Shown in pieces: positions 1 to 32,000 of a stretch of 32,000 nt of DNA. Location: positions 1,020,001 through 1,052,000 of the forward strand of contig OY843585.1 of assembly GCA_963692945.1 (NCBI GenBank), in the 5' to 3' direction. The stretch is from Bdellovibrionales bacterium (GTDB lineage: Bacteria > Bdellovibrionota > Bdellovibrionia > Bdellovibrionales > UBA1609). A program made the position numbers and the translations under genes. Positions within the stretch are counted from its first letter, which is position 1, and each line of letters begins with the position of its first letter. The notes under the pieces were generated by a model. The model made no database searches and was not told where the DNA came from. It saw only the letters and a list, made by a program, of their open reading frames with translations.

Positions 1-68
1 ATGTGACTTTAATCATAATAACTTTTATATATAAAAACCCTAAGACTTTCAAGTTTTAGAATAAGTTT

Positions 69-956
69 ATGAAAATCTTAGAAATTAAAAATTTAGTTAA
101 AGATTATGGTTCTCTCAGAGCTGTGAATCAAGCTTCTTTTGATATTGAAGAGGGTGAGGTTTTTGGTCTATTAGGTCCTAATGGAGCTGGAAAAACAACT
201 CTCATTTCTACCATAATGACTTTGGAAGAAATCACAAGTGGTCAAATTCTTGTTGCTGGACATGATGTGCAAAAAGAACCTAGGGTTGCTAAATCTTTAA
301 CCGGTTTTATGCCTCAAGAGCTCATCATTCATGGTTATTTTACGGTGAGAGAAGTGGTTCAATTTTATTCTGGTTTTTGTGGGGTGAAACCTTCTTTTGA
401 AAGAATAGATTACCTACTTAAAAAACTTTCTTTATGGGATCAAAGAAATCATAAAGTGAGAACTTTAAGTGGAGGTATGAAGAGACGGCTTCTAATGGTT
501 AAAGCCTTAGTTCACTCTCCTAAATTACTTTTATTAGATGAACCAACAGCAGGAGTAGATATCAATTTGAGAAACATGATTTGGGATTATGTGAAAGAGT
601 TAAAAAAAGAAGGGCTTTCTATTTTATTCACTACTCACTATCTAGAAGAGGCTGAACAACTTTGTGATAGAGTGGCTTTTATCTATGAAGGAAAAATAAG
701 ACAAATGGGGAAAACAAAAGATCTTATTTCTGATCTTACAGCCCGAAAAGTTTTTATTCATCTTAAAAAACCCTTATCTACCAGTCCTAAATACCATATT
801 GGTAAAGAAAAAGAGTATGATGTGTTTTTACTACCTTATTCGTTAAAAATAGGGGAGTTTATTCAAAGTCTATCCTTAAATATTACAGATATTTTGAATG
901 TGAAAATTAGAGAAGGAAATTTAGAAGATGTCTTTAATAAGGTTTTGGAAGAGTAA
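69..956 (+). CDS. ABC transporter ATP-binding protein (ABC-2 type exporter subunit)
   Basis: Walker A GPNGAGKTT, ABC signature LSGGMKRRL and Walker B LLLLDEP in the translation. The stop overlaps the next start by 1 nt (TAATG). Confidence 0.9.
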   Translation: MKILEIKNLVKDYGSLRAVNQASFDIEEGEVFGLLGPNGAGKTTLISTIMTLEEITSGQILVAGHDVQKEPRVAKSLTGFMPQELIIHGYFTVREVVQFYSGFCGVKPSFERIDYLLKKLSLWDQRNHKVRTLSGGMKRRLLMVKALVHSPKLLLLDEPTAGVDINLRNMIWDYVKELKKEGLSILFTTHYLEEAEQLCDRVAFIYEGKIRQMGKTKDLISDLTARKVFIHLKKPLSTSPKYHIGKEKEYDVFLLPYSLKIGEFIQSLSLNITDILNVKIREGNLEDVFNKVLEE

Positions 957-1753
957 TGGTTAAAAGAGATTTAAATTGGACGCCTTTTTTATTTTTTCTT
1001 TATAGAGATATAAAGCGATTTTATAAAGTTAAGGTTCAAACTATTTTTACACCTTTAATCACTCAAAGTCTTTATCTTGTCATTTTTGGTATTAGCCTTG
1101 GTAAAGTTGTTAGAATCAGTGAGCATTTTTCTTATTTAGAATTTATTATTCCAGGATTGATTTCTTTAGCAGCAATCAATCAATCTTTTCAAAATGGTTC
1201 TAGTTCTATTTTTGTCATGAAAATAACAGGGGAAATTATAGATATTAAAAGCACGGCTTTAAGTGTTCAACAAATTATTTTTGGTGTAGCCCTATCTGGT
1301 CTTTTAAGAGGAGTTATTGTCAGCCTTTTAACTTTATTTGTGGGAGAACTTTTTCATTATTTTTATGAAGGCTCTTGGTTGATTGTTTCTAATATCTATT
1401 GGCTTATGGTTTTTATTTGTTTATCCAGTTTTTCTTTTGCTATGGTTGGTTTGTCTATAGGCATAATATCTAAAAGTTTTGATCAAATTGGAGCCATCAG
1501 TGGTTTTATTATTGTTCCTCTTATTTATCTAGGGGGAGTGTTTTTTGATCTAGATAAGCTTTCTATTTTTTGGCAAAAACTTTCTATGTTCAATCCACTC
1601 TTTTATTTTGTGAATGGAATCAGATATAGTTTTCTAGGAATATCTGATGTGCCTGTTATTCAATCTTTCGTTTTTTCTTTATTAAGTCTTGGATTAACTT
1701 ACTTTGTTGCATATATCAGTGTTTCAAAGGGTTCCTTTCAGCGGTCCATTTAA
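956..1753 (+). CDS. ABC-2 family transporter permease
   Basis: 265-aa protein with multiple hydrophobic spans, translationally coupled to the upstream ATPase. Confidence 0.8.
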   Translation: MVKRDLNWTPFLFFLYRDIKRFYKVKVQTIFTPLITQSLYLVIFGISLGKVVRISEHFSYLEFIIPGLISLAAINQSFQNGSSSIFVMKITGEIIDIKSTALSVQQIIFGVALSGLLRGVIVSLLTLFVGELFHYFYEGSWLIVSNIYWLMVFICLSSFSFAMVGLSIGIISKSFDQIGAISGFIIVPLIYLGGVFFDLDKLSIFWQKLSMFNPLFYFVNGIRYSFLGISDVPVIQSFVFSLLSLGLTYFVAYISVSKGSFQRSI

Positions 1754-1823
1754 TTTTTAAAAAAGTAAAAAAAATCTTGAAAAGCAAACAATAAGCATAT
1801 ACATAGTCTTAGGAGAGATTTTT

Positions 1824-2075
1824 ATGGTAGTAATAAGGTTATCTAGAGTGGGTTCAACTCATAACCCAAAATATAGAGTGACAGTAGCAGATTCTAGAAA
1901 ATCAGCTAAAGGTCGTTTTATTGATCAAATAGGTTATTATGACCCTTTGCAAGATAAAAAAATTACTATCAATAAAGACAAATATGAAAGTTGGTTGCAA
2001 AAGGGAGCTCAAGCTAGTTTGACTGTGAAAAATCTCTTTTCAAAATTTAATAAACAAAATACAAAAGGAGTATAA
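1824..2075 (+). CDS. rpsP: 30S ribosomal protein S16
   Basis: N-terminus MVVIRLSRVGSTHNPKYRV is typical of S16. AGGAG sits upstream of the ATG, and the gene heads the conserved rpsP-rimM-trmD-rplS operon. Confidence 0.95.
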   Translation: MVVIRLSRVGSTHNPKYRVTVADSRKSAKGRFIDQIGYYDPLQDKKITINKDKYESWLQKGAQASLTVKNLFSKFNKQNTKGV

Positions 2076-2076
2076 A

Positions 2077-2328
2077 GTGAGTACAGAAATAAAAGACCTC
2101 GTTACAGATCTAATAAAAGGTTTAGTGAATGAGCCTGACGAAGTGGAAGTTACAGAAAACGAAGGTGATAAGACTCTTGTTTTTGAAGCTAAAGTAGCTA
2201 AAGAAGATATGGGAAAAGTCATTGGTAAAAAAGGTAAAACTATAGAAGCGATCAAAACTATTGTTGTAGCCTGTGGTGCTAAACAGAAGAAACGTTGTAT
2301 ATTTCAAATAATTGACGAAGAGAATTGA
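2077..2328 (+). CDS. KH-domain RNA-binding protein (YlqC/UPF0109 family)
   Basis: GKVIGKKGKTIEAIKTIV matches the KH GxxG motif. It has a GTG start 1 nt after the rpsP stop and the conserved position between rpsP and rimM. Confidence 0.85.
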   Translation: MSTEIKDLVTDLIKGLVNEPDEVEVTENEGDKTLVFEAKVAKEDMGKVIGKKGKTIEAIKTIVVACGAKQKKRCIFQIIDEEN

Positions 2329-2851
2329 TAGTAAAGAGCCTGCCTTAAAAGTAGGAATTGTATCAAAGCCCCATGGAATTAAGGGGGATCTTTTTATACA
2401 ACCTTTTAATAAGCTTTCATCTTGGCCAAAAAACTTGGATATTATTTTAATTGGTAAAGATTTTACTTCTTTTGAAGTTGAATCTTATCAATCTCATAAA
2501 ACAGGATTTCTTTTTAAATTAAAAACTATAAACCATATTGATCAAAGTGAACCTTTAAAAGGTGAATTTGTTTACCTATATAAAAATATTTTTTTTAGTC
2601 AAAAAGATGAATCCATTTACTTATCTGAACTTCTAGGCTTTCAAATAGAAGTTTTAAATAAAAACTTAGTGGGGGTTATAAATTCATTTAAATCTACAAA
2701 ATTTCAAGATTATCTTCTTGTGGATACTTCTCATTCTAAAGAATCTCTTACCATTCCTTTTGTTCAAGATTATATTCAAAAGATTGATTTTCTTCAAAAA
2801 AAAATTTTGTTAGATCTTCCTGAAGATTTTTTAGAGATTTTTAATGATTAA
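2312..2851 (+). CDS. rimM: 16S rRNA processing protein RimM
   Basis: The KVGIVSKPHGIKGDLFIQPF N-terminal motif and the operon context. Confidence 0.85.
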   Translation: MTKRIDSKEPALKVGIVSKPHGIKGDLFIQPFNKLSSWPKNLDIILIGKDFTSFEVESYQSHKTGFLFKLKTINHIDQSEPLKGEFVYLYKNIFFSQKDESIYLSELLGFQIEVLNKNLVGVINSFKSTKFQDYLLVDTSHSKESLTIPFVQDYIQKIDFLQKKILLDLPEDFLEIFND

Positions 2852-3635
2852 ATTTCAAATTCTAAGTCTTTTTCCAAATTACTTTCAATCTACTTTAGAA
2901 GAAGGGCTTGTAGCTAAAGCCATTAAAAATAAACTGATAGAGATTCATCTGATCAATCCTAGAGATTTTTCTAAAGATAAGGCAAGAAGAGTTGATGATT
3001 ATCCTTTTGGAGGTGGGGATAGTATGATTATGAGTTACCAACCTCTTGAAAGCTCTTTAAATTCATTAGAAGATAAAGGGCGAGTTGTTTTTTTAACCCC
3101 TTCAGGAAAGTTATGGGATCATGAAAAAACAAAAAATTATGCTAAAAACTATAAAACTCTAACACTGATTTGTGGTCGTTATGGAGGAATAGATCAGAGG
3201 TTTATTAAAGACTATGTGGATGAAGAGGTGTCTATTGGAGATTATGTATTAAATGGTGGAGAAGTGGCTTGTTTGGTTTTGTTAGAAAGTCTATTTCGTT
3301 TTATCCCTGGAAGTTTAGGAAATGAAAAATCCTCAATGGAGGAGAGTTTTGAAAAAGAAGGTCTTTTAGAATGTCCTCAGTGGACAAGACCTCAAGATAT
3401 AGGTTTTAGCTCTATTCCAAAAGTTATACTGAGTGGAAATCATCAATCTATAAAACAATTTAGATACTACAGTTCCCTTGTTATCACTTCTATAAAAAGA
3501 CCAGATTTATTGAAAAAAAATAAAAAATTATTAAAAGAATTACCTATAGCTCAAAAAGAACTAGCTCAACTTTCTTTGGAAGATCTTCAATCCTTAAATC
3601 TTCATCCTAGAGACCTAAAACTCGTCTTGACCTGA
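2844..3635 (+). CDS. trmD: tRNA (guanine37-N1)-methyltransferase
   Basis: ICGRYGGIDQRF and SIGDYVLNGGE motifs. It overlaps the rimM end by 8 nt. Confidence 0.93.
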   Translation: MIKFQILSLFPNYFQSTLEEGLVAKAIKNKLIEIHLINPRDFSKDKARRVDDYPFGGGDSMIMSYQPLESSLNSLEDKGRVVFLTPSGKLWDHEKTKNYAKNYKTLTLICGRYGGIDQRFIKDYVDEEVSIGDYVLNGGEVACLVLLESLFRFIPGSLGNEKSSMEESFEKEGLLECPQWTRPQDIGFSSIPKVILSGNHQSIKQFRYYSSLVITSIKRPDLLKKNKKLLKELPIAQKELAQLSLEDLQSLNLHPRDLKLVLT

Positions 3636-3664
3636 TAAAAAGCCAATGGTAGGACTTAGATCTT

Positions 3665-4090
3665 ATGGATAAAGTTCGTGAAATCATTTTAAAAAGACAT
3701 CCCATTAAAAACTTCTCTGTTTCAGTAGGAGATACGGCAAAGGTATCTATAAAAGTGAAAGAGGGGAGTAAGGAAAGGATTCAGATTTTTGAAGGTGTTG
3801 TCCTTAAAATCCAAGGAAAGGATTTTGATAAGTCCTTAACAGTTCGTAAAATATCTAATGGGGTAGGGGTGGAAAAAACAATTCCTTTCTCTAGTCCTAA
3901 TGTTACAAATATAGAAGTTGTTTCTAAGGCCAAAGTCAGACGCGCTAGGCTTTTTTATCTTCGTGATCTTAGGGGGCGAGCGGCTCGTTTAAATAGTAAA
4001 AAATTTCAAAATCTTAAACCAGTTATAGATCAAGTGGATGTAAAAACTTCTGATGAAGCATCATCTAATCCACCAACTGAAAAAAACTAA
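3665..4090 (+). CDS. rplS: 50S ribosomal protein L19 (with a short acidic/polar C-terminal extension)
   Basis: The [11 protein letters not shown]...[20 protein letters not shown] core is typical of L19. Confidence 0.95.
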
Positions 4091-4430
4091 TTTTTTGTTT
4101 TGAATTTACTGTTGCTAGGAATAAGCAAAAATCTCCTTTAAATTCTTCAGATAGCATGGAGCCTACTTTTTGTAATCTCCTTTTTTGTTTTAAATTTAGA
4201 ATTTTTTCCAAGATAAAATAATGATTTAAAGACTTAACCTCTACTAAAATATGAAGATTTTTCTTTTTTGCAATAAGATCAATTTCAACTCCAAAAAAAC
4301 GGTTATTTCTACAAACAATTTCCCAGCCCTTTTTTTCTAAATAATCACTAACTAAGGTTTCATTGATATGACCTTTAGAGGAATTCTTTAACCCCTGAGA
4401 AACTTTTTCTATGGATGTAACAGGGTCCAT
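4065..4430 (-). CDS. yraN: YraN family (UPF0102) endonuclease-like protein; start uncertain
   Basis: [21 protein letters not shown] matches the YraN core. The 148-aa track ORF overlaps rnhB by 137 nt, so I use the internal Met (MDPVTS...) at 4430. The true start could be further downstream. Confidence 0.7.
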
Positions 4431-4965
4431 ATTCTTGGATGGCTTTTTTATGTTGTTTTGTCGCATAACCTTTATGTTTTTCAAATCCATATTCTGGATA
4501 TTTTTTTCCATAGGAGAGTAGAATCTTATCTCTTTCTGTTTTGGCCATAATTCCTGCTGCCATAATAGGAAGAGCTCTTCTGTCTCCTTTCACAAGGGCT
4601 GTTTGACTAAATTGAGGAAAAGATGGAATGGTAAACTTTCCGTCAATGAGTAAACGCCCTGATGACACCTTTAAATTTTCAACAGCCCTTTTCATAGCTA
4701 AAAGACTAGCTTGATGTATATTTAAAGTTTCAATCTCTTTAACACTTGCAATTCCTATGCCAAAAATATGGTTCTTTTTGATTTCTTTGGCTAAATTTTC
4801 TCTTTGTTGAGCTGATAAAAGCTTTGAATCTTGAAATGGTTGGGAAAAATTTAAAATAACAGCACCGGCAAAAACAGGTCCAGCTAGACAGCCCCTCCCA
4901 GCTTCATCTACACCAATAATGGGTTGAGGGGAAAGTTTGAGATAATCAACGAGTTCATATTTCAT
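4375..4965 (-). CDS. rnhB: Ribonuclease HII
   Basis: The GVDEAGRGCLAGPV catalytic motif at the N-terminus, and a 196-aa length. Confidence 0.93.
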   Translation of the reverse strand: MKYELVDYLKLSPQPIIGVDEAGRGCLAGPVFAGAVILNFSQPFQDSKLLSAQQRENLAKEIKKNHIFGIGIASVKEIETLNIHQASLLAMKRAVENLKVSSGRLLIDGKFTIPSFPQFSQTALVKGDRRALPIMAAGIMAKTERDKILLSYGKKYPEYGFEKHKGYATKQHKKAIQEYGPCYIHRKSFSGVKEFL

Positions 4966-5001
4966 TATTTTTTAAATTTCAGTCTGAGTTATCAGTTGCA
5001 T

Positions 5002-5478
5002 TTAATTTTTTAAGCCGCTCTTGGCTCCATATAGTTTTAAAATAGATATAACCTCATCTGATTTTTTCCCACGATAAGCGTAATCAAGAGGTGTAGATTT
5101 TTCATGAGTCATAGCATTGACATCCGCTCCTTGTTGGATAATAAATTCTATAATCTCTGAAGACCGACTAAAATAGGCTGCATAGTGAAGAGGAGTTTCT
5201 TTGGAAAGAGTTTTTGCATGTATGTCTGCACCGTTTGCAATAAGAATTTTTAGAACTTGTAAAGTGCTTAGATTTCCCCACTTCTCACTAGTAAGGCTAT
5301 AATGAAGAAGAGTGATTCCACCTCTATATGTTTTGTTTACATTTTTATCAGAGAAACCTATATTTTCTATATTAAGTAAAACAGTTTTAGGAAAGAGATA
5401 ATTATCAACGGTGTGATTTGTAGCAGAGACATAACTTATATGAAATAGTAAAATAAAAATAGTAACTAAATATTTCAT
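5002..5478 (-). CDS. Secreted ankyrin-repeat protein
   Basis: N-terminal signal peptide MKYLVTIFILLFHISYVSA. Ankyrin consensus stretches follow: GITLLHYS..., LKILIANGADIHAK, TPLHYAA, IIQQGADVNA, STPLDYA. Confidence 0.85.
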   Translation of the reverse strand: MKYLVTIFILLFHISYVSATNHTVDNYLFPKTVLLNIENIGFSDKNVNKTYRGGITLLHYSLTSEKWGNLSTLQVLKILIANGADIHAKTLSKETPLHYAAYFSRSSEIIEFIIQQGADVNAMTHEKSTPLDYAYRGKKSDEVISILKLYGAKSGLKN

Positions 5479-5523
5479 AAACTTTCCTTTTTTATTGATA
5501 ATATAAAATAGAAATCAGTTTAA

Positions 5524-6126
5524 TTACAATATGTTTTTTTGAACTAAATCGGCTTGGCATGTATACATTCCCCAAAAAAAATATCCAAACATTTTAAGAG
5601 ATTTATTTTCTGCATCGGATCGAACCCATGCAAAAAAAGAAGGTGATTCTGGCGATTTTTTATCAGCTTCTATATTCATATAATGAAAATCATTTGTTTC
5701 TTTTAGTCTGTGATTTTCATCAACTTTAAATCTTTCTATTTGAATAGACCTATGTTGTTCACTATGGAAATCCTGACTTACAGAGGGGTTATCAATTTCA
5801 TTTTCAACCATAGATCCAAAAGATAAATTCATGTAATAATCGTTTTCAACTTTTTTAATATAGACATTGATTTTAGAACCAAAAGGAAATGAGTGTACAT
5901 AGTAAGTGTCACAAACGCCATAGTAATAGCTATTTGAAAAATCAAATTTCATTTTCTGTCCTTTTTTGTAATCATCAAGAACTTTTAGAGAACGAGGACT
6001 GCATTCTTGTTTTTCATAGCATAAAGTCTGAAAGTGTCTTTGTGTAGCCATATTATTTGCTAGAGTTTGAAAAGAAGTTAGGTAGAAAAAAAGAGATATA
6101 AAGAAAAGGATAAGGAATGATTTCAT
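5524..6126 (-). CDS. Hypothetical secreted protein
   Basis: Long open frame in an AT-rich background. The internal Met at 6126 gives signal peptide MKSFLILFFISLFFYLTSFQTLA. No recognisable domain. Confidence 0.5.
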   Translation of the reverse strand: MKSFLILFFISLFFYLTSFQTLANNMATQRHFQTLCYEKQECSPRSLKVLDDYKKGQKMKFDFSNSYYYGVCDTYYVHSFPFGSKINVYIKKVENDYYMNLSFGSMVENEIDNPSVSQDFHSEQHRSIQIERFKVDENHRLKETNDFHYMNIEADKKSPESPSFFAWVRSDAENKSLKMFGYFFWGMYTCQADLVQKNIL

Positions 6127-6259
6127 GGTTTTTATTATATATTTAGAAAGAGGAAACATCTAGAATTTTTTGGTAAAAAGGGTAAAAAGATATAAGGTAT
6201 CAATATAACTAGATATTTTAATGTAAAATTTTCATTTTTGAGAATGGATAGACTGATTT

Positions 6260-8287
6260 TTATTGGAAAACTTCTTCTAAATTTTTTAAGACTTTTTGTT
6301 TAAAAAGAAAATTAGATAAAAGTTTTGTTTGATTTTTTCCTTTATAGAGAATGTAAAAAGGGATGCCACTTTGTCCATAAGAATTTAAAAATCTTGTAAT
6401 GTAAGGATTTCTATTTGTCCAATCTCCATAGTAAAGTTTGACATTATTGGTTTTGAATAAATGTTTCACTTTATCATCATTAAAAATGCGTTCATTGATT
6501 TTACAAGTGAGGCACCATTCAGCACCTATGGATACAAAGACATTATATCCATTCTCTCTATCTTTTTCTATTTGCTCTTTTGAAAAGGATCGCCAAGGCA
6601 ATCCTTTTGTATGAGCTATTGGTAAAATGTGTTTTTTTCTTCTTTGACTATCTATAGATTGATTGAAGTTCCATTGAAAAAAAAGAATAGAACTTATGAG
6701 AAGAACTGAAAATGAAAGAATAGCTTTTTGTAAGTAAGACTTTTTCATTTTATTTTGAATCCAAATAATCAAACCTACTAAAGGAAATATAAAAAGAGTG
6801 ATGAGGAAAACTTGAAAGTCTAATTGATTAAAAATAAGATAAATAAACCATATCACTGTAAGAAAAAGAGGAATGGATAAAAAAGATTTTAATCGATCCA
6901 TCCATTTTTTAGGAGTGGGAATGTACTTAAATAATTTAGGGAAGAAAGAAAGAAAAATATAAGGGAAACTTAAACCTAAACCTAAGAAGAAAAAGATTAT
7001 AAAAATTTCAAAAGCATTTCTAGAAAAAGCAAATCCTACGGCAGAAGCCATAAAAGGAACAGTGCAAGGGGAGGCTGCTGTAGTGGAAAGAACTCCTGTT
7101 ATAAAATGAGAAAAAGCTTTTTCGTTTTGAAAATTAACAGATACATTTGGAAGAGAGATAGTAAAAAGATTGAGAAGATAAAAAGCCATGCAAATAAATA
7201 AGATAGAAAGCAATGTAACAAATAAAGGAGATTGAAGATGAAAGCCCCAACCTATAGATTCTCCTGCTTTTTTTGAAATAAAGATGAAAAAAGCAAGAGC
7301 TAAAAAAGATAAAATAACACCCATAACATAACTTAAATTAAGTTTAATGATTTGTTTTTTAGATTGATGAGCTAGTTCTAAAGTGTTGTAAAATTTTAGA
7401 AAAATAATAGGTAACACACAAGGCATGATATTTAAAAGAAGTCCACCTAGAAAAGCCATGAGAATAAACCAAAAAAGTCCAAAGGATTTTTTTTCATAAG
7501 AACTAAAAAGAGAGGCAGAAAGAGTGTCTTGTTTTTTATAAGATAATAATCCTGATATTAAAGGTAGGGAAGAAGATGTTTTTTTTACTTTAAAAGAGCA
7601 AGAGTTTTGAGTTTGATACAATAAACTTGGATCATTAGAAGAAAAGTCTTCTATAGAGTTTGGAAATAAATCTAAACATTCAAGATGTTCTTGAAATTTA
7701 AAATGAATAAATAAAGAAGAATCCTTTTGTTCAAAGTGACTTTTTATATTTAAATTTTTTATTTCATATTTCTTCCATTTTTCAAATATATTGTTATAAA
7801 AATTTTGAATTACAAATCTATCAGCAATTTTTAAATTGAGATAGAGGGTTTCTTTTTTAGAAATACAAATATCTTTACAAATAAAAAAATCTAACTCCAG
7901 AGAAATTGGAATTTTTGTTTTGGAGTAATGTTTATCAATAAAAAGTTCAAAAGGTATTAGAGCCTCTTTTTTATAGATAAAACTAGAGTATTGTTTTTCT
8001 CCAATTTTATAGGAGTAACGTTCTGGGCGAGGGAAGGGTTTAGAGGAAATGGTTGTATGTTCTGGGAGATTCCAGTCTGCTTTTAACACTTTTCCAAAAT
8101 CACCAGGGTAAGACCAGTAGGTGTACCATGTGGGTTTGAGTTGAATCCATAAACCAATAGGAATGGGCTGTCCTTTTTCTACTTCCTCAAAAGGAGTTAT
8201 AAGTTCTATTTGGTAGGGGTTTCTATCTGCCAATAAAGGATGAGAGAAAAATAAAAGAACAAGTGTATAAAAAATAAAATGTTTCAT
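6260..8287 (-). CDS. dsbD: Thiol:disulfide interchange protein DsbD/ScsB-like
   Basis: Signal peptide, an N-terminal domain with CKDIC, and a membrane core with the paired motifs MPCVLPI and ASPCTVPF. The C-terminal thioredoxin fold carries WCLTC. Confidence 0.85.
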   Translation of the reverse strand: MKHFIFYTLVLLFFSHPLLADRNPYQIELITPFEEVEKGQPIPIGLWIQLKPTWYTYWSYPGDFGKVLKADWNLPEHTTISSKPFPRPERYSYKIGEKQYSSFIYKKEALIPFELFIDKHYSKTKIPISLELDFFICKDICISKKETLYLNLKIADRFVIQNFYNNIFEKWKKYEIKNLNIKSHFEQKDSSLFIHFKFQEHLECLDLFPNSIEDFSSNDPSLLYQTQNSCSFKVKKTSSSLPLISGLLSYKKQDTLSASLFSSYEKKSFGLFWFILMAFLGGLLLNIMPCVLPIIFLKFYNTLELAHQSKKQIIKLNLSYVMGVILSFLALAFFIFISKKAGESIGWGFHLQSPLFVTLLSILFICMAFYLLNLFTISLPNVSVNFQNEKAFSHFITGVLSTTAASPCTVPFMASAVGFAFSRNAFEIFIIFFFLGLGLSFPYIFLSFFPKLFKYIPTPKKWMDRLKSFLSIPLFLTVIWFIYLIFNQLDFQVFLITLFIFPLVGLIIWIQNKMKKSYLQKAILSFSVLLISSILFFQWNFNQSIDSQRRKKHILPIAHTKGLPWRSFSKEQIEKDRENGYNVFVSIGAEWCLTCKINERIFNDDKVKHLFKTNNVKLYYGDWTNRNPYITRFLNSYGQSGIPFYILYKGKNQTKLLSNFLFKQKVLKNLEEVFQ

Positions 8288-8363
8288 AATATAGGATCTT
8301 TATATAAATGAAATTATTACATAAAACATTCTATTATGACCACTGAGAGTTCTAGAAATGTTA

Positions 8364-8392
8364 TTGACAGTATCTAAATTCTTATGATAGCT
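8364..8392 (+). promoter_or_regulatory. Possible sigma70-type promoter for tRNA-fMet
   Basis: TTGACA at 8364-8369. Several weak -10 candidates (ATAGCT/TAGCTA/TATGAT) lie 14-18 nt downstream, about 15 nt before the tRNA. Confidence 0.35.
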
Positions 8393-8404
8393 AATGGTCT
8401 CTGA

Positions 8405-8481
<77 letters not shown>

Positions 8482-8513
8482 TTTTACACGGAAAAACAAA
8501 TATTTACTAAATT

Positions 8514-8548
8514 AAAAAAAGGGGAAGCGAATGCTTTCCATTTTTTTT
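8514..8548 (+). terminator. Putative bidirectional intrinsic terminator after tRNA-fMet
   Basis: An A7 run, an imperfect hairpin GGAAGC-GAAT-GCTTTCC, then a T8 run. Confidence 0.45.
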
Positions 8549-8720
8549 AATTTATTGCTGCTTTAAATAGGTAGAGGTTGAGGATTTGAAACGAAGGAAC
8601 GACCTGTGTTACTTGCGACTTTAGGAGCAGGTGATGCAGGGAAGAAAAACAAGATGTTTTTCTTAGTGACTGAGGTGAGCCTACGCAATGAGTGAGCTGG
8701 ATGCGAACAAATATAGTAGG

Positions 8721-8748
8721 CAAATCCTGCCTCCGCAACCATTTTACA
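8721..8748 (+). repeat. 28-bp perfect direct copy of the tRNA-fMet 3' end plus 7 trailing nt (att-like scar)
   Basis: CAAATCCTGCCTCCGCAACCATTTTACA occurs at 8461-8488 and again at 8721-8748. Confidence 0.85.
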
Positions 8749-9092
8749 AAACTCTCGTTCTTCCCTTTTTACTTTTTGAGCTTTCATCGTAAGAGGGACA
8801 CTCTTCAACCTCAAAAAGTAAAAAGGGTATTCCTAGAGAAAAACTGCTGTTTTTCACATGGGGGGACACTCTTCAAATCTCGTTAAAATAAGAGTTACTT
8901 AATAGGTTTATTATTTGAACGAGAGAAAACCTACTGGTTTTCGCATGGGTGAACACTCTTCAAATCTCGTTAAAATAAGAGTTACTTAATAGGTTTATTA
9001 TTTGAACGAGAGAAAACCTACTGTTTTTCGTATCAGGGGCGTTCTTCAAGGTTAGAAAACAAGTAGAGTAGGGGAAGAACTAGAGTTTTGTA
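8745..9092 (+). repeat. Composite hairpin-module repeat element with terminal inverted repeats (four ~87-bp units)
   Basis: TACAAAACTCTCGTTC (8745-8760) is complementary to GAACTAGAGTTTTGTA (9077-9092) at 15 of 16 positions. Units start near 8745, 8831, 8917 and 9004. A partial fifth unit follows to about 9125. Confidence 0.75.
8866..9023 (+). repeat. Tandem duplication, 87-bp period, 71-bp perfect block
   Basis: 8866-8936 is identical to 8953-9023 (ACACTCTTCAAATCTCGTTAAAATAAGAGTTACTTAATAGGTTTATTATTTGAACGAGAGAAAACCTACTG). Confidence 0.9.
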
Positions 9093-9210
9093 ATTTGAAC
9101 GAGAGAAAAGCTTCATTTTTATGACAAATCCTATAAAAAATATAAAAAAATAAAGTTGACTTTATTTCTCTATAAAAATAAGAATAACTATTAAAAATAA
9201 AGGAGGTAGT

Positions 9211-9798
9211 ATGAAAAAAATACTATTAATAATGAGCGTATTGGTTCTAACATCTTGTGGTGATCTCTTGAGTATGTTAGGTTTTGGTCCAGATTGTGAT
9301 GGTTGGGGTGTTCCAAATCTTAAGGAATTTGTTGAAGCTGATCAAAAACAAGTTTCAAGTACACCTAACAAGTTAAATGCTTCAACAGTTCAATCTGATG
9401 TCTATTATCAAGCTACACTACATAATTTTACTGACAAAGATCATATTGATTATAGGCTTTCTAAAGTAGATGCTAAAGTTGGTGATGATCTAGGTTTAGT
9501 AACTACAGGAACAGTTTATGTTGGATTTGTAAGATTTATTCCTAAGAAATCAGGAACATATGGTTTCTGGGCTGATACAAGAGCTTGGATTGAAGTGAAA
9601 GAACAAAAAACTAATATAAAACCAAAGGTTCCTGCTTACGAAACTTACTGTGGAAAAGATAAAAAAGAAGATTCTTATGATACAGTAGATCGTTATAAAA
9701 AAGTGGTTTATGTTAAATTAGAAAAAGACGAACCTTATACAGTTGGTTTTTTAAGATCTCAAGGTAAGTTTGTTCGCTTTGCCATTGAAAAACCGTAA
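9211..9798 (+). CDS. Hypothetical lipoprotein
   Basis: Strong SD (AAAGGAGG) and lipobox LTSC in MKKILLIMSVLVLTSCG. A terminator follows. Confidence 0.65.
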   Translation: MKKILLIMSVLVLTSCGDLLSMLGFGPDCDGWGVPNLKEFVEADQKQVSSTPNKLNASTVQSDVYYQATLHNFTDKDHIDYRLSKVDAKVGDDLGLVTTGTVYVGFVRFIPKKSGTYGFWADTRAWIEVKEQKTNIKPKVPAYETYCGKDKKEDSYDTVDRYKKVVYVKLEKDEPYTVGFLRSQGKFVRFAIEKP

Positions 9799-9829
9799 TT
9801 AAATATAGAGTTTAATTATAATAAATTAA

Positions 9830-9860
9830 AAAGGGTTTCTGAAAAGAAACCCTTTTATTT
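9830..9860 (+). terminator. Intrinsic terminator
   Basis: AAAGGGTTTC-TGAAAA-GAAACCCTTT hairpin followed by a T-rich tail. Confidence 0.65.
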
Positions 9861-9881
9861 ATCAACAGAATAATTATTAAA

Positions 9882-11156
9882 ATGCAAACATGTGATCTTC
9901 TTTATGGTTATATTTATCTTGATAAATTAGCACAATCTATTATAGATACTTCTATTTTTCAAAGATTACGCTCTATTCAACAACTGGGGTTTTCTCAATA
10001 TGCTTTCCCTTCTGGTATTGGCAATCGGTTCACTCATTCTTTAGGCTGTAGTTATTTAGCTGGTAAAGCCTTTGAATCTATTTTTAATAAAGATTATGCC
10101 AAATCCCTTCCTCTTAAAGAGAGTAAGAAAAGAGAGTTTAAAAAAGTTTTACAAATTGCCGCTCTTCTTCATGATATAGGTCATGGTCCCTTGAGTCATT
10201 CCAGTGAGTGTCTTATGCCGAAACTAGAAGATCTTAAAATTCATAAATATTTTAATACTCAAGCTACAAGACAAATCTCTCGTCATGAAGATTATAGTGT
10301 TAAAATGATTATGGAAACTGAAATATATGATCTCCTCAAAAAAGAAAATATAGACCCTCAAGCCGTGGTACAACTTATTCATCAAGAGTCTTTTGGTGCT
10401 GAAGATTTTTTTAAAGATCAAGGTATTTGTTATCTACCTCTTTTACAACAAATTATTAGTTCTGAATTGGATGTAGATCGTATGGATTATTTATATAGAG
10501 ACTCTATATATTGTGGAGTAAAGTATGGGTTGATAGATTTTAAATGGCTTATTTCTCATTTTGATAGTCATCGCGAAAACAATGACATTTTTTTATCTAT
10601 AAATAGTAAAGCTCTTTATACTATTGAAAGTTTTATCTTAGGACGACAGCATATGAGAATGATTGTCTATTTTCATCATAAATCTGTTATCTATAATGAG
10701 ATGTTAAAAAAATATGCTAAAACCTCTCATTGGAAACTTCCTACATGTATTAAAGAATATTCTTATTTTACAGATAGTCATCTTATAGATAAATTGAGAG
10801 AAGAGAGTGAACGAAATGATTGGGCTTTTCGTATTGTTAATCAGAAGCCTTATATAAGGCTTTATGAGTACAATCGTGTCAATGAAACTAAAAGAGAAAA
10901 TAAAGAATCTTTTAATTGTTTAAAAGAATCTCTTGAAAAAGAAAATATTTCTTATATAGAAATAAATTCTAACAAAAACGCTATCAAGCCTTCTAAAAAA
11001 ATAACTCCCTATCCTATTTTTTTAAAAAATGATTTGCTAAATACAGTTGTAAATCCATTTAAAGATTCTAGTCTTTTTAATAAAGTTGAAAGACAAATTG
11101 ATAGAATTTATGTTGATTCTAAAGAAATGGAAAGATCTAAAAAATTCCTATTCTGA
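9882..11156 (+). CDS. HD-domain metal-dependent phosphohydrolase (COG1078, SAMHD1-like dNTPase family)
   Basis: RFTHSLGCSYLAG, LLHDIGHGPLSHSSE and DVDRMDYLYRDSIYCGVKYG motifs. Confidence 0.85.
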   Translation: MQTCDLLYGYIYLDKLAQSIIDTSIFQRLRSIQQLGFSQYAFPSGIGNRFTHSLGCSYLAGKAFESIFNKDYAKSLPLKESKKREFKKVLQIAALLHDIGHGPLSHSSECLMPKLEDLKIHKYFNTQATRQISRHEDYSVKMIMETEIYDLLKKENIDPQAVVQLIHQESFGAEDFFKDQGICYLPLLQQIISSELDVDRMDYLYRDSIYCGVKYGLIDFKWLISHFDSHRENNDIFLSINSKALYTIESFILGRQHMRMIVYFHHKSVIYNEMLKKYAKTSHWKLPTCIKEYSYFTDSHLIDKLREESERNDWAFRIVNQKPYIRLYEYNRVNETKRENKESFNCLKESLEKENISYIEINSNKNAIKPSKKITPYPIFLKNDLLNTVVNPFKDSSLFNKVERQIDRIYVDSKEMERSKKFLF

Positions 11157-11172
11157 CAGTCCGTCAGTTTTT
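11153..11172 (+). terminator. Weak terminator-like hairpin overlapping the HD gene stop
   Basis: CTGAC-AGTCC-GTCAG followed by T5. The stem is only 5 bp. Confidence 0.3.
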
Positions 11173-11232
11173 AGATCAATAACTATTAAATTTCTAATTT
11201 TTTAAGATTATTTTTTTGCTTAAGTATTATTT

Positions 11233-12663
11233 ATGAAGTTTTTTTCTTTTGTTAGAGATGATTTTGTTTTGAGTCCCGTTGAAATTCAAGTGAATCTTTT
11301 ACCTGGTCTTCCAGAAGTAAAATTTAGTGGGCTTGTAGATCTAGCTATCAAGGAAAGTGCCACTCGTTTAAAATCAGCTTTTCGTAAATCAGGATTTCAT
11401 TGGCCTAATAAACAGCAAATCATTATCAATGTATCTCCAGCTTATATTAAAAAAAGCAGCTTAGGCATGGATTTGGCTTTAGCCTCAGCCATTTTATGGA
11501 AAACCTCTCAGGTTGATTTTTCCTTATACAATACTTCTCATATTTATACTTATGGAGAAGTTGGTTTAGATGGAGATATTGTGGCTCCTGAAGATTGGAA
11601 TACTTTGCCTCTTAAAGAGACGGATCTTCTTATTACAGGACTTTCTAAAGATGAAAACTACAGAAAAAACAACTACTTAGCAAAAACTCTTAAAGATATA
11701 GATAAAGCCATTTCACTTCCTGTTAAAAGTTGGAAAACTCAATTAAAGAAACCAGAAATACCAGATATAAGTTTTTCTGAATCGGCTGGTCTTATTTTAA
11801 AACTTGTGGCAGCAGGGGAACACAATCTTTTGCTTTGTGGAGAGGCTGGTTCAGGAAAAACCACTTTGACAGAAAATCTTTATTTCCTTTTAGATCCTCC
11901 TAATAAAAAAAGCTGGGAAGAATCTAAAAGTCTTTTTAGAAAAGAGACTACAGGTTGGAGGCCTTATGTTAACCCTCATCATACTACAACTTCTTTATCT
12001 ATGGTTGGAGGAGGAGTTCCTTTGTTTCCAGGTGAAATATCAAGAGCTCACGGAGGGTTGTTAGTTTTAGATGAATATTTAGAATTTCATTCTAAAGTGC
12101 AAGAGGCTTTAAGAGAGCCTGTTGAAAAAGGACAAATAAGACTTGTAAGAAGAGGTAAAAGCATGGTTTTTCCAACCCAGTTTTTATTAGCAGCAACTAG
12201 TAATCTTTGTCCCTGTGGGGATTATATACCAGGAAGAAATAGTTCTTGTGCCTATTCTTTAAGAAGATGTCAGTCTTATTTAGATCGTCTAAGTGGTCCT
12301 ATGTTAGACCGATTTGATATTTTGGCTTTTTCAAATCAATGGAAAGGGGAGAGAACCATTTCTCTTAAAAGTCTTTTTCAAGACTTACAACAAGCCTCTC
12401 AGTATAGGCGAGAAAAAAGAAAGCAAGAAGTTTTAAATGGTCAATTAAGTCTTAAAGATTTAGAATTTATGTTAAAAAAACAGGATTTACAACATCTCCC
12501 AGAAACATCCTCTCATAGACGAAAAAGAGCCTTACTTCGTGTGGCTAGAAGCTTTTCTGATTTTCAAGGAGAAGAAAATATCAGCTATAAATCTATTGAA
12601 CAGGCTTTTCCATTCACAATAAAGAACTTTTATTTTTTAAAAAACAGAATGTTGATAAATTAG
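11233..12663 (+). CDS. comM: YifB/ComM family Mg-chelatase-like AAA+ ATPase
   Basis: N-terminal Lon/ChlI-like domain (IIINVSPAYIKKSSLGMDLALASAILW), Walker A GEAGSGKTT, Walker B LLVLDEY, and the Cys-rich insert CPCGDY...C...C. Confidence 0.88.
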   Translation: MKFFSFVRDDFVLSPVEIQVNLLPGLPEVKFSGLVDLAIKESATRLKSAFRKSGFHWPNKQQIIINVSPAYIKKSSLGMDLALASAILWKTSQVDFSLYNTSHIYTYGEVGLDGDIVAPEDWNTLPLKETDLLITGLSKDENYRKNNYLAKTLKDIDKAISLPVKSWKTQLKKPEIPDISFSESAGLILKLVAAGEHNLLLCGEAGSGKTTLTENLYFLLDPPNKKSWEESKSLFRKETTGWRPYVNPHHTTTSLSMVGGGVPLFPGEISRAHGGLLVLDEYLEFHSKVQEALREPVEKGQIRLVRRGKSMVFPTQFLLAATSNLCPCGDYIPGRNSSCAYSLRRCQSYLDRLSGPMLDRFDILAFSNQWKGERTISLKSLFQDLQQASQYRREKRKQEVLNGQLSLKDLEFMLKKQDLQHLPETSSHRRKRALLRVARSFSDFQGEENISYKSIEQAFPFTIKNFYFLKNRMLIN

Positions 12664-12698
12664 AAATTTTACTTTAATCTCTTTTTATATTCTCTTTT

Positions 12699-12772
12699 GG
12701 TGGCGTGGCCGAGCGGTTAGGCAGTGGATTGCAAATCCACGTACATCGGTTCAAGTCCGGTCGCCACCTCCA
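12699..12772 (+). tRNA. tRNA-Cys (anticodon GCA)
   Basis: 74 nt with acceptor stem GGTGGCG/CGCCACC and anticodon loop TTGCAAA. The T-arm is CGGTTCAAGTCCG and the CCA end is encoded. Confidence 0.93.
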
Positions 12773-12774
12773 TT

Positions 12775-12895
12775 TACAAAACTCTCGTTCAGTTACTTAG
12801 ATATTTTCTTACTCTTATTTTAACGAGCTTTTCATCGTAAAAGGGACGCTCTTCAAATATCGTGAAAAATAAAAGGTTTGAACTAGAGTTTTATA
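12775..12895 (+). repeat. Single-unit copy (121 bp) of the hairpin-module element
   Basis: It begins with the same TACAAAACTCTCGTTC 3 nt after the tRNA CCA and ends with GAACTAGAGTTTTATA. It carries the core CTTTTCATCGTAAAAGGGACGCTCTTCAA (12828-12856), nearly identical to 8781-8808. Confidence 0.75.
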
Positions 12896-13256
12896 AAATA
12901 GTTTGATCTAAAATCATGAGCATTTGATTTATATTTCTTTGATTTTGTAGATATATTTTTTTGCCATTATTATAATCTTTTTGAGCCGTTGTTTTATTTA
13001 TCCCTTTTACAATTTTATATTTAAAAAGATACCCTTCTGTTTTCCATTTGCTGTTATTTGCACGTTTAAGAAACTCTAAAGATTTTTTTGCATCTTTTTT
13101 TGCATCTTTGTAAATTTCGTAATCTGACTTAGCTATTTCTTCATGAATTTTTGGACAGTCTATACAATTTTCTTGTTCTTTTTTTGATTCTACTTTTGGT
13201 GGTTCTGCAAAGGCCATGCCATTTACCAAAAATGTTAAAATAACCAATGCTTTCAT
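12891..13256 (-). CDS. Hypothetical secreted Lys-rich protein
   Basis: The Met at 13256 is preceded by AAGGAG with 6-nt spacing. The signal peptide is MKALVILTFLVNGMAFA. The track start at 13283 lacks an RBS. Confidence 0.6.
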   Translation of the reverse strand: MKALVILTFLVNGMAFAEPPKVESKKEQENCIDCPKIHEEIAKSDYEIYKDAKKDAKKSLEFLKRANNSKWKTEGYLFKYKIVKGINKTTAQKDYNNGKKIYLQNQRNINQMLMILDQTIL

Positions 13257-13358
13257 GTAAATCTCCTTATAGTTTTTATACATATCTTATCATCGTCATT
13301 ATTATTTTATAACTTTAATTTTTTAGAGAATCGCTAGGTGAGTGACTAAATTCTAGAT

Positions 13359-14597
13359 TTAGAGAAATTGATTTAGCTTTGAAAGAGGAATATTACTTTG
13401 TTCTTGAGTTTTAAGATTTTTCAATCCTATAGTGTTTTCCTGATTTGAAAGTTCTTTTTCTCCATAGAATAAAGCAATAGAACAGTTTTTTTGACTGATC
13501 CGTTTCATTTGTTTAGAAACATTTCCAGAAAAATGATAGTAAACTTTATGACCATCTTCTCTTAATTGATAAGCAATTTGAAAAGCTTTCTTTTGTGCTT
13601 CACTTCCTGTAGATACAATGCCTATCACTTTCTCTTGTTTTTTAGAAGATTCGCAAAGCAATATTAAACGTTCCAATCCAGCACCCCAGCCAACAGCCGG
13701 TGTGTCAGCTCCTCCAAGAATCTTAATAAGAGAATCATATCTTCCACCAGCTAAAACTCCTGACTGTGATCCAAGATGAGGGCTAGTAAATTCAAAAACA
13801 AAATCATTGTAATAATCTAAACCACGAACCAATTTAAAATTTTCTGTAAAAGGTATTTTTAATTCCGACAAATGATTTTTTAGATTTTCATATTTTGTGA
13901 GAGATTCTTTTTTTAAATTCTCTATTAAAAGAGGGGCTTTTTTCATAATCTCTTGATCCGATTCCTCTTTAGAATCCCAAATTCTTAAAGGATTTTTCTG
14001 GAATCGCCTTTGACTATCAGGACTTAATTTTTGAAGGATAGGTTTTAAAAATTCTCTTAACTGATTTTTATAAGTTTCTCTTTCTGAAAGATTTCCAATG
14101 CTATTGATTTCAAGAGATATTTTATTTTGAATTTTAAGTTTTTTCATAATAAGCCAAGCCATGGATAGTATTTCTACAGTTGCTTTTTCATCATCTGTTC
14201 CTAACACTTCAACACCTAGCTGATAAAATTGACGAAATCGTCCTTTTTGTGGTCTCTCGTGGCGAAACATAGGGCCATAATAAAAAAACTTTAAAGGAAT
14301 TTGTTTATGTAATTTTTCTGTAATAAATAGTCTAGCAATGGAGGCTGTTCCTTCAGGTCTTAATGTTAAATTTTCTTCCCCTTTTTGAAAACTATACATT
14401 TCTTTATTAACAACATCAGAACCTTCTCCTAAAGTTTTAACAAATAAATCAGAATTTTCTAAAATAGGGGATTCTATTCTTTCAAAACAAAAAGACTTTA
14501 TAACTTCAATAGATTGAGATAAGATATCATCAAAATGAATGCAATATTCAGGTAATCTATCTGGAAAACCTCGCACTCGTTGTAAGGTTTTTGACAT
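13359..14597 (-). CDS. hisS: Histidine--tRNA ligase
   Basis: Class II aaRS motifs including RGLDYY and AGGRYD. The start overlaps the sodB stop by 1 nt. Confidence 0.95.
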   Translation of the reverse strand: MSKTLQRVRGFPDRLPEYCIHFDDILSQSIEVIKSFCFERIESPILENSDLFVKTLGEGSDVVNKEMYSFQKGEENLTLRPEGTASIARLFITEKLHKQIPLKFFYYGPMFRHERPQKGRFRQFYQLGVEVLGTDDEKATVEILSMAWLIMKKLKIQNKISLEINSIGNLSERETYKNQLREFLKPILQKLSPDSQRRFQKNPLRIWDSKEESDQEIMKKAPLLIENLKKESLTKYENLKNHLSELKIPFTENFKLVRGLDYYNDFVFEFTSPHLGSQSGVLAGGRYDSLIKILGGADTPAVGWGAGLERLILLCESSKKQEKVIGIVSTGSEAQKKAFQIAYQLREDGHKVYYHFSGNVSKQMKRISQKNCSIALFYGEKELSNQENTIGLKNLKTQEQSNIPLSKLNQFL

Positions 14598-15178
14598 TAA
14601 GAATCCAAATTTCTACTGACAAAATCCCAATTCACTAAATTCCAAAAGGCTTCCATGTATTTGTTTCTAGCATTTCTATAGTCAATATAGTAAGCATGCT
14701 CCCAAACATCACAAGTTAGAAGTGCTTTTTGTTTAGGGTTGGTAAGCGGAGTTTCTGCATTAGGAGTTTTAACAATTTTTAAAGATTCTGATTCTTTAAC
14801 GAGCCAAGCCCAACCCGAGCCAAATTGAGTTAGAGCAGCCGTCGTAAATTCTTCTTTAAATTTATCAATAGAACCAAAAGATTTTTCTAGAGATTGACTG
14901 AGATCTTTTTGAGGATTCCCTCCTCCTTTGGGAGATAAGCTGTTCCAGTAAAAGGTGTGATTCCATACTTGAGCCGCATTATTAAAAACTCCTCCTTTAG
15001 AATTTTGAACAATCTCTTTGAGAGTGGCTTTTTTTAATTCTGAGTCTTGAATCTGTCCATTGAGTTTATCAACATAAGATTTGTGATGTTTTCCATAGTG
15101 AAACTCTAAAGTCTCTTCAGAAATATGAGGAGATAAAGAAGATTTAGAATAAGGTAATTCTGGTAGTGTTATAGACAT
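14597..15178 (-). CDS. sodB: Superoxide dismutase (Fe type)
   Basis: HHxxY at the N-terminus, AAQVWNHTFYW, and DVWEHAYYIDY metal ligands. AAGGAGG lies upstream. Confidence 0.95.
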   Translation of the reverse strand: MSITLPELPYSKSSLSPHISEETLEFHYGKHHKSYVDKLNGQIQDSELKKATLKEIVQNSKGGVFNNAAQVWNHTFYWNSLSPKGGGNPQKDLSQSLEKSFGSIDKFKEEFTTAALTQFGSGWAWLVKESESLKIVKTPNAETPLTNPKQKALLTCDVWEHAYYIDYRNARNKYMEAFWNLVNWDFVSRNLDS

Positions 15179-15208
15179 AGATGCCTCCTTTTATTGTTAT
15201 ATAAGACC

Positions 15209-15236
15209 ATTATGTTCATTTTTCTTAGATAATCAA
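15209..15236 (-). promoter_or_regulatory. Putative sigma70 promoter for sodB-hisS
   Basis: On the minus strand: TTGATT, a 16-nt spacer, then CATAAT. It lies about 30 nt upstream of the sodB start. Confidence 0.45.
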
Positions 15237-15326
15237 GAAAAGAAAAATCTACTTGTTGAATTTTATGAGCTGACAAAATGAGTCTTTAATTTTACTTTTT
15301 ATAGAGATTAAGTTTAACTAATTAAG

Positions 15327-15355
15327 TTGAATTAAAAAAAGATTATTAGTATAAT
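15327..15355 (+). promoter_or_regulatory. Putative sigma70 promoter for the cca-family gene
   Basis: TTGAAT, a 17-nt spacer, then a consensus TATAAT. It ends 29 nt before the ATG. Confidence 0.55.
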
Positions 15356-15383
15356 GTTTAACCTTTTTTGTGAGTAATAACTA

Positions 15384-16625
15384 ATGTTTCAAGTAGAAGA
15401 AAACTTATCTAAAAACCCTAAATGGCTTGAGGTTAAAGAAGTCCTTAAAGGACTTTCTAGTCAAGGCTATCAAGTTGTTTTAGCTGGTGGTGGGGTTCGA
15501 GATTCTTTGCTTGGTCTCATACCAAAAGATTTTGATATAGCCACTTCTGCCAAACCAGAGGAAGTCTTGAAAGTTTTTCCAGAGGCTAAAAATATATGGT
15601 CAAAGTATGGAAATATTTCCATTCCTTTCAAAAAGTTTAAAGGGCATGTAGATGTTACAACTTTTAGAAAAGAACTCTCCTATCAAGATGGAAGACATCC
15701 TGACGGTATTGAATACGCTTCTATAGAAGAAGACGCGCGACGAAGAGATTTTACAATCAATGCTTTATTTTATGATATGGAACAACAAAAAATTATTGAT
15801 TTTGTGGATGGATTGAAAGATTTGGAAACTAAAACTTTACGAGCCGTAGGGGATTGCAAAAAAAAATTTGAAGAAGATCATTTGAGAATTTTAAGGGCTT
15901 TGAGATTTTCCCATCAGTTTGGTTTTTCTATGGAGCAACAAATGCAAGAAGCCATTTCTTCTTCCTATAAAAAACTTAGTAAAATCTCTCAAGAAAGAAT
16001 CACTAGTGAATTGTTCAAAATGCTTTCTGTTGGAGAAATAGGAAAAGGATTGAATCTTTTAAATCAATACCATGTTTTAAATTTGGTATTTCATCTGCCA
16101 AATGCATTTGTAAAAAATCCTCATTTTTTTTGGAAACAGAAATTTTCTTTTTGTAGTGAATCTTCTTATATATGGACTGTCGTTGGACTTCCTTACTTTC
16201 AAAAAGAAGAAACCTTTAAGTTTTATTTGCAACAATTAAAGATTTCCTCCCATGATATAAAAAAGAGTTTGTCTTATTTTAAATCCTTTCAAAATTTAGT
16301 TTCTTCATCAAGTTCTTTAGCAAATCAGCTCAAATCCTTAAATCCTTATTTTGATAAAATAAAAGAACTGTCTTTGCTATGGTGTAAAGGTTATCAAATA
16401 GAAAGCCAAAGTCTTCACACTCTTTTTAAGAAATTCAATCAAATGGGAGAGTGGCCAAAACCTCTTGTAACTAGTAAAGATCTTTTTACAGAGAGTTGTT
16501 TTCCAAAAATAAAATTCAGTTATCTCTTAGACAAAGCTTTTGATTTACAAATAGAAAACCCACAAAAAAGTAAAGAAGACATTTTAAAAGATTTAAAAAA
16601 ATATTACTTAGAGGAATCTTGTTGA
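15384..16625 (+). CDS. cca: CCA-adding enzyme / poly(A) polymerase family nucleotidyltransferase
   Basis: GGGVRDSLLG...DFDIAT head-domain motif and RRDFTINA. 413 aa. Confidence 0.85.
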   Translation: MFQVEENLSKNPKWLEVKEVLKGLSSQGYQVVLAGGGVRDSLLGLIPKDFDIATSAKPEEVLKVFPEAKNIWSKYGNISIPFKKFKGHVDVTTFRKELSYQDGRHPDGIEYASIEEDARRRDFTINALFYDMEQQKIIDFVDGLKDLETKTLRAVGDCKKKFEEDHLRILRALRFSHQFGFSMEQQMQEAISSSYKKLSKISQERITSELFKMLSVGEIGKGLNLLNQYHVLNLVFHLPNAFVKNPHFFWKQKFSFCSESSYIWTVVGLPYFQKEETFKFYLQQLKISSHDIKKSLSYFKSFQNLVSSSSSLANQLKSLNPYFDKIKELSLLWCKGYQIESQSLHTLFKKFNQMGEWPKPLVTSKDLFTESCFPKIKFSYLLDKAFDLQIENPQKSKEDILKDLKKYYLEESC

Positions 16626-16795
16626 TCTTTTTTTTGAAATGTTCTGCCAGAATGGTTTCTCCAATTTTTATTTGAATCTTGAGAGTATCTATCTTTCCAT
16701 TCTTTAAAAAAAGAATCTCGGGAATGTTGAATGTCTCCTTTTTTATTAAAAATAGGATATTTTGTTCCAAATAAAAAATTCATAATTTTTTTCAT
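16604..16795 (-). CDS. Small basic hypothetical protein (63 aa)
   Basis: Stop-free frame in AT-rich DNA, with a convergent 22-nt overlap on the cca 3' end. There is no clear SD and no recognised domain. Confidence 0.35.
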   Translation of the reverse strand: MKKIMNFLFGTKYPIFNKKGDIQHSRDSFFKEWKDRYSQDSNKNWRNHSGRTFQKKDQQDSSK

Positions 16796-16860
16796 ATTAA
16801 TAATGTAATTGAAATCTTAAATCTTGACAACTGTCTTTTGTTGATACTTTATAAGGAGAA

Positions 16861-17280
16861 ATGAATCGCAATCAAAAGATTATGAAGCATTTTCCAAATC
16901 ACTTTTCTTGGAAGGAAAAATACAGAAAAATTATATCTTTAGGAAAAGAACTTCCAGACTTTAATGAGGAAGATAAAAAATCAGAACTGTTAATTAAATC
17001 TTGTCAATCTAGACTATGGCTCAAAGCTGAATTAAATGAAAAAGGAGAAGTGGTTTTTACAGGAGATAGTGAAGGTCTTATTTCAAAAGGTTTATTAGCC
17101 ATTATGATTGCTTTTTACTCTCATCAACCAGCCAGAGATATTTTAAAATCAAAACCTTTGTTTCTTGAAGAGTTACATCTTGATCAGTATTTAAGTCTTA
17201 AAAGAACAAATGGTCTTCAAGCTCTTATTGATCAAATAAGGAATTACGCAAAAGCTTTTAGTCTTCTTGAAACAGATTAA
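16861..17280 (+). CDS. sufE: SufE family cysteine desulfuration protein
   Basis: The conserved Cys context KSCQSRLWL and AAGGAG immediately upstream of the ATG. Confidence 0.85.
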   Translation: MNRNQKIMKHFPNHFSWKEKYRKIISLGKELPDFNEEDKKSELLIKSCQSRLWLKAELNEKGEVVFTGDSEGLISKGLLAIMIAFYSHQPARDILKSKPLFLEELHLDQYLSLKRTNGLQALIDQIRNYAKAFSLLETD

Positions 17281-17358
17281 ATAGCTATAAATTAAAAGCA
17301 TAAAATAAAAGAAATTTTAATCCTACATGGCATAAACGCTTTAACAGCCTTTAAAAAA

Positions 17359-17386
17359 GCTTAAAATCTGAAATTTTAAGTTTTTT
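17359..17386 (+). terminator. Weak AT-rich terminator-like hairpin after sufE
   Basis: CTTAAAAT-loop-ATTTTAAG followed by T6. Confidence 0.35.
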
Positions 17387-17455
17387 AGTGCTTTTTATTA
17401 AAAATCAGCCTTAAAAGCCTAATAAATAAGTGTAAAAATACCGATTAAAGTCTTA

Positions 17456-18370
17456 ATGACTTCTTTTAGAGAATTTCTTTTTATAACTTGTTTTATAGGG
17501 GTTTTTATATCTTGTAGCCCCATACAATATGTGGCTATTGATGAATCTGTCTATACTTCAACGAATTTAGCACCTACTGTTCCTGTTGAAAGTGAGTCTT
17601 TTGAAAATCAGGATATAGGTCTTTTCAAAGATAATAATGAACATATTGATAGGTGGATAAAGTATTTTGCAGAAGGTCATGGAAGACAATCTATGAAGAA
17701 CTACCTAGAACGTTCCAATCGCTACATAAGTCTTATGAAAGGTATTTTTAAAGAGCATGATTTGCCAGAAGATTTGGTTTATATTGCTATGGTTGAATCA
17801 GGGTTTCAGTCTTCGGTTGTAAGCTCTAAAAATGCCGTTGGTTATTGGCAGTTTATAGAATCTACTGGAAAAAGATACGGCTTAACAATCAATAATATTA
17901 TAGATGAGAGACAAGATTTTGTTTTAGTCACTCAGGCTGCTGCTAGATATCTTAAAGATCTTTATGAGATGTTTGAGGATTGGAATTTAGCCATAGCGGC
18001 TTACAATGCAGGAGAGGGTAGAGTAAGCAAAGCTCTTCACAATAGTTTTCATAAAGACTATTGGTCTTTAGTTGAGAATAAAAAATTACCTAAAGAAACT
18101 TCTCAGTTTGTTCCTAAAATTATAGCCATGAAAAAGATTGCAGTTCACCCTTGGAAATACAATTTTTCTAATCTCAACTACTATGAACCTTTAGATTATA
18201 GCTCTGTAAATATTTCCAAATCTTTTTCTTTGAAAAATCTTGCTGAAGTTATAAAGGTTCCTCATGAAGAGTTATTAGGTTTAAACCCTAAATACAAACA
18301 AGATATTGTTCCTTTATTGAATGGGAAAAAAATAGAGATTCGTATTCCTGCCAGTATAGCCTTTATTTAA
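17456..18370 (+). CDS. mltD: Membrane-bound lytic murein transglycosylase D-like lipoprotein
   Basis: Lipobox FISC, SLT domain with catalytic Glu in MVESGFQ, GYWQF and AYNAGEG motifs, and a LysM-like C-terminus. Confidence 0.85.
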   Translation: MTSFREFLFITCFIGVFISCSPIQYVAIDESVYTSTNLAPTVPVESESFENQDIGLFKDNNEHIDRWIKYFAEGHGRQSMKNYLERSNRYISLMKGIFKEHDLPEDLVYIAMVESGFQSSVVSSKNAVGYWQFIESTGKRYGLTINNIIDERQDFVLVTQAAARYLKDLYEMFEDWNLAIAAYNAGEGRVSKALHNSFHKDYWSLVENKKLPKETSQFVPKIIAMKKIAVHPWKYNFSNLNYYEPLDYSSVNISKSFSLKNLAEVIKVPHEELLGLNPKYKQDIVPLLNGKKIEIRIPASIAFI

Positions 18371-18480
18371 TTTTTAAATACGATAAGCCGATATTTTATT
18401 ATATGAAAAAAATCATTCTTTTTAGCTTAAAAAGTTTTACCTACTCTTTTATATTTTTTAGTTTATTTGCAATTTCTGTT

Positions 18481-18942
18481 TTATAGGGTTTCTTTTTCAG
18501 CATCATCATTTGTTGGTTCTTCTGACTTTTCTTTTACAGTAGATTCAACAGATTCTTCTTGAATGGGTTCCAATATTTCTTTATCAAGAATAGATTCAAC
18601 ATCTAAATTATCTATAAACTCTGTCGCTGAATCATCTTGTTTCTCTAGGTAGGCTTCTAATTTTTCAATAAGTTCCTCTAGTCTTTGATATTTTAAACGG
18701 ACTTGTTCTTGATCTTTTTTGATTTGAACCTCTATCTCCAAAAGTGCGTTGTATTTACTTACAATATCTTTATGCAATTCAGATATTTCGTTATAAGACC
18801 GATTGGCTACTAATAAATAAAGGACAGCTCTTTTAAAAATTTCATTTTCTTCTTGATCTAAATTTTTCTGCTCCTCATTAAATCCACAACTCATCAAAAA
18901 AGGAATAAGAACTAATAAAAATAAAATACTGATTTTTTTCAT
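18481..18942 (-). CDS. Hypothetical coiled-coil lipoprotein with acidic tail
   Basis: GGAGG SD and lipobox LMSC, followed by heptad-like Glu/Lys-rich sequence. Confidence 0.55.
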   Translation of the reverse strand: MKKISILFLLVLIPFLMSCGFNEEQKNLDQEENEIFKRAVLYLLVANRSYNEISELHKDIVSKYNALLEIEVQIKKDQEQVRLKYQRLEELIEKLEAYLEKQDDSATEFIDNLDVESILDKEILEPIQEESVESTVKEKSEEPTNDDAEKETL

Positions 18943-19043
18943 TTGGAACCTCCGTATCTGTAAAATTTAATAAAGATTTTTTTTAATTTCAAACTCTTAT
19001 TTTAAAAACCTTGCAAACATTGAAAAAAATTAAGACAAAGGGT

Positions 19044-19502
19044 TTAATTCAAATAAGGAAGCGGATTGATAGGTTGTTTTTTATACATCAATTCAAAATG
19101 TAAATGACTGCCTGTGGCTCGGCCTGTTTGCCCAACCGTTCCCAAAATATCTCCTTTTGAAAGCCTTTCTCCTTCTTTAACTTGTATGTGATGAAGATGA
19201 GCATAGAGAGTGGACCAAAATTTAGAATATTCAACAATAACAGTCTTTCCATACCCTGTGAGCCTTCTTCCTGCATAAACAACTTTTCCAGAGTGACTAC
19301 TTAGAACAGGAGTTCCTGTATTCGCTTTAAAATCTAAACCTTGATGAGAAGCATTCCAAATGGGTGCAAATTTTTGACTGATTTTAACTTTTTTTAAAGG
19401 CCAAGATAATGTAGGGGCAGGGGAGACAATCAGTGATGAACAATAAACAAAGTTAAAACATAAAAGAAAACAAATAAAAAGTTTTTGCAAATTATAATTC
19501 AT
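19044..19502 (-). CDS. M23 family metallopeptidase
   Basis: HQGLDF and GSHLHFEL zinc-ligand motifs, plus a signal peptide. Confidence 0.88.
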
Positions 19503-20742
19503 AGAGTGAAAAATTTTTACAGAGATTATTGACTTCTTTTTTTATATGGAGAAGAAGACTTTCTTTATTATGATCTTTTAGAATTTGAGAAATCCATAAA
19601 GCAATTTGTTTCATTTCTTCTTCTTTCATACCTCTAGTTGTTAGAGCAGCAGTTCCTAATCTAATACCACTGGTTATAAAAGGAGATCGTTTTTCATTTG
19701 GTACTGTGTTTTTATTTACAGTTATATTTGCTTTGTCTAAAGATTGCTCAGCTTCCTTTCCAGTTAGTTTTTCATCAGATAGATTTACAAGTATGAGATG
19801 ATTGTCAGTTCCACCAGTGACTAACTTTAAACCTTTATTTTGTAGATGTTTTGCAAGAGTTTTAGCATTTTTTACAACTTGACTGGCATAAGTTTTAAAT
19901 TCAGGTTTTAAAACTTCACCAAAAGCAACAGCTTTAGCCGCTATGACATGTTCTAAAGGTCCTCCTTGTATTCCTGGAAAAATTTTGGAATTTATTTTTT
20001 TAGCCAGTTCTTCTTCAGAACATAAAATAAGACCACCTCTTGGACCTCTTAAAGTTTTATGTGTTGTAGAGGTTATATAATGAGCCCAAGGAACAGGGGA
20101 GGGATGAACTCCTGCAGCCACTAAACCTGCAATGTGAGCCATATCTACAACTAATTTTGCTCCTACACGATCTGCAATTTCTCTAAAGGATTTGAAGTCA
20201 ATAGAACGAGGGTAAGCACTATAACCTGCAATAATAATTTTGGGTTTTTCTTTTTTAGCTATATCTTCAATTAAATTAAAGTCTAATAGTTCTGTTTTTG
20301 GATTGAGCTTATAAAATACAGATTGAAAAAGAGACCCTGAAAAATTAACAGGTGAACCATGAGTTAAATGTCCTCCATGAGTTAAGTCTAGTCCCATTAT
20401 TTTTTCTTGAAGTTTTAACTCTGATAAAAATACAGCCATATTTGCTTGAGAACCAGAATGGGGTTGAACATTAGCCCAAGGAACATTGAATATTTCTTTT
20501 GCTCTTTCAATGGCAATCTCTTCACACTTATCAACAAATTCACAACCTCCATAATAACGTTTATAGGGATATCCTTCTGCATATTTGTTTGTTAAAACAG
20601 AACCTTGAGCTTCCATAACCGATTGAGAAACATAGTTTTCAGAAGCAATCATCTCTAAACCGTTTACCTGACGATGAAATTCTTTTTGTATCCATTGATA
20701 AACCTCTTCATCTGTTTGATTTAAAAATGTGAAATTTGTCAT
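19492..20742 (-). CDS. glyA: Serine hydroxymethyltransferase
   Basis: The [17 protein letters not shown]-lysine motif and full-length similarity in sequence pattern. Confidence 0.96.
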
Positions 20743-21167
20743 TTTATTTTTGCAACCCTTTTTTTATAAACAGAGTTATCGTCAAAATTTGTTTCTAAGA
20801 AAGTATCTAAAATATTTAAAGATTTTTCAAGATGTAGAAATCGTCCAGGTAAGCATAAGACGTTGGCATCATTGTGTGCCCTTGCTAACCTTGCTATTTC
20901 TTTATCCCAACAAAGAGCGGCTCTTATGAATGAAATTTTATTAGCTTTCATACACATGCCTTGACCTGTTCCACAAATAAGAACTCCAAATATTTTACCT
21001 TGTATCTGAAGACATAATTTTTCTGCCCAATCTGTATAGTCTGTTCGGTCTTTTGTAAAGGGACCAAGGTCTTTCCAATTGATACGAGGTCTATGAGTTT
21101 TTAATAAATTTTTTAGGTCAAACCCTGCATGATCACTAGAAATTAAAAGTGGTAATGAATAAGTCAC
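20739..21167 (-). CDS. rpiB: Ribose-5-phosphate isomerase B
   Basis: [10 protein letters not shown] and [15 protein letters not shown] motifs. It has a 4-nt overlap with glyA. Confidence 0.9.
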
Positions 21168-21416
21168 TTAGTTTTTGTTTTTTTTTATATATTCAATAAG
21201 GTCTTTTAATTTGGAAAATTTTTCTGCTTCTTCATCCGGTATTTGCAAATTAAAAGATTCTTCTAAAGACATCACTATTTCTACAAGATCAAGACTATCT
21301 GCTTTTAAGTCTTGGACAAGATGATTTTCAGGGGTTACTTTTTTAGATTCTAAATTGAGTTGTTGTGATGTGATTTCTATAACTCTTTTTTCAATATCCA
21401 TACTTTTACCATACAT
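21168..21416 (-). CDS. acpP: Acyl carrier protein
   Basis: The DSLD phosphopantetheine-attachment motif in LKADSLDLVEIVMSLEE. The start may instead be the Met at 21401. Confidence 0.85.
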   Translation of the reverse strand: MYGKSMDIEKRVIEITSQQLNLESKKVTPENHLVQDLKADSLDLVEIVMSLEESFNLQIPDEEAEKFSKLKDLIEYIKKNKN

Positions 21417-21483
21417 TAAGTGTCTTAAAGTAAATTATTAAATTTTACTTCTAAGTAGAAGTATTAACTCAATGTGTAAGTGA

Positions 21484-21654
21484 TTAACCTAAGATTTGAC
21501 GATTTTTATAATAGCCACAAGATAAACAAATATGATGGGAACGGATAGGGGATCCACAATTAGAACATTTTCCAACTCCTTCAAAAGATAAGGCTCTATG
21601 AGATCTTCTCATACCACGTCGAGAGCGACTCGTTCTTTTTTTGGGTACTGGCAT
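21484..21654 (-). CDS. rpmF: 50S ribosomal protein L32 (not in the supplied ORF track)
   Basis: Manual translation gives MPVPKKRTSRSRRGMRRSHRALSFEGVGKCSNCGSPIRSHHICLSCGYYKNRQILG. This has the canonical L32 N-terminus and a CxxC...CxxC zinc ribbon. GGGAG lies upstream. Confidence 0.9.
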   Translation of the reverse strand: MPVPKKRTSRSRRGMRRSHRALSFEGVGKCSNCGSPIRSHHICLSCGYYKNRQILG

Positions 21655-21915
21655 AGTTTATTACTCCCTATTTTTTAGGAATCTAATTATTACTATATCT
21701 ATATTATGCTGAGCAAGGAAAAAGAAGAATAACTAAAAAACTAACTTAAATTTCTTACAGCTCTAAAAATTCTTTATTTTTCTTATATTTTAGCGATTTT
21801 TTAAGATTTTATGATGAAAAAGTAATCAATGTGTATGGTTTTTATTAAATAAGTATAAAAGTCTAATAAATGCTTGATTTATAAGATTTTAGTGCCTTAG
21901 CATTAAAGAGCGGGG

Positions 21916-21976
21916 GGCGATGTATTTTGCAGGGATGCTTAAAAAGCTTAGGATTTGCTTACATCGCCTTTTTTTT
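21916..21976 (+). terminator. Strong hairpin plus T8 upstream of rpsN (orphan terminator/attenuator)
   Basis: GGCGATGTA (21916-21924) pairs perfectly with TACATCGCC (21960-21968). The loop is 35 nt and a T8 run follows at 21969-21976. Confidence 0.5.
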
Positions 21977-22033
21977 ATCTCTTATAAAAATATCTTGAAG
22001 TTTATTATTTATTTAGGTATTACTATTTAAATT

Positions 22034-22339
22034 ATGGCTAAAAAAAGTTCTATTGCAAAAAATAAAAGAAGGAAAATTTTAGCGGAAAAACTTGAACCTA
22101 TTCGTAAAGAATTACGTACTAAAACTTCTAACATAAATCTTTCTCCAGCTGAAAGATACATAGCTTCCGTTCAATTACAAAAACTTCCTAAAAATGGTTC
22201 TCGTTGTAGAGTTGTAAATCGTTGTAGTATAACAGGACGATCTCGTGGAAATTATAGAAAATTTGGTATCTCACGGTTAGTATTTAGACAATTAGCTCAT
22301 AAGGGTCTCATACCGGGAATTATAAAATCTTCTTGGTAG
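22034..22339 (+). CDS. rpsN: 30S ribosomal protein S14 (long, 101-aa form)
   Basis: MAKKSSIAKNKRR... at the N-terminus and the RLVFRQLAHKGLIPGIIKSSW C-terminus. Confidence 0.95.
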   Translation: MAKKSSIAKNKRRKILAEKLEPIRKELRTKTSNINLSPAERYIASVQLQKLPKNGSRCRVVNRCSITGRSRGNYRKFGISRLVFRQLAHKGLIPGIIKSSW

Positions 22340-22378
22340 ATTATTTTCTCCATTTTAAATCTAATATAGGTTATTCAT

Positions 22379-22939
22379 TTGAAACTTATTGTTACAGCTA
22401 CAACTAGACAAGAGTCTTTAACACTTCAAGTTGCAAAGATAATTCAGGGTCTTTACAAAAAATTAGAAGAAAGTGTGGAAATTCTTGATTTAAAGGAAGT
22501 CCCTTTTTCTAAAATTATAAACAAACCTTATCTCAAAGAGTCTTTATCGGATATTAAACCCTATCTTGATAAAGTGGCTCAAGCGGAAGCACTTATTATT
22601 ATTTGTCCAGAGTATAACGGGGGAATGCCTGGTCTTATTAAACACTTTATAGATCATTGGCATTATCCTGAATCTTTTGTATTCAAACCAGTCTGCTTTG
22701 TTGGTTTAGGTGGTAAGTTTGGAGCTTTAAGACCTGTAGAGCAGATAGAAGATATTCTTTTATACCGACATAGTTTTGTTTTTCCAATTCGTGTTTTTAT
22801 TCAAAATATTCAAAATGTTTTGGTTGAAGGTGAGTTAAAGGATGAAAGCATTCAAAAACTTCTAAAAAAGCAGGCTTATAACTTTAAAGAGTTTGTAAAA
22901 GTTCTTAAGTCGGCTCGTTTTTCTAATCCTCTCTTTTGA
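22379..22939 (+). CDS. NAD(P)H-dependent FMN reductase-like flavoprotein
   Basis: The CPEYNGGMPGLIKHFIDHW motif of the FMN_red family. It has a TTG start. Confidence 0.72.
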   Translation: MKLIVTATTRQESLTLQVAKIIQGLYKKLEESVEILDLKEVPFSKIINKPYLKESLSDIKPYLDKVAQAEALIIICPEYNGGMPGLIKHFIDHWHYPESFVFKPVCFVGLGGKFGALRPVEQIEDILLYRHSFVFPIRVFIQNIQNVLVEGELKDESIQKLLKKQAYNFKEFVKVLKSARFSNPLF

Positions 22940-23016
22940 AGGAAAAGAGGAGTTTGATAAAAAAATGAAAAACTTTCAAAAAGAAAAGTCATTGTTTTTG
23001 GATCAAGAAAATTGGC

Positions 23017-23643
23017 TCAAAAAATAAAGGGATGAACTTTATAATCCTTAAATGCTACTGCATCTCTAAAAGCTTTATTAACGGGAGGTTGGTTTGTGAT
23101 CTTTCTAATGAGAGGAGTGGATGCCATAATATCACTCATCTTAACTTTTTCAAATATTCTAACACATTTGTTTAAAGTTCTTTTAGGTATTGAAAAATAA
23201 TTTGAAAGTTTTCTATTCTTTTTTAACATAGAAAGAGGAGTGTTACCTTTATTATCTTCTATATGAAGATCAGCACCTTGTCTAATGAGTAGTTGGATGG
23301 CTTCCAAAAATTCACTTTCAACAGCCCAATGAAGAGCTGTCTTTTTATAGTTATCATAACCATCAATAAAGATGTCGGCTTTTAAAAGAAGTTTGATAGA
23401 TTCTAGGCTTTTTAATTTAACAGCTACATGCAAAGCGGTTTGATTGTTTTTATCTCTCTCATGTATTTCAGTAGTTAATAAAAGAACAGACAATTTTTTT
23501 GTATCTCCAATTGTAACAGCTTTATGTAGTTCTGAAGAATGTGCAAAAGAACTTAAAACGAAACAGAGTGAAAATGAAACTGTTTTTATTTTGTATGGTA
23601 TTAAAGTCATAGATAACCTTTTTGTTAGAGATTCCTTTATCAT
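23017..23643 (-). CDS. Secreted ankyrin-repeat protein
   Basis: Hydrophobic leader (likely start MTLIPYKIKTVSFSLCFVLSSFAHS at 23610). Repeats include NQTALHVAV, LLLKADIFIDG, KTALHWAV, LIRQGADLHIED and GNTPLSM. Confidence 0.85.
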   Translation of the reverse strand: MIKESLTKRLSMTLIPYKIKTVSFSLCFVLSSFAHSSELHKAVTIGDTKKLSVLLLTTEIHERDKNNQTALHVAVKLKSLESIKLLLKADIFIDGYDNYKKTALHWAVESEFLEAIQLLIRQGADLHIEDNKGNTPLSMLKKNRKLSNYFSIPKRTLNKCVRIFEKVKMSDIMASTPLIRKITNQPPVNKAFRDAVAFKDYKVHPFIF

Positions 23644-23719
23644 ATATATCTAGTTTTAAAATGATTACAAAGTTTAATGAAACTTTTTGTAGAATTTTCT
23701 GGTAGATCAAGGAATTGTT

Positions 23720-23803
23720 CAAGAAACTGTAAATATTATCGTGTCTTTAGAACATTCTAATAAAGAAATAGATGATCTTATTTCGTTTTTACGAGATAAA
23801 TAA
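23720..23803 (+). pseudogene. Orphan copy of the last 27 codons plus stop of the 725-aa HEAT-repeat gene
   Basis: It translates to QETVNIIVSLEHSNKEIDDLISFLRDK*, against QETVNIIVSLEGSNKEIDDLISFLRDK* at 25740-25823 (-). There are 3 nt differences in 84. An in-frame TAG at 23690 and the absence of an ATG mean it has no gene body. Confidence 0.8.
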
Positions 23804-23978
23804 ACTATAAGGTGCAAAAACATGGCATAAATAGTGGGGTTTTTCTGTGTTAATTATCAATGAAACATAATAATACTTATCGGGGATTTATAACCAAACA
23901 CCAATCTTGGACTACCAACTACATATCCGTAATTGAACATCCCATCTATTTGTTTAATTAAACAACTCTTTTAAAAAA
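23720..23978 (+). repeat. Left arm of a 259-bp inverted repeat
   Basis: It is the reverse complement of 25565-25823. The inner 126 bp (23853-23978) are perfect, the middle ~50 bp are diverged with indels, and the outer 84 bp have 3 mismatches. Confidence 0.92.
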
Positions 23979-24016
23979 TCTTTTAAATTTTCTAAATCTA
24001 TGTAAAAATATTCTTT

Positions 24017-24358
24017 ATGAAATACTTTCTATTTATTATTATCTTCTTTTCTTTATTCTCTGTTAGAGCACAGGATCTAACAATACCAGTCAATAAAGAG
24101 GAAATGTGTACTTCTTTTAGTGAATTTAAATCTTGTCTTGAAACTAGCTTATGGTCTTTTTTCTGTTATGGTCATGAAGTTAGGGCAAAACAATATGTAT
24201 CTGTTATTAAAACTTTGGCCATAAAAAAAGGATACAAAGAAAGATTAAAAAGAATAAAGAATACATTAGATAATTGTTCAGATATAACTTGTGTTAAGAA
24301 AAACAGTATAGAATCTATGAATGTATCTGAAGAAATTGCTGAATGCCATTCTCTTTAA
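24017..24358 (+). CDS. Small secreted six-Cys protein (paralog 1)
   Basis: Signal peptide MKYFLFIIIFFSLFSVRA. Cys residues are at 31, 40, 50, 87, 92 and 110. There is no obvious SD. Confidence 0.6.
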   Translation: MKYFLFIIIFFSLFSVRAQDLTIPVNKEEMCTSFSEFKSCLETSLWSFFCYGHEVRAKQYVSVIKTLAIKKGYKERLKRIKNTLDNCSDITCVKKNSIESMNVSEEIAECHSL

Positions 24359-24489
24359 AATAGTCCCATATCAATTATAATGCATGTTATAAGACTAAAG
24401 TGACATTTTTAGTGATATTTGTATTGCTCAAAGTCTATATCGGATATTAAAATTACTATCAGTAAGTCAAAAAAGTAAGGAGCCGTAAA

Positions 24490-24825
24490 ATGAAATACAT
24501 AATACTCATTTTTAGTTTTTTCTTAGTTGGCTGTCCCAATGTTAAAACAAAAGATTTTAAAACAGAAGTCTGTAACAGTTATAAAAAAAGCTATGATTGT
24601 TTTCTTGTTGCTGATCCTGTTTCTGGAGGAAGTAGTTGTGCAAAACTTATGGGGGAAACAATACAAAAATATAAGTCAGAACTTTTAAAATTGTACACTC
24701 CAGAAAAGATACAACAATTGGATAAGGATACAGATGTTTGTGTAAGTAAAGTTACATCTGTAGAGCAGAGAAAAGAATGTACTCTTTTATACTTACAAAA
24801 ATTTATAAACCTGATGGAATGTTAA
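24490..24825 (+). CDS. Small six-Cys lipoprotein (paralog 2)
   Basis: AAGGAG SD and lipobox LVGC. Mature Cys residues are at 28, 37, 50, 84, 97 and 111, the same scaffold as paralog 1. Confidence 0.68.
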   Translation: MKYIILIFSFFLVGCPNVKTKDFKTEVCNSYKKSYDCFLVADPVSGGSSCAKLMGETIQKYKSELLKLYTPEKIQQLDKDTDVCVSKVTSVEQRKECTLLYLQKFINLMEC

Positions 24826-25253
24826 CTCTTATGTTTAATAAAAATGGCTTTATTTATTTTAGTTTTCTTTTCTTCTCTTTTCAAACTTTTTCATCATCGT
24901 CTATGACTTGTGAAAATATACCAGAATTTATAGAAGATACAAAAGCATTTATGGAAGAAACTAAGTCTAATAATAATGATGTCTGTGATAATTTGAAATT
25001 TGAAAAAGAGTGTAATAATATTGATTCTGACTTCTGTAATTCTATTAGGGATTCTCGTGAAGATATGTTTGACTATATGGCTATTTCAATAGATATAACC
25101 GTTAGTATTACCCATGCCTATTCAAACAAAATAGATAGTTGTCTTAGACCTTCTTGTAGTAAATATCAATCCGAAGAAGTTTTTGCAGAAAACTTTTATA
25201 AATGTATCTGGAAATATTCAGATCACTACTCTAAAGATCATTGTTCCAAATAA
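24819..25253 (+). CDS. Small secreted Cys-rich protein (paralog 3, eight Cys)
   Basis: The start is probably ATG 24819 or 24831 (MLTLMFNKNGFIYFSFLFFSFQTFS leader), overlapping the paralog 2 stop. It contains the same Cys scaffold plus two extra Cys. Confidence 0.6.
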   Translation: MLTLMFNKNGFIYFSFLFFSFQTFSSSSMTCENIPEFIEDTKAFMEETKSNNNDVCDNLKFEKECNNIDSDFCNSIRDSREDMFDYMAISIDITVSITHAYSNKIDSCLRPSCSKYQSEEVFAENFYKCIWKYSDHYSKDHCSK

Positions 25254-25352
25254 TATTAAATGGAGATTTTTATTTTGAATTCTTCTTTTGCCGTTTAAGG
25301 TATAAATTTTTCCAATTAAAATAATGGGCATATAGTAAATCATAGACAATTT

Positions 25353-25553
25353 TTATTCTTTAGGTTTTTTATTATACTCTTTGACAGCTTTATTATATTT
25401 TTTTAAAAACTTTTCGTGTTCGTCAACAGAAATTCTATACTCATCATCAATATCTTTAAACCCTTTTTTTTCTTTATAAAAATCTTTTTTTGATTTTATG
25501 TGTTTAGTAACAGCCTGTTTATATTCATTAGGAGCTTTAGGATGTTCAGACAA
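25353..25553 (-). CDS. Possible small Lys/Glu-rich protein (66 aa, TTG start)
   Basis: Stop-free 66 codons with only a TTG start and no SD. It starts 12 nt inside the right repeat arm. Weak. Confidence 0.3.
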   Translation of the reverse strand: MSEHPKAPNEYKQAVTKHIKSKKDFYKEKKGFKDIDDEYRISVDEHEKFLKKYNKAVKEYNKKPKE

Positions 25554-25564
25554 GTTAGAATGGT

Positions 25565-25823
25565 TTTTTTAAAAGAGTTGTTTAATTAAACAAATAGATG
25601 GGATGTTCAATTACGGATATGTAGTTGGTAGTCCAAGATTGGTGTTTGGTTATAAATCCCCGATAAGTATTATTATGTTTCATTGATAATGAACATAGAA
25701 AAACCCCTATTTATACCCTGTTTTTGAAACCCTACTAATTTATTTATCTCGCAAAAACGAAATAAGATCATCTATTTCTTTATTAGAACCTTCTAAAGAC
25801 ACGATAATATTTACAGTTTCTTG
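25565..25823 (-). repeat. Right arm of the 259-bp inverted repeat
   Basis: See the left arm. It covers 175 bp downstream of the 725-aa gene plus its last 27 codons and stop. Confidence 0.92.
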
Positions 25824-27917
25824 TGTTAAATTTTCAATATTTTTAAACAATTGAACTGCTAAGTAACGTACTTTTCTACTTTCATCTTGAAGAAAATAAA
25901 CCAATTCAGATTGAACATTTGGATGAAACCAATTTAAAGAGCTTATATGGTTCAAAACACTTCTTCTTATCTTCTTATCCGGCTCTTTATAAAATTGACT
26001 TATTCTATAATAAATACCCAAGTCTTTTATTTTCATTTGAGATAAAGTTTCTAAAGTAAAATACAAAATAGATAAATCTTTCTTTGATTCTAAAAGTTTA
26101 TAAAAATAATCTAAAGTAAAATCTGAGAGATTCAAACTGCTTTTGAAGGATGCAATTCCATTTTGAAAAAGATTGCGATTTTCCAAATTCTCATGAATAT
26201 AATAAACGATATGACTCATAGCCTTTTCACTTACAATATTCACTTGACTAAAAGAAGACAAAATACGCTCAGCCAATTTTGTATCACTATGATTTAAAAT
26301 CTCAGCCAATTTTTCTTGTATATCTGCATGAGGTGTTTTTATGAATAACAAAGCATCTAAAGCTTCATCTCGTATCCAAGGTTCACTATGGTTTAAAAAA
26401 GTAGCCATTTTAGCATGAGTACTATAATTTGTGATTGGACTTTGTCCTAACAATCTTAAAGTATAAAAAATCAACCCGTTATCGTTCTCATTTAAAAAGT
26501 TTGAAACTTCTAAAGCAATGTCATGTTTAGGTTTTATATGAGCTAGAGTATTAAGAGATTGATAACAAAATGTTATTTTATCTTTTCTATTATCATAGCA
26601 AAAATCAAGAATTTCTTGTTGAAGATGAGGAGATTCATATTGTAATTTTTCTAAAATAAGTAAACTCCAAATATTTTTAATGTAACCTTTTGGTAAATCC
26701 TTTTCTGTAAAGAAAAACTTTCTTTTATCTAATTGATTATCCGCTATAAGTAAATTAATAGACATGTAGGATTCACTGTCTGGATTTTTAACTAAACTTA
26801 CAATGCTTTCCTTCATTTTTGTTTTTAACTCTAGATAATCTATCCACTGAAATCTTTTTAAAATATTCAAATAAACTATTTTCATATAAGGAAGATGGTT
26901 GAGATGCTTATAGAAAGATTTAAATTTTTGAGAAAAAGTTTCATTGTTTTTCAAATTACGAAATATCTCTCTCCCCTCCCCTTCTACCATTTTACTTTGA
27001 TAATTTCCTAAAAAATGTTCTATAGCAAAAAAGGCAGAACCTGAGTTATCTGATTCAAAAATATTTTTTAGAGATTCAGCTCTTTTGATAAAAGGAACTT
27101 TGTTATCAAACAGAATACATTTATTTTGAAATAGAATTTGATCCTTTATATCCTTAGTAATTAAAGGTAAATAAGCTTGACTAATTGTTGTATGTTTTAA
27201 ATTTGTAAGTAACTCTGTATTTTCTTTACGTTCGTAAGATTTATTATGAATGTATTTATAGTAACTTCCATATCGTTTATTGATGGATTTAAAATAATTT
27301 TTTAAAGAACCGCTGATATGCTTTCCTAAAGGACTTAATTGATCAAAACCATAAATTGATTTTGATCCTGAAAATATAAAATTCATACGCTTATGAAAAG
27401 GAGCTCCTAAAGGAGAATAACGAGCCGCCACGACTCTTTCTGCTGTTTCTCTTGCCATACCATCATCTAATAAAACTTTGAGATACTGTTCATAGGTTCT
27501 GGTATCTTTTGTTTTATCTGACAGGGTATTGCATCCAAAAAGAAAAATCTCTTTCACATTTGAAAGAATTTGCGAACAAGACTTGTTACAGGATTGCTCT
27601 TCAAGTAATTCTGTAGGTAATGTGAACCCAGACTTCCCAAAAAAAGTTCCACCAAAATGACCAGAAATAACTAAGATGTCACATTTGTAATTTTTTTTAC
27701 AGGCATCGTAAAACCAATGAGAGTCATGAGTTTTATAATGTTCTTTGTTTTGTGGTAACAGCTCTACAAATTCAAATTTTTCAGGAGATAAATGCTCTTT
27801 AAAAACTTCTATCTCATCAGCAGAATTAATAGTAATAGAACAGACTTGGTATTTAGCAAAAGCAGGAAAAGAAAAAAGGAAACAATAAAAATAAAAAATC
27901 CATTTTTTATTTAACAT
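25740..27917 (-). CDS. Secreted 725-aa protein: N-terminal putative His/Cys (clan CD caspase-like) module plus C-terminal HEAT/armadillo-like repeats
   Basis: Signal peptide MLNKKWIFYFYCFLFSFPAFA. A hydrophobic strand is followed by GH (DILVISGHFGG, H87), and a second strand by GC (EIFLFGCNTL, C129). The C-terminal half has repeated helical units such as EPWIRDEALDALLF, DKKIRRSVLNHISSL and ESRKVRYLAVQLFKNI. Confidence 0.75.
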   Translation of the reverse strand: MLNKKWIFYFYCFLFSFPAFAKYQVCSITINSADEIEVFKEHLSPEKFEFVELLPQNKEHYKTHDSHWFYDACKKNYKCDILVISGHFGGTFFGKSGFTLPTELLEEQSCNKSCSQILSNVKEIFLFGCNTLSDKTKDTRTYEQYLKVLLDDGMARETAERVVAARYSPLGAPFHKRMNFIFSGSKSIYGFDQLSPLGKHISGSLKNYFKSINKRYGSYYKYIHNKSYERKENTELLTNLKHTTISQAYLPLITKDIKDQILFQNKCILFDNKVPFIKRAESLKNIFESDNSGSAFFAIEHFLGNYQSKMVEGEGREIFRNLKNNETFSQKFKSFYKHLNHLPYMKIVYLNILKRFQWIDYLELKTKMKESIVSLVKNPDSESYMSINLLIADNQLDKRKFFFTEKDLPKGYIKNIWSLLILEKLQYESPHLQQEILDFCYDNRKDKITFCYQSLNTLAHIKPKHDIALEVSNFLNENDNGLIFYTLRLLGQSPITNYSTHAKMATFLNHSEPWIRDEALDALLFIKTPHADIQEKLAEILNHSDTKLAERILSSFSQVNIVSEKAMSHIVYYIHENLENRNLFQNGIASFKSSLNLSDFTLDYFYKLLESKKDLSILYFTLETLSQMKIKDLGIYYRISQFYKEPDKKIRRSVLNHISSLNWFHPNVQSELVYFLQDESRKVRYLAVQLFKNIENLTQETVNIIVSLEGSNKEIDDLISFLRDK

Positions 27918-28063
27918 AGGAAATCAACCTTTAAGTTTTTACTATTTTAAAAGGTTTTTTCTTTGAAGTCTTTACAAAAGAAGATATTAAGAGGATTTAA
28001 AAAATATTCAGACTATAGGCTGGCTTACACAAAGCATAAAAACCCTTAGAAAAAGCTTATTTT

Positions 28064-28092
28064 TTGACAATTTTTTAAACTCTTGGAACAAT
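28064..28092 (+). promoter_or_regulatory. Putative sigma70 promoter for the coiled-coil gene
   Basis: TTGACA, a 17-nt spacer, then AACAAT. AAGAGG lies 6 nt before the GTG start. Confidence 0.4.
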
Positions 28093-28112
28093 TTGACTAA
28101 AAGAGGCAACAA

Positions 28113-29969
28113 GTGACTAGCAACTCAGAAAAAAAACTAAAACCTGAAGACATTTATACCTCTAATGCCTCAATAAATTCTATAACTAAAAAAACAGATG
28201 TTTATGATGTTATAAATTCTGAAGACTTAGATCTACTTTATAAAAAAAATGCTCAACTTCTTTCTCGCCTTTCTTCTACAGGAAGACAAAATGGCATTTT
28301 ACAAACTGAAGTTTGTTCACTCTTAGAAGAAAAATCAAGATTAGATGTAAAAAATAATTTTTTAAAAACTAAGGTGGATAGTCTCAAAGGGCAGATTTCT
28401 CTTTTTGCTAGACAACAAAGAAATTTTAATGAACAGTCTTTGCGACTAAAAAAAGAATTGAAAGGGTTAAAAGTGAATGGCTTTAAACTTATCAATGAAA
28501 GATCTGACATTATCAAAAATCAAACAGCCAATCAAAAATTGGCTCACTATATGAACTACCGTGAGAGAGTGAAAGAAGCTCATAAGAAAATCAAAAATCA
28601 AATCTATAAAGTAAACTCTCTCATTCAAGAGAAAGAGAGTGAAATTTTATTGTTAACAAAAAAAGAAATGGTTTATGTCAATCAAATTAAAAATTTAGAA
28701 AAGCAATATTTTGAATCTAAAAAGATACAAGAAAATCAAGAAAAAAATCTAAGTCAATTAAAAGCTGGGATGGAATCTGAAAATAATAAAAAACAACACT
28801 TCTCTCAGAAGGAAGAAGATTTACATAATCTTGTTCAAATTTTAAAACATCAACAAGAAGACCTCTTAAAGGAAAATGAATCTTATGAAAATCAACTTCA
28901 TCTCTACCAATTCTATCAACAAGAAAATCAAACTTTATCTGAAAACTATAGCCATTTAAGAACCATTGTATCTCAACAAGAAGAAGGGTTTAATCAAACC
29001 TTAATGTCTTTTCGTAAAAAATATATGAAAATTCATAAAGAGTTAAAATCCAAATCCAAAGAAGTAGAAATGAACTCAGCAGAAGTTTTACGATTCAAGA
29101 ATTTATTAGAACAAAATCAAAAAAACTTTGAAATAGAAAAAGAAAATTTAAGAAAAACATTAAATTCAGAAAAACAAAATGAAATACATACTTTGACTAC
29201 AGAATTGAATATTAAAAATAAATCTGGTCAAGATATTGCTCAACAGTTACAAAATCTTAAAAGCAAACAAAAACAAGAACTTGCTAAATTACAAAATACC
29301 TATTTAGATGAAATTCAATCTTTAAAATTAAAATTAGAACTCCAATCTTCCAAATTCAATGAAGTCAAAGAGAGATCTATTCAAAATGTCAAAAACGAAT
29401 ATGAGTCACGAATAAATAATCTTGATATTTCTTATAAAAAAAGGCTTCAACATATCAGAACAGAAATGGAAAATGATTTTTTAAATGAAAGAAGGCGTTC
29501 TGAAATTTTTAAATCTATGAAAGAAAAACAAATGAAAGAAATAGAAACTCATTTAGAGCAACTGCAACAGGAAACTCATAGGTTAAAGACAAGTCATTTT
29601 GCTTTGGAAAATTCTAATAGAGAAATGACGTTACGAATGAAAAAAGAAATATCTAAGAATGAATATTTAATCACACAAAATAAAAATCTTCATAGTTTAT
29701 GGCATCAAATCCAACAATCTTTAGAGAAAAAAGAACAACAAATTCAATCCCTACAAAAATTAAATAAAAATCTTAGTGTATCTTTTAATGAAACTCATTC
29801 AAAAAAGACACAAAAAAAAGAAGAAGTAAATTCTCTTAGCTTTAAGAATACATCTTCCACAAAAGATTTAACATTTGTTTCACCTTCTTCTGAGAAAAAA
29901 GATTCAATAGAAGATTCTTCATCAACAACGAAAGCCAATGACATCTTAGCAGGTATTCATTTTGATTAG
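28113..29969 (+). CDS. Large coiled-coil protein (618 aa, Gln/Lys/Glu/Asn-rich)
   Basis: GTG start with an RBS. There is near-continuous heptad-like low-complexity sequence and a Ser/Thr-rich tail. Confidence 0.7.
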   Translation: MTSNSEKKLKPEDIYTSNASINSITKKTDVYDVINSEDLDLLYKKNAQLLSRLSSTGRQNGILQTEVCSLLEEKSRLDVKNNFLKTKVDSLKGQISLFARQQRNFNEQSLRLKKELKGLKVNGFKLINERSDIIKNQTANQKLAHYMNYRERVKEAHKKIKNQIYKVNSLIQEKESEILLLTKKEMVYVNQIKNLEKQYFESKKIQENQEKNLSQLKAGMESENNKKQHFSQKEEDLHNLVQILKHQQEDLLKENESYENQLHLYQFYQQENQTLSENYSHLRTIVSQQEEGFNQTLMSFRKKYMKIHKELKSKSKEVEMNSAEVLRFKNLLEQNQKNFEIEKENLRKTLNSEKQNEIHTLTTELNIKNKSGQDIAQQLQNLKSKQKQELAKLQNTYLDEIQSLKLKLELQSSKFNEVKERSIQNVKNEYESRINNLDISYKKRLQHIRTEMENDFLNERRRSEIFKSMKEKQMKEIETHLEQLQQETHRLKTSHFALENSNREMTLRMKKEISKNEYLITQNKNLHSLWHQIQQSLEKKEQQIQSLQKLNKNLSVSFNETHSKKTQKKEEVNSLSFKNTSSTKDLTFVSPSSEKKDSIEDSSSTTKANDILAGIHFD

Positions 29970-30281
29970 TTAAAAAGCAGAAATGGCTTCTTCTTCTGTT
30001 CTATAAACAGAAAGCCCTTCATTGTTTAAAATTTTTTCAAACTCTGAGCTGGCACAACATACTTTTAATTGATTTTGTTTATCTACATTTTCTAAAGTTT
30101 TAGAAAAAACATCTACACCTATAGAACCTACAAAATTGAGAGAGGTTAAGTTAAAAACAATTTTTTTCTTTTTTAAGTTTGAAAAACAAAAAGAACTGAG
30201 GCTATCTACACCACTTAAGTCCAAAATCCCCTCTAAATCTATAAAAAATATATCTTTATTTCTACGAATTTTTGTTTTCAT
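29970..30281 (-). CDS. STAS-domain protein (anti-sigma factor antagonist-like)
   Basis: About 100 aa with a SpoIIAA-like pattern: FIDLEGILDLSGVDSL, then LTSLNFVGSIGVDVF with the candidate phospho-Ser. Confidence 0.78.
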   Translation of the reverse strand: MKTKIRRNKDIFFIDLEGILDLSGVDSLSSFCFSNLKKKKIVFNLTSLNFVGSIGVDVFSKTLENVDKQNQLKVCCASSEFEKILNNEGLSVYRTEEEAISAF

Positions 30282-30346
30282 ATATAGCTATTATAGCATA
30301 AAAAAAGTGAGAAAAATAGAACCTAGACCTTATGATAGAGAATAAA

Positions 30347-31834
30347 TTAAATCTCTCTTGAAAAATGTTTTTTAACCTCCCAAAAGGTTCCTGTGGATGT
30401 GTCTTTTATCTCAATCCCTAAATCTTCTAATTCTTTTCTTATCTTATCAGATGTTTGAAAATCCTTTTTATTCCTTGCACAACTTCGTTGTTCTAACATT
30501 TTATTCACATGACTTCTAGTCAATCCTTTTTCCTTTAAAAGATAGTCATCTAGATTTTTCAAAAATTCCTTAGGAGGTTCTTGAAAAAGGGATAGCATTT
30601 TTCCATATTTTTTAAAAAACAAAAGCAACTGTTCAGAACACCAAGTTTGTTCTTGAAGAGAAGTAAGTTTATCTTCTAAAAGAAAAGCAAATTGATTGAT
30701 TACAGAGAAAAAAGAAGCAAAAGCTTTTGGTGTTGCAAAGTCATCATTAAAGGCATTAATAATTTCTTCCTCTGCTGTTTTAATTTTTTTTTGAAAATCC
30801 GTATGCAGTTTCTTTTTTGTTGGATTGGATTCTAAAATATTTTCAGCCTTTACAAAATAAGAGTAAACTCTTGCAAGTGATGCAATAGATTGATAAATGG
30901 TGGTTTGAGAAAATTGAACTTGTGAACGGTAGTGACTTGATAAAATAAGATATTTAAAAATCTCTCCCGGATATTTTTTTAAAAACTCTCTCATAGTCAT
31001 AATATTACCTAAAGATTTAGACATCTTATCCCCTGCTGTAACTATCATATTATTATGAATCCAATAACGGACATATTTTTTATTACAAATGGCTTCCGAT
31101 TGAGCTATTTCATTTTCATGATGAGGAAAAATTAAATCTGTTCCTCCACCATGAATATCAATTTCTTGACCTAAAAATTTATGTATCATGGCTGTGCATT
31201 CAATATGCCATCCTGGACGTCCTTTTCCCCAAGGACTATCCCAAGACCAATTTTCTTCAGGTTTGCTTTTTTTCCATAAGCTAAAATCTAAAGGGTCTTT
31301 CTTTTTTTTGTTTACATCTACTCTCGCTCCAACTAAAAGATCTTTTATATTTCTCCCACTTAAATAACCATAGTCTTTAAAAGAACGAACAGAATAAAAA
31401 ACATCTCCATCTGCTTCATAGGCTATCCCAAGTTGAATGAGACTATCAATAAGAGTGATTATTTCATGAATAGTTTCTGTGGCTTTAGGATTTGCGGTAT
31501 GAGGTCTTAGTTTAAGATCTTTAAAGTCTTTCTCAAATTCTTGGATGTATTTTTTGGAAATCTTATCTGGTGACTCATTTTCCTTTTTAGAGCGGTTTAA
31601 GATTTTATCGTCAATATCTGTAAAATTATAAATCAATTTCACTTTATAATCTAAAAACTCCAACCAATTTCTAAGAAAATTGTAAAAAACAGCTCCTCTA
31701 AAGTTTCCAATGTGCAAATAATCATAAACTGTAGGACCACAGCAATATATTTTTACAAAAGGAGAATCAATAGGGATAAACTCCTTTTTCTTTCTCTCTG
31801 CTGTGTCATAAATTTTAAGTACCGATTTTATCAT
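30347..31834 (-). CDS. cysS: Cysteine--tRNA ligase
   Basis: HIGN and KMSKS motifs and the Zn-binding Cys pattern. 495 aa. Confidence 0.96.
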   Translation of the reverse strand: MIKSVLKIYDTAERKKKEFIPIDSPFVKIYCCGPTVYDYLHIGNFRGAVFYNFLRNWLEFLDYKVKLIYNFTDIDDKILNRSKKENESPDKISKKYIQEFEKDFKDLKLRPHTANPKATETIHEIITLIDSLIQLGIAYEADGDVFYSVRSFKDYGYLSGRNIKDLLVGARVDVNKKKKDPLDFSLWKKSKPEENWSWDSPWGKGRPGWHIECTAMIHKFLGQEIDIHGGGTDLIFPHHENEIAQSEAICNKKYVRYWIHNNMIVTAGDKMSKSLGNIMTMREFLKKYPGEIFKYLILSSHYRSQVQFSQTTIYQSIASLARVYSYFVKAENILESNPTKKKLHTDFQKKIKTAEEEIINAFNDDFATPKAFASFFSVINQFAFLLEDKLTSLQEQTWCSEQLLLFFKKYGKMLSLFQEPPKEFLKNLDDYLLKEKGLTRSHVNKMLEQRSCARNKKDFQTSDKIRKELEDLGIEIKDTSTGTFWEVKKHFSREI

Positions 31835-32000
31835 TTTCCATCATCTCCAATAGCCGATACAGGACAACATTCTAAAGCCTCTTTACAATGTTCCATCTCT
31901 TCAGGTGTATGAGGTTGTTTATAAACAAAAGCATAGCCTTCTTCTTCATGAAGCTTAAAATGATTTTCTGCTGCTAAAACACAGGCATCACAATTGATAC
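31831..32000 (-). CDS. Ferredoxin, C-terminal part (gene runs off the window; not in the ORF track)
   Basis: Manual translation gives ...INCDACVLAAENHFKLHEEEGYAFVYKQPHTPEEMEHCKEALECCPVSAIGDDGK*. It has the CxxC...CP cluster-ligand pattern. Its TGA overlaps the cysS ATG (ATGA). Confidence 0.75.
   Translation of the reverse strand, partial: INCDACVLAAENHFKLHEEEGYAFVYKQPHTPEEMEHCKEALECCPVSAIGDDGK

What the first reader, a model, noticed from the sequence alone, without database searches (positions are those of the whole stretch)
23720..25823. 1.6-kb cassette of secreted Cys-rich proteins bracketed by 259-bp inverted repeats: candidate invertible or foldback module
Seen directly: 23720-23978 is the reverse complement of 25565-25823, 259 bp each. 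The arms enclose 1,586 bp (23979-25564). That interior carries three same-strand small signal-peptide or lipoprotein Cys-rich ORFs and one possible opposite-strand 66-aa ORF. Each interior end gene starts very close to a repeat arm: 39 nt for 24017 and 12 nt for 25553. So whatever lies in the arms, for example the inward-facing TTGAAC-N17-AATTAA, sits in promoter position on both sides. Repeats this long flanking a discrete gene set are the architecture of invertible segments and foldback elements. No recombinase or transposase is in the window, so any inversion would need RecA or a recombinase encoded elsewhere. Both flanks, an ankyrin protein and a HEAT-repeat protein, are also secreted accessory-type genes. 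The whole 23-28 kb block therefore looks like a variable surface or secretome locus.
Basis: partly seen in the sequence, partly recalled or inferred. Interest (0 to 1): 0.8.

Follow-up and report, generated by a model that had tools for sequence, protein, structure and literature searches.

The report
Inverted duplicated dif sites at terminus
The 259-bp inverted repeat is real, and each arm carries a copy of the chromosome's dimer-resolution (dif) site at the replication terminus, so a 1.8-kb block of small secreted-protein genes sits between two opposed XerC/XerD sites, a layout thought to be rare and awkward for chromosome segregation and one that could flip the block.

Summary
The repeat is confirmed: arms 23720-23978 and 25565-25823, 1,586 bp apart, with the inner 126 bp identical. 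The outer 84 bp of each arm is the 3' end of the conserved HEAT-repeat gene. The right copy is native and the left is a dead fragment.

It has the 11-6-11 XerC/XerD layout and shares GATAAGT..TTATGT with the published Bdellovibrio dif. It recurs downstream of the HEAT ortholog in two distant relatives whose flanks do not align. In all three sequences it lies at or within about 110 nt of the cumulative GC-skew maximum, so this locus is the replication terminus.

The two sites are identical and inverted, with XerC halves inward. One relative has the same inverted pair only 9 bp apart.

In the closest relative an ORF1 homolog lies directly downstream of HEAT. Here ORF1 follows the dead HEAT fragment, so the cassette has been inverted at least once.

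Best reading: an inverted breakpoint duplication at the terminus, now a substrate for XerCD or RecA flipping. Ongoing flipping is untested. The closest precedents are the Lactobacillus bulgaricus terminus repeat and Acinetobacter dif modules.

The parts
23720..23978 (+). Left arm of the inverted repeat. It is the derived copy: HEAT 3' fragment, then a diverged spacer, then the dif site, then 91 bp.
23720..23803 (+). Dead copy of the last 27 codons plus stop of the HEAT gene (QETVNIIVSLEHSNKEIDDLISFLRDK*). There is no start codon upstream and a TAG at 23690-23692 closes the frame. It differs at 3 nt from the native copy.
23804..23852 (.). Diverged spacer on the XerD side of the site. It holds 8 of the 11 difference events between the arms, including the two 2-nt indels.
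23860..23887 (-). dif-like site, left copy. Read on the minus strand it is ATCCCCGATAA GTATTA TTATGTTTCAT (XerC arm, spacer, XerD arm). The XerD arm faces outward toward the ankyrin gene.
23853..23978 (.). Perfectly identical inner core of the left arm (126 bp). Its partner is 25565-25690.
24017..24358 (+). ORF1, 113 aa, 6 Cys, N-terminal hydrophobic segment, predicted helical bundle. Its only homolog is the gene directly downstream of HEAT in locus L001.
24490..24825 (+). ORF2, 111 aa, lipobox LVGC, 7 Cys, good Shine-Dalgarno sequence (AAGGAG). It is a distant paralog of ORF1 and has no convincing relatives among 1.84 billion representative proteins.
24831..25253 (+). ORF3, about 140 aa from the likely start at 24831 (public call starts at 24777). 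7 Cys in this 140-aa form, 8 in the 158-aa public call, hydrophobic N-terminus, no family match.
25353..25553 (-). Possible 66-aa Lys-rich ORF. Codon usage is gene-like, but it has a TTG start, no Shine-Dalgarno sequence, no homologs, and was not called in the public annotation.
25565..25823 (-). Right arm of the inverted repeat. It is the ancestral copy, contiguous with the HEAT gene.
25656..25683 (+). dif-like site, right copy, identical to the left one. Its XerD arm faces outward toward HEAT. The cumulative GC-skew maximum of the window is at 25649.
25740..27917 (-). Conserved 725-aa HEAT-repeat protein gene. Its last 84 bp form the outer part of the right arm and its C-terminus is conserved in orthologs.
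23017..23643 (-). Ankyrin-repeat protein gene flanking the left arm. It starts 76 nt from the arm.

Best explanation
The locus is the replication terminus of a small AT-rich Bdellovibrionota-like chromosome.

The 259-bp arms are an inverted duplication of the last 84 bp of the conserved HEAT-repeat gene plus 175 bp downstream of it. That downstream stretch contains the chromosome's dif site, the 28-bp target of the XerC/XerD dimer-resolution recombinases. The chromosome therefore carries two identical dif sites in opposite orientation. XerD half-sites point outward and XerC half-sites inward. Between them lie 1.77 kb with three small Cys-rich secreted-type genes and perhaps a fourth ORF.

Shown:
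- the repeat itself;
- that the right arm is native and the left is a pseudo-copy;
- the dif architecture, its conservation, and its coincidence with the GC-skew switch;
- that the cassette is inverted relative to the ancestral HEAT-then-ORF1 order.

Inferred origin: a single inversion or break-repair event at the terminus copied 259 bp at one breakpoint. This resembles the staggered-break inversions described in Drosophila and the terminus repeat of Lactobacillus bulgaricus.

Inferred later history: gene conversion kept the inner 126 bp identical.

Inferred present behaviour: the segment can be flipped, either by XerCD acting on the two identical inverted sites or by RecA across the 126-bp core. 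Flipping would have little regulatory effect, because both end genes face the same arm sequence.
For: Repeat and gradient of identity:
- The repeat is real and its inner 126 bp is perfect.

Which arm is native:
- The C-terminal residues encoded in the right arm align with orthologs, for example P0002 ...SLKGQNPEVDLLIQFLK. The right arm is therefore native.
- The left copy has no usable start and an upstream stop.

dif identity:
- The 28-nt site has the 11-6-11 layout with the inner ATAA/TTAT palindrome and a XerD arm TTATGTTTCAT.
- The published B. bacteriovorus HD100 dif is TCTTCTGATAAGTTATATTATGTAACGG (PMC2731167). It shares the 17-nt run GATAAGTTATATTATGT exactly with the L006 sites.
- The same motif lies downstream of the HEAT ortholog, with the XerD arm nearest HEAT, in L002 (28 of 32 identical) and L006. 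The flanks do not align.
- None of 300 shuffled arms reach that match score.
- A weight matrix built from the sites scores them 37-40 bits, against 12 bits or less anywhere else in about 140 kb. This test is circular because the matrix was built from those sites.

Terminus:
- The cumulative GC-skew maxima fall at 25649 in the window (site 25656-25683), 13231 in L002 (site 13098-13125) and 3472 in L006 (sites 3314-3378).
- Five of the six related loci without a site (L003, L004, L005, L008, L009) have their skew extreme at or within about 400 nt of an end. L007 and L001 peak internally.
- In the window, skew is +0.070 to the left and -0.089 to the right, block-permutation P = 0.00085.
- Third-codon-position skew is positive for left-side genes on both strands.

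Past inversion:
- In L001 (HEAT 66% identical) the gene immediately downstream of HEAT on the same strand is an ORF1 homolog (tblastn E about 1e-14, 38% identity in MAFFT, all 6 Cys aligned).
- In the window, ORF1 follows the HEAT 3' pseudo-fragment instead.

Recombination competence by analogy:
- Inversely oriented pdif sites with identical spacers invert dif modules in Acinetobacter plasmids, shown by PCR and by reads (PMC13141974).

Precedent:
- Two opposed dif sites inside a terminus inverted repeat separated by 1-8.8 kb of unique DNA occur in L. bulgaricus (PMC5345009).
Against: - Only 32 kb of the genome is visible. The skew maximum is local, xerC, xerD and ftsK were not seen, and a better dif elsewhere cannot be excluded.
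- No reads and no close relatives are available (the nearest HEAT ortholog is 66% identical), so neither orientation polymorphism nor the immediate ancestor could be examined.
- The ancestral order rests on one relative (L001). There ORF1's homolog overlaps the HEAT stop codon, with no dif between the two genes.
- No microhomology is visible by eye at the two inferred novel junctions, so the breakpoint mechanism is not specified.
- The perfect core could reflect a low overall divergence combined with a mutational hotspot in the 49-bp spacer, rather than gene conversion.
- Third-position skew inside the cassette is weakly negative (82 sites) and uninformative.
- Two opposed dif sites are expected to interfere with dimer resolution (PMC5345009; PMC12907356). 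One copy may therefore be non-functional despite identical sequence.
Confidence: 0.6

Rival explanations
1. The structure is a static relic. It is an old inverted segmental duplication that no longer recombines. The second dif-like site is inert and the perfect core is a chance or hotspot effect.
For: The outer half of the arms has diverged by about 8-10%, including indels. That argues against frequent whole-arm homogenisation. Nothing functional in the arms was detected apart from the dif-like site. Opposed dif sites are expected to be harmful if both are active.
Against: A 126-bp perfect run is improbable under even divergence (P between 0.0006 and 0.007). The two 28-bp sites are identical, spacer included, and that is the condition under which inverted pdif sites recombine in Acinetobacter. 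A 126-bp perfect repeat is, from general knowledge, above the usual minimum length for RecA recombination.
Confidence: 0.2
2. The cassette is a mobile dif module of the Acinetobacter type (a 'C module', with XerC sides internal). It was delivered to or exchanged at the chromosomal dif by double Xer crossover.
For: The geometry matches the definition of C modules: inversely oriented sites with XerC sides internal. The cargo is a discrete set of accessory orphan genes. A relative has the same site pair with only 9 bp between, which looks like an empty slot. The boundary between perfect and diverged arm sequence lies 8 bp outside the XerD arm.
Against: The homology extends 141 bp outward and 91 bp inward of the sites, whereas module boundaries are the 28-bp sites themselves. 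The outward part is host coding sequence. ORF1 is ancestrally linked to HEAT in a relative, so the cargo is resident and not imported. No second copy of the cargo or core was found in plasmids, phages, viral or metagenome collections. The main chromosomal dif is considered not to take part in modules.
Confidence: 0.08
3. The cassette is a programmed phase-variation switch (inverton or shufflon type) driven by a dedicated invertase. It toggles expression of the secreted proteins.
For: The architecture is an inverted repeat around surface or secreted-type genes, and the end genes start 11-38 nt from the arms.
Against: There is no invertase or integrase in 32 kb. The arms are far longer than invertase sites and include a gene's 3' end. 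Both arms present the same sequence to both end genes, so flipping would not switch a promoter. Promoter-like sites are not enriched.
Confidence: 0.03
4. The structure is a non-autonomous foldback or long-TIR transposable element, or an assembly artefact.
For: Long terminal inverted repeats bracket cargo that lacks a transposase. The source is a metagenome-style single contig.
Against: The outer arm is native HEAT coding sequence conserved in orthologs. There is no target-site duplication at the arm boundaries by eye. There are only two copies, none elsewhere in the window or the collections. The arms differ by 11 events including indels, whereas chimeric or foldback artefacts give perfect palindromes. 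The short double site in L006 lies within the length of a single read.
Confidence: 0.04

Closest known systems
Inverted repeat at the replication terminus of Lactobacillus delbrueckii ssp. bulgaricus, with duplicated and opposed dif sites (El Kafsi et al. 2017, PMC5345009)
   Same: The inverted repeat is located at the replication terminus. The repeated sequence includes the putative dif site, giving two dif sites in opposite orientation. The arms are separated by about 1-9 kb of unique sequence. Origin is attributed to a break-repair event near the terminus.
   Different: The arms here are 259 bp, not tens of kilobases, a scale that survey was not designed to detect. The host is a different phylum with a XerC/D-type site. 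Here a related genome also has an inverted dif pair with no extended arms, so the duplication looks recurrent.
Acinetobacter dif modules (pdif 'C modules'; PMC13141974, PMC12907356, PMC6449649)
   Same: The cargo is bounded by inversely oriented 28-bp XerC/XerD sites with the XerC sides internal. The spacers are identical, the condition under which inversion of modules has been demonstrated. The cargo is small accessory genes.
   Different: Those modules are on plasmids or at extra chromosomal dif-like sites, not at the main terminus dif. Their boundaries are the sites themselves, with no 259-bp flanking homology. They are found in many contexts, whereas this cargo is unique and partly ancestral to the locus.
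Inversions with inverted duplication of unique breakpoint sequence (staggered-break model; Ranz et al. 2007, PMC1885836)
   Same: An inverted segment is flanked by an inverted duplication of formerly single-copy sequence, including a partial gene, from one breakpoint only. The median duplicate size there is 321 bp and identity about 88%. One copy decays.
   Different: That model was described in Drosophila and invokes end joining. No bacterial counterpart was looked for here, and the bacterial mechanism (fork collision, template switching or break repair at the terminus) is unknown.
Canonical chromosomal dif / XerCD / FtsK dimer resolution (Carnoy & Roten 2009, PMC2731167; Bonne et al. 2009, PMC2673442)
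   Same: The 28-bp 11-6-11 site has a conserved XerD arm and sits at the cumulative GC-skew maximum, between converging genes in the relatives.
   Different: There are two copies per chromosome instead of one, in opposite orientation. Both XerD arms face outward, so FtsK arriving from either replichore would meet a XerD side first.

Membership tests
Chromosomal dif site (XerC/XerD type) | 28-bp site made of two 11-bp arms around a 6-bp spacer, with the inner ATAA/TTAT palindrome and a conserved XerD arm (TTATGTTAAAT-like) | tested here: met
   ATCCCCGATAA GTATTA TTATGTTTCAT. The XerD arm matches E. coli in 9 of 11 positions. It shares GATAAGT..TTATGT with the published B. bacteriovorus HD100 dif.
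Chromosomal dif site (XerC/XerD type) | Located at the replication terminus, defined as the maximum of cumulative GC skew | tested here: met
   The maxima lie 7, 94 and 106 nt from the sites in the window, L006 and L002. Five of the six site-free related loci have their skew extreme at or within about 400 nt of an end; L007 and L001 peak internally. Only local sequence was available, not the whole chromosome.
Chromosomal dif site (XerC/XerD type) | Site conserved among related genomes while the flanks vary | tested here: met
   25 of 28 site positions (28 of 32 with 2-nt flanks) are identical between the window and L002, and the flanks do not align. 0 of 300 shuffles reach the score.
Chromosomal dif site (XerC/XerD type) | A single copy per chromosome | tested here: not met
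   There are two identical inverted copies in the window, and two plus a degenerate third in L006.
Chromosomal dif site (XerC/XerD type) | The genome encodes XerC, XerD and FtsK, and these bind and recombine the site | not testable with these tools
   None is encoded in the 32-kb window. The rest of the genome could not be retrieved.
Acinetobacter-type dif module (C module) | Cargo flanked by inversely oriented XerC/D sites with the XerC sides internal | tested here: met
   On the plus strand the order is D/C at 23860-23887, then cargo, then C/D at 25656-25683. The definition is given.
Acinetobacter-type dif module (C module) | The same module is found in different replicons or contexts, bounded exactly at the sites (evidence of mobility) | tested here: not met
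   The cargo and core are absent from plasmid, phage, viral and metagenome collections. ORF1 and ORF2 have no convincing relatives. Homology between the arms extends 141 bp and 91 bp beyond the sites.
Terminus inverted repeat with duplicated dif (L. bulgaricus type) | Inverted repeat at the terminus whose arms include dif, with a unique central segment | tested here: met
   description of the precedent
Terminus inverted repeat with duplicated dif (L. bulgaricus type) | Very large size (38-76 kb) | tested here: not met
   The arms are 259 bp.
Inversion with breakpoint duplication (staggered-break type) | An outgroup retains the uninverted order across the duplicated breakpoint | tested here: met
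   In L001 HEAT is followed directly by an ORF1 homolog on the same strand. In the window the HEAT 3' pseudo-fragment is followed by ORF1. This rests on a single outgroup.
Programmed inverton or shufflon | A dedicated invertase or tyrosine recombinase adjacent to short inverted repeats, with a promoter or coding segment whose flipping changes expression | tested here: not met
   There is no recombinase in the window. Both arms present the same sequence to both end genes, and there is no promoter enrichment.
Foldback or long-TIR mobile element | Multiple genomic copies, target-site duplication, and termini not derived from host genes | tested here: not met
   There are only two copies of the core. 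The outer arm is the native HEAT coding end. No target-site duplication is seen by eye at the boundaries.

The most novel reading that the evidence does not exclude
Both inverted dif sites are active. The 1.8-kb cassette is then an invertible segment driven by the housekeeping XerCD/FtsK machinery and flipped in step with cell division. The paired geometry with XerD arms outward, also seen 9 bp apart in a relative, is maintained because FtsK arriving from either chromosome arm then meets a XerD side, the only side from which it can activate recombination. That would make it a symmetric terminus design not described for any bacterium.
Probability: 0.2. Interest if true: 0.8.

Novelty: new variant of a known kind. 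Interest (0 to 1): 0.6.

Why it matters
A circular chromosome is expected to have one dif site. Two opposed sites should sometimes invert part of a chromosome dimer instead of resolving it. The only natural case I found in the literature is the giant terminus repeat of L. bulgaricus.

The window shows a miniature version in an unrelated, small-genome Bdellovibrionota-like lineage. One relative, from the same clade, has a back-to-back inverted dif pair. Together these suggest that duplication of dif in inverted orientation recurs at termini and is tolerated.

The case raises several testable questions:
- whether XerCD and FtsK flip DNA between opposed chromosomal dif sites in nature;
- whether the XerD-outward geometry has a function;
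- how small inverted duplications arise where replication forks meet.

It also shows that long inverted repeats around accessory genes should be checked for dif sites before being read as phase-variation switches.

Tried and rejected
- **RNA in the arms.** Rfam at gathering threshold and at relaxed E-values found nothing. There are no tRNA or tmRNA genes. Both strands fold no better than shuffles, z about 0.4.
- **Small ORF in the core.** The 33-aa ORF starting at 23860 has codon usage near zero. In L002 the ATG is followed by TAA. Rejected.
- **Retrieving the source genome or close relatives.** Exact-protein look-ups failed. Both genome-collection scans were empty. Metagenome and viral scans for the core and for the dif motif were empty.
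- **Mobile-element origin.** There is no similarity to plasmids or phages.
- **Cargo function.** There are no significant Pfam or NCBIfam hits; only two NCBIfam matches far below their cut-offs. ORF1 has a single homolog, the L001 gene. ORF2 has no convincing relative among 1.84 billion representative proteins; the one other hit covers 21 residues at E = 5e-4. The ORF1 AlphaFold model (pLDDT 77) is a helical bundle with no meaningful PDB match, best E = 0.8. The afdb50 library was unavailable.
- **HEAT protein versus PDB sequences.** No hit.
- **Microhomology at the inferred novel junctions** (23719|23720 and 25564|25565). None visible by eye.
- **Codon-third-position skew inside the cassette as a clock for inversion.** Too few sites.
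- **Synteny on the far side of the terminus.** It is not conserved between the window, L002 and L006.
Full report
**1. The observation**

The arms are 23720-23978 and 25565-25823, 259 nt each, with 1,586 nt between them. No other inverted repeat in the window comes close; the next is 45 nt at 73%. A 66-nt piece of the core occurs twice in the window and never in 100 shuffles.

The gapped alignment has 246 of 261 identical columns. The 15 differing columns form 11 events, including two 2-nt indels that cancel each other out. All of them lie in the outer half of the arms. The inner 126 bp is perfect. If the differences were spread evenly, a perfect run that long would have P of about 0.0006 counting columns, or 0.007 counting events.

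The interior ORFs are as described. No recombinase was found in Pfam scans of 34 ORFs, nearly all those of 100 aa or more.

**2. What the arms are made of**

The outer 84 bp of the right arm is the end of a 725-aa HEAT-repeat gene (25740-27917, minus strand). That C-terminus aligns with orthologs such as P0002, which ends ...SLKGQNPEVDLLIQFLK. The right arm is therefore native.

The left arm holds the same 27 codons plus stop in the opposite direction. It has one amino-acid change (G to H) and one synonymous change. An in-frame TAG lies just upstream and there is no start codon. It is a dead fragment.

The HEAT gene is not accessory. It has more than 340 homologs in Bdellovibrionales/Oligoflexia-labelled assemblies. 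Its upstream neighbours (a coiled-coil protein, a STAS protein and CysS) recur in most of the related loci examined.

**3. The cassette has been inverted at least once**

In the closest relative available (L001, HEAT 66% identical), the gene immediately downstream of HEAT on the same strand is a 119-aa homolog of cargo ORF1. The tblastn E-value is about 1e-14, MAFFT identity is 38%, and all six cysteines align.

In the window, ORF1 follows the dead HEAT fragment of the left arm, not the live HEAT gene. The adjacency of HEAT 3' end and ORF1 is thus preserved, but it has been turned around as a block.

The simplest history is one inversion of the segment in which 259 bp at the HEAT-side breakpoint ended up at both ends. 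This pattern is described for 17 of 29 Drosophila inversions, with median duplicate size 321 bp and identity about 88% (PMC1885836). A two-step route, inverted copy first and a flip later, gives the same product. I saw no microhomology by eye at the two inferred new junctions.

**4. The arms contain a dif site**

A blastn of the arm against the related loci gave one unexpected hit. It was 31 nt at 90% identity in L002, 0.9 kb downstream of that genome's HEAT ortholog and in the same orientation relative to HEAT. None of 300 shuffled arms reached this score, and the flanks do not align.

Read on the other strand, the motif is ATCCCCGATAA-GTATTA-TTATGTTTCAT. It has the 11-6-11 layout of a XerC/XerD dif site, with the inner ATAA/TTAT palindrome and a XerD arm close to the E. 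coli TTATGTTAAAT (the E. coli sequence is from my own knowledge).

Carnoy and Roten list the B. bacteriovorus HD100 dif as TCTTCTGATAAGTTATATTATGTAACGG (PMC2731167). The sites in L006 share the 17-nt run GATAAGTTATATTATGT with it exactly. The window and L002 sites differ from it only in the spacer and the outer arm positions.

A weight matrix built from the five sites plus HD100 scores them at 37-40 bits, against 12 bits or less everywhere else in about 140 kb of clade sequence. This test is circular because the matrix was built from those sites, but it shows how specific the pattern is.

**5. The locus is the replication terminus**

Using the criterion of that paper, the cumulative GC-skew maximum is:
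- at 25649 in the window (right site 25656-25683);
- at 13231 in L002 (site 13098-13125);
- at 3472 in L006 (sites 3314-3378).

Five of the six related loci without a site (L003, L004, L005, L008, L009) have their skew extreme at or within about 400 nt of an end. L007 and L001 peak internally.

In the window the skew is +0.070 to the left of the sites and -0.089 to the right, with block-permutation P = 0.00085. Third-codon-position skew on the plus strand is positive for left-side genes on both strands (+0.19 and +0.10). It is negative for the two large right-side genes. This is local evidence only, because the rest of the chromosome could not be retrieved.

**6. Geometry and the relative with an empty pair**

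The two window sites are identical in all 28 positions and are inverted. Their XerD arms face outward and their XerC arms face the cargo.

L006 (HEAT 61% identical) has the same arrangement with only 9 bp between the sites. It forms a perfect 24-nt palindrome with a 17-nt loop at a convergent-gene boundary, plus a degenerate third copy. L002 has a single site.

In all three genomes the HEAT-proximal site has its XerD arm toward HEAT. That copy is therefore the ancestral one and the distal inverted copy is derived, which agrees with section 2. In L006 the repeat does not extend beyond the sites. The two duplications thus look independent, or else they reflect a recurring process at this terminus.

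**7. How it probably works**

Shown: there are two identical opposed dif-like sites at a skew switch, and the segment between them has been inverted in the past.

Inferred from precedent: in Acinetobacter plasmids, inversely oriented pdif sites with identical 6-bp spacers invert the modules between them. This was detected by PCR and as an 8% minority among reads (PMC13141974). By analogy, XerCD could flip 23888-25655.

RecA could do the same across the 126-bp perfect core. Gene conversion between the arms is the simplest reason why the core is perfect while the outer part has drifted. The heterologies in the 49-bp spacer, including the indels, would confine conversion to the inner block.

An alternative I cannot exclude is a low overall divergence combined with a mutational hotspot in the spacer.

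Flipping would have little regulatory effect. ORF1 and the 66-aa ORF both face the same arm sequence, so only read-through from the HEAT gene would change. I therefore do not read this as a phase-variation switch.

[quoted passage not shown] With both XerD arms outward, FtsK arriving from either chromosome arm would meet a XerD side first. That is a possible rationale for the geometry, but it is speculation.

**8. Comparison with what is known**

The closest precedent is the terminus inverted repeat of L. delbrueckii ssp. bulgaricus. Its arms include the putative dif, giving two opposed sites separated by 1-8.8 kb of unique DNA. The authors called it unprecedented, expected it to complicate dimer resolution, and did not find it in 1,373 other chromosomes when screening for very large repeats (PMC5345009). 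The present case has the same design at one-hundredth the scale, in another phylum.

It also fits the formal definition of an Acinetobacter 'C module'. However, it fails the mobility criteria:
- the cargo is unique and partly ancestral to the locus;
- the homology extends well beyond the sites;
- the main chromosomal dif is thought not to take part in modules.

It is not a programmed inverton, a foldback element or an assembly artefact. The membership table gives the tests.

**9. Cargo**

ORF1 to ORF3 are small Cys-rich proteins with hydrophobic N-termini, and ORF2 has a lipobox. ORF1 and ORF2 are distant paralogs. Their codon usage is gene-like.

They have no significant family assignment; two NCBIfam matches fall far below their cut-offs. 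The only real relative is the L001 gene. The ORF1 model is a helical bundle (pLDDT 77) with no structural match. Their function remains unknown and does not bear on the repeat.

**10. Verdict**

The feature is best described as an inverted duplication of the dif region at the replication terminus that brackets an inverted gene cassette.

My confidence that the motif is the chromosome's dif at the terminus is about 0.85. Confidence in the composite explanation is about 0.6. My estimate that both orientations coexist today is about 0.5. The decisive data are the whole-genome skew, the xerC/xerD inventory and the read-level orientation counts.

Noticed in passing
L006:3314-3404: A related MAG contig (GCA_051011135.1) has two perfect inverted dif-like sites 9 bp apart. 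They form a 24-nt palindrome with a 17-nt loop, XerC arms facing each other. A degenerate third copy (20 of 28 matches) overlaps the end of the second site. The array lies between convergent genes at the local GC-skew maximum.
   Followed up: partly
window 8835-9120: About three tandem copies of an 87-nt unit (93% identity between the first two). They lie in a 730-bp non-coding gap after tRNA-Met (8405-8481) where GC is locally raised. No Rfam family reaches its gathering score.
   Followed up: no
window 25740-27917 (-) and homologs P0001-P0120: The 725-aa HEAT-repeat protein belongs to a large family with a hydrophobic N-terminus (over 340 hits). Most of the related loci examined carry the same upstream neighbours (coiled-coil protein, STAS, FUR, CysS). 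One distant homolog (P0118) is named a caspase p20 domain protein by its source. Pfam gives only a weak HEAT_2 hit and no PDB sequence match was found.
   Followed up: partly
window 24777-24830: The public gene call for ORF3 starts at 24777 and overlaps ORF2 by 49 nt. The in-frame ATG at 24831, 5 nt after the ORF2 stop, gives a typical signal-peptide-like N-terminus and is the more likely start.
   Followed up: partly
window 23860-23961 and 25582-25683: A 33-aa ORF (MKHNNTYRGF...) lies inside the perfect core of both arms and overlaps the dif-like site. Its codon usage is not gene-like, and in L002 the ATG is followed directly by TAA. It is almost certainly not a gene.
   Followed up: yes
window 24017-25553: Third-codon-position GC skew of the four cassette ORFs, expressed on the plus strand, is weakly negative (-0.10). 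Genes to the left average +0.14. This would fit a fairly recent inversion or membership of the right replichore, but only 82 informative sites are available.
   Followed up: partly
window 5002-5478 (-) and 23017-23643 (-); L006:1576-3174: The window has two ankyrin-repeat proteins. Two more lie between HEAT and the dif pair in L006, and a Sel1-repeat protein lies downstream of HEAT in L004. Eukaryote-like repeat proteins cluster around this terminus region in a 1.56-Mb, 29% GC genome, which hints at a host-associated lifestyle.
   Followed up: no
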